Source: Clostridia bacterium
GTDB taxonomy: Bacteria > Bacillota > Clostridia > UMGS1883
Reading direction: 5' to 3'
Assembly (NCBI GenBank): GCA_017547445.1
Contig: JAFYPR010000119.1
Span: 1 to 41,948 of the forward strand
Length of the DNA: 41,948 nt
The notes under the pieces were generated by a model. That model did no database searches and was not told the origin of the DNA. It saw only the letters and a list, made by a program, of their open reading frames with translations. The translations under genes were made by a program, and so were the position numbers. The first letter of the stretch is position 1. Each line of letters starts with the position of its first letter. Shown here in pieces: positions 1 to 41,948 of this stretch.

Positions 1-37
1 CAAGATTATCTTTGTAAAAATCAGGTCGCAAGAAAAA

Positions 38-59
38 AGTGTTGTCAAAGTGTTGTCAA
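38..59. repeat. tandem direct repeat, 2 x 11 bp (AGTGTTGTCAA)
   Basis: Read directly: agtgttgtcaa agtgttgtcaa. Each unit carries TTGACA on the - strand. Confidence 0.8.
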
Positions 60-91
60 AATCAATTTTAAAACGGTCTTTGATAACGCTA

Positions 92-125
92 AAAGTGGCT
101 TAAACACTGTGTTTCAAGCCACTTT
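92..125 (-). terminator. hairpin terminator downstream of the GMP synthase subunit gene
   Basis: AAAGTGGCTTAAAC pairs with GTTT(C)AAGCCACTTT (14 bp, one bulge). The short T-run on the - strand is partly inside the stem. Confidence 0.5.
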
Positions 126-140
126 ATATATTTTGTGAAA

Positions 141-1127
141 TTACTCCCACTCTATCGTTCCGATAGGCTTGGGAGTGAGGTCTAAAAGCACTCTGTTGAT
201 ACCATCAACCTCATGTGTGATTCTGTCTGTAATATGGTGAAGAATCGGATAGGGTATTTCTTCAATAGTAGCTGTCATAGCATCCTTTGTATTGACAGCA
301 CGGATAATTGCGGGCCAGCCTTCATAACGCTTACTGTCCTTAACACCTACGCTCTTAACGTCGGGCACAGCAATAAAGTACTGCCATACCTTGCCCGCCA
401 AGCCGTTCTTATCAAATTCTTCACGTAAGATTGCGTCAGCTTCTCTGAGTGCATGAAGTCTGTCACGTGTAATAGCGCCAAGACATCTTACACCCAGACC
501 GGGGCCGGGGAAGGGCTGACGGTAAACCATCTCGTCGGGAAGACCAAGTGCACTGCCCACAAGTCTTACTTCATCCTTATAAAGAAGCTTTACGGGTTCA
601 ACAAGCTGAAGGTCCATTTCTTCGGGAAGACCGCCAACATTGTGGTGAGCCTTAACGCCGTCAGACTCTAAAATGTCGGGGTAGATTGTGCCCTGAGCAA
701 GGAACTTTATACCTTCAAGCTTCAAAGCCTCTTCGTTAAACACTTCAATAAATTCGCCGCCGATAATCTTTCTCTTTCTTTCAGGCTCTGCCACATCCTT
801 GAGCTTATCGAGGAAACGGTCAGTTGCATCAATGTAAATGAGATTTGCATCAAGCTGATTTTTGAAGACCTCGATAACATTTTCGCTTTCGCCCTTACGC
901 ATAAGGCCGTGGTTAACGTGTACACATACAAGCTGCTTGCCGATAGCCCTGATGAGAAGTGCTGCAACTACCGAAGAGTCAACACCGCCGGAAAGTGCCA
1001 GAAGCACCTTCTTGTCGCCTACCTGCTTACGTGTAAACTCAACAAGCTCGTCAATATAAGCTTCTGCCTGAGCCTTTGTTGTAATTCTTTCCATTGTTTC
1101 GGGTCTTACATTACTATTCCAATCCAT
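141..1127 (-). CDS. guaA: GMP synthase ATP-pyrophosphatase plus dimerisation domains only (no glutamine amidotransferase domain)
   Basis: PP-loop LALSGGVDSSV and a C-terminus ...KPIGTIEWE typical of GuaA. Start moved from 1169 to ATG 1127, which has AGGAGGAA 7 nt upstream. The protein begins directly at the ATP-PPase domain. Confidence 0.85.
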   Translation of the reverse strand: MDWNSNVRPETMERITTKAQAEAYIDELVEFTRKQVGDKKVLLALSGGVDSSVVAALLIRAIGKQLVCVHVNHGLMRKGESENVIEVFKNQLDANLIYIDATDRFLDKLKDVAEPERKRKIIGGEFIEVFNEEALKLEGIKFLAQGTIYPDILESDGVKAHHNVGGLPEEMDLQLVEPVKLLYKDEVRLVGSALGLPDEMVYRQPFPGPGLGVRCLGAITRDRLHALREADAILREEFDKNGLAGKVWQYFIAVPDVKSVGVKDSKRYEGWPAIIRAVNTKDAMTATIEEIPYPILHHITDRITHEVDGINRVLLDLTPKPIGTIEWE

Positions 1128-1178
1128 AAATCGTTTCCTCCTGATGTAATATTTATCAAATACACTCACAAAAGGGTG

Positions 1179-2105
1179 TTATTCAAACAAAGGTGTAGAG
1201 AAATACCTCTCTGCCGTATCGGGAAGCACTGTTACAACAGTTTTCCCCTTTCCCAGCTTTTTAGCCATTTTAATTGCCGCAGCAACATTTGTACCCGAGG
1301 ATATACCGCACATGATACCTTCCTTTGATGCCAGCTCCTTGGCAATACGGATAGCCTCTTCGTCCTTTATAATGCAGATATCATTATAAATTTCAGTATT
1401 CAAAATTTCGGGGATGAGTCCGTCGCCTATACCCATCTGGATATGAGTGCCAATAGACCCGCCCGATAAAATCGCCGCATGCTCAGGCTCAACCGCCCAT
1501 ATTTCCATATCAGGGTTTTCCTTCTTCAAAGCTTCGCCGATACCTGTTATTGTACCGCCTGTACCGATACCTGAGCAAAAGCCGTGGATAGGTCCGTTTA
1601 CCTGACTGAGGATTTCCTGTGCAGTAACACTGCGCTGGATTTCAGGGTTTGCAGGGTTTTCAAACTGCTGAGGCACGAACACGTTAGAATTTTCTCTCTG
1701 CATTCTGAGTGCTGTCTGTAAGCATTCTTCAATACAGTCACCAATATTGCCCGCATCGTGAATTAAAATTACCTCTGCACCGTAATGCTCAACAAGCTTT
1801 CGCCTTTCCTCGCTTACCGAGTCGGGCATGATGATAACGGTTTTATACCCTCTCACCGCACCGACCAGTGCAAGACCTATGCCCTGGTTACCGCTTGTAG
1901 GCTCCACGATAATTGTATCGGGGGTAATTCTGCCTTCTTCCTCAGCTTTTCTTATCATGTTGAATGCAGTTCTTGTCTTTATAGAGCCGCCAACATTCAA
2001 ACCTTCAAATTTCACAAGTATATCAGCCGAATTTTCATCGGATAATCTGTTAAGTTTTACAATGGGAGTATTTCCCATTGCTTCTAAAATATTATTACAA
2101 ATCAT
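1179..2105 (-). CDS. cysK: cysteine synthase A (O-acetylserine sulfhydrylase)
   Basis: N-terminal GNTPIVKLNRL, PLP-lysine motif GGSIKTR, glycine loop GIGTGGTITG, 308 aa. Confidence 0.92.
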   Translation of the reverse strand: MICNNILEAMGNTPIVKLNRLSDENSADILVKFEGLNVGGSIKTRTAFNMIRKAEEEGRITPDTIIVEPTSGNQGIGLALVGAVRGYKTVIIMPDSVSEERRKLVEHYGAEVILIHDAGNIGDCIEECLQTALRMQRENSNVFVPQQFENPANPEIQRSVTAQEILSQVNGPIHGFCSGIGTGGTITGIGEALKKENPDMEIWAVEPEHAAILSGGSIGTHIQMGIGDGLIPEILNTEIYNDICIIKDEEAIRIAKELASKEGIMCGISSGTNVAAAIKMAKKLGKGKTVVTVLPDTAERYFSTPLFE

Positions 2106-2173
2106 TGCTACCTCCGGGAATTTTTTCTAATATATATTATTCACCATAAATCCCCATTGTCTTTTATTAGAAA

Positions 2174-2202
2174 ATTATAGCACAGTTTATTTTCATTTTC
2201 AA
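2174..2202 (-). promoter_or_regulatory. sigma-70-type promoter for cysK
   Basis: The - strand reads TTGAAA (2197-2202), 17 nt, TGc-TATAAT (2174-2179). The leader is ~60 nt. Confidence 0.6.
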
Positions 2203-2236
2203 TATTTTTATTATGTTTCAGGGCCAAAATTTCAAC

Positions 2237-2275
2237 AAAAAAATGCAGTAAAATATTATTTTTTTACTGCATTTT
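2237..2275. terminator. bidirectional rho-independent terminator
   Basis: 11-bp stem ATGCAGTAAAA/TTTTACTGCAT (2243-2272), flanked by an A-run (2237-2242) and a T-run (2273-2275). It lies just after the stop of the 2280-2684 gene. Confidence 0.8.
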
Positions 2276-2279
2276 ATCA

Positions 2280-2684
2280 TTATTTTCTTTTGTGGTTGGG
2301 TTTTCTTTTCATTATACGGTCAGTAAGTGCAAATATGCAATCCCAAAGGGTAAACACGCCCACGGATATAACCATAACTCCCAAAGCAAGTAAAAGTCCT
2401 GCCTTTCCGCCGCCAAATGCAGAATATACAACCGTGCGCATAATTCCCGTAGCTACTAAAATGGTAAGGGCGCTGTATATGTAATCATAAACCTTTCCCT
2501 CGTGGACAATAGCATGAGCAACAGATAACACCGCCATAAAAACAGGTGTTACAATGAGTCCCGAAAGCACATCAACAGTAATCAGGCTCATACCTGCCGC
2601 CTTGCCGTTTAAAACGGCAAAAGCAATCAGAAGTCCCCCATGCCAGAAAAGGGGAAGAGTGAGAAATCTTTTAATCTTATCCAT
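2280..2684 (-). CDS. small integral membrane protein, unknown function (~4 TM)
   Basis: Hydrophobic ORF. The ORF-track GTG at 2693 is part of the SD (GAGGTG), so the start was moved to ATG 2684, 6 nt after the SD. Confidence 0.6.
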   Translation of the reverse strand: MDKIKRFLTLPLFWHGGLLIAFAVLNGKAAGMSLITVDVLSGLIVTPVFMAVLSVAHAIVHEGKVYDYIYSALTILVATGIMRTVVYSAFGGGKAGLLLALGVMVISVGVFTLWDCIFALTDRIMKRKPNHKRK

Positions 2685-2696
2685 AACATTCACCTC

Positions 2697-2731
2697 AAAA
2701 AAAGAGATTGCAGAACACCCTCTGCAATCTC
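2697..2731 (-). terminator. rho-independent terminator of the M23 peptidase gene
   Basis: GAGATTGCAGA / TCTGCAATCTC (2704-2731), followed on the - strand by T7 (2697-2703). Confidence 0.8.
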
Positions 2732-2732
2732 A

Positions 2733-2761
2733 ATTATATCCTTATTCTGAGTTGTTGTCAA
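2733..2761 (-). promoter_or_regulatory. consensus sigma-70 promoter for the 2280-2684 membrane protein gene
   Basis: The - strand reads TTGACA (2756-2761, overlapping the M23 stop codon), 17 nt, TATAAT (2733-2738). Confidence 0.65.
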
Positions 2762-3969
2762 CCTACAATGTAATCCATAGGGTCAACAAAATCTCCGTTA
2801 TAAAGTATTTCAAAATGAAGATGCGGTCCCGTAACACGTCCCGTAGAGCCTACAGTACCTATAAGGTCGCCCTGTTTAACTTCGCATCCTTCTTCAACGA
2901 AGCGGCTTGTCATATGTGCATATGTGCTTGTAAAGCCGTCCCCGTGGTCAATTATGATATAATTGCCGTAACCGCTTCTGGTATCTGAGAATATTACAGT
3001 ACCCTTTGCGGGAGCATATATGGGTGTACCCGGGTCAGCAGCTAAGTCAATACCGTTGTGATTTCTGCCCCAACGGCGACCGTAGGGAGATGTAAATCTG
3101 CCTTCTGTGGGCCAGGGAAGTGTCTTTTCAACCAGACCCTTCATCTTACCTGTACCGATACGTACAATTTCATCGCAAGGCTTTGTTATAGTCTGCTCGA
3201 TAGTATCAACATCGTGCTTTCTTATGCCGTTTTCGTAAAATACCACATCTTTTCTTATGCCGTGGCCTGTCTTACCCTTCTGCACATATACTGTTGTACC
3301 CTCAGGGATTGTTTCATCCTCGATACGTGTTGTTTCGTAAGGGATTTCTAAATCAGTAGTTGTAACGTCTTTGTATACAACAGTAATAAGACCGCTTTCA
3401 CGGATAAGCTCCACTGCCTCATCTGCGCTTACAATGTCAGTAAGGATAGCCTTATCGCCTGAGATTGTATAGCATGAATATATAAGCGCATCTGCACGGT
3501 TAAAGAGTGCAATATAATTCTTTATTGCACATTCTGCTTCTTCTCTTGTTTTTACCCTTGCAATAACCTGACCGTCCGCTTCGATACAAAAGCAGTCCTC
3601 CTTGCCCTGTGCGGCTTCAACAATACCGCGGTAAATATCGCTATCTGTAATATCCTCTATGGGGGCAATGGTCATCACAAATCTTAAATCACCGCTTATT
3701 CTTGCACGGCTTTTTCTTGCCACATCTGTTGCCGCTTCTTCATAAGCGTCAATAGCTTCCGCCTTGTCGGAAATAACACCTACATTTACATCTTCGTAAT
3801 ATACGTCATAACCGATTGTATAATATTTTGTAATAATTCCGAATGTTGAAATAAGCATTATCGCACAAAGAACCGTGGATAAAAGCTTTCTGTTAATGTT
3901 CTTTACTGTATTGAAGCCATTTCTTATAACAGCAGTTACGGATGTATTGTAATCCGTTCTTTTCTGCAT
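2758..3969 (-). CDS. M23 (LytM-type) metallopeptidase with N-terminal TM anchor and G5-like domain
   Basis: The C-terminus has NHNGIDLAA ... GYGNYIIIDHGDGFTSTYAHM ... GPHLHFEI (M23 HxxxD / HxH motifs). A G5-like segment (YETTRIEDETIPEGTTVYVQKGKTG) is present. Start moved to ATG 3969, with GAAAGGTG upstream. Confidence 0.88.
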   Translation of the reverse strand: MQKRTDYNTSVTAVIRNGFNTVKNINRKLLSTVLCAIMLISTFGIITKYYTIGYDVYYEDVNVGVISDKAEAIDAYEEAATDVARKSRARISGDLRFVMTIAPIEDITDSDIYRGIVEAAQGKEDCFCIEADGQVIARVKTREEAECAIKNYIALFNRADALIYSCYTISGDKAILTDIVSADEAVELIRESGLITVVYKDVTTTDLEIPYETTRIEDETIPEGTTVYVQKGKTGHGIRKDVVFYENGIRKHDVDTIEQTITKPCDEIVRIGTGKMKGLVEKTLPWPTEGRFTSPYGRRWGRNHNGIDLAADPGTPIYAPAKGTVIFSDTRSGYGNYIIIDHGDGFTSTYAHMTSRFVEEGCEVKQGDLIGTVGSTGRVTGPHLHFEILYNGDFVDPMDYIVG

Positions 3970-4168
3970 AAAATCAGCACCTTTCAATTTTCTCACGTTA
4001 CCTATTATACACAATTTTCCCTATTTGTAAACCCTTTTTGTAAAACTTTTTTAACATTTTCGTAATTTTTTTAAAATTTGTTAATATTTTCGGGTCGAAT
4101 TCTGCCTCAAACTTGACCAAATCTTCCATATATGATATACTTAAATAGTTTAAAAGGATGTGAAAATC

Positions 4169-6349
4169 ATGGAAAATGAAATCAGTAAACAGCAAATAAC
4201 AAAAACCTTAAAAGAAAACTACATGCCCTACGCCATGAGCGTTATCATTTCCCGTGCAATCCCCGAGATTGACGGCTTCAAGCCTTCTCACAGAAAGCTT
4301 CTGTACACTATGTACGATATGGGGCTTTTAAAGGGTGGAAGAACAAAAAGCGCAAATATTGTCGGTCAGACAATGCGCCTTAACCCCCACGGCGATATGG
4401 CAATATATGAAACAATGGTACGTCTCACCGAAGGTCACGAGGCGCTTCTGCACCCCTTTGTTGACTCAAAGGGTAATTTCGGCAAGCAGTACAGCCGTGA
4501 CATGGCGTTTGCCGCCTCCCGTTATACAGAGGCAAAGCTTTCGCCTATTGCGGCAGAGGTTTTCCGCGACATTGACAAAAACACAGTTGATTTTGTGGAC
4601 AACTACGACGCCACAAGGAAGGAGCCTGCACTTTTGCCCTCCGCCTTCCCCAACATACTTGTAAACCCCAATCAGGGTATTGCGGTAGGTATGGCATCAA
4701 ACATTGCTTCCTTCAACTTAAAGGAAGTATGTCAGGCAACAAAGGCTCTTATGAAGGATGAAAAGGCGGCAATCAGTGACTATATCACAGGTCCCGACTT
4801 TTCAACAGGCGCATTTTTGCTCCGTGACGACACTGCCTTCAACCAGATTTATGAAACAGGCAGAGGCAGCGTAAGAGTACGTGCAAAATATAAGTTTGAT
4901 AAGAAGAACAACCTTATCGAAATAACCGAAATTCCTTATTCCACCTCCACCGAGGCTATTATTGACAAGCTTGCAGAGCTTATCAAGGCAGGCAAGCTTA
5001 AGGAAATTAACGATGTCCGTGACGAAACGGACAAGACAGGCTTGAAGCTTACATTGGAATTAAAGAGGAGCACAGACCCCGAAAAGCTTATGGCAAAGCT
5101 TTTCCGCTCCACCCCACTGGAGGATTCCTTCAGCTGTAACTTCAACGTGCTCATAAACGGTGAGCCTGTGGTTTTAGGCGTAAGAGGTATTCTCCGCCAT
5201 TGGATTGATTTCCGCATGGGCTGTACAAAGCGCCGTCTTTTATTTGATATTGAGAAAAAGTCTGCAAGACTTCACCTTCTTCTGGCATTGAAGCAGATTC
5301 TTCTTGATATCGACAAGGCAATTCACATTGTCCGCAATACAGAAGAGGACGCAATGGTTGTACCTAACCTTATGGAAGGCTTCGGCATTGACAAAACGCA
5401 GGCAGAATATGTGGCTGAAATAAAGCTTCGTAATCTTAACCGTGACTATATTTTGAAGAGGATTGAAGAAATTGATTCTCTCACAGAAGAGATTAACGAT
5501 TTAAAGGATGCAAGCGAAAGCACCCGCAGAATAAAGAAAATCATCTCCGATGAGCTTACCGAAATTGAAAAGAAGTACGGAAGAGACAGAAAAACAGTTG
5601 TTATCGAGCCTTCCGGAACAGAGGAAGAAGCTACCGTTGAAGAAATACCCGATTACAATGTAAAGGTATTTATGACGCGCGAGGGCTACTTCAAGAAGAT
5701 TACACTTGTATCCCTTCGCTCAGGCGGTGAGCATAAGTTCAAGGAAGGGGACGAATTAGCTCTTGAGTTTGATGCCTCCAACCGCATGGATATGCTCTTC
5801 TTCTCGGATAAGCAGAATGTATATAAAATGCGCCTTAATGATATCAGGGATACAAAGGCAAGTGCCATGGGCGACTATCTGCCTAACCTTCTCAACATGG
5901 AAAACGGCGAAAAAATAGTTTACTGCATCCCCACCTTAAGCTATACAGGCTTTATGCTCTTTGCATTTACAAACGGTAAAATTGCAAAGATTGACATGCA
6001 GGGTTATGCCACAAAGACAAACCGCAAAAAGCTTACAGGCGGCTTCAGTGATAAAGCTCCCCTTGCAAATGCCATGTATATTCCCGAGGATTTGCTCATT
6101 GCGGCATATTCCGACAACGGCAAATGCGTAGTGTTTGACACCAGGGATGTTCTTACGAAGACAAGCCGTACAAGTCAGGGCATACAGGTTATGACCCTTC
6201 GTAAAAAGGCGTCCCTTTCCCGTATTGCAGATGCGTCGGCAGCTCTCAGTGACCCCGGCGGATACAAGGCACGCTCACTTCCCTCTGCAGGCTATTTCTT
6301 AAAGGATGAGGACTCGGGCAAGAAACAACTTTCATTATTCAACGAATAA
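4169..6349 (+). CDS. parC: type IIA topoisomerase subunit A (ParC/GyrA family, topo IV-like)
   Basis: MPYAMSVIISRAIPEIDGFKPSHRKLLY, and a catalytic Tyr context AASRYTEAKL. No canonical GyrA box was seen. 726 aa from ATG 4169 (AAAGGA upstream). Confidence 0.85.
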   Translation: MENEISKQQITKTLKENYMPYAMSVIISRAIPEIDGFKPSHRKLLYTMYDMGLLKGGRTKSANIVGQTMRLNPHGDMAIYETMVRLTEGHEALLHPFVDSKGNFGKQYSRDMAFAASRYTEAKLSPIAAEVFRDIDKNTVDFVDNYDATRKEPALLPSAFPNILVNPNQGIAVGMASNIASFNLKEVCQATKALMKDEKAAISDYITGPDFSTGAFLLRDDTAFNQIYETGRGSVRVRAKYKFDKKNNLIEITEIPYSTSTEAIIDKLAELIKAGKLKEINDVRDETDKTGLKLTLELKRSTDPEKLMAKLFRSTPLEDSFSCNFNVLINGEPVVLGVRGILRHWIDFRMGCTKRRLLFDIEKKSARLHLLLALKQILLDIDKAIHIVRNTEEDAMVVPNLMEGFGIDKTQAEYVAEIKLRNLNRDYILKRIEEIDSLTEEINDLKDASESTRRIKKIISDELTEIEKKYGRDRKTVVIEPSGTEEEATVEEIPDYNVKVFMTREGYFKKITLVSLRSGGEHKFKEGDELALEFDASNRMDMLFFSDKQNVYKMRLNDIRDTKASAMGDYLPNLLNMENGEKIVYCIPTLSYTGFMLFAFTNGKIAKIDMQGYATKTNRKKLTGGFSDKAPLANAMYIPEDLLIAAYSDNGKCVVFDTRDVLTKTSRTSQGIQVMTLRKKASLSRIADASAALSDPGGYKARSLPSAGYFLKDEDSGKKQLSLFNE

Positions 6350-6356
6350 AAATACA

Positions 6357-6453
6357 GGAGACGACACCAAAGGGGACTGTCCCAACAAAATTCCGCAGAA
6401 TTTCTTTGGCTCATCGTCTCCCGATGATGCCAAAGGGGGACTGTCCCCTTTGG
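6357..6453. repeat. structured repeat family A, copy 1 (terminator-like hairpin flanked by two GGGACTGTCCC boxes)
   Basis: GGGACTGTCCC sits at 6373-6383 and 6437-6447. The central hairpin is AAATTC-CGCA-GAATTT (6388-6403), with GGAGACGA/TCGTCTCC and CCAAAGGGG/CCCCTTTGG pairings. It recurs at 31964-32037. Confidence 0.8.
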
Positions 6454-6485
6454 TCTGTCAATTTCACACGGGAGGACCATTTACT

Positions 6486-7508
6486 ATGTTATATTTTAAA
6501 AACGACTATTCCGAAGGTGCACATCCTGCCCTTTTAAAGCGCTTTTTTGAAACCAATTTTGAAAAGCTTGACGGCTACGGTGAGGACAAGTATTCTCAGT
6601 CCGCCAAAGAAAAGATAAAACAGGCAACCGCCTGTCCCGATGCAGAGATTTTCTTTATCTCAGGGGGAACACAGACAAATCAGGTGGTTATCGCAACCAT
6701 GCTCTCCCGTCACGAGGGCGTGCTTGCCGCACAGACAGGTCATGTTGCATGTCACGAGGCAGGTGCAATTGAATATACAGGTCATAAGGTTATCACACTT
6801 CCTCAGTATGAGGGCAAAATTAACCATAACGATATAGCCTCCTTTATAGATGCCTTCTATGCCGATGAGAGCCATAGCCATATGGTGTACCCCGGCATGG
6901 TGTACATCTCCCATCCCACGGAATACGGCACTCTCTACACAAAGGAGGAGCTTACAAAAATAAGCGAAACCTGTCATAAATATAACATTCCCCTTTTTCT
7001 TGACGGTGCCCGCTTAGGCTATGCCTTAACAGCCGAAACAGACGTTACTCTCCCTCTTATTGCAGAGCTTACCGATGTGTTTTACATAGGCGGTACAAAA
7101 TGCGGCGCACTCTGCGGCGAAGCGGTTGTATTTACAAAGAAAAATGCACCAAAGCACTTTACTACCCTTGTAAAACAGCATGGCGCAATGCTTGCAAAGG
7201 GCAGACTTATCGGTGTTCAGTTTGATATGCTCTTTAACGGCAGCTTTTATACAGACATCTGCCGTAATGCAATCGAAACTGCACAGATGCTTAAGGATGC
7301 ATTCCGTGAAAAGGGTTATAAATTCTTCATAGACTCCCCCACAAACCAGATTTTCATAATTCTTGAAAATAAACAAATGGAAAAAATTAAAGAAAATGTA
7401 TGCATCAGCTATTGGGAAAAATATGACGAAACCCACACCGTTGTCCGCTTCGCAACAAGCTGGGCAACAAGCCGTGAGGACGTGGAAAAATTAATAGAGC
7501 TTTTGTAA
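6486..7508 (+). CDS. threonine aldolase / beta-eliminating lyase family PLP enzyme
   Basis: NDYSEGAHP, GGTQTN, and GGTKCG (candidate PLP lysine). Start moved from 6306 to ATG 6486, with GGGAGGA 8 nt upstream. The longer ORF reads through repeat family A. Confidence 0.8.
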   Translation: MLYFKNDYSEGAHPALLKRFFETNFEKLDGYGEDKYSQSAKEKIKQATACPDAEIFFISGGTQTNQVVIATMLSRHEGVLAAQTGHVACHEAGAIEYTGHKVITLPQYEGKINHNDIASFIDAFYADESHSHMVYPGMVYISHPTEYGTLYTKEELTKISETCHKYNIPLFLDGARLGYALTAETDVTLPLIAELTDVFYIGGTKCGALCGEAVVFTKKNAPKHFTTLVKQHGAMLAKGRLIGVQFDMLFNGSFYTDICRNAIETAQMLKDAFREKGYKFFIDSPTNQIFIILENKQMEKIKENVCISYWEKYDETHTVVRFATSWATSREDVEKLIELL

Positions 7509-7510
7509 AA

Positions 7511-7547
7511 ACAAAGAGTGTCGGATTAGCCGACACTCTTTGTTTTA
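7511..7547. terminator. bidirectional terminator between convergent genes
   Basis: 14-bp stem ACAAAGAGTGTCGG / CCGACACTCTTTGT (7511-7543), followed by TTTT. Confidence 0.8.
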
Positions 7548-9890
7548 TTCAATACATTTTACCAGAAAGTCGCACAATTCCTCAGCCGTTTCCATATTCA
7601 CCCCTTCGCTGACAACATTGAACACCTCCTTTTCCATATCGGGTATAACAATAACCCATCCCTTGTCAAAGGTTATCTTAACCCCCTCCTCCGCTTCACT
7701 GCCTGAGGGCAACTGATGTATTTTGTCCATAATTTCGTATCTTCTGCCCTCAGGTATATCCACAACAACTTTTTTCCTTGCACGGGAGGGTATTTCTTCA
7801 AGCAAGGCGGCAAGACTTACCTTCTCCCCCGTCAGATAATTCATCAGAAGAATAACCGCCCCTACCGCATCAAAGCGGAATATAAATTCCTCCGACAGAT
7901 ACCTCTCTCCCCCTGCCATATGCTTCATGATTTCAGGGGGAGCAGTTTTTGTGCGTATGATTTCGCACCCGTATTTTTCGCCTAAGTCATTTATACAGCC
8001 TCCTGCAGTTACGGGTACATATATTCTGGCATTTTTGTACTTTTTCATAATAATCAGCGCAGTCAATGCCTCATAGGTATCCTCATCAATAATTTTTCCT
8101 CCATAGACCACCTTCAGCTTTTCGCAGCCTGTATCCATAATAAAGCCTATATCAAATCCGCCCTTTTGCATGGATAAAACAAACCCCGCTTCTTCCCCTT
8201 CCCGTCCCGTGTCACTCTGATATATGCTCACAGGGCAGTTAAAGTCAGCCATAGCAGATGAAATAAGCCTTTTGCCCCATGTGACAGGGCAGTTTAACAA
8301 AACCTTCATGGGCAGGCGGTTGTCCTTTTTATAATCCACAATGCTTTTTAAATAATACAGCTTATATTCAAAAACATATTCACATTCCTTGATGCTTTTC
8401 GACTCAGGGTATACAATATCCCCTTTTTCAAAAAGCTCCATCAGCTTATGCTTCATTTTTTCGTCTATGTCAAGTCCGCCGTTTCCTATTATGGTTATCT
8501 CAGCCACATCCTCGCCCGAGGCAGAATTCACGCTTATGCAAACTGCCCCCTTTAAAGAGTAGAAGGCAGTACCCCGTCTTGTTATTGGCAAGGGTTGTTC
8601 GCCGAAATCCTTCACACTGCACCCCGAGCCCATAAGTCCCGATACTATTGCATCTCTCAGCATTGCCCCCGAGGTGGAATCGTCTGTCGAAACCCCCACC
8701 TCACCAAAATTGAATACAGCACCTGCCGCCGCACCCAACAGGGTGCAGAAAACAGGGGTAATATCTTCATTGACAACGCCTTTTATTTTTCCGCACTCAA
8801 AAAGGGATGTGCGCTTTTTTTGTCCCCACATTATATTTTCGGATACAATTGCACCTTTTTCTATGGTCTTTTCGGGCCAGATCTTTACAAAGGACTTAAT
8901 AAGCACCTCCGGGCCAACCCTTGCAGAGTAACCTATAACCGCCTGCTCGTAAACAGTTACACTTCTTCCCAGCCTTACGCCCTCATCCAAAACACATCCC
9001 CTGAGGGTGCAGTCCGCCCCTATATGACAAAAAGGCGCTATTATACTTCTTTTTATGTTTGCCCCCTCACTAACAGAGCACATTGCCCCTATGAGTGTGT
9101 ATGCGCCCACCTTTGCCCCCTTGTGAATGTGTGAATTTTTACCTATATAGCAGGGTGCTTCCAGTATTGCACCCTTTTCCACCACTGCCCCTTCTTCAAC
9201 AATAATCCCCTTTTCGGAAAAGGCTTTAAGAGATTCCAGATATCCAAAGCAGCCTCTCATATATGATGCCGTATCAGTAAGGCTTTCACATACTCCGTCC
9301 CATGCCTTTACATAAACACTCTTGCCCGAACGCACAATATTCCCCAAGGTGCTCTGCCCGACATCGCCGTCCTCCTCTGTTATAAAGCTTACCGCCTTGG
9401 GATTCATAATAAATATCCCCTGCCCGTTATCGCCGGATATATTTTGCCACATGCGCTTTTCCTCAACCCTGGTGACTCTCCCCTCCGGATCACTTACAAG
9501 GTACTCGTTAACACCTTCCTTTGTCAGGGCGGTTACAAAAGCGCCTGTTTTTTTGTGGTAGCTTACAAGGCTTCTTATATCGCAGTCGGTATAAATATTT
9601 TTTGATATATAGACAAAATCCTCCCTTTCCTCTTTTGCAATTTCATTCAACGCCTCACGGGGCGAGGCTTTGATATACGAAACATTTTCCATATCGGAAA
9701 GAGCGCATTTTATCCCTTCGCTCATATACCCTGTTATTATGGTTATATTATCAACATCACATCTCTTAAGTAATTTTATCAGCCGTAAAGCGACAACCTC
9801 TCCCCCTATATAAAGCATTGCCCCGCTTTTAACACAGCTGAGGGGCCTGAGCTTTACACCCTCGTCAGATAAGTTTATAACAGCACGCAT
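7545..9890 (-). CDS. three-domain fusion: sugar-1-P nucleotidyltransferase-like, left-handed beta-helix and phosphohexomutase-like, with divergent catalytic motifs
   Basis: N-terminal MRAVINLSDEGVKLRPLS (NTP-transferase signature region), hexapeptide repeats (~res 240-350), and a C-terminal ~400 aa with PGM/PMM domain order. Start at ATG 9890, with GGGAGGA upstream. Confidence 0.7.
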   Translation of the reverse strand: MRAVINLSDEGVKLRPLSCVKSGAMLYIGGEVVALRLIKLLKRCDVDNITIITGYMSEGIKCALSDMENVSYIKASPREALNEIAKEEREDFVYISKNIYTDCDIRSLVSYHKKTGAFVTALTKEGVNEYLVSDPEGRVTRVEEKRMWQNISGDNGQGIFIMNPKAVSFITEEDGDVGQSTLGNIVRSGKSVYVKAWDGVCESLTDTASYMRGCFGYLESLKAFSEKGIIVEEGAVVEKGAILEAPCYIGKNSHIHKGAKVGAYTLIGAMCSVSEGANIKRSIIAPFCHIGADCTLRGCVLDEGVRLGRSVTVYEQAVIGYSARVGPEVLIKSFVKIWPEKTIEKGAIVSENIMWGQKKRTSLFECGKIKGVVNEDITPVFCTLLGAAAGAVFNFGEVGVSTDDSTSGAMLRDAIVSGLMGSGCSVKDFGEQPLPITRRGTAFYSLKGAVCISVNSASGEDVAEITIIGNGGLDIDEKMKHKLMELFEKGDIVYPESKSIKECEYVFEYKLYYLKSIVDYKKDNRLPMKVLLNCPVTWGKRLISSAMADFNCPVSIYQSDTGREGEEAGFVLSMQKGGFDIGFIMDTGCEKLKVVYGGKIIDEDTYEALTALIIMKKYKNARIYVPVTAGGCINDLGEKYGCEIIRTKTAPPEIMKHMAGGERYLSEEFIFRFDAVGAVILLMNYLTGEKVSLAALLEEIPSRARKKVVVDIPEGRRYEIMDKIHQLPSGSEAEEGVKITFDKGWVIVIPDMEKEVFNVVSEGVNMETAEELCDFLVKCIE

Positions 9891-9917
9891 ATTTCTTCGT
9901 CCTCCCAAAAAATATTT

Positions 9918-10562
9918 TTACTTTTCCCTTGCCTCGCCCTTTTTCTGAAAAAGCACTACCTGAGAGTTTATTGCACTCATATACATAATCTCTTTCACAT
10001 CGGCAACACTTTGTTTTTTCATTTCCTTTTCAATATCAAGCATTCCCAGATGGGCTTTTTCCATCTCTTTTTTCCTTATCCTGCCGTCAGCTATCACAAT
10101 ATACGGTATCGTTCCCTCCTCTTCTTTAGCTATCACCGACACCTGTCCGTTTGTCTCCACAACTATTTCCGAAACATCGTCAAGGCTTGTGTATCCGTTT
10201 ATCCGTATCTGCTCTTCAATATCGTCCACATTGACACGCAGCTTCCCCATTTCCTTTTCCATAAGCTTACCACCCTTTACCACATGACAGCTTCTTCCCA
10301 CTAAAATGCGCCGTATTCTGTGGCTTTTAAGTATCAGAAATGCCGAAAGCAGCTCTAATATAACAAGAGTAAAAATAGGCATGATTCCATCTTGGAGCGG
10401 TGTATCCTTTGATTGCATCGGAACTGTTGACAAATCCGATATCATAATTGATACCACTAATTCCGTCGGGTGCAGTTCACCTATGGTACGTTTGCCCATG
10501 AGCCTTACGGCAATCATTACCGCAACATACATTATTACCGTCCTTATGAAAGAAATCCACAT
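9918..10562 (-). CDS. DUF421 (YetF/YdfS-like) membrane protein
   Basis: The N-terminus ...AVRLMGKRTIGELHPTELVVSIMISD... is typical of DUF421. There are 2-3 TM segments plus a soluble C-terminal domain. Confidence 0.75.
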   Translation of the reverse strand: MWISFIRTVIMYVAVMIAVRLMGKRTIGELHPTELVVSIMISDLSTVPMQSKDTPLQDGIMPIFTLVILELLSAFLILKSHRIRRILVGRSCHVVKGGKLMEKEMGKLRVNVDDIEEQIRINGYTSLDDVSEIVVETNGQVSVIAKEEEGTIPYIVIADGRIRKKEMEKAHLGMLDIEKEMKKQSVADVKEIMYMSAINSQVVLFQKKGEAREK

Positions 10563-10636
10563 TTTACCGCCCCTTTCCTTATACAGTAAGTCTTTCCCGC
10601 AGCTTAAAATTTTATCCCGGCAAGCCGTGCTTTATG

Positions 10637-10666
10637 TTGACATTTTGCACTAAAATGGGTTATAAT
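10637..10666 (+). promoter_or_regulatory. sigma-70-type promoter for murA
   Basis: TTGACA (10637-10642), 18 nt, TATAAT (10661-10666). Confidence 0.6.
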
Positions 10667-10732
10667 ATACTGTGTATATGTGTGTATGTATTGTATATAC
10701 CCGACTTTTTATGAAAGTGGTGCATTATATAA

Positions 10733-11998
10733 ATGGAAACTTTACGTGTAATCGGTGGCAAACCCCTTCACGGTGAAATACAGACAAACGGTGCGAAGAA
10801 TGCAGCGGTTGCAATTATCCCTGCAGCTCTTCTTGTAAACGGCATCTGCCGCATTGAAAACGTGCCTGACATCCGCGATGTAGGCGTTATTTTAGAAATG
10901 CTCACATACCTTGGCGCAAAGGTTACCAAGGTTGATAATAATACAATTGAAATTGATTCTTCCTGCGTGTCTACCTACAAGGCACCCTATGACCTTGCAA
11001 GCAGAATGCGCGCTTCCTATTACCTTTTAGGTGCTCTTTTAGGCAGATTCGGCCAGGCAGAGGTTGCCCTTCCCGGCGGTTGTAACTTTGGCGAAAGACC
11101 TATTGATTTGCATGTAAAGGGCTTTAAGGCTCTGGGTGCTACCGTTGATATTATCCGCGGTCAGGTTGAGGCAAGAGCCGGGCATCTTAAGGGTGCAACT
11201 GTGTATCTTGATAAGGTAAGTGTAGGCGCAACCATGAACATTATCTTAGCCGCAACGCTTGCCGAAGGCAGAACAGTTATTGAAAATGCCGCAAAAGAGC
11301 CTCACATCGTTGACCTTGCAAACTTTTTAAATGCCATGGGCGCAAGAATCCGCGGTGCAGGCACGGATGTTATCCGTATCGACGGCGTAAAGAGCTTAGG
11401 CGGCGGCTCTTATGCAATCATTCCCGACCAGATTGAAGCCGGTACCTTTATGATTATGGCGGCAGCCGCAGGCGGCGACGTTTTAGTTAAGAATATTATC
11501 CCCAAGCATATGGCGTCCCTTGTTTCCAAGCTGGAGGAAATGGGCGTTGAAATAGAAGAATATGATGATGCAATCAGGGTGGTGCGCACCTCCCCCTTAA
11601 AGCCCTGCGATGTAAGAACTATGCCCTACCCGGGCTTCCCCACAGACCTTCAGCCTCAGATTGTAGCTCTCCTCACCTTAGCAGAGGGTACAAGCATGGT
11701 AACTGAGGATGTATGGGATAACCGCTTCCAGTACGTGGGCGAATTGAAGAGACTCGGCGCCGACATTTCCGTTCAGGGCAAAACTGCCATCATTGAAGGC
11801 GGCAACACTCTCCACGGCGCACCCGTAAGGGCAACAGACCTTCGTGCAGGTGCCGCACTTGTAATCGCCGCATTGGCAAGCGATGGTGTCACGGTAATCA
11901 ATGACCCCATCTATATTGACCGCGGTTATGAAAATATTGAATTACGTCTTTCAAAGATAGGCGCTACGATAGAAAGAGTGTATATTTCCAATGGTTGA
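10733..11998 (+). CDS. murA: UDP-N-acetylglucosamine 1-carboxyvinyltransferase
   Basis: N-terminal LRVIGGKPLHGEIQTNGAKNAAV, catalytic Cys context LPGGCNFGERPIDLH, 421 aa. Confidence 0.95.
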   Translation: METLRVIGGKPLHGEIQTNGAKNAAVAIIPAALLVNGICRIENVPDIRDVGVILEMLTYLGAKVTKVDNNTIEIDSSCVSTYKAPYDLASRMRASYYLLGALLGRFGQAEVALPGGCNFGERPIDLHVKGFKALGATVDIIRGQVEARAGHLKGATVYLDKVSVGATMNIILAATLAEGRTVIENAAKEPHIVDLANFLNAMGARIRGAGTDVIRIDGVKSLGGGSYAIIPDQIEAGTFMIMAAAAGGDVLVKNIIPKHMASLVSKLEEMGVEIEEYDDAIRVVRTSPLKPCDVRTMPYPGFPTDLQPQIVALLTLAEGTSMVTEDVWDNRFQYVGELKRLGADISVQGKTAIIEGGNTLHGAPVRATDLRAGAALVIAALASDGVTVINDPIYIDRGYENIELRLSKIGATIERVYISNG

Positions 11999-12785
11999 GC
12001 TTTGCAGTCTTTTTTCAGGTTCCAGCGGTAACGCCTCCTTTGTTAAGGCAGGCAATACAAACATTCTGGTTGATTGCGGCGAAAGCGGTGCTCACATGGA
12101 GGAGGCGCTTAAAAAAATCGGTGTCGCTCCCGATGCTTTGGACTGCATCTTTATAACCCACGAGCATACAGACCACATCAAGGGTGCAGGGATACTTTCA
12201 AGAAGATATAATCTTCCCATATACGCCACAGTGGGCACCTGGCAGAGTATGATTTCAAAAATAGGCAAGGTAGCCTCGGATAATATCCGATACATAAAGG
12301 GCGGTGTTCCCTTCGGTGCCTTTGATGCAATCGTAACCCCCTTCGAAACCCCTCATGACAGCTGCGAAAGTGTAGGCTTCACTATTGAGCATAACGGAAG
12401 GAAGGCATCTGTTGCAACAGATATCGGGGTTATGAACAAAACAGTTTATGAAAATATAAAACATAGCGACATCGTACTGTTAGAGTCAAACCACGATGTG
12501 GATATGCTTCTTAAGGGTCCATATTCGCCCGAATTAAAAAGAAGGGTCCGTTCAAGCCTGGGTCATCTTTCAAATGATGACTGTGCATTAACCTGTGCCC
12601 ATCTTCTCGAGCAGGGTGTAAAGCACATCCTTTTAGGTCACTTAAGCCTTGATAACAATACCCCCTCGGTTGCATACAACGCAACTGAAGAAGCTCTCGT
12701 CATGAAGGGCGCAAGGATAGGACACGACATAACCTTAGAGGTTGCTTCCCGCTATACTCCCTCCGCAAAATACACTGTCAGGTAG
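11991..12785 (+). CDS. MBL-fold metallo-hydrolase (YycJ/WalJ-like)
   Basis: HEHTDH (HxHxDH) motif, 264 aa. It lies directly upstream of rlmH, as in Bacillus, and overlaps murA by 8 nt. Confidence 0.8.
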   Translation: MVELCSLFSGSSGNASFVKAGNTNILVDCGESGAHMEEALKKIGVAPDALDCIFITHEHTDHIKGAGILSRRYNLPIYATVGTWQSMISKIGKVASDNIRYIKGGVPFGAFDAIVTPFETPHDSCESVGFTIEHNGRKASVATDIGVMNKTVYENIKHSDIVLLESNHDVDMLLKGPYSPELKRRVRSSLGHLSNDDCALTCAHLLEQGVKHILLGHLSLDNNTPSVAYNATEEALVMKGARIGHDITLEVASRYTPSAKYTVR

Positions 12786-12793
12786 GTGGAATT

Positions 12794-13273
12794 ATGCCCT
12801 CCGTTACAGTAATTTCAGTAGGTAAAATTAAAGAGAAATTTATTAAAGACGCTCTCGGTGAATACGAAAAGCGTCTTTCACGTTTTGCAAAAATTAAAAG
12901 TGTCGAAATACCGGACCGCCCCATCCCCGACAATGCCTCCCCCTCCGAGGAGCTGGCAGTGCTCGTAAAGGAAGGGCAGGATATTTTATCAAAGGTAAAT
13001 AAAGGCGACTTCGTAATTGCCATGTGCATCGAAGGCAAAAAGCTCTCAAGCGTTGACTTTGCAAAAAAGATAGAGGGTGCATATATGTCCGCCTCATCAA
13101 TAACCTTTATAATAGGCGGCTCCTTAGGTTTAAGCGAAGAGGTCAAAGCACGGGCGGACTTTAAAATGAGTATGTCCGATATGACCTTCCCCCATAACTT
13201 AGCACGGCTTATGCTTACAGAGCAAATCTACCGTGCATTTAAAATCAATGCAAACGAAAGCTATCATAAGTAA
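12794..13273 (+). CDS. rlmH: 23S rRNA (pseudouridine1915-N3)-methyltransferase
   Basis: 159-aa SPOUT protein with the C-terminus ...MTFPHNLARLMLTEQIYRAF. Confidence 0.9.
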   Translation: MPSVTVISVGKIKEKFIKDALGEYEKRLSRFAKIKSVEIPDRPIPDNASPSEELAVLVKEGQDILSKVNKGDFVIAMCIEGKKLSSVDFAKKIEGAYMSASSITFIIGGSLGLSEEVKARADFKMSMSDMTFPHNLARLMLTEQIYRAFKINANESYHK

Positions 13274-13301
13274 AAATGCTATCCGAAAGGATAGCATTTT
13301 T
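13273..13301. terminator. bidirectional terminator between rlmH and dnaE
   Basis: AAAATGCTATCC-GAAA-GGATAGCATTTT: a perfect 12-bp stem with a GAAA loop. Confidence 0.85.
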
Positions 13302-13309
13302 ACTTATGA

Positions 13310-16300
13310 TTATTTAATTTCACATCTTACTTCGCCGAAATAGTTATCAAGTGCTTCCTTTACTTTCTGAGCATTTGTTTTCACACTGCTGTGACATTCA
13401 ATCTCTCTTTCACCAATACAAAGCGTCACACGGTCATATCCCTTAACCTTTTTTATAATGCTTCCTATTTCGTCAAGCTTTTTTACTTCCTCTTCCTTAA
13501 GCTTTATAAGAAGTGTTCCCCCTTCATGCGCTGCCTCGGGCTTTTCAAGGATTGTTACCGTATCCATAATAAGCTTTGCGGTAACCTTTGCCTCGCCCTC
13601 GGGGTCAACCTCGTCATCCTTTGCATCAATTCGGGCAGTCATCCTTACAAATGCGCCCTCCTCAATAATGGAATCGTGCTTTGATAAGGTTTTCGGGAAA
13701 ACAATAACCTCAACAGAGCCTGTAAAGTCTTCTATCACAATAAAGCTCATCATTGTATTGCTCTTTGTCCTCTTGTCACGTCTTGCAGTTACCAGACCTG
13801 CAACAGTAACATAATCCCCGTCAGACAAATCACCCTCCTTACCTCCTGCAGACAAAACATCTGCAATACGGGTAAAACGGCTGTCTGCTACGATTTCACG
13901 GTAATCGTCCAGCGGATGACCGGAAAAATACATTCCGCCCCATTCCTTCTCCATTTCAAGAATCATACTCTTGGGAAGAGCGGGCGCATTGGGGAATTCG
14001 TCCTCCTCTAAGGTTGTATCGGGCATAATATCACCAAAAAGGCTTATCTGCCCTTCAATAACACTCTTTTTGTCCTTCACGGCACTATCTATTATCTCTT
14101 CAAAGCCTGCCAGAAGCTTGCTTCTGCTCTCTACAACAGAGTCAAATGCCCCTACTCTTATTATGCCTTCAACTGCACGCTTGTTCATATCCTTGTCGCA
14201 CATTCTCTTTGCAAAATCCGTAAAGGTCTTAAATTCGCCGTTTGCGTTTCTTTCGGCAACCACTCTGTCCATAAAGGCTATGCCCACATTTTTGACACTG
14301 CCCAGACCAAAGCGGATATCCTCACCCTCCACGCTGAAGGAGGAAAGGCTCTTATTTATATCGGGTGCAAGCATCTTTATGCCCATGCTCTTGCAGGCTT
14401 CCACATAAACTGCCACCTTGTTGCCTTCATCCATAAAGCCTGTAATAAGTGCCGCCATAAAATGAACGGGGTAAAAATGCTTAAGGTATGCCGTCTGGTA
14501 TGCCACAACCGCATAGCACGCCGCATGGGAACGGTTAAAGGCATACTTTGCAAAGGCATCCATATCGTCAAATATACTTGATGCCGTTTTTTCATCAATA
14601 CCTCGTCTTAAGCATCCGGGTATAATTACGTTACCGTCAGAGTCTACCTCGCCGTAGATAAAGTTGTGACGTGCCTTTTCCATTTCCTGTGCCTTTTTCT
14701 TACTCATGGCACGTCTTACCATATCCGCACCGCCTAAGGAAAAGCCTGCCAGCTCCCTTACTATTTCCATAACCTGTTCCTGATACACAATACATCCGTA
14801 GGTGTCCTTCAGTATCCTCTCCAATGACGGATGCTTATACGTAATCATCTCGGGGTTATGCTTGTTTCTTATATACTGTGGTATAAAGTCCATGGGCCCC
14901 GGGCGGTAAAGTGAAATACCCGCAATAATATCTTCCAGATTGGAGGGGTTCAGCTTTTTCATGAATTCTGTCATACCGCCCGATTCAAGCTGGAATACGC
15001 CTGCTGTATCCCCCTGTGATATCATGCGGTAAACACCGCTCTCCTCGTAGGAGATGCTTCCAAGGTCAATGTCAATCCCCTGATTTTTAGCAAATTCAAC
15101 GCAATTGCGGATAATAGTCAGGTTTTTAAGTCCCAGAAAGTCCATCTTAAGAAGACCTAACTCCTCAACAGTATCCTTTGTAAACTGCGTTACAACCACA
15201 TCATCATTTTTTGACAAGGGTATATTTTCATCAAGCCTTTCACCGCATATAACAACACCTGCCGCATGGGTGCCTGAGCTTTTAGGCAGGTTTTCAATAC
15301 TTCTTGCGGTGTCAACCAACCTCTGTACCCTTTCATCGCTGTTATAAAGCTCCTTCAGCTTAGGTGTTTCAAGAGCCTTTTCCAATGTTATGCCCAATTC
15401 CTGAGGCACAGCCTTTGCCACAATATCACACTCAGCATAGGGCATATTCATAACTCTGCCCGCATCTCTTATTGCCGCTCTTGCCTTCATTGTGCCGAAG
15501 GTTATAATCTGGCATACGTTGTCGGTGCCGTACTTTTCCACAACGTAATCAATAACCTCGCCGCGCCTTTCCTTGCAGAAGTCAATATCAATATCAGGCA
15601 TTGAAACACGCTCCGGGTTAAGGAATCTTTCAAACAAAAGCTTGTACTTAATGGGGTCAATATCCGTAATTTCAAGCACATAGCTTACAATACTTCCTGC
15701 CGCACTTCCTCGTCCGGGGCCTACATATATGCCGTTGCGCTTTGCGTAACCGATAAAGTCCGAAACGATAAGGAAGTAATCCGTAAAGCCCATGTTGTTT
15801 ATAACATCAAGCTCGTAATAAAGCCTTTCTTCAATCTCCCTTGTAACACCGTCTCCGTAACGCTTACCAAGCCCCTCACGGCAAAGCTTTTCCAGATATT
15901 CCACACGGGTGTATCCTTCGGGAATGGGAAACTGAGGCAAAAGCTTTTTATGAAATTCAAACTCAAAATTGCACATATCTGCAATTTTTTGTGTATTATC
16001 AACAGCCTCGGGCGCAAATGCAAAAAGCTCCCGCATTTCCTCCTCGCTTTTTACGTAAAACTCGTCCGTGTCAAAGCGCATTCTGTTTTCGTCGGAAAGG
16101 TTTTTGCCCGTCTGTATGCACAAAAGCACATCCTGATAAGCCGCGTCCTCTCTTTTTATATAGTGAACGTCGTTTGTGGCAACCAATGGCGTGTCCGTTT
16201 CCTTTGCCAGTCTTAAAAGGTCGGGCATAATCCTTTTCTGCTCTGCTATATTATGGTCCTGGATTTCAACATAAAAATCCTCAAATATGCTCTTATATCG

Positions 16301-16774
16301 TAAAAGTGCTTCCTTTGCCCTGTCGTAATTACCCTCGTTAAGATTATGAGACACTTCGCCTGCCAGACACGCAGAAAGTGCAACAAGACCCTCCGAGTAT
16401 TTCTTCAGTTCATCAATATCTGTTCTCGGGCGGTAATAAAAACCGTCAACTGCCGCCTTGGAAACTATCTTACACAAATTGCGGTAGCCTTTTTCGTTCT
16501 TTGCAAGAAGCACAAGATGAAAATTATCCGCATCGCTTTTTGTTTCTTTATCAAAAAGGCTTCTGGGCGCCACATACACCTCGCAACCGATAATCGGCTT
16601 GACTCCCTCCTTTTTGCAAGCCTTGTAAAAGTCTACCACGCCGTACATAACACCGTGGTCAGTCAGCGCCATTGCGCTCTGCCCCAATTCCTTTGCTCTT
16701 TTCGGTAAATCGGCAACTCTTGCCGCACCGTCAAGCAGGCTGTATTCACTATGTACATGTAAATGAGTAAACAT
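13310..16774 (-). CDS. dnaE: DNA polymerase III alpha subunit (DnaE type)
   Basis: PHP N-terminus MFTHLHVHSEYSLLDGA, 1154 aa. The start overlaps the whiA stop (TAATG). Confidence 0.95.
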   Translation of the reverse strand: MFTHLHVHSEYSLLDGAARVADLPKRAKELGQSAMALTDHGVMYGVVDFYKACKKEGVKPIIGCEVYVAPRSLFDKETKSDADNFHLVLLAKNEKGYRNLCKIVSKAAVDGFYYRPRTDIDELKKYSEGLVALSACLAGEVSHNLNEGNYDRAKEALLRYKSIFEDFYVEIQDHNIAEQKRIMPDLLRLAKETDTPLVATNDVHYIKREDAAYQDVLLCIQTGKNLSDENRMRFDTDEFYVKSEEEMRELFAFAPEAVDNTQKIADMCNFEFEFHKKLLPQFPIPEGYTRVEYLEKLCREGLGKRYGDGVTREIEERLYYELDVINNMGFTDYFLIVSDFIGYAKRNGIYVGPGRGSAAGSIVSYVLEITDIDPIKYKLLFERFLNPERVSMPDIDIDFCKERRGEVIDYVVEKYGTDNVCQIITFGTMKARAAIRDAGRVMNMPYAECDIVAKAVPQELGITLEKALETPKLKELYNSDERVQRLVDTARSIENLPKSSGTHAAGVVICGERLDENIPLSKNDDVVVTQFTKDTVEELGLLKMDFLGLKNLTIIRNCVEFAKNQGIDIDLGSISYEESGVYRMISQGDTAGVFQLESGGMTEFMKKLNPSNLEDIIAGISLYRPGPMDFIPQYIRNKHNPEMITYKHPSLERILKDTYGCIVYQEQVMEIVRELAGFSLGGADMVRRAMSKKKAQEMEKARHNFIYGEVDSDGNVIIPGCLRRGIDEKTASSIFDDMDAFAKYAFNRSHAACYAVVAYQTAYLKHFYPVHFMAALITGFMDEGNKVAVYVEACKSMGIKMLAPDINKSLSSFSVEGEDIRFGLGSVKNVGIAFMDRVVAERNANGEFKTFTDFAKRMCDKDMNKRAVEGIIRVGAFDSVVESRSKLLAGFEEIIDSAVKDKKSVIEGQISLFGDIMPDTTLEEDEFPNAPALPKSMILEMEKEWGGMYFSGHPLDDYREIVADSRFTRIADVLSAGGKEGDLSDGDYVTVAGLVTARRDKRTKSNTMMSFIVIEDFTGSVEVIVFPKTLSKHDSIIEEGAFVRMTARIDAKDDEVDPEGEAKVTAKLIMDTVTILEKPEAAHEGGTLLIKLKEEEVKKLDEIGSIIKKVKGYDRVTLCIGEREIECHSSVKTNAQKVKEALDNYFGEVRCEIK

Positions 16775-17661
16775 TACTTATCACTTAATCCTTTCGCTAT
16801 CTGTATCAGCTTGTTAAGACGGTTGTTAAGGGTACTCTTTGCAAGGGGCGGGTCGCACATTTCACAAAGCTCCTTCAAGGATGCCCCCTCGTTTTCAAGT
16901 CTGAGCTTTGCCGCCTGATAAAGCTTAGGCTTTAAAGAATCAAGACCCACCTTCTTTTCGATAAGTCTTATTGCGTCCGCCTCGCGTTTGGAATTTTCGT
17001 TTATGCGGTCAATATTTGCCATATCAAAATTTATCTGCCTGTTTGCCTCGTTGCGCTTTTCCTTTGCAATTTTTACGTCAAGCAGCTTAAAAACCGCCCC
17101 CGATGCTTCGGTAACCTTAAGTATATCCGATGCATTTTCACTGTTGTTACCGTAGATTACAAAAAGGTTTTTCCTTTTCACCTTCCTTGCTTCAACACCC
17201 AAAGCTTCAAGAATACCCAATACCTTGTCAATCATTTCTTCGTTTTCCGAAAAAATCTCAACACGGTATGTCTTCTCGGGATTTGCCGCACTTCCCGAAG
17301 CAAGAAATGCACCTCTTACAAAGGCTCGCATACAGCAATAATCCTCTTCTCTGTCATCAAGTGCTTTTATATTGCCGTCTTCCTCTGCAAGTCCTATTTC
17401 CCCTATAATATTATCAGGCAAAAAGAACTTATAACTGCCTGCATTTTCGTCAAGCCTTTCGGCAAAGTCAATATTGCATACTTTTCTTAAAAAACTCGAA
17501 AGCCTCTTTGCAAGGGGAAAACTGTCTGTACCGTAAAGAATTCCTCCCTCGTAGCCAATAGCTCCGAAGGCTAAAACACCTCTTATTTCAGCTTGCATAC
17601 AACAGCTTTTCTTTATTCTCAACTCAAAAAGTTCTTCTTTTATCTCATTAAGAAAGCTCAT
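16774..17661 (-). CDS. whiA: DNA-binding protein WhiA
   Basis: 295 aa with the WhiA N-terminus (SFLNEIKEEL..) and a C-terminal HTH region. It is adjacent to rapZ. Confidence 0.88.
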   Translation of the reverse strand: MSFLNEIKEELFELRIKKSCCMQAEIRGVLAFGAIGYEGGILYGTDSFPLAKRLSSFLRKVCNIDFAERLDENAGSYKFFLPDNIIGEIGLAEEDGNIKALDDREEDYCCMRAFVRGAFLASGSAANPEKTYRVEIFSENEEMIDKVLGILEALGVEARKVKRKNLFVIYGNNSENASDILKVTEASGAVFKLLDVKIAKEKRNEANRQINFDMANIDRINENSKREADAIRLIEKKVGLDSLKPKLYQAAKLRLENEGASLKELCEMCDPPLAKSTLNNRLNKLIQIAKGLSDK

Positions 17662-17663
17662 AA

Positions 17664-18524
17664 TTACTTCCTTTCGATATCTCTGTGGGAGCTTTTTGCA
17701 GTAAGGGAATTTTCCTCAAAAATCTTCCTTAATGCCTCTGTGATGGCGACGCTTCTGTGTTTACCGCCTGTACAGCCGATAGAAATTGTAATCTGCCGTC
17801 TTCCGTCACGGATATAGTAAGGCACTAAGTACATAATCATTTCCGAATATCTCTTCACAAACTCACTGCACTGCTCGTTTTCTGTAACATATTTAAAAAC
17901 ATCCTCATCAAGACCTGTCCTGTAGCGCATATCCTCCACATAATAGGGGTTAGGCAAAAATCTTACATCCATAACCAGATCCGTTGCAATGGGTATGCCG
18001 TACTTAAAGCCGAAGGACATAATATTAACGGAGAAAAACTCCTTCTTTTTACTTGAATCGCCGAACTTTTCACGTACAATTTCGTTAAGCTCACGGGTTA
18101 AAAGGTTTGAGGTATTAATAACATGGTCAGCCTTAAGGCGGATTTTCGACATAATTTCCTTTTCAGCATTGATGCCCTTTTCAACAGGTCCGTGAGGTGC
18201 AAGAGGATGTGCACGCCTTGTTTCCTTATACCGGCGCACCAATGCGGTATGGTCAGCCTCTAAGAATACAATTTCATAAGGACATTCATCCATTGAAATT
18301 TTTGAAAGCTCCTCTTCAATGTTAGAAAACATCTCACCGCCTCGTATATCCGTAACAACTGCAACATTCTTTGCCTTTATCTTGCCCTCACTTACAGCCT
18401 TTGCAAAGGCAGAAAGAAACAATACGGGCATATTATCAATACAGTAATAACCCATATCCTCCAAAAAGTGCAGTACCTGTGTCTTTCCCGCACCGGAAAT
18501 ACCTGTTATAATCAAAAATTTCAT
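17664..18524 (-). CDS. rapZ: RNase adapter / nucleotide-binding protein RapZ (YvcJ)
   Basis: Walker A GISGAGKT and the C-terminal motif GCTGGKHRSV, 286 aa. Confidence 0.92.
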   Translation of the reverse strand: MKFLIITGISGAGKTQVLHFLEDMGYYCIDNMPVLFLSAFAKAVSEGKIKAKNVAVVTDIRGGEMFSNIEEELSKISMDECPYEIVFLEADHTALVRRYKETRRAHPLAPHGPVEKGINAEKEIMSKIRLKADHVINTSNLLTRELNEIVREKFGDSSKKKEFFSVNIMSFGFKYGIPIATDLVMDVRFLPNPYYVEDMRYRTGLDEDVFKYVTENEQCSEFVKRYSEMIMYLVPYYIRDGRRQITISIGCTGGKHRSVAITEALRKIFEENSLTAKSSHRDIERK

Positions 18525-18536
18525 CTTACCTCATCC

Positions 18537-19415
18537 TTATTCCCAGTATTTAACCTCTGCTTCAAGTTTAACACCCGAGTGGTCAAAAACAGTCATTTTA
18601 ACCTTTTCCATAAGGCTAAGCACATCCTCTGTTGTAGCGTCACCCTTATTAATTATAAATCCCGAGTGCTTTTTACTTACCTCAGCGCCGCCCACCGAAG
18701 TGCCCTTTAAGCCTGCCTCTTCGATAAGCGCCGCCGCAAAATAACCCTGAGGCCTTTTAAAGGCGCTTCCCGCCGACGGATATTCCAGCGGCTGCTTATC
18801 TCTTCTTTTTTCGCCAAGCTCCTTCATTTTGGCAAGAATTTCATCTCCGTTACCCTCTCTGAGCTTAAAGCATACAGCGGTAACTACATAATTCTTATCC
18901 GAGAAAAAGCTTTTTCTGTAGCCAAAGTCTGCAGTATCGCAATCCATCCTGTAAACCTCGCCCGTAGGTGCGGCATAATCAATCCAGTCTACAATATCCT
19001 TAAGCTCACCGCCGTAAGCACCTGCATTCATACATACACCGCCGCCTGCACTGCCGGGTATTCCGTGGGCAAATTCCATCCCCGTAAGGGAGCCTTTATA
19101 TGCGGCATATGCCGCGCTTGACAAAAGCGCACCTGCCTGACAGATAACCCTGTCGCCGTCAATTTTTATTTCGCTTAAATTTTTTCCTATATGGATGACG
19201 GGACAATCTATCCCCCTGTCGGAAACCAAAAGATTACTTCCGTTTCCAAGAACATAATATTTTTCACCGCGCTCGGTAAGCTTTCTTAAAACCGAGGCAA
19301 CGGCAAGGGGCGATTCGGGTTCAATCATAACCCTTGCCGCTCCGCCTGTCTTAAAAGTAGTATAATCCTTCATCTGTACGTTATAGCGTACAGTACAGTT
19401 TTCAAATTCGTACAT
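18537..19415 (-). CDS. murB: UDP-N-acetylenolpyruvoylglucosamine reductase
   Basis: TFKTGGAARV, GNGSNLLV, and SGFIINKG near the C-terminus. Start moved to ATG 19415 so that it no longer overlaps the glucokinase gene. Confidence 0.92.
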   Translation of the reverse strand: MYEFENCTVRYNVQMKDYTTFKTGGAARVMIEPESPLAVASVLRKLTERGEKYYVLGNGSNLLVSDRGIDCPVIHIGKNLSEIKIDGDRVICQAGALLSSAAYAAYKGSLTGMEFAHGIPGSAGGGVCMNAGAYGGELKDIVDWIDYAAPTGEVYRMDCDTADFGYRKSFFSDKNYVVTAVCFKLREGNGDEILAKMKELGEKRRDKQPLEYPSAGSAFKRPQGYFAAALIEEAGLKGTSVGGAEVSKKHSGFIINKGDATTEDVLSLMEKVKMTVFDHSGVKLEAEVKYWE

Positions 19416-19431
19416 CTTTACACCACCGGAT

Positions 19432-20340
19432 TCAGATTTGTGTATAAAGGAAGCTTGCACCCACAACACCTGCGTCATTAAAAAGGCGCGAAACCCTTAT
19501 CTTAGTGCGTCTTGTTTCATTTTTGTCGGTAATGGAGTTTTCTTCTGCAAACCTCTTGATGCTGTCTGTTATTGCATCACCTTCACGGCTGATGCCTCCT
19601 CCGATTACAATTTCATCACTCTGGAAAATATTTACCATATCGCATATGCCTTCAGAAACATAGGAAAGCCATTTTTCAATAACCTCATCAGCTCTTTTAT
19701 TTCCCTTGTACTTTTCTGCAAAAATCGACTTTCCTGTTACATTCTGTCCAAGTCCTGCCGCTTTTGCCTGTCTTACAAGTGCTGAAACAGACGCATATCT
19801 CTCCCAGCAGCCGTATCTTCCGCAGTTGCATCTTTCACCGTTTCTGTCAATTACAATATGCCCGATTTCGCCTGCAGCCGAATTTATACCCCTGAGTATT
19901 TTCCCGTCAAGGATAATGCCTCCGCCTACGCCTGTACCTAAGGTAACAAAGACAAAGCTGTCCGCTCTTTTGTCCGACACCATATATTCACCCAATGCCG
20001 CACAGTTTGCATCGTTATCCAGAAGGGTGGGGATTCCCGTCTTTTTCTCAATATATGAGCAGATTGAGATATTTTTGCACCCTTCAATGTTGGGACAGCT
20101 TACAATAACCCCTTTTTTTGAGTCGCATACTCCGGGCGCACCGATACCGATACTTTTAATCTTATTCATATCAGTTGCCGATTTTTTCACAATCTCGTCA
20201 ATTATTTCGATAACCTTATCTGCCAGAAGAGTGCCCTCCTTTGGGGTAGGTGTCTTTGACGAGATGATGATATTGCCGTTATTTTCTACTATTGCGGCTT
20301 TTATAAAAGTACCGCCGATATCAATTCCGATATTTTTCAA
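19432..20340 (-). CDS. glcK: ROK-family glucokinase
   Basis: N-terminal GIDIGGTFIK and the ROK zinc motif CNCGRYGCWE, 302 aa. Confidence 0.85.
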   Translation of the reverse strand: MKNIGIDIGGTFIKAAIVENNGNIIISSKTPTPKEGTLLADKVIEIIDEIVKKSATDMNKIKSIGIGAPGVCDSKKGVIVSCPNIEGCKNISICSYIEKKTGIPTLLDNDANCAALGEYMVSDKRADSFVFVTLGTGVGGGIILDGKILRGINSAAGEIGHIVIDRNGERCNCGRYGCWERYASVSALVRQAKAAGLGQNVTGKSIFAEKYKGNKRADEVIEKWLSYVSEGICDMVNIFQSDEIVIGGGISREGDAITDSIKRFAEENSITDKNETRRTKIRVSRLFNDAGVVGASFLYTQI

Positions 20341-20352
20341 TTTCTATCTTCC

Positions 20353-21066
20353 TTATACTTCAACATTTAAATAATCACAAAGCTTTTTTAAAGAGGTGTT
20401 AAGTATCAATTCCTCAGGGAAATCAATTTCCTCCATAAGAGCGATGCTGTTTGGCACAGCTCCTACCTCCAATGAAAAATGGGCATCTGTGCTGAGTACA
20501 ACAGGCACGGAATACTTCTTGCATAAAAGAGCAATCTCTCTGCAGTTTTCACCGCTTCCCGCCCTCACCTTAAAGGAGTGATTATTTATCTCAATTATCT
20601 TACCCTTTTCTTTAGCTTTTTTTACAACAGCTTCATAATCACACATATATCTTCCGTCGCCCATGTGACCTAAAACGTCCACATTCTCGTTTTCCATCAC
20701 GTTAAGCCATGCCTTTGTAACCTCTTCCTTTGGTGCATTGGGCGGAAAGCAGGGCGTATGGAAGCTTGCAATAACAAGCTCAAGATTTTTAAGAAGCCCA
20801 TCTTCAATATCCAGTCTTCCCTCTGTATCCATAATATCAACCTCTGCACCGGGCAAAAGGCGCACCCCGTTTACATACTTGGGCAAGTGCCTTGCTGACT
20901 GAAAATGGAACCATACTGCCCCGTCTCCAAGCATAGGTCCGTGGTTTGTCATCGCAATACCCTCAAGCCCGGTTTTTTCAGCCTGCCTGAGATTTTCCTC
21001 CAGCGTGGAAAAAGCATGGTCAGAAACATTCGTATGTGTATGTGTATCAACCGTAATCTTAATCAT
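20353..21066 (-). CDS. PHP-domain phosphoesterase (YcdX-like)
   Basis: N-terminal VDTHTHTNVSDHA plus further His/Asp metal ligands, 237 aa. Confidence 0.75.
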   Translation of the reverse strand: MIKITVDTHTHTNVSDHAFSTLEENLRQAEKTGLEGIAMTNHGPMLGDGAVWFHFQSARHLPKYVNGVRLLPGAEVDIMDTEGRLDIEDGLLKNLELVIASFHTPCFPPNAPKEEVTKAWLNVMENENVDVLGHMGDGRYMCDYEAVVKKAKEKGKIIEINNHSFKVRAGSGENCREIALLCKKYSVPVVLSTDAHFSLEVGAVPNSIALMEEIDFPEELILNTSLKKLCDYLNVEV

Positions 21067-21096
21067 AATCTACCTCTTTACTAAAACCCGCAATAA

Positions 21097-21150
21097 GGCT
21101 CCCTCACCGAGGGAGCTGTCACCGGAGGTGACTGAGGGAGTGTTGCAATT
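21097..21150. repeat. structured repeat family B, copy 1 (two hairpins plus a third GAGGGAG box)
   Basis: GCTCCCTC-acc-GAGGGAGC (21098-21116), GTCACC-gga-GGTGAC (21118-21132), then TGAGGGAGTGTTGCAATT. It recurs at 25993-26046. Confidence 0.8.
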
Positions 21151-21157
21151 TCAAAGC

Positions 21158-22117
21158 TTAAATAATTCCTGTTGCATCCATATTAAGCTGCTTTGAAAGT
21201 CTCTCGTTCAATTCCTCCGCCGCATTATATCCCATCTGCTGCTGACGGAAGTTCATTGCCGCAATCTCAATAATAATAGCAAGATTTCGACCGGGTCTTA
21301 CGGGTATTGTAACAGAAGGCACTTCAATCCCCAGAATATTTGTATAGGTTTTATCAATACCAAGTCTTTCATAATTCTTGCCCTGCTGCCATAATTCAAG
21401 GTTAACAACAAGATTAACGTTTTCAACATCCTTAACGGCACCCATACCAAAGATTTTTTTCACGTCAATAATACCTATGCCGCGAAGCTCAATAAAGTGA
21501 CGGATAATTTCAGGCGATGATGCCATAAGCGTCTTTGACGAAACCTTTCTTATTTCAACTGCATCGTCTGCCACAAGGCGGTGGCCTCTCTTTACAAGCT
21601 CAACTGCAGTTTCACTTTTACCAACCCCTGATTCACCTAAAATAAGAACACCTTCACCGTAAATTTCCATCAGTACGCCGTGACGTGTAATGAAGGGTGC
21701 CAGAATAACATTCATTGCCGAAATATATGATGCAATAAAATGTGACGTACTCTCCTCCGTTCTTAAAATCGGAATCTGGTATTCCTTTGCCGCCTGAAAA
21801 AGCTCAGAGGGAATTTCAGCCTTACGTGTAACAACGATTGCGGGGATATTTTGCTGACAAAGCTTTTTTAACACCTCGTATTTTTCCTCTGAGGACTTTT
21901 CCATCAGATAAAACATTTCTGCCTTACCTAAAATCTGAATTCTGTTATTATCAAAATAATCGTAATAATCCGCCGCAAACTGAATGCCGGGACGATGCAC
22001 ATCTGCACAGTCAACCCATGTCTGCTTCATTCTCTCAGGTGCATATACAACCTCAAGCTTAAATTCACTTATAACCCTTTCGAGCAAAACCTTTTCTTTT
22101 CTGTTGGAGTTCATCAT
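21158..22117 (-). CDS. hprK: HPr kinase/phosphorylase
   Basis: Walker [12 protein letters not shown], 319 aa. It overlaps prfA by 4 nt. Confidence 0.93.
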
Positions 22118-23181
22118 GCTTCTCCTTTCAGCTTTTCGCTCTGATAGTATGTGGCAAGAGCATCAACAAGCTCATCAATCTCCCCGTCCATAATGGCGCC
22201 AATCTTATAAAGGGTAAGATTAATTCTGTGGTCTGTTACTCTTCCCTGAGGGAAGTTATATGTTCTTATTCTTTCACTTCTGTCGCCTGAGCCTACCTGA
22301 CTTTTTCTTTCCGCGGCAATAGATGCGTTTCTTTCCGCTTCCATAAGCTCGTAAAGACGGCTTCTTAAAACCTTCAGCGCCTTATCCTTGTTTTTGTGCT
22401 GGCTCTTTTCGTCCTGACAGGACACCACCAAGCCTGTAGGCAGATGAGTAATTCTTACAGCCGAGTCAGTTGTATTAACACACTGACCGCCGGGGCCGCC
22501 TGCACGGAAAACATCAATCTTCAAATCGTTCTGATTGATTTCAAGCTCAACCTCTTCAACCTCGGGAAGTACCGCAACAGATGCCGCCGAGGTCTGTATT
22601 CTGCCCTGTGATTCTGTCTCGGGCACTCTCTGTACACGGTGAACACCGCTTTCATACTTAAAACGGCTGTAAGCGCCCTGCCCGTCAACGGAAAAGGAAA
22701 TTTCCTTATATCCGCCCAATTCAGTTGCGTTGGAATTCATAATTTCAATCTTCCATCTCTTCTTTTCAGCATACATGGAATACATTCTGAACAATTCCGC
22801 CGCAAAAAGCGCCGCTTCCTCACCGCCTGTACCGCCTCTTATTTCCACAATAACGCTCTTGTCATCGTTAGGGTCCTTTGGTATGAGAAGTATTTTCAGT
22901 TCTTCCTCAATTGTGGGGATTTTGCTCTTTGCATCACTTATTTCTTCCCTGAGCATTTCTTCAAAATCCGCATCAACCTTTTCCTCAAGCATTTCCTCTG
23001 CATCGGAGATTGTCTTCATAATCTCTTTATATTCCTTATACTTTTCCACGATGGGGGTAAGGTCACTGTGCTCCTTCATAAGCTTTCGCCAGGAGTCAAT
23101 ATCCGCAATAACGTCACCGTCGCTTATCTTCCCTGAAAGCTCCTCATATTTTTCTTCTATAAATGCCAGCTTTTCAAACAT
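22114..23181 (-). CDS. prfA: peptide chain release factor 1
   Basis: GGQ motif ([22 protein letters not shown]) and an RF1-type PxT tripeptide (PET), 355 aa. Confidence 0.95.
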
Positions 23182-23192
23182 ATTTTGTCACC

Positions 23193-23648
23193 TCAGAATG
23201 TCACACTCATTAATATACCTATCAGAAGTCCCAGGAAAAACCCCATAACAACCTGAAAAGGACTATGCCCTAAAATTTCCTTCAACGCCTTTTCCTGACC
23301 TATGGTGCTGTCCTCCTTCAGAGCATGTATAATACGGTTAAGCGCCTTTGCCTGCTCACCAACCGCCCGTCTTACACCGCATGCGTCATACATAACAACC
23401 ATTGCAAATGCCGCCGCCAGGGAAAAATATACGCTTCCCAGACCGTACTCAAAGCCTATAACCGTAGCAAGCGCCGTAACAAATGCACTATGGGAGGAGG
23501 GCATACCGCCCGATGCAAAAATGCTTTCCCATATAAATTTCTTTGACATGACAGATTCTATCAGAACCTTTAAAACCTGTGCCGCCGCCCAGCCTGTAAT
23601 AGCGGCAACCAAAGGCGTGTTTGCCATAAATCGCACTAAAACGTCCAT
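23193..23648 (-). CDS. divergent PAP2-family membrane protein (DUF212/YuiD-like)
   Basis: GGMPSSHSAFV motif, ~4 TM, 151 aa. Confidence 0.75.
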   Translation of the reverse strand: MDVLVRFMANTPLVAAITGWAAAQVLKVLIESVMSKKFIWESIFASGGMPSSHSAFVTALATVIGFEYGLGSVYFSLAAAFAMVVMYDACGVRRAVGEQAKALNRIIHALKEDSTIGQEKALKEILGHSPFQVVMGFFLGLLIGILMSVTF

Positions 23649-23665
23649 CCTTCATCCTCCACGTA

Positions 23666-24532
23666 TCAGTTTTCTCTCTCAAGCATAGCTTTTGCAAGCA
23701 ATACCAAAAATTCACCCTTGTCACCGAAAACCTCACAGGCAGCTATTGCCTTTCGAGTCTCTTCTTCAAGCTCTTTTTTTGCCTTTTCAAGTCCCATCAG
23801 GGTCACAAAGGTGGACTTTTCAGAATTTATATCCTTCATGAGGGTTTTACCCATTTTTTCCTCGATTCCTTCAACATCCAAAATATCGTCCTTTATCTGG
23901 AAAGCAAGACCTAAGCTTTTTGTATAGCCTTCAGCAAATACAGCGGGTACACCTGCGGCTATTGCCCCTGCGGCACCTGCCGCATTTATAAGGGCGCCTG
24001 TCTTTCTTTCGTGGATACGCCTTAAAGTATCCATGTCAGCTTTTTCGCCCTCCGCCTTTATATCATCAGTCTGCCCTCCGACCATACCTTCAATCCCCGC
24101 CATAGCGGAGAGGTAAGAGATAAAATCAAATGCCTTTGCCTTATCCTTAACATTTCTTGTTATATGGGTAAAGGCATGTGTCAGAAGCCCGTCACCTGCT
24201 AAAAGAGCATATGCCTCGCCGTATTTTACGTGACAGGTGGGCATACCGCGTCGCAAAGTGTCATTATCCATACAGGGCAAATCGTCATGTATCAGAGAAT
24301 ATGTATGTATCATTTCCAGTGCACAGCCAAATGCTGTTGCCATTTCCATGTCACCGCCGAGACTGTCACAAACTGCAAGGGCAATAACAGGACGTATTCT
24401 CTTGCCCCCTGCCAGAAGCGAATATGCCATCGCCTCAGATACAATATTACCCTCGGGCAACTGTTTCACAATATCCTCAAGGGCATTATTTATTCTTTTC
24501 GTATATTCCGCAAGCTTTTTGTTAAAGTCCAT
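23666..24532 (-). CDS. ispA: polyprenyl (farnesyl/geranylgeranyl) diphosphate synthase
   Basis: First and second Asp-rich motifs: HDDLPCMDND and KDDILD. Confidence 0.9.
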   Translation of the reverse strand: MDFNKKLAEYTKRINNALEDIVKQLPEGNIVSEAMAYSLLAGGKRIRPVIALAVCDSLGGDMEMATAFGCALEMIHTYSLIHDDLPCMDNDTLRRGMPTCHVKYGEAYALLAGDGLLTHAFTHITRNVKDKAKAFDFISYLSAMAGIEGMVGGQTDDIKAEGEKADMDTLRRIHERKTGALINAAGAAGAIAAGVPAVFAEGYTKSLGLAFQIKDDILDVEGIEEKMGKTLMKDINSEKSTFVTLMGLEKAKKELEEETRKAIAACEVFGDKGEFLVLLAKAMLEREN

Positions 24533-24738
24533 TATTCTGCTCCTTTGGTAAAATCCTCACAGCCCTCTTCTGTTACCTTCTTAACCTTAAGCTGTGCCTC
24601 ATCAAGCATTTTTCTGCAGTTTTTTGTAAGAGTAACACCCTTTTCAAAAAGAGCTAATGCTTCTTCCAGGGTTGTCTCTCCGCCCTCAAGCCTTGTTACG
24701 GTTTCTTCAAGTTCTTTTAAAGCTTCTTCAAATGTCAT
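24532..24738 (-). CDS. xseB: exodeoxyribonuclease VII small subunit
   Basis: 68 aa with FEEALKELEETVTRLEGGETTLEEALALFEKG. It is coupled to xseA and ispA by overlaps. Confidence 0.9.
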   Translation of the reverse strand: MTFEEALKELEETVTRLEGGETTLEEALALFEKGVTLTKNCRKMLDEAQLKVKKVTEEGCEDFTKGAE

Positions 24739-25943
24739 AACTGTTCCTCGATTCTGTTTATTTGTGCATGAACTCTGCCGTCGCTGAGCACAATCTTAAC
24801 CTCATCCTTATCCTTTACCTGTTTAACGCTTTTTAAAACCTTATCGTCTTTGTATGAAACGCTGTACCCTCTTTCAAACACCTTAAGGGGACTTAACGCA
24901 TCCAGCTTTACAGCCTTCTCCGATAAAAGGTTCATCTTTTTTTCTATCTTGCCTTCCATTGCACGAAGGAGCATATCAAAGCTTCTGTCCGTTGTCTGCA
25001 TCAGGTTTTCAATCCGTCTTATAAAGCTTTCCTTAGATGCTCTTTCCGATATGAGCCTGAGCCTTTCTTCGCTTGCCTCCGCTTTCTTTAAAAGAAGGTT
25101 TTTAAGCCTTATACGGGTTTTTTCAAGACCTGCTGTAAGCTCTTTTACATCAGGCACCGCAATCTCTGCCGCCGCAGAGGGTGTTGGTGCTCTTAAATCC
25201 GCCACCGCATCAGAGAGGGTAAAGTCCGTTTCATGACCTACCGCCGAAATAACAGGTATTTGCGAATTGAAAATTGCCCTTACCGTTATTTCCTCGTTAA
25301 ATGCCCATAAATCCTCTATGCTTCCTCCGCCTCTGCCTGCGATAATAACGTCAACAGGGCATTTATCGTTAAAAAATTCAATACCCTTTACAATGCTGCC
25401 TGCCGCACCCTGTCCCTGTACCAATGCAGGGTAGAGATAAACCTCCGCTAAAGGATAACGCCTTGTAAGAATATTTAAAATATCCCTTACTGCCGCACCT
25501 GTGGGGCTCGTTACAACACCCACTCTTTCGGGGAATTTCGGGATAGGCTTTTTATACCTTTCGTCAAAAATGCCCTCCCCGGAAAGCTTTTTCTTAAGCT
25601 CCTCAAGCTTTTTATATAAATCGCCCTGACCCTCCTGCTCCATATCCTCTATATAAAGCTGATATGCACCGTCACGTTCAAAAACGCCTATTCTTCCGTT
25701 TGCGGAAACCTTCATCCCGTTTTCCATCTTAAAGGGCAGCTTCATAACAGCCCCCTTGAACATAACTGCTCTTAAGGTAGCACCTTCGTCCTTCAAGGTA
25801 AGGTATACATGCCCCGAGGAGTGATACTTAAGGTTACTTATTTCACCCTTTATCCACACATTCTGCAAAACCTCGGTCCGCTCAAGTATTGCCTTTATGT
25901 AATTGTTAATCTGCGTTACTGTAGCTTCTCTGCGCTGCACCAT
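24735..25943 (-). CDS. xseA: exodeoxyribonuclease VII large subunit
   Basis: OB-fold N-terminus ...VWIKGEISNLKYHSSGHVYLTLKD. Start moved from TTG 26021 to ATG 25943, because the extension reads through repeat family B. Confidence 0.9.
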   Translation of the reverse strand: MVQRREATVTQINNYIKAILERTEVLQNVWIKGEISNLKYHSSGHVYLTLKDEGATLRAVMFKGAVMKLPFKMENGMKVSANGRIGVFERDGAYQLYIEDMEQEGQGDLYKKLEELKKKLSGEGIFDERYKKPIPKFPERVGVVTSPTGAAVRDILNILTRRYPLAEVYLYPALVQGQGAAGSIVKGIEFFNDKCPVDVIIAGRGGGSIEDLWAFNEEITVRAIFNSQIPVISAVGHETDFTLSDAVADLRAPTPSAAAEIAVPDVKELTAGLEKTRIRLKNLLLKKAEASEERLRLISERASKESFIRRIENLMQTTDRSFDMLLRAMEGKIEKKMNLLSEKAVKLDALSPLKVFERGYSVSYKDDKVLKSVKQVKDKDEVKIVLSDGRVHAQINRIEEQL

Positions 25944-25992
25944 TATTGACCGCCTTTCAGTTTCCCACCAATAAAAAGGAAAGATGGTTGTA

Positions 25993-26046
25993 GGCTCCCT
26001 CTTTGAGGGAGCTGTCGCCAAAGGCGACTGAGGGAGTGTTGCAATT
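25993..26046. repeat. structured repeat family B, copy 2
   Basis: GCTCCCTC-ttt-GAGGGAGC (25994-26012), GTCGCC-aaa-GGCGAC (26014-26028), then TGAGGGAGTGTTGCAATT. Confidence 0.8.
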
Positions 26047-26052
26047 ATTCAC

Positions 26053-26475
26053 TTACTTATTCTTCAAATACTCTGCCAATACACCATTTATAAACTTATA
26101 TGTATCCTCCTCGCCGTATGCCTTTGCCAATTCAACTGCTTCGTTTACGGCAACACGGGAGGGTACATCGTCCATATTTTCTATTTCATAGATTGCAAGC
26201 TGTAAGATGGCAAGGCTCACCTTGGGAAGTCTTGCCACATCCCACTTTTTAAGGAGGGGCGCAATCTTTTCATTCAATTCATCCTTTGTTTCCGCGGCAC
26301 CGAAAACAACCATCTTCATGTATTCTATATCGTTTTTGTCCATGGCTGCCTCTGCCCACATTTCGTCCTTCATTGTCTCCTCAAAATATTCACACATATC
26401 ATGAGGAGGCTCCTTCATAAGTGCACAGTTATAGATTATCTTGAATGCATTTTCTCTTGCTGATTTTCTGCTCAT
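26053..26475 (-). CDS. nusB: transcription antitermination factor NusB
   Basis: 140 aa with N-terminal SRKSARENAFKIIY. Confidence 0.9.
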   Translation of the reverse strand: MSRKSARENAFKIIYNCALMKEPPHDMCEYFEETMKDEMWAEAAMDKNDIEYMKMVVFGAAETKDELNEKIAPLLKKWDVARLPKVSLAILQLAIYEIENMDDVPSRVAVNEAVELAKAYGEEDTYKFINGVLAEYLKNK

Positions 26476-26490
26476 GTCATTTCCTCATTT

Positions 26491-27516
26491 CTACAGTAAT
26501 TTCATAATATCCGAATACATAACAAATATACCAAGTCCCAGTATAAGCACAAGTCCTATAAGGTTTATATATCCCAAAACCTCCTGCCTGAGCTTTTTAC
26601 GGGTTACAAGCTCAATAAAGGCAAATATAATGCTTCCGCCGTCAAGTGCAGGGAATGGCAGAAGATTAAACACACCTAAATTCACACTTATCATTGCAAA
26701 AAGCATCAGTATCTGCATTATAACAGCCAGAAGACCGTATGCACTTGCCACCTGTGCAGTATCGTCCACCACCTGTACTATACCCACAGGTCCCGACATA
26801 TCGCTTACCTTTGCCTCACCCGTAAAGAGCATCTTAACAGATACAAGCACCGCCTTTACAACGTATCGGGTATCATAATATGCAAATTCAAAGGTTTCAA
26901 AAAAGCTCAGCTTTTTTATGCTTGGCTTAAAGCCTATAAGAAGCCTTCCGTCCTCCATGGCAGGTGAAAGAGTAACCTTTTCCTTAACTCCGTCACGAAG
27001 GTACGTAACCTCAATTACCTCAGGGCTTCCCATCATAAACAAGCTTACGTCACTCTGTGTGGCAACGGGGGTATTATTAAGCCTTATGATTTCATCCCCC
27101 GCCGTAAGACCCGCCTCTTCTGCGGCAGAATTTTCAACGATTTCACTTATAACGGGCACCTGTACATTGGGGTACACATTATTTATAATCACAAAGCATA
27201 CAAAGCCCAGGAGTATATTCATCGCCGCGCCTGCCACAAGAATGCATATACGCTTTATGGGCGAAATATTTGAAAACGCCCTCGGATTATCGCTTTCCTC
27301 ATCCTCACCTTCGAGCTTTACATAACCGCCCAAGGGCAAAAGACGTAAGGAATACTGAGTCTCGCCCTTGCCCCACTTAAAAATAAGAGGCCCCATACCG
27401 ATAGAAAATTCATGTATGGTAACACCGAATTTTTTTGCCATCGCAAAATGCCCCAGCTCGTGAAGCATAACCATTATTCCGAAAGCAATGATTGTAACAA
27501 TTATGGAAACGCCCAT
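26491..27516 (-). CDS. rseP: RIP (site-2) zinc metalloprotease RseP/RasP
   Basis: HELGH, a PDZ segment, and the NLLPFPALDGG motif. Confidence 0.92.
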   Translation of the reverse strand: MGVSIIVTIIAFGIMVMLHELGHFAMAKKFGVTIHEFSIGMGPLIFKWGKGETQYSLRLLPLGGYVKLEGEDEESDNPRAFSNISPIKRICILVAGAAMNILLGFVCFVIINNVYPNVQVPVISEIVENSAAEEAGLTAGDEIIRLNNTPVATQSDVSLFMMGSPEVIEVTYLRDGVKEKVTLSPAMEDGRLLIGFKPSIKKLSFFETFEFAYYDTRYVVKAVLVSVKMLFTGEAKVSDMSGPVGIVQVVDDTAQVASAYGLLAVIMQILMLFAMISVNLGVFNLLPFPALDGGSIIFAFIELVTRKKLRQEVLGYINLIGLVLILGLGIFVMYSDIMKLL

Positions 27517-27534
27517 AAAAACCTCCGAAAAAAA

Positions 27535-28674
27535 TTACTTGCCTGCCGCCTCGCGCACCATAGCACGTGCAAAGGAGTCGGCTTTTTCAATATTTTCTAT
27601 TGATGTATCTTTTACTACACTATGTTTATCCATTGCGTAGGAAATATACTCCGTAATATCACCGAAACGGCATTCACCCTTCAAAAACATTGCAACGGCC
27701 TCTTCGTTTGCTCCGTTGAACACCGCAGGCATAGTGCCGCCAATACGTGCCGCACTCTTTGCCATGTTAACAGCGGGGAAAGCCTCATTGTCGATTTCCG
27801 AGAATGTAAGAGTGCCGATCTTAGCTAAATCCAGCCTTTCAGAAACCCGTATGCTTCTTTCGGGATAGTGAAGAGCATAGCTTATGGGCAATTTCATATC
27901 AGGCACACCAAACTGCCCGATAACCGAGCCGTCACAGAATTCAACCAATGAATGTACAATGCTCTGACGGTGCACAACAGGGATAATATTATCAACCCCC
28001 ACACCGAAAAGATGCATGGCTTCAATAATCTCAAGACCCTTGTTAACAAGAGTTGAGCTGTCAATTGTAATCTTTGCGCCCATTGCCCAGTTGGGGTGCT
28101 TCAATGCATCAGAGGCAGTAACATCAACTAATTCCTCCCGTTTTTTCCCAAAGAAGGGACCGCCCGATGCAGTTATTATTATTTTATCCACAAATTTGCC
28201 CTGGTCTGCAATGGACTGGAAAATTGCACTGTGCTCGCTGTCAACAGGCACAATACGTACATTCTTTTTTCTTGCATAATCCATTACATATTCACCGGCA
28301 GTAACAAGTGTTTCCTTGTTTGAAAGGGCAATATCACAGCCCGCTTCAATTGCCGCAAGGGTTGGGCGAAGTCCTGCAATACCAACGATTGCAGTAACTG
28401 CCATTTCTCCCTTTCGGGCACACTCTGAGACACCTTCCTCACCCGAAAGGACAACAGTATCAGTGTCTGCTACCCTTGTTTTTAAATCCCTTGCAGAGTC
28501 TTCATCATACATAGCCGCAAACTGGGGCTTATATCTTCTTATCTGTGCCTCTAATAAATCCGTATTTTTATATGCCGTCAAGGCGGCAACCTTTAAAGAC
28601 GGGTCCTTGTCACAAACGTCTAAGCTCTGTGTACCTATAGACCCTGTAGACCCTAATATAGAAATACTTTTCAT
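27535..28674 (-). CDS. dxr: 1-deoxy-D-xylulose 5-phosphate reductoisomerase
   Basis: ILGSTGSIGTQ NADPH motif. Start at ATG 28674, with GAGGAA 7 nt upstream. The ORF-track ATG 28689 lacks an SD. Confidence 0.93.
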   Translation of the reverse strand: MKSISILGSTGSIGTQSLDVCDKDPSLKVAALTAYKNTDLLEAQIRRYKPQFAAMYDEDSARDLKTRVADTDTVVLSGEEGVSECARKGEMAVTAIVGIAGLRPTLAAIEAGCDIALSNKETLVTAGEYVMDYARKKNVRIVPVDSEHSAIFQSIADQGKFVDKIIITASGGPFFGKKREELVDVTASDALKHPNWAMGAKITIDSSTLVNKGLEIIEAMHLFGVGVDNIIPVVHRQSIVHSLVEFCDGSVIGQFGVPDMKLPISYALHYPERSIRVSERLDLAKIGTLTFSEIDNEAFPAVNMAKSAARIGGTMPAVFNGANEEAVAMFLKGECRFGDITEYISYAMDKHSVVKDTSIENIEKADSFARAMVREAAGK

Positions 28675-28702
28675 CTTAAAATTCCTCATTTTGCATTTTT
28701 AT

Positions 28703-29527
28703 TTATCCTATAATCTCAAATACCTGACTTATAAAATAAACAAAGGGTGTCGTAAGAAGCACACTGTCAAAGCGGTCTAAAATACCGCCGTGTCCGGGGA
28801 AAAGCGTGCCGTAATCCTTAACATTGAATTCTCTCTTTATGGCGCTTGTGGCAATGTCTGAAACAGGGCCCAAAGCCGCACAGCCTAAGCCGACTGCTAT
28901 AAGAGCAGCCTCGTTACAGGGCACCTTAAGTATAAAATTGAGAACTCCCGCATAAATCAGCATACCCACAGTACTTCCCAAAAATCCTCCGAAAAAGCCC
29001 TCCCATGATTTTTTGGGGCTTAAAACAGGCGCCATCTTATGCTTACCGAAATGAATACCTATAAAATATGCTCCGCTGTCCGCACACCATGTACCGACAA
29101 AAAGTGCAATAATTATAAGTATTCCGTTTTCTGCCTCCCTTAAAGGGATAAGGTACGAGAAAAGCACCGCCACAAAGATTGACACAAAGAACGCAACAGA
29201 TACATCTGCAAGCTTCACATTTTTATGGTCGAAAACCATAAGGCAAAACATAAAGGCAATATATAACGATAAGCATAAAAGGCATATATCGTATGTAATA
29301 ACCTTATCATTAAGATGCATACATCCCAAAAGCGCACAGAATGCAATGCCGAAACAGCCCGAAATTGCAAGAGGGAGCTTTTTGGCAATACCTGTTACCG
29401 TATAAATTTCATATGTGGCAATACCTGTTACTATAACAGTTGCAAGCTGAAATACAATAGGTGGTGCAAGGAGCAATACAAAAAACAGCGCCGCACCTAC
29501 ACCTGAAGTAATAAGTCTTGTTTTCAT
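28703..29527 (-). CDS. cdsA: phosphatidate cytidylyltransferase
   Basis: C-terminal signature SAIKREFNVKDYGTLFPGHGGILDRFDS. Start moved to ATG 29527, with AAGGAGAG upstream. The longer ORF overlaps uppS by ~235 nt. Confidence 0.9.
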   Translation of the reverse strand: MKTRLITSGVGAALFFVLLLAPPIVFQLATVIVTGIATYEIYTVTGIAKKLPLAISGCFGIAFCALLGCMHLNDKVITYDICLLCLSLYIAFMFCLMVFDHKNVKLADVSVAFFVSIFVAVLFSYLIPLREAENGILIIIALFVGTWCADSGAYFIGIHFGKHKMAPVLSPKKSWEGFFGGFLGSTVGMLIYAGVLNFILKVPCNEAALIAVGLGCAALGPVSDIATSAIKREFNVKDYGTLFPGHGGILDRFDSVLLTTPFVYFISQVFEIIG

Positions 29528-29546
29528 GTTTCTCTCCTTCGCGCAA

Positions 29547-30299
29547 TCAGACACCGCCAAAGCGTCTTGTGCGCTGTTGATAATCATAAATAGCCTGGAG
29601 TAAATCCTCATTTGAGAAATCGGGCCACAGTATATTGGAAAACCACAATTCACTGTACGCACCCTGCCAGAGGAAAAAGTTAGACAATCTGTACTCACCC
29701 GAAGGACGTATAATAAGGTCAGGGTCAGGCTGGGAAGCAGTATATGTTCTGGAGGAAATATCTTCTTCACAGATATCCTCAACCTCCATTTCCCCCGTCT
29801 TTACCTTTTGGGCAATTTCCTTTACCGCTTTTATAACCTCGTCGCGTCCGCCATAGTTTAAGGCAACATTAAGCAAAAGACCACTGTTATTTTCAGTGGC
29901 CTTTTCCATGTAGAGCTGTTTTGCACGGAAGGTTTCCGAAAAGGCACTTCTGTCACCGATGAAATGTATCTGAACATCTCTGCCTGCCAGTCTCTGAAGA
30001 CCGTGGTCAAGATAGTCCTCCAAAATCGCCATAAGCGCATCTACCTCTTCCTTGGGTCTTCTCCAGTTTTCCGTTGAAAATGCATACACGGTAACAACCT
30101 TAACGCCTATGTTACCTGCATACTCAACAATTCGCTCAAATGTTTTTGCCCCAACAGCGTGACCGGAGGTACGGGGCAGACCGCGGCGTTTAGCCCATCT
30201 GCCGTTTCCGTCCATAATAATTCCGATATGCTTGGGTAAGTTATCAAAGTCCACTTTTTGCTCTAAGGCCTTTTTACGGAAAAAGTCCTTTATTTTCAT
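29547..30299 (-). CDS. uppS: isoprenyl transferase (undecaprenyl diphosphate synthase)
   Basis: IIMDGNGRWA and RPSGEYRLSNFFLWQ motifs. Confidence 0.95.
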   Translation of the reverse strand: MKIKDFFRKKALEQKVDFDNLPKHIGIIMDGNGRWAKRRGLPRTSGHAVGAKTFERIVEYAGNIGVKVVTVYAFSTENWRRPKEEVDALMAILEDYLDHGLQRLAGRDVQIHFIGDRSAFSETFRAKQLYMEKATENNSGLLLNVALNYGGRDEVIKAVKEIAQKVKTGEMEVEDICEEDISSRTYTASQPDPDLIIRPSGEYRLSNFFLWQGAYSELWFSNILWPDFSNEDLLQAIYDYQQRTRRFGGV

Positions 30300-30838
30300 A
30301 TAGACATAATTTCCTTCTGCTTCTTTTCTGTGATAGCGTCGATTTCCTTGATCTTCATATCGGTAAGATCCTGGATATCCTTTTCAGCAGCCTTTAAATC
30401 GTCTTCTGTAATTTCGTTCTTCTTCTTTAATGCCTTGTATTCGTCCATAGCATCACGACGAACATTTCTTACGCTTACCTTTGCTTCTTCGCCCTTCTTG
30501 GAAACAGTCTTTGTTAATTCCTTACGTCTTTCCTCTGTAAGCTGGGGGAAACTGAGGCGGATAACCTTGCCGTCGTTCTGGGGGTTAATACCCAATTCGC
30601 TGGCTAAAATTGCCTTTTCAATAGCCTTTAAGAGGCTTGCATCCCAGGGCTGAATCATAAGTGTTCTGGGGTCAGGAGTAGAAATAGTACCAACCTGTGC
30701 AACAGGTGTCATTGTTCCGTAGTAGTCAACTGCTACCTTGTCAAGCACTGCAGCATTTGCTCTACCTACTCTGATTGTGTTTAAATCGTCCTTGTAATAA
30801 CCAATGGCTTTATCCATTCTTGCTGTAATCTCTTTCAT
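30296..30838 (-). CDS. frr: ribosome recycling factor
   Basis: 180 aa with ...LNTIRVGRANAAVLD... It occupies the conserved position after pyrH. Confidence 0.95.
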   Translation of the reverse strand: MKEITARMDKAIGYYKDDLNTIRVGRANAAVLDKVAVDYYGTMTPVAQVGTISTPDPRTLMIQPWDASLLKAIEKAILASELGINPQNDGKVIRLSFPQLTEERRKELTKTVSKKGEEAKVSVRNVRRDAMDEYKALKKKNEITEDDLKAAEKDIQDLTDMKIKEIDAITEKKQKEIMSI

Positions 30839-30870
30839 GATTATATTCCTTTCTTTTCTCTTATCAATTT

Positions 30871-31094
30871 ACTTTGATTAGGTAACTGCAACATTTTTAT
30901 AAGGTACGGGGACAGGGTAGCGAAGCGGCGACGAGGTAGTGAATGACAATCCGGTGGATTGTCAGAGCCGAGTCGAGACCGAACCGCGGTGAGATATGCT
31001 TTTTGAAGTCGGGCGACGACTTCAAAAAGAACATCTGCGGATGTTTTTTCACCCGCTGTCCCGCGTTGTGGGTTGCAGTAAAAGTTGTGGTTAC
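30871..31094 (+). repeat. structured repeat family C, copy 1 (fills the pyrH-frr spacer)
   Basis: Alignable end to end with 33639-33854. The 107-nt core 30907-31013 differs from 33675-33781 at 2 positions. Confidence 0.85.
30907..31049 (+). ncRNA. candidate ~140-nt structured small RNA (family C, copy 1)
   Basis: TTGATT (30874-79), 18 nt, TATAAG (30898-903) lies upstream. Hairpins are at 30945-30963, 30999-31029 and 31031-31044, followed by T6. The last stem is fully compensated in copy 2. Confidence 0.4.
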
Positions 31095-31097
31095 TTT

Positions 31098-31805
31098 TTA
31101 CTCAGTAACCAATGTACCAATCGCTTCGCCCATAACTGCACGGTAAATGTTTTCGGGGTCGTCTAAGCCAAACACCTGAATAGGCATCTTGTTGTCACGG
31201 CAAAGAGCAGTAGCCGTAGAGTCCATAACCTTTAAGTCTCTTGCCAGCACCTCTGAGAATGTAAGAGTATCAAACTTCTTTGCATCAGGGTTAACATGGG
31301 GGTCAGAATCATAAACACCGTCAACCTTCTTTGCAAGTAAGATTACATCCGCATTAATCTCAGCAGCTCTTAATGCCGCCGCAGTATCAGTTGAGAAGAA
31401 GGGGTTACCTGTACCGCAACCGAAAATCACCACTCTGCCACGGTTCAAGTGACTGTTTGCCTTACCGCGGATATAAGGCTCTGCAATAGCTCTCATTTCA
31501 ATGGCTGTCTGCACTCTTGTTGCAACATCAATAGCCTCCAAAGCAGAGCAAAGAGCAAGAGAATTAATAACAGTTGCAAGCATACCCATGTGGTCAGCAC
31601 GGCTTCTGTCCATATTTTCACCGCTTCTGCCTCTCCAGAAGTTACCGCCGCCTACAACAACGGCAATTTCCACGCCTGTTTCGGCGCACCTTTTAATTTG
31701 TTCACAAATTGCATCAATAGTAGGCTGGTCAAGACCGAAGCCCTTGTCGCCTGCCAATGCTTCACCGGATACCTTCAAAAGAACTCTTTTGTACTTAGGT
31801 TGCAT
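31098..31805 (-). CDS. pyrH: UMP kinase
   Basis: [13 protein letters not shown]-terminus, 235 aa. Confidence 0.95.
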
Positions 31806-31898
31806 TTCTATCTCTCCTTTAAATAAATTCGCATAATTATATATAGTAATTGTATCAAATAAATCTCATTTTGAAAAGGGTTTTTTATAAATTTATGC

Positions 31899-32084
31899 AA
31901 AAAAAAGAGAGGAAAGTCAAATTCAATGTCATTAAGTTAGCATTTCGCATTTTCAGCCATTTCGGGACTGTCCCAACAAAACCTCGCAAGGCTTCTTTGG
32001 TTTGTCGTCTCCCGACGAACCAAAGGGGGACTGTCCCAAATGGCTTTTTCTTAACTTAATGACATTGAAATCAAATTCCTCTCT
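31899..32084 (-). terminator. very long compound hairpin plus T8 downstream of hydG, with repeat family A copy 2 at its apex
   Basis: Perfect 18-bp inverted repeat TTCAATGTCATTAAGTTA (31922-31939 / 32052-32069). The outer pairing is AGAGAGGAA/TTCCTCTCT (31906-31914 / 32076-32084). An A8 run (31899-31906) gives T8 after the 3' arm on the - strand. Confidence 0.6.
31964..32037. repeat. structured repeat family A, copy 2
   Basis: GGGACTGTCCC at 31964-31974 and 32027-32037. The central hairpin is AACCT-CGCA-AGG(C)TT (31980-31994), with the shared TCGTCTCCCGA segment. Confidence 0.8.
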
Positions 32085-32090
32085 CTTTTG

Positions 32091-33515
32091 TTAAAATCTG
32101 AAGTCTCTCGTTCCCTTTTCGATATCGGAAAGATTCTGCTTTGCTCTTTCCTTTACCTTTTCGTTAGTGATGCGTTCAATCTCACGGGAGATTATTTCTT
32201 CGCCCTTTTTCTTAGTATCCTCGCTTGCATAATCCATCAGGTATTCCTTGAGTGTCATCAGCGCATTGGGGTGACAGCAGTTGATAATCTGCCCCGATTT
32301 TAAAAGGCTCATAAATCTGTCGCCCGTTCTGCCCTCACGGTAGCAGGCTGTACAGAAACTGGGCACATGACCCATATCAATCAGCCAGTTAACCACCTCA
32401 TCAAGACTTCTTCTGTCGGAGAGGTCAAACTGACTTGTGCTCTCGTCGATATATTCAGGCTCGGTATATCCGCCAACGGAGGTACGGCTTCCGCCCGATA
32501 TCTGGCTTATACCCAATTGAAGAACCCTCTCTCTTACCTCCTTGCTTTCACGGGTAGAAATAATCATTCCTGTATAAGGCACCGCAATACGGATAATTGC
32601 AACAATCTTTTCAAAAATTTCGTTACTGATTGCATTTGTAAAATCGTTAACGTCAATATCGTCTGCAGGGCATATTCTGGGCACGCTTATTGTATGCGGT
32701 CCAACACCCTTTGCCGCCTCCAAGTGCTCTGCGTGCATGAGCAATCCCACTAAATCATAGCGGTACAGATTAAGACCGAATAATACACCCAGGCCCACAT
32801 CGTCAATGCCACCGTCCATGGCTCTGTCCATAGCCTCGGTGTGGTACGCATAATTACTCTTTGGCCCTGTGGGATGAAGCGCTTCATAATTCTCTTTATT
32901 ATATGTTTCCTGGAAAAGAATATACGTACCTATACCCGCATCCTTCAGCTTTTTGTAGTTTTCAACACTTGTTGCCGCAATATTTACATTAACACGGCGG
33001 ATAGCACCGTTTTTATGCTTTATGGAGTAAATGGTCTTAATGCTCTCCAGGATATATTCCAAAGGATTATTTACGGGGTCTTCACCTGCCTCTAAAGCAA
33101 GGCGCTTATGACCCATGTCCTGAAGTGCCATAACCTCAGCACGTATCTCCTCCTGAGTAAGCTTCTTACGGGGAATAGTCTTATTCTGTCTGTGATAAGG
33201 GCAGTATACACAACCGTTAACGCAGTAGTTTGAAAGATACAAGGGTGCGAACATAACTATACGGTTACCGTAGAATTTATCCTTTATTTCCTTTGCTAAT
33301 GAATAAATTCTTTCGTTTGCCTCCCGGATTTCACATTCCAGTAAAACTGCCGCTTCACGGTGGGTAATACCCTTCATTTCCTCAGCTTTCTTTATAATAG
33401 AGTCAATAAGCTCCTTATTATCCTTATTTTTCTGTGCATATTCCAGTGTTTCGAGGATTTCTTCATGATTGATAAATTCCTCTGCTTTTGAGCTTTTTAC
33501 GTCGTATTTTGCCAT
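32091..33515 (-). CDS. hydG: [FeFe]-hydrogenase maturase HydG (radical SAM tyrosine lyase)
   Basis: Radical SAM CVNGCVYC (Cx3Cx2C), C-terminal auxiliary cluster motif CTAC-x21-CC, ~474 aa. Start at ATG 33515, with AGAGGTG upstream. Confidence 0.88.
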   Translation of the reverse strand: MAKYDVKSSKAEEFINHEEILETLEYAQKNKDNKELIDSIIKKAEEMKGITHREAAVLLECEIREANERIYSLAKEIKDKFYGNRIVMFAPLYLSNYCVNGCVYCPYHRQNKTIPRKKLTQEEIRAEVMALQDMGHKRLALEAGEDPVNNPLEYILESIKTIYSIKHKNGAIRRVNVNIAATSVENYKKLKDAGIGTYILFQETYNKENYEALHPTGPKSNYAYHTEAMDRAMDGGIDDVGLGVLFGLNLYRYDLVGLLMHAEHLEAAKGVGPHTISVPRICPADDIDVNDFTNAISNEIFEKIVAIIRIAVPYTGMIISTRESKEVRERVLQLGISQISGGSRTSVGGYTEPEYIDESTSQFDLSDRRSLDEVVNWLIDMGHVPSFCTACYREGRTGDRFMSLLKSGQIINCCHPNALMTLKEYLMDYASEDTKKKGEEIISREIERITNEKVKERAKQNLSDIEKGTRDFRF

Positions 33516-33535
33516 TCCAATCACCTCTTCCTTAC

Positions 33536-33564
33536 ATTATATCACCCTGCCGCCTTTTCGTCAA
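33536..33564 (-). promoter_or_regulatory. sigma-70-type promoter for hydG
   Basis: The - strand reads TTGACG (33559-33564), 17 nt, TATAAT (33536-33541). Confidence 0.6.
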
Positions 33565-33638
33565 ACCCATTATTTACATAAAAGATATTACAAATTTATG
33601 ACGAAATAAAAAAGCGAGGGCGAAAACACTTCCGCTCC

Positions 33639-33854
33639 ACTTTGATTAGGTAATTGCAACATTTTTATAATGTGCGGGGACAGGGTAGCGAAGCGGCGAC
33701 GAGGTAGTGAATGACAATCCGGTGGATTGTCAGAGCCGAGTCGTGACCGAACCGCAGTGAGATATGCTTTTTGAAGTCGGGATACAACTTCAAAAAGGAC
33801 CTTTGCGAAGGTCTTTTCACCCACTGTCCCACGTTGTGGGCTTTAGTGAAGTTT
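33639..33854 (+). repeat. structured repeat family C, copy 2
   Basis: See copy 1. The right end is more degenerate than in copy 1. Confidence 0.85.
33675..33817 (+). ncRNA. candidate ~140-nt structured small RNA or leader (family C, copy 2)
   Basis: TTGATT (33642-47), 18 nt, TATAAT (33666-71). Hairpins are at 33713-33731 and 33767-33797, plus GACCTT-TGCG-AAGGTC (33798-33813) followed by TTTT. Confidence 0.4.
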
Positions 33855-33882
33855 TCGCTAAATTTAAAAAAGGAGACTTATT

Positions 33883-34941
33883 ATGAAAATCAAGAATCTA
33901 ATGGCAATTTCACTTGCCGCATTAACTTTATCCACGCCTGTGCAGGCGGCAAATCACACCGTAGTAAAGGGAGATACCTACTGGACAATTTCCAGACAAT
34001 ATGGTGTAGACTTCAAAACCCTGTTACAGGCAAACGGCGCAAATGAATCCTCATGGCTTGAGATTGGCGATATAGTCTATGTGCCCACCGAAAAGGTGCA
34101 TGTTGTATCAAAGGGCGATACCTACTGGCTTATTGCAAAGTGGTACGGGGTTGACTTTAAAACACTTCTAAAAGCCAACAATGCCACAGAAAGCTCATGG
34201 CTCGAAATCGGTGACAGGGTTATTATCCCCCAAGGCAGCTCCTCGTCAGGCTCAACAGGTTCATCAGGCTCAGCTTCCACAAAACCGTATGTGACTTATA
34301 CTACATATACAGTTAAATCAGGCGACACCTACTGGAACATTGCCAACAACTTCGGCATACCCATGGAGGAGCTTTTAAACACCAACGGGCTTACCGAAAA
34401 TTCCTCTATCTATGCAGGCAAAACCCTTAAAATTCCTGTTCATCACGTGCCCGTTACCTCTACCCCCGGCAGTCAGTATGGCGAATATCTCGACTGGTGG
34501 GAAGCTGCACAGTATGTCATCCCCGTAGGTGCAACATTCACCGTGCAGGACTTTTACACAGGTCAATCCTTTAAGGCAAAGCGTACCACAGGCTCGGGTC
34601 ATGCAGACTGCGAACCCTTAACCGCATCAGATACCTCTAAAATGAATACAATATTCGGCGGACAGAACTGGACAAGCCGTCCCGTTATAATTATCTACAA
34701 TGGCAGAAAAATTGCCGCCTCCGCCACAAGTAAGCTCCACGCAGGCAACGACGGAGCCGCAGGCGGTGTATGGACTTCTTGGCGAAGCGATGATTACGGC
34801 GCAGGCTATAACTTTGACTGGGTTAAGGGTAATAATGCTCACGGCGTATTCGACATTCACTTCTTAAACTCCATCCGCCACAATGACGGCAAGGTACACC
34901 AGACTCACCAAAAGAATGTCCGCACTTCCGCAGGCAAATAA
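33883..34941 (+). CDS. secreted protein with three LysM repeats and a C-terminal domain of unknown family
   Basis: Signal peptide MKIKNLMAISLAALTLSTPVQA and three ~44-aa LysM units (..KGDTYWTISRQYGVDFKTLLQANG..). I do not recognise the ~170-aa C-terminal domain. Confidence 0.85.
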   Translation: MKIKNLMAISLAALTLSTPVQAANHTVVKGDTYWTISRQYGVDFKTLLQANGANESSWLEIGDIVYVPTEKVHVVSKGDTYWLIAKWYGVDFKTLLKANNATESSWLEIGDRVIIPQGSSSSGSTGSSGSASTKPYVTYTTYTVKSGDTYWNIANNFGIPMEELLNTNGLTENSSIYAGKTLKIPVHHVPVTSTPGSQYGEYLDWWEAAQYVIPVGATFTVQDFYTGQSFKAKRTTGSGHADCEPLTASDTSKMNTIFGGQNWTSRPVIIIYNGRKIAASATSKLHAGNDGAAGGVWTSWRSDDYGAGYNFDWVKGNNAHGVFDIHFLNSIRHNDGKVHQTHQKNVRTSAGK

Positions 34942-34943
34942 TA

Positions 34944-34969
34944 AAAAGGCGGTCACCGACCGCCTTTTT
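34944..34969 (+). terminator. rho-independent terminator of the LysM gene
   Basis: AAAAGGCGGTC-acc-GACCGCCTTTT followed by T. Confidence 0.85.
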
Positions 34970-34973
34970 ACCT

Positions 34974-35000
34974 TAATTCCTAATTCCTAATTCCTAATTA
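34974..35000. repeat. tandem heptamer (TAATTCC) x3 plus a partial unit
   Basis: Read directly: taattcc taattcc taattcc taatta. It overlaps the M16 peptidase stop codon. Confidence 0.85.
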
Positions 35001-36220
35001 TCTTTCGGCACTATCACACCTCTTGCCCACTTTTGTTCAAAAACCATATGTGCCGCATTTTCAATATCCTTTTTTGTTATGGAGTTAATTGCTTTTACAA
35101 TATCCTCCACAGGGGTCACCTTATTGTAAATTAAAAGGTCCTTGCCAAGTGCCGTCATACGGCTTGCAGGGTTTTCCAGATCCATAAGTATTGCCGCCTT
35201 CACCTGCTCCTTGCCCTTTGTAAGCTCGTAATCGGTTATTCCGTCCTTTAAAAGGGCAGATATTTCCTTGTGTATAAGCTCCTCCGCACTGTCTAAGCAA
35301 TTTACATTAAGTCCCGTATATATGCCTAAAATACCTGCCGCCTCCGTCTGCATGGAGTAGGAATATACACTGTAGCACAAGCCTCTTTCCTCTCTTACAG
35401 TACGGAAAATCCTTGACGACATACCTCCGCCGAAAATACTGTTCAATGCGGAAAGCGAATAATCCATCTTATCGTCACCTGTTGGCACAGATGGGAAGGA
35501 AAGGCACAAATGCGCCTGTTCAACGTCCTTTTCCCATTTTATATCAACCGCCCTGAACCTGGGCTCAATTATCCTGTCACCTTTAAAGGCTGCGATATAG
35601 CTTCCAAAATATTTTTGTGCATATCTTATTGCATCTGCCTCGTCAAATTTACCGCACACGGTAATAACGGTGTTGTCGGGGGTATAATAGCGGGACATAT
35701 ATTCAAGCATCAGCTTTCTGTCAATTTTATCAACAGACTCAATAGAGCCTGCGATTTCACGGCCCAATGCACTATTGGGGAAAACCGCCTCTAAAAGTCT
35801 GTCCTGAACCAAATCCTCAGGGCAGTCCTCAAACATCATGATTTCCTCTTTGATTACGCCCCTCTCTAAATTCACATCCCTTTTATCCATTTTCGGGTTA
35901 TGGTAAATATCAGAGAGGATATCAAAGGATAATTCCATATGCTCGGGAAGTGTTCTTGAATAATAGCAGGTGCAATCACGGCTTGTAAAAGCATTTACCT
36001 GACCGCCCACATAGTCTGTTTCTTCGCTTATCTGTTGCGCAGTCCTGTTTTTTGTGCCTTTGAAAACCATATGCTCAATAAAGTGGCTTATCCCCCACTC
36101 TTCATATGTTTCATTACCGCTTCCGCACCTTACCCATACACCCACAAAAACGCTTTGTGCGCCCGGCATCGGCTCGGTTATTATTTTAAGCCCGTTATTC
36201 AAAACTGTAATTTTATTCAT
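34994..36220 (-). CDS. M16-family zinc peptidase (YmxG/MlpA-like, downstream of pnp)
   Basis: HxxEH motif in HFIEHMVFKGT, 408 aa. This is the conserved Firmicute position after pnp. Confidence 0.88.
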   Translation of the reverse strand: MNKITVLNNGLKIITEPMPGAQSVFVGVWVRCGSGNETYEEWGISHFIEHMVFKGTKNRTAQQISEETDYVGGQVNAFTSRDCTCYYSRTLPEHMELSFDILSDIYHNPKMDKRDVNLERGVIKEEIMMFEDCPEDLVQDRLLEAVFPNSALGREIAGSIESVDKIDRKLMLEYMSRYYTPDNTVITVCGKFDEADAIRYAQKYFGSYIAAFKGDRIIEPRFRAVDIKWEKDVEQAHLCLSFPSVPTGDDKMDYSLSALNSIFGGGMSSRIFRTVREERGLCYSVYSYSMQTEAAGILGIYTGLNVNCLDSAEELIHKEISALLKDGITDYELTKGKEQVKAAILMDLENPASRMTALGKDLLIYNKVTPVEDIVKAINSITKKDIENAAHMVFEQKWARGVIVPKDN

Positions 36221-36232
36221 TTACTATCACCT

Positions 36233-36263
36233 AAAAATTAAGGGCGGATAACATATCCGCCCT
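36233..36263 (-). terminator. terminator/attenuator between pnp and the M16 peptidase gene
   Basis: AGGGCGGATA-aca-TATCCGCCCT (36241-36263), followed on the - strand by TTAATTTTT, then the peptidase SD. Confidence 0.65.
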
Positions 36264-36273
36264 GATATTTTTA

Positions 36274-38373
36274 TTATTCCTGACCTTCAGGCTTGGGAAG
36301 AGCGTCCTTACGGGAAAGATTGATTCTGCCCATGCGGTCAAATTCGATAACCTTAACCATAATTTCATCGCCAACACTTACCACGTCACTAACCTTTTCA
36401 ACTCTCTTGTGGTCGAGCTTGGAAATGTGAACAAGACCTTCCTTACCGGGAAGGAATTCAACAAATGCACCGAAGTCCATAAGCTTTGTAACCGTTCCGA
36501 GGAATACTTCGCCGATTTCGATATTACCGCAAACGCCGTTGATAAGCTTCATAGCCTTTTCAGCAGCTTCTGTATCAGTTGTAGCGATAAGAACTGTACC
36601 ATCGTCCTCAATGTCAATCTTAACATTTGTCATAGCTGTAATCTTCTGGATTGTCTTGCCCTGCTTACCGATGATATCACCAATCTTTTCGGGGTCAACC
36701 TGCATTGTGAATATCTTGGGAGCATAGGGAGAAAGCTCTGCACGAGGCTCTGCGATACAGGGAAGCATACATTCGTCAAGAATTTTATAACGGGCATCAC
36801 GTGTCTTAATAAGAGCTTCCTTAATGATTTCGGGTGCAAGACCGTCAATCTTTATATCAACCTGGATAGCTGTGATACCCTTCTTTGTACCTGCCACCTT
36901 AAAGTCCATATCGCCGAAGAAGTCCTCTAAGCCCTGAATATCAACCATAGTGATGAAGCGGTCGCCTTCTGTAACAAGACCGCAGGAGATACCTGCAACA
37001 GGTGCCTTAATCGGAACGCCTGCATCCATAAGAGCAAGAGTAGAGCCACAGATACTACCCTGAGAAGTGGAACCGTTGGAAGAAAGAACTTCACTTACAA
37101 GTCTTAAAGAATAGGGGAATTCTTCCTTGGAGGGAATAACGGGAACAAGTGCCTTTTCAGCAAGTGCACCGTGACCGATTTCACGTCTGCCGGGACCGCG
37201 GCTTGCTCTTGTTTCGCCAACGGAATAGCTGGGGAAGTTATAGTGGTGCATATATCTCTTTTCAACTTCTTCATCAATACCGTCAAGAAGCTGAGCTTCG
37301 GAAAGTGTGCCGAGTGTTACAGTTGTTAAAACCTGTGTCTGACCACGAGTAAAGAGACCTGTACCGTGAACACGGGGAAGAAGACCAACCTCGGAAGAAA
37401 GAGGACGGATTTCGTCAAGCTTTCTGCCGTCAACACGTCTTCCTTCGTCAAGAATCCATCTTCTTACAATGTACTTCTGGAGCTTGTAGATAGCTTCGTC
37501 CATAAGTGCAGTTTCAACCTCGGGATACTTTTCACTCATAGCTTCGTATACCTCTTCGTATACGGGCTTAAGTCTTTCTTCACGGATGTTCTTGTCATCT
37601 GTGTCAAGAGCAAACTTAACCTTATCAATAGCAAATGCCTTGATATCTTCGTACAAATCTGCAGGTACTTCGATAGGTGTGTATTCAATCTTTTCCTTAC
37701 CGATAGCAGCCTGAATTGTTTCGATGAACTCACAAATCTTAACGATTTCTTCATGAGCCTTCATGATAGATTCAAACATCAATTCTTCGTCGATTTCATT
37801 ACCGCCCGCTTCAATCATGTTAACCTTTTCCTTTGTACCTGCGATAGTAAGATACATTTCACTTACTTCTCTCTGAGCCAAAGTGGGGTTAATAACGATT
37901 TCGCCGTCAACAAGACCTACAGTAACACCTGCAATGGGACCATTGAAGGGAGCGGGAGAAATGCATGCCGCAATAGATGCACCAACCATAGCCGCAACCT
38001 CGGGAGAGCAGTCAGGGTCAACGCACATTACTGTTGTAACGATAGACACGTCGTTTCTTAAATCCTTGGGGAACAAGGGTCTCATGGGACGGTCGATACA
38101 ACGGGATGCAAGGATTGCCTTTTCAGAGGGACGACCCTCTCTCTTAAGATAACTGCCGGGAATTTTACCTGCAGCATAGAGCTTTTCTTCGTAATCTACA
38201 GCTAAGGGGAAGAAGTCAACGCCTTCACGGGGCTTTGCTGAAATTGTACAAGCAGCATGAACTGCTGTGTCACCGTAGCGTACAAGACAGCTACCGGAAG
38301 CAAGCTGTGCCATCTTGCCTGTTTCGATAACAAGAGGACGGCCTGCAAATGTTGTTTCAAATGTTCTGAACAT
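36274..38373 (-). CDS. pnp: polyribonucleotide nucleotidyltransferase (PNPase)
   Basis: 699 aa with two RNase PH domains, KH, and S1 (..GTVTKLMDFGAFVEFLPGKEGLVHISK..). Confidence 0.96.
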   Translation of the reverse strand: MFRTFETTFAGRPLVIETGKMAQLASGSCLVRYGDTAVHAACTISAKPREGVDFFPLAVDYEEKLYAAGKIPGSYLKREGRPSEKAILASRCIDRPMRPLFPKDLRNDVSIVTTVMCVDPDCSPEVAAMVGASIAACISPAPFNGPIAGVTVGLVDGEIVINPTLAQREVSEMYLTIAGTKEKVNMIEAGGNEIDEELMFESIMKAHEEIVKICEFIETIQAAIGKEKIEYTPIEVPADLYEDIKAFAIDKVKFALDTDDKNIREERLKPVYEEVYEAMSEKYPEVETALMDEAIYKLQKYIVRRWILDEGRRVDGRKLDEIRPLSSEVGLLPRVHGTGLFTRGQTQVLTTVTLGTLSEAQLLDGIDEEVEKRYMHHYNFPSYSVGETRASRGPGRREIGHGALAEKALVPVIPSKEEFPYSLRLVSEVLSSNGSTSQGSICGSTLALMDAGVPIKAPVAGISCGLVTEGDRFITMVDIQGLEDFFGDMDFKVAGTKKGITAIQVDIKIDGLAPEIIKEALIKTRDARYKILDECMLPCIAEPRAELSPYAPKIFTMQVDPEKIGDIIGKQGKTIQKITAMTNVKIDIEDDGTVLIATTDTEAAEKAMKLINGVCGNIEIGEVFLGTVTKLMDFGAFVEFLPGKEGLVHISKLDHKRVEKVSDVVSVGDEIMVKVIEFDRMGRINLSRKDALPKPEGQE

Positions 38374-38425
38374 ATCTTTTTTTCCTTTCTAAAAATACTT
38401 TGTTTTTCAGAGAGCTTATGAGATA

Positions 38426-38474
38426 TTATCACTTATGTATATCTCCGATTTTCGGGGACATATATAAGTGATAA
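38426..38474 (-). promoter_or_regulatory. long imperfect hairpin in the pnp 5' leader
   Basis: ~23 bp of pairing between 38426-38448 and 38452-38474, with one mismatch and two G-U pairs. It lies ~50-100 nt upstream of the pnp start. Confidence 0.5.
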
Positions 38475-38524
38475 GCGAATAGTCATAAGCCCTCGCCTAC
38501 CATATTTTTCGGTTTGTAAACGTG

Positions 38525-38556
38525 AAAACAAGGCGGAACAGAATTGCTCCGCCTTG
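38525..38556 (-). terminator. rpsO terminator
   Basis: CAAGGCGGA / TCCGCCTTG (38529-38556), followed on the - strand by TTTT. Confidence 0.75.
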
Positions 38557-38564
38557 CTCAATAA

Positions 38565-38828
38565 TTACTTTCTCAAACCGAGCTTAGCAACGATTGCACG
38601 ATAACGATTGATATCCTTCTTTGTAAGGTAGTCAAGAAGACCACGTCTCTTACCAACCATCATAAGAAGACCACGTCTGGAATGGTGATCCTTCTTGAAC
38701 TCCTTAAGGTGTTCATTGAGGTGGTTGATTCTCTCTGTAAGGAGAGCAATCTGTACTTCGGGAGAACCTGTGTCTGTGGGAGACAACTGGAATTCCTTGA
38801 TAATCTCTGCTTTTCTTTCTGCTGTCAT
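38565..38828 (-). CDS. rpsO: 30S ribosomal protein S15
   Basis: ..[32 protein letters not shown].. Start at ATG 38828 (87 aa), with GGAGG 8 nt upstream. The ORF-track ATG lies inside the SD. Confidence 0.95.
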
Positions 38829-38932
38829 GGTAATTACCTCCATAAATATAATAAAATTATTATTCCCCGTCAGTCAAAGGCATTGGTCGGAGCTTCCGAA
38901 CCCCTTGATTGCGGACAAGGCTTATAAAGCCG
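38829..38932 (-). promoter_or_regulatory. ~100-nt rpsO 5' leader with local hairpins (possible S15 autoregulatory leader)
   Basis: The leader length follows from the promoter call. It contains GGCTT-tat-AAGCC and GGT(T)CGG-aagct-CCGACC hairpins. Assignment as an S15-binding leader is an inference. Confidence 0.35.
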
Positions 38933-38938
38933 TTTATT

Positions 38939-38967
38939 ATATTAACACAAGGCATATTTAATGTCAA
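38939..38967 (-). promoter_or_regulatory. near-consensus extended -10 promoter for rpsO
   Basis: The - strand reads TTGACA (38962-38967), 17 nt, TGt-TAATAT (38939-38944). Confidence 0.7.
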
Positions 38968-38999
38968 GATGTTTTTTAAGAAAATCTTGACATTAAATA
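38955..38999. repeat. perfect 16-bp inverted repeat (TATTTAATGTCAAGAT / ATCTTGACATTAAATA) with a 13-nt spacer
   Basis: Read directly. The left arm contains the rpsO -35 box, and the right arm carries a mirror TTGACA on the + strand. Confidence 0.85.
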
Positions 39000-39018
39000 C
39001 AATCGGCAACGAGTAATT

Positions 39019-39051
39019 ACTTTCGGTAATTTTGTGTATTGCCACAGAATT
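39019..39051. repeat. islet motif, copy 1 (ACTTTCGGTAATTTTGTGTATTGCCACAGAATT)
   Basis: It ends 1 nt before the ATPase stop codon and contains the palindrome AATTTTGTG-n6-CACAGAATT. Confidence 0.85.
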
Positions 39052-39052
39052 A

Positions 39053-40348
39053 TCAATTCATTATGCTTTCATCCAGTAAAAACCTTTCAATACCGATATA
39101 AAAAATCCCATTATCGTCATTGTAAGGTATAATATTATCACGTACAACCACAATTTTTTTAAAAGAGTCCCCTACATTTTTCAGCGAGCGTATCTCCTGA
39201 TTCCGTTTTTCTTCATCCGATATTGACAAAGCTGATTGAATATAATACTTTTGGCTTCCCTTGTTTGCAATAAAATCAATTTCCAGATTTGCACGCTTGC
39301 TCTTTTTATCCTCTCCGCGGTAAAAATATTCAACAACGCCTACATCCACATTGAATTCACGATATATCAGCTCATTGTAAATAATATTTTCCATTATATG
39401 ATTTTCTTCCATTTGTCTGAATTTGAGTCTTACATTTCTTAGTCCCACATCGCTGAAATAATATTTCAAAGGTGAGCCGATATATTTTCTGCCTTTGACA
39501 TCAAAGCGTTCCGCCTTTGATATGAGAAATGCATCAATAAATAAATCAAGATATCTGCCTACAGTGGCGGCATCAATATTCATTTGGCGATTACTTTTAA
39601 AGGTTTTTGCAATATTATTTGCATTTGTAAGCGAACCTATGGAAGAGGACACAATATTTAATATATCATCCAGAACACTTTTCTCATAAAGGATTTTGTT
39701 TCGCTCCATTATGTCGCTTAAATATATTTTATCGAAGAGCGACTCAAGATATTTCGTCTTTTCTTCGCGGGTTTGCTTTTTCATCACAAGAGGCAATCCC
39801 CCGTAGGCGCAATATTCCTGCCACGCATCACGCTTGTCACCGGAGAAGGCATTATAAAACTCACCAAAGGATAATGGATTAACCCTTATTTCGTCCCCTC
39901 TGCCCCTGAATTCCGTCAAAATATCTGACGAAAGCATTTTTGAGTTACTTCCCGTTACATAAAGGTCAATATTATCACGTTTCATAAGCCCCAAAAGAAC
40001 ATCAACAAAGCCTATCTTATCTTCAACATCCTTTATATATGGGTTTTGAATAGTCACAACCTTTTGTATTTCATCAATAAAAACGTAATATGTTTTCTCT
40101 TTATCTGCAGTTTTTTCTCTTAAATATGCACCCAACTCCAACGGATTTCGATATCTGATATTTTCATCATCATCAAGGGCAAGTTCAATAACGCAATCTT
40201 CCTCTACACCTTGTGAAATCAAATGCTTTTTGTAAATGTCAAAAAGAAGGTATGACTTTCCGCTTCTGCGAATACCCGTAATAACCTTAACAAGTCCGTT
40301 TCCTTTTTTGCTTATCAATTTGTCCAGATATTTTTTTCTTTCAATCAC
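39053..40348 (-). CDS. AAA+ ATPase of the AAA_14/DUF4143 family
   Basis: Walker A GIRRSGKSYLL and Walker B YVFIDEIQ. The C-terminal DUF4143-like region has LEIDFIANKG...YYIQSA. Start taken as GTG 40348 (GTGGGGA SD 5 nt upstream; the N-terminus is then MIERKKYLDKL). The ORF-track TTG at 40369 lies inside motif copy 2. Confidence 0.8.
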   Translation of the reverse strand: MIERKKYLDKLISKKGNGLVKVITGIRRSGKSYLLFDIYKKHLISQGVEEDCVIELALDDDENIRYRNPLELGAYLREKTADKEKTYYVFIDEIQKVVTIQNPYIKDVEDKIGFVDVLLGLMKRDNIDLYVTGSNSKMLSSDILTEFRGRGDEIRVNPLSFGEFYNAFSGDKRDAWQEYCAYGGLPLVMKKQTREEKTKYLESLFDKIYLSDIMERNKILYEKSVLDDILNIVSSSIGSLTNANNIAKTFKSNRQMNIDAATVGRYLDLFIDAFLISKAERFDVKGRKYIGSPLKYYFSDVGLRNVRLKFRQMEENHIMENIIYNELIYREFNVDVGVVEYFYRGEDKKSKRANLEIDFIANKGSQKYYIQSALSISDEEKRNQEIRSLKNVGDSFKKIVVVRDNIIPYNDDNGIFYIGIERFLLDESIMN

Positions 40349-40358
40349 ATAAATCCCC

Positions 40359-40385
40359 ACTTTCGGCAATTTTGTGTATTGCCAC
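40359..40385. repeat. islet motif, copy 2 (ACTTTCGGCAATTTTGTGTATTGCCAC)
   Basis: It lies between the predicted ATPase transcription start and the SD. It contains GGCAAT-n7-ATTGCC. Confidence 0.85.
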
Positions 40386-40400
40386 GTTTTTTCCGATTTA

Positions 40401-40429
40401 ATTATATAATATCCAAAGACTTATGTCAA
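40401..40429 (-). promoter_or_regulatory. perfect consensus sigma-70 promoter for the ATPase gene
   Basis: The - strand reads TTGACA (40424-40429), 17 nt, TATAAT (40401-40406). Confidence 0.7.
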
Positions 40430-40434
40430 TATTC

Positions 40435-40467
40435 ACTTTCTAAAATTTTGTGTATTGCCACAGAATT
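40435..40467. repeat. islet motif, copy 3 (ACTTTCTAAAATTTTGTGTATTGCCACAGAATT)
   Basis: It sits between the two divergent -35 boxes and carries the same palindrome as copy 1. Confidence 0.85.
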
Positions 40468-40474
40468 TTAGAAT

Positions 40475-40503
40475 TTGACTCTGAATTCACTATATGCTAT
40501 AAT
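40475..40503 (+). promoter_or_regulatory. near-consensus extended -10 promoter for the small membrane protein gene
   Basis: TTGACT (40475-40480), 17 nt, TGc-TATAAT (40498-40503). Confidence 0.7.
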
Positions 40504-40524
40504 CTGAATAAGGAAGTGATAATA

Positions 40525-40866
40525 ATGAAAGCCTCAAAAGCATTTACCGTAATCAGCTACATACTCCAGACAATATTGTTTATTGCAATTATGGTATTGA
40601 ACTCCGACAACACTGCACCACATATTATTGCATTTGTTACAGTGAATTTAATTTGCATTGCTGTTATGTCCAAGCTGTTTACAAAAGAGGTCTCCTGCGA
40701 TATTCATGACAAAGTATACACAGAATATCCCTATATAAATCACTTTAAAATTTTAAAGTATGCACTCTTTTCCGAAGATAAGCTTACACGAAACCTGTTA
40801 CGCTTTCAGTATTTGTTTATCTTCATTGGCTTTGCCGAATTTATTTTATTGGACATTCTTTTATGA
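40525..40866 (+). CDS. small membrane protein, unknown function (3 predicted TM, 113 aa)
   Basis: ATG 40525 with AAGGAAG 7 nt upstream. The sequence has hydrophobic segments. I recognise no family. Confidence 0.55.
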   Translation: MKASKAFTVISYILQTILFIAIMVLNSDNTAPHIIAFVTVNLICIAVMSKLFTKEVSCDIHDKVYTEYPYINHFKILKYALFSEDKLTRNLLRFQYLFIFIGFAEFILLDILL

Positions 40867-40890
40867 TATTAATATTTATATCGCAATGAA

Positions 40891-40912
40891 AGAATTTCGT
40901 ATGCGAAATTCT
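40891..40912. other. 9-bp hairpin after the small membrane protein gene
   Basis: AGAATTTCG-tatg-CGAAATTCT. There is no T-run, so terminator function is uncertain. Confidence 0.5.
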
Positions 40913-40916
40913 ACCT

Positions 40917-40951
40917 GAATTCCTAATTACTAATTACTAATTTCTAATTAT
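40917..40951. repeat. tandem heptamers: GAATTCC TAATTAC TAATTAC TAATTTC TAATTAT
   Basis: Read directly: 5 units of the same TAATTNC type as at 34974-35000. Confidence 0.85.
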
Positions 40952-40961
40952 ATTTGCGGAC

Positions 40962-41020
40962 GAGTACAGAGATAACAAAAAGGACGGCTGAGCCGTCCTT
41001 TTCAAGTTATCTCTGTACTC
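40962..41020 (-). terminator. kdgK terminator: compound hairpin that includes the last codons of the gene
   Basis: Outer perfect 15-bp inverted repeat GAGTACAGAGATAAC / GTTATCTCTGTACTC. The inner stem is AAGGACGGC-tga-GCCGTCCTT, followed by a T-run on the - strand. Confidence 0.75.
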
Positions 41021-41948
41021 TACCCGAGCCGTCGCCACCCATAAGAGTTTCAACTTCTGCTCTTGTTACCATATTCATATCACCGGGGATTGTGTGCTTT
41101 AATGCACTTGCCGCAACACCGAATTCCAGAGCCGTCTTGAAATCCTTACCGTCAACCATACCGCAGATAACGCCTGCCGCAAAGCTGTCGCCGCCGCCTA
41201 CACGGTCAACGATGGGGCAAATTCTGTATTCACGGGAATGATAGAATTCCTTTGTGTCTCTTGCATAGATACAAGCGGACCAACCGTTGTCGGAAGCAGA
41301 GTGAGACACTCTGAGAGAAGAAATTACGTATTCAAAGTTGAACTTTTCAACCATCTGTTCAAAAATGCTCTTGTAGCCTGCCAATTCCAATTCACCGCTT
41401 GTAACGTCTGTTTCGCCGGGCTTGAAGCCTAATACCTTTTCAGCGTCCTCTTCGTTACCGATACAAACGTCAACATACTGCATAAGGTTTGTCATAACCT
41501 TCTGAGCCTTTTCGCTTGACCAGAGCTTCTTACGGAAGTTAAGGTCACAGGAAACCTTTACACCATGCTCCTTAGCCTTCTTGAGAGCAACCTCTGTTAA
41601 TTCAGCAGCCGCATCACTTACTGCAGGTGTAATACCTGTGAAGTGGAACCAGTCACAGTCAGAGAAAATCTTGTCAAAATCAAAATCCTCTGCTGCTGCT
41701 GTGGATATGGAAGAATGAGCACGGTCATATACTACGTTACTTGCACGCATGGAAGCGCCTGTTTCAAGGAAGTAAATACCGAGTCTTTCACCGCCACGGG
41801 CAATGTTCTTTGTTTCAACATTCATCTTGCGGAGTGCCGCTACTGCACATTCACCGATGGGGTTAGAAGGTACCTTTGTCACGAATTCAGCATCGTGACC
41901 GTAGTTTGCCAAAGATACTGCAACGTTAGCTTCGCCGCCGCCGTAGCA
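41007..41948 (-). CDS. kdgK: 2-dehydro-3-deoxygluconokinase (PfkB family), N-terminus beyond the window
   Basis: ..GGERLGIYFLETGASMRASNVVYDR.. and the PfkB C-terminal motif GGGDSFAAGVICG. The ORF is open to the window edge. Confidence 0.85.
   Translation of the reverse strand, partial: CYGGGEANVAVSLANYGHDAEFVTKVPSNPIGECAVAALRKMNVETKNIARGGERLGIYFLETGASMRASNVVYDRAHSSISTAAAEDFDFDKIFSDCDWFHFTGITPAVSDAAAELTEVALKKAKEHGVKVSCDLNFRKKLWSSEKAQKVMTNLMQYVDVCIGNEEDAEKVLGFKPGETDVTSGELELAGYKSIFEQMVEKFNFEYVISSLRVSHSASDNGWSACIYARDTKEFYHSREYRICPIVDRVGGGDSFAAGVICGMVDGKDFKTALEFGVAASALKHTIPGDMNMVTRAEVETLMGGDGSGRVQR

Follow-up and report, generated by a model that had tools for sequence, protein, structure and literature searches.

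The 224-bp repeat in the pyrH-frr spacer of this Clostridia bacterium is best read as neither a dedicated small RNA gene nor a pyrH-frr attenuator. We would give an even chance to the reading that a small mobile element, non-coding, non-autonomous, and built around a conserved structure, has recently inserted twice here, and that the repeat is one of the two copies. Within the window, by which we mean the whole stretch of 41,948 nt that was analyzed, the two copies are recent arrivals at sites that work without them in relatives. The central ~80 nt recurs as at least 44 distinct versions in Clostridia MAGs, in gut and rumen metagenomes, and in tailed-phage contigs.

Two copies and their empty sites

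The first-pass annotation had described a recurring 224-bp element, and a repeat search together with alignment bears this out, matching 30871-31097 to 33639-33865 over 227 nt at 88% identity, which is also the identity over the full copies as delimited in Table 1. In the MAFFT alignment, the 107-nt core (30907-31013) differs at 2 positions, as had been claimed, and the window contains two occurrences of a 20-mer from that core where chance would give 0.01. The copies lie no more than 3 kb apart. All neighbours were said to be on the - strand, which holds for copy 1 and not for copy 2, which is flanked by divergent genes and runs in the direction of the LysM gene. The sole ORF across copy 1 has 67 aa and is interrupted by a stop in copy 2; since the ORF is not kept between the copies, a small-ORF reading of the element was rejected.

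The ends are less regular than the middle. TTACTTT brackets copy 1 on both sides, the equivalent positions of copy 2 match at 4 of 7, and a target-site duplication is not clear in copy 2. Terminal inverted repeats are weak: none is shared, the only candidate is an 8-bp subterminal pair in copy 1 alone, and the ends vary between genomes.

Relatives whose Frr is 93%, 91%, and 83% identical have the same order of genes, LysM<->rSAM-pyrH-frr-uppS-cdsA-dxr, and both sites are free of the element. The pyrH-frr spacer is 25-31 nt in the three relatives named in Table 1, the LysM/radical-SAM spacer is about 142 nt in the two named there, and both sites are empty throughout L035-L045. Because close relatives (Frr 91-93% identical) keep the order with short spacers, both copies are recent insertions, and with neither site occupied in relatives, an established role in frr regulation is excluded. 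The built-in attenuation of pyrH-to-frr transcription that had been proposed is contradicted by the relatives, which have a 25-nt spacer and no element. A -35/-10 match upstream of frr (30867-30840, -) overlaps the ribosome binding site and start codon and so is probably no real promoter. A Logan contig with an identical frr gene breaks at window position 30897, within the element.

Two other observations concern the window. GTTGCART is enriched (9 occurrences against 1.75 expected), with about half of the matches in coding sequence. A second small element, with perfect 18-nt terminal inverted repeats and flanking direct repeats, interrupts the loop of a terminator hairpin, which relatives have in intact form, indicating that hairpin-nesting MITEs are active in this lineage.

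Table 1. Coordinates of the two copies and of the parts of copy 1
Feature	Position	Strand	Remarks
Copy 1	30869-31097	+	pyrH-frr spacer; repeat match; orthologous site empty in L035, L039, L043
Copy 2	33637-33865	+	Divergent LysM/radical-SAM spacer; relatives L039, L040 without element
Left 7-nt direct repeat TTACTTT	30869-30875	.	Possible target-site duplication of copy 1
Right direct repeat TTACTTT	31091-31097	.	Adjoins pyrH stop codon 31098-31100
Promoter-like TTGATT-18-TATAAG	30874-30903	+	Fails promoter scan: second hexamer without T at position 6
Subterminal inverted repeat ACTGCAAC	30885-30892	+	Pairs with GTTGCAGT 31072-31079; absent from copy 2
Outer stem P1, 5' arm GGGACAG	30909-30915	+	Inverted repeat, MFE fold
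Outer stem P1, 3' arm CTGTCCC	31056-31062	+	Inverted repeat, MFE fold
Conserved core module GUAGCGAAGCGG...GUGAGA	30917-30994	+	Common to at least 44 distinct homologues
Mini-hairpin GCGAAGC	30920-30926	+	Invariant in 18/18 aligned sequences
P2 5' strand G-CGACGAGG	30928-30936	+	Pairs with 30968-30976
Internal loop, invariant 5' side nAGUGAA	30937-30943	+	Asymmetric; conserved across homologues
P3 hairpin (H1) TGACAATCC/GGATTGTCA	30944-30964	+	Inverted repeat, MFE fold
Internal loop 3' side GAG, then P2 3' strand CCGAGUCGA	30965-30976	+
P4 hairpin CGAAC-CGCG-GUGAG	30980-30993	+	Tandem G.A pairs at base
H2, 13-bp A/U-rich hairpin	30999-31029	+	Inverted repeat, MFE fold
H3 hairpin and T6	31031-31044, through 31050	+	3 compensated pair changes relative to copy 2
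Terminator-like hairpin, T-rich tail	31037-31056	-	pyrH-to-frr direction; pattern match only

A folded core with covarying helices

The MFE fold (-75.2 kcal/mol, z = -6.2) supports the earlier description of a strongly structured element, and it contains the hairpins H1, H2, and H3 as well as the pairing GGGACAG/CTGTCCC, all of which are also recovered as inverted repeats. That pairing closes beyond the proposed terminator and was rightly taken to be part of the design. The compensation claimed for H3 in copy 2 is real, with 3 base pairs changed and 3 of 3 compensated. The + strand had been proposed as the folding strand, and it is the more stable one in 27 of 29 copies, by a mean of 5.4 kcal/mol; only that strand has the tandem G.A pairs and the conserved G-U. 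The annotator recognized no known RNA family, and cmscan against Rfam 15 agrees, giving no match for the whole window at gathering thresholds and none at E <= 10 for 30800-31150. The sole Rfam match for positions 1-450 of another locus, L013, is a chance snoRNA (E = 2). The element has no blastn match in PLSDB plasmids or INPHARED phages, and core sequences occur in literature full text as chance primer matches only.

Covariation, which the first-pass annotation had suggested looking for in homologues, is found. In the family alignment, 92.4% of the cells are paired and double changes occur at 9 pairs; covariation scores 0.263, compared with 0.091 for shuffles (0 of 500 reaching the former), and slid controls stay at 0.043 or below. 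The core helices P2, P3, and P4 all covary among homologues. P2, closed by the conserved G-U, has double changes at 5 of 9 pairs, appearing as CGAGG/CCGAG, CGCGG/CCGCG, UUUGG/CCAAA, and AUCGCGG/CCGCGAU. P3 has 3 covarying positions and, across 18 stem variants, 153 Watson-Crick pairs, 1 G-U, and 1 A-C; in L006, its loop holds a 57-nt insertion. P4 has a pair that covaries 5:13 between A-U and G-C, and the hairpin supported by the homologues is CGARC-CGCA-GYGAG, with the loop CGCA in most of them, one additional C-G pair in L006, and in class 2b quite different stems around an unchanged CGCA loop. Of the two pairings said to bracket H1, CGAC/GTCG belongs to a covarying helix, whereas GCGG/CCGC exhibits no covariation and has 4 unpaired cells.

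The purine-rich, asymmetric internal loop does not vary among the versions, of which there are at least 44, and its 3-nt bulge followed by tandem G.A pairs may amount to something like a K-turn. The mini-hairpin is substituted by GC-AUA-GC in L017 and by GGC-GUA-GCC in L059. Phage copies L053, L055, L057, and L065 have a hairpin after P4 that is the counterpart of H2. Homologues also have an outer stem, with a sequence that differs and is locus-specific; a longest-perfect-helix test gives a mean of 7.7 nt against 6.1 nt shuffled, a clear difference for the tRNA-linked class only. Some homologues (L008, L034) end in a U-run straight after this stem.

The module is thus a ~78-nt centre whose + strand fold comprises the GCGAAGC mini-hairpin, P2, the loop nAGUGAA/GAG, a 9-bp P3, and a P4 with a CGCA cap, and the outer stem around it is formed by whatever sequence lies on either side. 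It is always central in a longer, locus-specific palindrome, which in the window is GGGGACAG/CUGUCCC together with ACUGCAAC/GUUGCAGU, and elsewhere a GGCUCCCUC/GAGGGAG "chassis" or an adjacent tRNA 3' end copied in both inverted and direct orientation. One locus (L025/L020/L046) persists vertically beside a protein that is 88-91% identical, and there compensatory changes in P3 and P4 have preserved the core structure, whereas the outer arms are decayed. That pattern resembles purifying selection and could mean a function for host or phage rather than pure selfishness.

The family and its genomic settings

About 50 loci make up the family overall: 10 in MAGs of 5 Clostridia species, 22 in metagenomes, and 18 in IMG/VR, some of the last among terminase, portal, scaffold, and major-head genes. 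The IMG/VR loci come from a slightly looser pattern, two stricter exact-pattern scans having given none. The MAG RGIG9002 has at least 8 copies or fragments; tandem copies occur with a period of 146-154 nt, and about one third of the matches are at contig ends. Two MAG species (L003 and L007) both have the element upstream of holA.

The genes around the element are heterogeneous in function, and it has no consistent sense-upstream position. Its orientation relative to them is random: of 19 copies not linked to a tRNA, 7 run antisense and 6 sense to the genes on both sides, and a further 4 are convergent and 2 divergent. A riboswitch or cis-regulatory leader was rejected on those grounds. By GC skew, a proxy that is rough on short contigs, the orientation is 22:25, and this lack of strand bias speaks against movement through lagging-strand ssDNA in the manner of IS200/IS605. 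Neither the 96 chromosomal neighbour ORFs (Pfam) nor the 62 in phages (PHROGs) show enrichment of any family, taking the best 25 families per scan, and among these 158 ORFs, at the same depth, there is no transposase, integrase, RT, or HNH. Likewise, Pfam finds no transposase, integrase, or RT in the ORFs directly adjoining the element, and the best 25 NCBIfam families (first member shown) for 28 window ORFs include no transposase. The element encodes no protein in cis, as far as the best 25 families per scan of neighbour ORFs go. A 477-aa ORF considered as a common partner turned out to be unrelated proteins, radical SAM in the window and Mor-like in L014, L020, and L025.

In a subclass of 11 loci, a tRNA gene (Ala, Arg, Gly, Glu, Pro, Ser, Leu; ARAGORN) precedes the element by 60-70 nt, and the two are co-oriented in 11 of 11. 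These units are ~150 nt long, with no ORF and no integrase gene inside. On the 5' side of the core is a 10-14-nt perfect inverted copy of the T-loop and 3' T-stem of the locus's own tRNA; on the 3' side, the 3' end of the tRNA is repeated in direct orientation (up to 19/19 nt), and the tRNA's terminator comes after it. Complementarity between the tRNA-derived arms is 100%. In L021, L022, and L003, the inverted arm extends over the acceptor strand, with a 7-nt unpaired insert. A distal border formed by directly repeating the tRNA 3' end, such as marks a tRNA-targeting att site, is a feature of this subclass only (L024 19/19 nt plus terminator, L016 18/20, also L025). The window has no tRNA gene, and neither its copies nor those in phages have tRNA-derived arms. 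A tRNA-like or tmRNA-like RNA was rejected, as ARAGORN finds nothing within the element, and the apparent acceptor stem with CCA in L013 is a longer outer stem from a displaced tRNA 3' end. An HDV-like "theta" ribozyme downstream of the tRNA was rejected because the upstream P1 partner for the J2/4 strand is absent.

Alternative readings and known systems

If the element is mobile, its strand-specific fold, as RNA or possibly as ssDNA, would be recognized by a trans-acting enzyme that copies or moves it, and the promoter-like hexamers, hairpins, and T-runs at the pyrH-frr junction would be side effects of insertion. That the element is mobilized in trans, what its intermediate is, and how it might affect pyrH or frr expression are what we infer rather than observe. 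Counting against mobility, no mobilizing enzyme is found among the neighbour-ORF families (best 25 per scan), and the centre is conserved and not the ends, the opposite of ordinary transposons. The vertical persistence at L025/L020/L046 and the shared position upstream of holA are also counted on that side, as are the weak terminal inverted repeats and, for copy 2, the want of a clear target-site duplication.

The same persistence with compensatory changes favours an account that we consider unlikely, in which the core serves host and phage as a structured RNA with a function of its own (scaffold for an RNP, signal for processing or termination, or a ribozyme yet to be discovered) within whichever transcript it is part of, having spread by duplication and horizontal transfer, with mobility secondary. 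Conserved loop and junction nucleotides with covarying stems are the usual signature of functional RNA, and the K-turn-like internal loop and tandem G.A of P4 would be typical RNA motifs. Co-orientation at 11 of 11 tRNA loci points the same way, as does sense orientation inside phage late operons (in L058, between the portal and scaffold genes). However, at 7 of the 19 non-tRNA copies both neighbours are read in the opposite direction, and the family has no promoter, which implies that many copies would never be made as + strand RNA. The preponderance of Watson-Crick pairs in P3, with a single G-U, also speaks against it, and the full complementarity of the tRNA arms looks templated at the DNA level rather than evolved by compensation. 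Finally, the window copies are recent, at sites that work without the element in relatives.

The first-pass annotation made each copy a gene for a ~140-nt small RNA with a sigma-70 promoter and a terminator, copy 1 also attenuating pyrH-to-frr, and this we regard as improbable. The sequence TTGATT-18-TATAAG is present as described, but its -10 is defective and copy 1 fails the scan; only copy 2 passes, with TTGATT-18-TATAAT (33642-33671), a 10/12 match. Across the family, a sigma-70-like promoter stands upstream of 2 of 42 distinct members against 6% of random windows, and since that is the same as background, a promoter is not a family feature. The + strand does fold better, H3 is kept by compensated changes ahead of a T-run, and there is a terminator-like site on the - strand (31056-31037). 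Nevertheless, a terminator scan does not score H3 and its T-run as a + strand terminator in either copy, the stem having only 2 G-C pairs in copy 1 and only 4 T following it in copy 2. The conserved closing stem beyond the proposed terminator and the element-free sites in relatives weigh against this model as well. What is found comes close to what the annotator had named as the contrary outcome, one of many MITE or IS-end copies: the element is multicopy, insertion-polymorphic, orientation-independent, and present in phages and many genomes.

Least probable, and in our view very doubtful, is that these are miniature integrative units recombining at tRNA 3' ends via a host or prophage recombinase, with the inverted copy, core, and direct copy forming a folded single-stranded att site that mimics a duplex target (cf. 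CTX attP(+), attC) and the window copies being derivatives escaped to other palindromic targets: the matched arms at 11 loci, the acceptor-strand extensions with their 7-nt insert, and the ~150-nt tandem arrays, comparable to those of dif-integrating elements, fit, but no recombinase gene is nearby (neighbour ORFs, best 25 families), a 12-14-bp stem is short for a recombinase dimer, the matching of inverted arms to seven different tRNAs goes unexplained, the window and phage copies are without tRNA-derived arms, and there is no replication-strand bias.

Turning back to the preferred reading of a small mobile element, the nearest comparison is with MITEs, REP/BIME, ERIC, Correia, and RUP/BOX, which are likewise non-coding, 150-500 bp, multicopy, intergenic in either orientation, insertion-polymorphic between close relatives, and hairpin-rich, and can import promoter-like and terminator-like signals. 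As in MITEs, there are short non-coding copies in quantity and both filled and empty sites in related genomes; shared terminal inverted repeats and a related autonomous transposase element (158 neighbour ORFs, best 25 families per scan) are lacking. Unlike those repeats, the element is conserved in its ~80-nt centre, with covarying helices and invariant loops, while its ends vary between genomes without a clean terminal inverted repeat or target-site duplication; it is also found within tailed-phage genomes, and its tRNA-linked form has arms copied from the adjacent tRNA. A core centred in a palindrome, and in copy 1 an inverted repeat that is subterminal rather than terminal, recall inserters into hairpins or palindromes (IS110/IS1111 with bridge or seek RNA; IS1397 in REP loops). 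The IS110 design reportedly includes a structured non-coding RNA of ~150-200 nt. No copy, though, has a DEDD recombinase gene next to it (family lists, best 25), and the element does not have the pair of large internal loops of a bridge RNA; its single internal loop, which stays the same however much the flanks differ, cannot serve as a programmable guide to target or donor, and an IS110/IS1111 RNA was set aside. An IS200/IS605-derived element (PATE) or REP/REPIN was also set aside, with no Y1 HUH/RAYT gene nearby, conserved hairpins that are central, and the skew of 22:25.

With CTX-phage attP(+) and integron attC the element shares two inverted target copies ~75-100 nt of structured DNA apart, a strand-specific fold, tandem arrays at the target, and the lack of transposase-style ends. 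It differs in targeting a tRNA 3' end rather than dif or attI, in a stem of only 12-14 bp around a spacer that is a conserved three-way junction, and in having no link seen to an Xer-type or IntI-type recombinase. Integron attC itself was rejected, the R''/R' consensus (RYYYAAC/GTTRRRY) being absent, and an inverton was rejected because the inverted repeats are locus-specific. Retron msr-msd RNA is similar in its ~12-bp non-conserved closing stem (cf. a1/a2) around structured hairpins and, in class 1, a UAGCG motif just 3' of the 5' arm; yet class 2 has no UAGCG, no long msd-like hairpin lies next to the 3' arm, and no reverse transcriptase adjoins the element at ~60 loci (family lists, best 25), and a retron was discarded on that last point. 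Hammerhead and other small self-cleaving ribozymes also have a three-way junction with tandem G.A at one helix base, flanked by (C)UGA...GA and GAGA, and also occur in phages, in tandem, and near tRNA genes. The hammerhead core CUGANGA / GAAA / UH is not kept, with extra nucleotides and a G instead of A14; the junction reads (n)UGACCGA / GAGA(A), C3 varies (G, C, A), no Rfam ribozyme model matches at E <= 10, and a hammerhead was rejected.

We raise tentatively, as something with well under an even chance of being right, that the ~80-nt core is an undescribed class of folded nucleic acid, either a functional RNA of a new kind (RNP scaffold or ribozyme, for instance) or the recognition structure of a new mobility mechanism. 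In the latter case its signature would be nesting in hairpin centres and, at tRNA genes, arrays of the form tRNA-terminator-A'-core-A-terminator, in which the tRNA 3' end would be copied perfectly in both inverted and direct orientation. The tRNA-linked form raises the question of how a protein-less unit of ~150 nt gains perfect copies, inverted as well as direct, of seven different tRNA 3' ends, and if insertion itself makes the arms, by fold-back synthesis or through a folded-ssDNA att site, that would be a new route to tRNA targeting for an element without a protein. Something must recognize a three-way junction that is conserved and strand-specific and has invariant loops, so a trans-acting enzyme or RNP is to be expected, and the family would be a handle on it. 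More generally, the family would be an uncatalogued one of structured elements common to uncultured gut and rumen Clostridia and their phages, for which a covariance model would improve MAG and phage annotation and explain recurrent contig breaks. For this strain, the pyrH-frr operon junction is split by a hairpin-rich insertion of 229 nt, which may be polar on frr and is not an evolved regulator.

Two Inserted Copies of a Structured Repeat

A unit of about 227 nt is found twice in the window by repeat search, the copies being 88% identical and ungapped. In the protein collection, the nearest Frr sequences have identities of 93%, 91%, and 83%, and contigs of these relatives retain the gene order LysM<->radical SAM-pyrH-frr-uppS-cdsA-dxr, with a pyrH-frr gap of 25 to 31 nt and a divergent LysM/radical-SAM spacer of about 142 nt. 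On alignment, the extra DNA at both window sites is the entire repeat unit, and by this comparison both copies are insertions, the one at the pyrH-frr junction being a recent arrival. Copy 1 is flanked by a 7-nt direct repeat, TTACTTT (30869-75 and 31091-97), of which the right one touches the pyrH stop codon; no convincing duplication was found around copy 2. A Logan contig with an identical frr gene stops at window position 30897, within the element, which is how assemblers behave at repeats.

Features of the window and helices of the core fold
Feature	Position	Strand	Description
frr	30296-30838	-	PF01765
Repeat, copy 1	30871-31097		
pyrH	31098-31805	-	PF00696
Radical-SAM/BATS gene	32091-33524	-	neighbour of copy 2
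Repeat, copy 2	33639-33865		
LysM gene	33883-34941	+	neighbour of copy 2
55-nt repeats	21096-21150; 25992-26046		
Radical-SAM terminator stem	31901-14 / 32076-89		
MITE	~31920-32070		
MITE terminal inverted repeats	31922-39 / 32052-69		perfect, 18 nt
P1 outer stem			sequence locus-specific (homologue comparison)
Mini-hairpin			GCGAAGC in the window's subclass; GC-AUA-GC in L017, GGC-GUA-GCC in L059
P2 helix			8-9 bp
Asymmetric internal loop			invariant; nAGUGAA 5' side, GAG 3' side
P3 hairpin			8-9 bp; 57-nt loop insertion in one copy, L006
Junction			short; UGACCGA in most copies
P4 hairpin			CGCA cap in most copies

The near-identical 107-nt core (30907-31013) described in the first-pass annotation is recovered by MAFFT, with only 2 positions differing between the copies, and inter-copy differences are concentrated in the -10 region, the H2 loop, the H3 stem, and the last ~25 nt. 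A core 20-mer occurs exactly twice in the window against 0.01 expected, and an inverted-repeat search found all of the inverted repeats previously named there. The + strand from 30905 to 31075 folds with a minimum free energy of -75.2 kcal/mol (z = -6.2), the - strand being likewise well folded (-71.2 kcal/mol, z = -7.9). The H3 hairpin (31031-31044 versus 33799-33814) carries 3 base-pair changes between copies, every one compensated; either a hairpin module was swapped or the palindrome is maintained by a templated process. The remaining window is housekeeping chromosome, including dnaE, pnp, murA, prfA, gyrA-like, xseA, and guaA, and no tRNA genes were found in it.

Attenuation of read-through from pyrH into frr had been proposed for copy 1. 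Because both copies are insertions and the element is absent from the sites in relatives, whose operon junction works without it, an evolved regulatory role there is excluded. The insertion adds 229 nt of stable structure between pyrH and frr, and a pattern scan places a terminator-like site on the - strand inside copy 1 (31056-31037); some polarity on frr is possible, as a by-product of insertion and not as a designed attenuator. Directly upstream of frr, just beyond the element, there is TTGATA-16-TATAAT (11/12 match; - strand, 30840-30867), missing from the relatives' spacer; since the -10 hexamer of this match runs into the RBS and start codon, it is probably no working promoter.

The Core Fold and Its Distribution

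The first-pass annotation recognized no known RNA family in the element, and Rfam agrees, with zero matches for the window at gathering thresholds and for the element at E ≤ 10. Homologues were collected by three exact-pattern scans. The pattern GTAGCGAAGCGGCGACGAGG yielded 10 true loci spread over five MAG species of Clostridia, among them Ca. Apopatosoma intestinale and the water-deer MAG RGIG9002, which has at least 6 matches; GTGAATGACA-N7-37-TGTCAGAGCCGAG picked up 22 loci in metagenomes from human gut, goat, and rumen; and AGTGAATGACA-N7-37-TGTCAGAGCC gave 18 on IMG/VR contigs. Duplicate removal left 44 distinct versions, and about a third of family matches are at contig ends. Plasmid and cultured-phage collections gave no element match by blastn, and the core sequence was not found in the literature searched by full text. 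Only the central ~60 to 80 nt is common to the different genomes, at 80% to 95% identity with unrelated flanks, and the length of the repeat unit depends on the genome: 227 nt in that of the window, about 500 nt in RGIG9002, where the ends are palindromic and A/T-rich, and about 150 nt for the tandem units found at tRNA genes.

In an 18-sequence alignment, 92.4% of cells are paired, with two-sided changes at nine pairs, and covariation scores 0.263; shuffled alignments score 0.091 ± 0.013, with 0 of 500 as high, and every slid control scores at most 0.043. P2 occurs as CGAGG/CCGAG (tandem G.A), CUCGG/CCGAG, CGCGG/CCGCG, UUUGG/CCAAA, and AUCGCGG/CCGCGAU; P4 has A-U/G-C covariation, an extra C-G pair in the homologue L006, and, in another subclass, unrelated stems with the CGCA loop retained. 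A GCGG/CCGC helix drawn in the first-pass annotation has zero covariation and four unpaired cells. Its choice of the + strand as the folding strand stands, since that strand is the more stable of the two in 27 of 29 distinct elements, with a mean advantage of 5.4 kcal/mol (Wilcoxon p = 8 × 10−6, on sequences that are not independent); tandem G.A pairs and a conserved G-U at the P2 end (14 G-U, 3 A-U) are found on the + strand only. The layout of the internal loop, a Watson-Crick stem and a 3-nt bulge followed by G.A and A.G pairs, may be likened to a K-turn. H2 of the window is the counterpart of an A/U-rich hairpin 3' of P4 in several phage copies, and GUUGCA follows the 3' arm of the outer stem in the window, as it does in these same phage copies and a core-less window repeat.

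Hairpin-Nested Repeats and Copies Behind tRNA Genes

Repeat search found two further small repeat families in the window. One is a textbook MITE with GGGACTGTCCC twice and flanking direct repeats A(A/G)TCAAATTC, nested precisely inside the loop of the hairpin that terminates the radical-SAM gene; the relatives L035 and L039 have that hairpin intact and uninterrupted. A family with GGGACTGTCCC at both sides is seen at 6366-6454 and 31964-32037 (77% identical over 66 nt); the former copy lies within a different palindrome, ACCAAAGGGG/CCCCTTTGGT, so the GGGACTGTCCC module also nests in locus-specific hairpins. The other family is a 55-nt repeat, 87% identical between its copies, of the form GGCUCCCUC-nnn-GAGGGAGC-UGUCnCC-GGA-GGnGAC (hairpin)-UGAGGGAG-UGUUGCAAUU. 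Because the identical frame is the "chassis" enclosing the conserved core in the homologues L006, L054, L056, and L063, these repeats look like core-less versions. Their C-rich arm is able to pair with either of two G-rich segments. The lineage has several small hairpin-nesting elements, and the conserved core is regularly central in longer palindromes of diverse origin.

At 11 homologous loci, a tRNA gene detected by ARAGORN precedes the element in the same orientation (Ala, Arg twice, Gly, Glu, Pro twice, Ser three times, and Leu), the core starting 66 to 80 nt past the tRNA 3' end in 10 of them and 339 nt past it in L003. In the outer stem, the 5' arm copies the T-loop and 3' T-stem of its own tRNA perfectly and in inverted form over 10 to 14 nt, running on in L021, L022, and L003 past a 7-nt ATTGAA(A) insert into the acceptor-strand complement. 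The 3' arm repeats that tRNA's 3' end in direct orientation (19/19 nt in L024, 18/20 in L016), after which comes a copy of the tRNA's terminator, giving an array tRNA(A)-terminator-A'-core-A-terminator-A'-core-A... with a period of 146 to 154 nt (L024, L052). Since these arms are 100% complementary with zero G-U pairs, they look templated at the DNA level, not formed by slow compensatory change. At one locus with an adjacent protein 88% to 91% identical, all three contigs (L025, L020, L046) have the element, with compensated P3 and P4 changes, unchanged loops, and decayed outer arms; the element is old there.

Several of these loci have further features. L013 (150-336) holds a second, diverged copy 180 nt downstream of the tRNA-linked one, with an extra hairpin module upstream of the core, a 3' arm that is the complete tRNA 3' end including ACCA (GGTTCAAGTCCTTCTCCCGCAACCA), and a 5' arm that is a ~20-nt complement of GGTTCAAGTCCTTCTCCCGCAACCA. 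Between tRNA-Leu and the core-bearing unit of L003 is an additional unit (764-1040) that begins alike, with the inverted T-arm and then CAGAGTGGG, and closes with the tRNA 3' end directly repeated; its interior differs and contains only a UAGCGAAG motif. The tRNA-linked frame may be common to different cores. A ~120-nt leader of a 456/477-aa gene is near-identical in L025 (4990-5054), L020 (6975-7038), and L046 (150-271), with entirely different upstream tRNA terminators; the product has a weak Mor-like HTH match, and the leader may itself be cis-regulatory. Contigs L015 and L026 are 99.6% identical over 5.4 kb and split exactly at the tRNA-Ala 3' end, the tRNA being present in one contig and a protein-coding gene in the other. 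Integration of an island at this tRNA could explain the split, as could a chimeric assembly across the repeat.

Orientation, Promoters, and Possible Mobility

Nineteen copies have no tRNA link and have gene calls on both sides. Of these, 7 are oriented antisense and 6 sense to the two flanking genes alike, 4 occupy convergent spacers, and 2 occupy divergent ones; GC skew gives no replication-strand preference (22:25). The earlier statement that all genes neighbouring copy 1 are on the - strand holds; the LysM gene beside copy 2 is on the + strand. Neighbours are heterogeneous, with no enriched family among 96 chromosomal ORFs (Pfam) or 62 phage ORFs (PHROGs), and no transposase, integrase, reverse transcriptase, or HNH among the best 25 families of each set or in the ORFs immediately adjoining copies. 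IMG/VR loci include genuine tailed-phage modules, with a sense-oriented element between portal and scaffold genes in L058; in L056 the capsid, portal, and terminase genes have three copies around them, and both orientations are represented. In two MAG species (L003, 1401-2411; L007, 2380-3519), the element is upstream of and sense to holA (DNA polymerase III delta); either the two share an old insertion or the site is a preferred one.

The element is mobile and is a member of a wider family. We give about an even chance to its being a non-autonomous mobile element whose conserved, strand-specific three-way or four-way junction would be recognized by trans-acting machinery in the folded form of one strand, as RNA or ssDNA; promoter-like hexamers, hairpins, and T-runs would then be incidental to host genes. 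Vertical persistence with compensation favors instead a functional RNA module of host and phage, but the random orientation and absence of a promoter speak against this, and we consider it unlikely. A stand-alone small RNA gene, the ~140-nt + strand cassette originally read in copy 1, is improbable: a sigma-70-like match lies within 130 nt upstream in 2 of 42 distinct elements, one of them window copy 2, versus 6% of random windows from the same loci; the copy 1 hexamer TATAAG fails the promoter scan; and H3 with its T-run is not scored as a + strand terminator in either copy, the conserved closing stem being located beyond H3. A miniature tRNA-targeting integrative unit with a folded att site would account best for the tRNA subclass, and its chances for the element are slim.

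Small structured non-coding repeats are a known general kind, of which this family is one absent from Rfam and with no description found. It differs from the families tested in having a conserved centre and variable ends, in occurring in both chromosomes and tailed phages, and in its tRNA-copying arms. There is a modest chance, well short of even, that it marks something mechanistically new.

Follow-up and report, generated by a model that had tools for sequence, protein, structure and literature searches.

Does the hairpin-forming element that lies immediately in front of a LysM gene in a Clostridia MAG serve that gene as a regulatory leader, or is it a mobile repeat that came to lie there? 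The question arises from an earlier note on this 41,948-nt stretch of DNA (the whole of which is referred to below as the window), which had put forward both a cis-acting leader or attenuator on which LysM expression depends, and a mobile promoter-plus-terminator module that has been co-opted. We consider it quite likely that the element, referred to as copy 2, is a non-coding, modular selfish repeat that forms hairpins and has inserted in the 5' leader region of the LysM gene. The source MAG (G000) is 1.58 Mb in 122 contigs and 60% complete, and was compared with nine congeners (G001 to G009) and with genomes of other genera.

Copy 2 occupies positions 33639-33865 of the window on the + strand, and a second copy of the same composite element (copy 1) lies at 30871-31097, also on the + strand, between frr and pyrH. 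The two form a 227-nt direct repeat with 88% identity and no gaps, far beyond chance, and the identity is 92% over the first 202 nt, which bears out their earlier assignment to one family (referred to as family C). Also upheld by the alignment is the clustering of their differences, which concentrate in the loop of hairpin H3, the stem of hairpin H4, and the right-hand tail; the H4 stems differ by three compensatory pair changes. The predicted folds of the two copies have energies of -67.5 kcal/mol (z = -4.0) and -75.2 kcal/mol (z = -5.2), the z values being relative to shuffled sequence. A search of the window against Rfam 15 gave nothing at gathering thresholds, and chance-level matches alone at E values up to 10.

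Read along the + strand, copy 2 begins with a conserved, promoter-like 5' module (module P, 33639-33675). The promoter motifs described earlier, TTGATT at 33642-33647 and TATAAT at 33666-33671 with an 18-nt spacer, were verified at these positions and score 10/12 in a promoter scan. Next is the 5' arm of a closing stem (GGGGACAGGG, 33676-33685), which pairs in the predicted fold with the 3' arm CACCCACTGTCCC at 33818-33830; the family-wide boxes of this stem are GGGGACAGGG and CCCnCTGTCCC, the TGTCCC of the 3' arm being conserved throughout the family. Enclosed by the stem are a nested core of about 79 nt (TAGCGAAG...GTGAGATA, 33686-33764) whose hairpin P3 is at 33713-33731, the A/U-rich hairpin H3 (GCTTTTTGAAGT...ACTTCAAAAAG, 33766-33797), which is seen in the predicted folds and also in short family C copies, and the terminator-like hairpin H4 with its T tract (33798-33817), which was verified as GACCTT-TGCG-AAGGTC at 33798-33813 followed by T4 at 33814-33817 and whose stem covaries between copies. 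The element ends in a tail, ACGTTGTGGGCTTTAGTGAAGTTTTCGCTAAATTT (33831-33865, right edge approximate), with the family-shared ...GTGGGYTTTAGT... end. Module P, the closing stem, H3, H4, and the ...GTGGGYTTTAGT... tail together constitute what we refer to as the carrier. Downstream on the + strand, the LysM gene (33871-34941) has its SD sequence AGGAG at 33871-33875, as previously noted, and its CDS at 33883-34941, with the ATG at 33883.

In the LysM protein, a signal peptide and three LysM domains were recognised, and its C-terminal region has no family match. In its C-terminal half (window 34330-34938), the last ~200 residues match no Pfam or NCBIfam model and are 76-88% conserved in the genus, and the motifs GHADCEP and AHGVFDIH found there presumably resemble metallopeptidase sites.

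A dedicated cis-regulatory leader or attenuator of LysM, acting by regulated read-through of the element, would fit the position of copy 2 immediately upstream of the SD, and H4 with its U tract could attenuate. Our scan likewise gives no sigma-70-like promoter between copy 2 and LysM, so the gene indeed has no clear promoter of its own there. The orthologous sites of relatives, however, do not bear such a role out. hydG and LysM are divergent neighbours in 9/9 congeners, and five of these (G001, G002, G004, G005, and G006) have a repeat-free spacer, with 141-208 nt between the matched coding regions; G000 minus 33639-33865 aligns to these empty sites. In G007 and G009 the spacer holds a different member of the P family, inverted, with its P end abutting the LysM SD, in G008 an inverted mini family C element, and in G003 another small repeat. 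As 5/9 congeners are empty at this site and 3/9 carry an inverted family member, copy 2 is not a LysM-specific leader.

The inferred dependence of LysM on the element does not stand either. A promoter scan of three empty-site species found the hydG promoter alone and no sigma-70-like LysM promoter, and therefore the lack of such a promoter is ancestral and uninformative as to whether the gene depends on the element. In G007, G008, and G009 the antisense face of an element lies between any upstream start and the LysM SD, which suggests that read-through of such elements is tolerated. As for an attenuation mechanism, the centroid fold of the putative leader leaves the LysM SD unpaired, and a search of this fold for alternative pairing (terminator/antiterminator or sequestration of the SD) found none, one stable fold being predicted. 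In addition, the same element lies antisense between pyrH and frr as copy 1, and Rfam gave no leader match. We regard a dedicated LysM leader as very improbable, and the tempting annotation of copy 2 as a LysM leader or riboswitch-like element can be removed as wrong.

On the other side of the spacer, the hydG promoter (TTGACG, 17-nt spacer, TGnTATAAT; 33536-33564, - strand) lies outside copy 2, is directed away from it, and is conserved in relatives. To the left of the insertion is a genus-conserved block, ATTTACATAAAAGAT (33572-33586, no strand assigned), which is invariant in a five-sequence alignment and near-identical in G002 and G005. Judged by this conservation it is a candidate ancestral control region for LysM, or else an upstream element of hydG; inspection of the block by eye for a sporulation-sigma or WalR-type site gave nothing convincing. 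The insertion point of copy 2 would then be between the genus-conserved control block and the LysM ribosome-binding site. Also between the LysM SD and the hydG promoter, at window 33620-33635, is a small hairpin with a T run on the - strand, the position of which is kept in relatives while its sequence is not, and which looks like a - strand terminator shielding hydG. Both the frr-pyrH spacer (window 30840-31100) and the hydG-LysM spacer (33525-33882) are hot spots, being either empty or occupied by one of several different repeats, in either orientation, across the ten species. G004 and G006 have a minimal pyrH-frr spacer, and in G002 and G005 this spacer is free of repeats; in the other species it contains different elements.

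The mobile-module half of the earlier proposal is supported by the dispersal of the repeat and by its empty orthologous sites. A BLAST search of G000 found five long copies of the element, together with about eight short copies in which positions 1-47 are joined straight to 127-215, the core being missing. Module P itself, the first 44 nt of the element (ACTTTGATTAGGTAATTGCAACATTTTTATAAGGTAC), is present in about 40 copies in G000 with at least five unrelated interiors, all of which are closed by GGGGACA...TGTCCCC and end in ...GTGGGYTTTAGT... The module was found in 8/9 congeners and in none of the other genera searched, and the carrier is genus-specific. We surveyed the orientation of 40 P modules of G000 relative to neighbouring genes, based on crude ORF calls: between co-directional genes, 18 are antisense and 16 sense, while two lie between divergent genes and one between convergent genes, and most are only 1-30 nt from the flanking ORFs. 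Adding 57 loci from relatives gave 23 antisense vs 21 sense. The orientation of the family to genes is random and it has no gene-specific role, which leaves no tie to cell-wall genes. Tandem arrays also exist, e.g., four copies 141 nt apart in G007.

The same survey bears on the promoter of copy 2, which had been singled out as the better one of the two copies. Among 66 P copies, the -10 hexamer is TATAAG in 38, TATAAT in 10, and TATAGC in 6, and the T at -7 is missing in approximately 80%. Since TATAAT is common in the family, the consensus -10 of copy 2 is no sign of co-option. The four P copies of G000 that do have T at -7 all precede a co-directional gene, as a co-opted promoter would, but in the 66-copy set the 13 copies with a TAnnnT -10 have a co-directional downstream gene in 4 cases vs an opposed one in 7, and we rejected that explanation.

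H4 has a predicted folding energy of about -8.7 kcal/mol and is followed by four U only; a terminator scan left it uncalled on the + strand and called the reading on the - strand. By these predictions, H4 is a weak terminator. When we looked across family members for conservation of a functional promoter together with a terminator, we found a mostly defective -10 and a four-U terminator, and a strong promoter or terminator is hard to reconcile with insertions that lie in either orientation within gene pairs. With H4 this weak, transcripts that started upstream can probably read through copy 2. H4 may trim such read-through and P may add some transcription, both as by-products, so the effect of copy 2 on LysM would be incidental rather than designed. 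The chances that the P module of copy 2 fires at all seem to us about even, and it is rather doubtful that it is the main source of LysM mRNA. The locus thus offers an example of a selfish repeat that mimics a promoter-to-terminator cassette.

The core has a history of its own. Where G000 has copy 1, G007 has, in the same place and orientation, a family C element of the short form, which differs from copy 1 by a single clean gap of about 80 nt that extends from TAGCGAAG to GTGAGATA, exactly the stretch that we define as the core. The core is thus nested in the carrier, i.e., it is an 80-nt module that was separately inserted in the carrier loop. The core stretch (positions 44-124 of the element) occurs alone in other genera. 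A second nested module, of about 105 nt (GCGGTCAACTGTACCTGCTCTGACG...GATAGCTCAGCAA), was seen in six copies in G000, always inserted at the same position of P, with TATA on one side and AGGTAC on the other (contig positions C10:14136, C13:12152, C15:10663, C37:5406, C50:2763, and C62:12393).

The core consists of a mini-hairpin GCGAAGC that covaries to GTGAAAC and ACGAAGT, a stem P2 with tandem G.A/A.G pairs, an asymmetric loop with nAGUGAAU opposite AGAG, the hairpin P3, a GACCGA joiner, a small hairpin P4, and a GAGA. In 25 diverse copies, 12/21 pairs have changed on both sides and 90.5% of cells are paired; the covariation score of 0.296 is reached by 0/500 shuffles, and slid controls score 0.03-0.08. 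The covariation of the core is strong. An exact core pattern, which covers a variant with a P3 hairpin 1 nt longer than that in G000, matched 74 stretches in roughly 30 MAGs of gut and rumen Clostridia. A covariance model matched the core of copy 2 at 33684-33765 (model R1) and exactly five core copies in G000, and among 150 genomes sampled evenly across the class it found the core in 11 (8/108 genera), one of these genomes having at least 30 copies. The core is a widespread and previously undescribed folded element with a patchy distribution across gut Clostridia.

Searches for a known counterpart or partner of the core were negative. Rfam gave no match to the tRNA-adjacent core copies of other genomes, and clustering of ORFs within 2.5 kb of the 74 loci revealed no recurrent protein family beside the core. 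The exact core pattern had no match in viral contigs, a result of little weight because the pattern represents the 1-nt-longer variant only. Likenesses to a hairpin-ribozyme substrate, the hammerhead core, the P3 of the FMN riboswitch, Y RNA, integron attC, and ssoA CS-6 were also considered, and were rejected as none came with a model match or conserved positions.

The surroundings of the core differ among hosts. In many genomes it follows a tRNA or tmRNA gene at a distance of 60-100 nt, with both on one strand at 14/14 loci, just past the tRNA terminator and enclosed by T-arm-like arms (GGGATTCGAA...TTCGAATCCC). In the genus of G000 it is found inside the carrier, behind a promoter-like head and away from tRNA genes. 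In G066, a member of the same class, terminator-like hairpins hold it in their loop, and 17/22 copies have the same strand as the gene upstream. These G066 hairpins have the form CCCTCC...GGGAGG followed by TTTTT and are mostly at gene 3' ends, and the cores at the 22 loci have the loop variant CAAUGAAU opposite AGAA, compared with UAGUGAAU opposite AGAG.

The wobble pairs of the core (31 G.T vs 25 A.C) carry no strand signal. Its mismatches are nearly all G.A or A.G (145, vs 8 C.T), which favours the + strand as the folded strand. The folding energy is better on the + strand in 19/32 elements (p = 0.13), and in one subfamily the + strand fold is more stable by 5-10 kcal/mol. The signal for the + strand thus comes only from two features, the G.A pairs in tandem and the shared orientation of the core and tRNA genes, and the strand specificity of the G.A pairs, like the + strand stability of the one subfamily, fits RNA as well as single-stranded DNA.

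These features have to be weighed for a mobile small-RNA cassette, in which P would drive an RNA of ~140 nt (~33678 to 33817), the core would be functional, and partial read-through of H4 would feed LysM. The promoter score and consensus -10 of copy 2 fit such a cassette, as does the placement of P, which is always 5' of the hairpin and on the same strand, and small RNAs derived from MITEs are known (PMC10969869). The conserved unpaired bases and covarying stems of the core, its sharing of a strand with the tRNA or tmRNA gene before it and mostly with the preceding gene in G066, and the subfamily that is clearly more stable on the + strand also point in this direction. However, most P copies have a poor -10 without the T at -7, one half of the copies lie antisense within pairs of co-directional genes, the terminator is weak, the wobble pairs show no strand bias, and there is no Rfam match; the tandem arrays and the insertion polymorphism point instead to selfish DNA. 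We consider such a cassette unlikely. Its fuller form, a promoter-bearing mobile cassette spread by a RAYT, with the core of its ~140-nt product being a widespread, undescribed functional RNA (e.g., a protein-binding or catalytic fold) and copy 2 both producing this RNA and feeding LysM transcription, appears quite improbable to us.

A candidate for the enzyme that mobilises the carrier is present in the genus. Matches to Y1_Tnp were found in 8/10 genomes of the genus; G004 and G006 have none, and the match in G005 is weak or broken. In G000, the RAYT-like gene C7:10981-11715 encodes a protein of 244 aa with a Pfam Y1_Tnp score of 62.7 bits, and its best NCBIfam match is the REP-associated tyrosine transposase at 67.3 bits, below the 80-bit cut-off. 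The gene lies at a contig end outside the window (C7:10860-11784), with a hairpin of 10-bp stem, GGGGACGGGT...ACCCGTCCCC, upstream of it. Eight gene copies in relatives have direct copies of one long hairpin on both flanks, the conserved part of which is (T)GGGGAC(A/G)G...C(T/C)GTCCCC(A). The upstream flank in G000, ATGGGGACGGGTGC...GTACCCGTCCCCAT, nearly equals the closing stem of family C, GGGGACAGGGT...CACCCACTGTCCC. The stem boxes common to both are GGGGAC(A)GGGT and ACCC..GTCCCC, a likeness of only ~11 nt that was noticed post hoc, and elsewhere the sequences are different; the flank-type hairpin forms a small family of its own, with about seven further loci in G000, distinct from the P family.

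The number of elements also roughly follows the presence of the gene. We counted the pattern GGGGACA-N45-75-TGTCCC in forward and reverse, by which each palindromic element is counted once per strand, and obtained 32 matches in G000, 28 in G007, 20 in G001, 17 in G009, 12 in G003, 8 in G006, 6 in G008, 3 in G002, and none in G005 and G004, where control patterns read backwards gave at most 2 per strand. Genomes with no or weak RAYT (G004, G005, and G006) thus have 0, 0, and 8 matches, and RAYT-positive genomes 3 to 32. The co-occurrence is imperfect, as G006 has about four elements and no RAYT match and G002 has a RAYT and few strict hairpins, and the ten genomes are related and not independent. 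A constant GTAG-type tetranucleotide was sought beside the closing stem and none was found (TACG, AGTG, or AATG is there), GGTAG occurring in the nested core only. The flanking hairpins and the counts are what one would expect from a REPIN/RAYT system (PMC3116915, PMC5581495, PMC3733652). In a REPIN-like mechanism, the single-stranded DNA of the carrier would fold, and the RAYT-like Y1 (HUH) transposase would copy it in trans; from the shared stem boxes and the counts we give mobilisation of the carrier by this protein about a one-in-two chance. For the core, a Y1 transposase as partner was rejected: G066 has at least 30 cores and no Y1_Tnp, so the core must have another way of spreading. An IS200-like tnpA in contig C1 was rejected as partner of the carrier, since the gene is truncated and its flanks are unrelated.

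Alternatively, the carrier might be a classical MITE instead of a single-stranded DNA element of the RAYT/REPIN type, and be moved by a DDE transposase from an IS with the same ends. Traits of a MITE are present, the element being a short, multi-copy, non-coding sequence whose orthologous sites may be occupied or empty, and its ends have a weak inverted similarity (ACTT...CAAC vs GTTG...AAGT). Against this, we found no convincing terminal inverted repeats or target-site duplication, in a comparison with empty sites taken from other species, where exact junctions are not legible; among metagenome contigs, an exact-pattern search for an empty site of the same species had no match. The ends look more like direct repeats: GTGGGTTTTAG precedes many P modules and recurs at the 3' end of the element, and a direct GTGGGYTTTAG motif is common to both ends. 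A longer element sharing these ends was not seen, the truncated tnpA in C1 has unrelated flanks, and the conserved feature of the family is a long internal hairpin and not its termini. In one long family C copy in G000 (C13:24700-24914), the first 27 nt of P are absent from the 5' end and are found, inverted, at the 3' end, as if the body of the copy were inverted relative to the -35 half of P. Although such an inverted half-P counts in favour of a MITE, the probability of a DDE-moved MITE is in our view low.

Three known systems come closest: REPIN/RAYT, the BOX/RUP/SPRITE repeats of pneumococcus, and the Correia elements with their promoters. Like REP and REPIN elements (Bertels and Rainey, 2011, PMC3116915; Di Nocera et al., 2013, PMC3733652; Bertels et al., 2017, PMC5581495), the carrier is an intergenic, non-coding hairpin repeat with two inverted stem boxes. 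The genus likewise has a RAYT-type Y1/HUH gene in few copies per genome, flanked by hairpins with the same stem boxes, and the element load roughly tracks its presence; group 1 RAYTs have been reported from Clostridia (PMC3116915, PMC3733652, PMC5581495). Unlike REPINs, the carrier elements are 120-310 nt long and have a large variable loop cargo, a 44-nt promoter-like 5' module, and a conserved 3' tail. Unlike REPs, they have no GTAG tag beside the closing stem, and GTAG REPs were unreported from Firmicutes in a 2013 survey (PMC3733652). Two further differences are that the RAYT-flanking hairpins here are a separate small family that shares only the ~11-nt stem boxes with the carrier, and that the protein falls below the NCBIfam cut-off (67 vs 80 bits).

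With the BOX elements of Streptococcus pneumoniae (Croucher et al., 2011, PMC3049150) the carrier shares a modular architecture, no sequence relationship between them being known: it has conserved end modules, variable internal modules, and nesting. As with BOX, RUP, and SPRITE, its elements are confined to a single species or genus, occur inserted in each other and in clusters, and are extensively structured; terminator-like modules are shared with SPRITE. The pneumococcal repeats have been judged parasitic but likely to affect co-transcribed genes (PMC3049150). In contrast to them, the carrier belongs to a different host class, has a nested core common to many genera, and has a candidate Y1 transposase partner. 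The Correia elements (CREE) of Neisseria have clear terminal inverted repeats, a TA duplication, and experimentally shown promoters (PMC10969869). Similarly, the carrier is a small repeat with sigma-70-like promoter sequences, often just upstream of genes, and like CREE it can sit between a promoter and a gene and place hairpins in transcripts (PMC10969869). It differs from CREE in its mostly defective -10 and in that no terminal inverted repeats were seen.

Taken as a selfish repeat, copy 2 points to a REPIN/RAYT-like system in uncultured gut Clostridia, whose hairpins would tolerate large and exchangeable cargo; REP families from Firmicutes are absent from the published surveys consulted. 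One such cargo is the 80-nt module, which is conserved and covarying across many genera and has no known function. Three things become testable: an action of the RAYT-like protein on the closing stem, the nature of the core as RNA or as a site in single-stranded DNA that folds, and how commonly such insertions rewire the expression of neighbouring genes.

Another repeat family of the window shares a box with hairpins beside a RAYT-like gene. The window's family A repeats (6373-6438 and 31964-32029) contain a palindromic box, GGGACTGTCCC, which is also present in the hairpins that flank the RAYT-like gene of G003, where the flank contains GGGGACTGTCCCC, the box of family A. CCAAAGGGGGACTGTCCCCATTGG occurs at eleven loci in G000.
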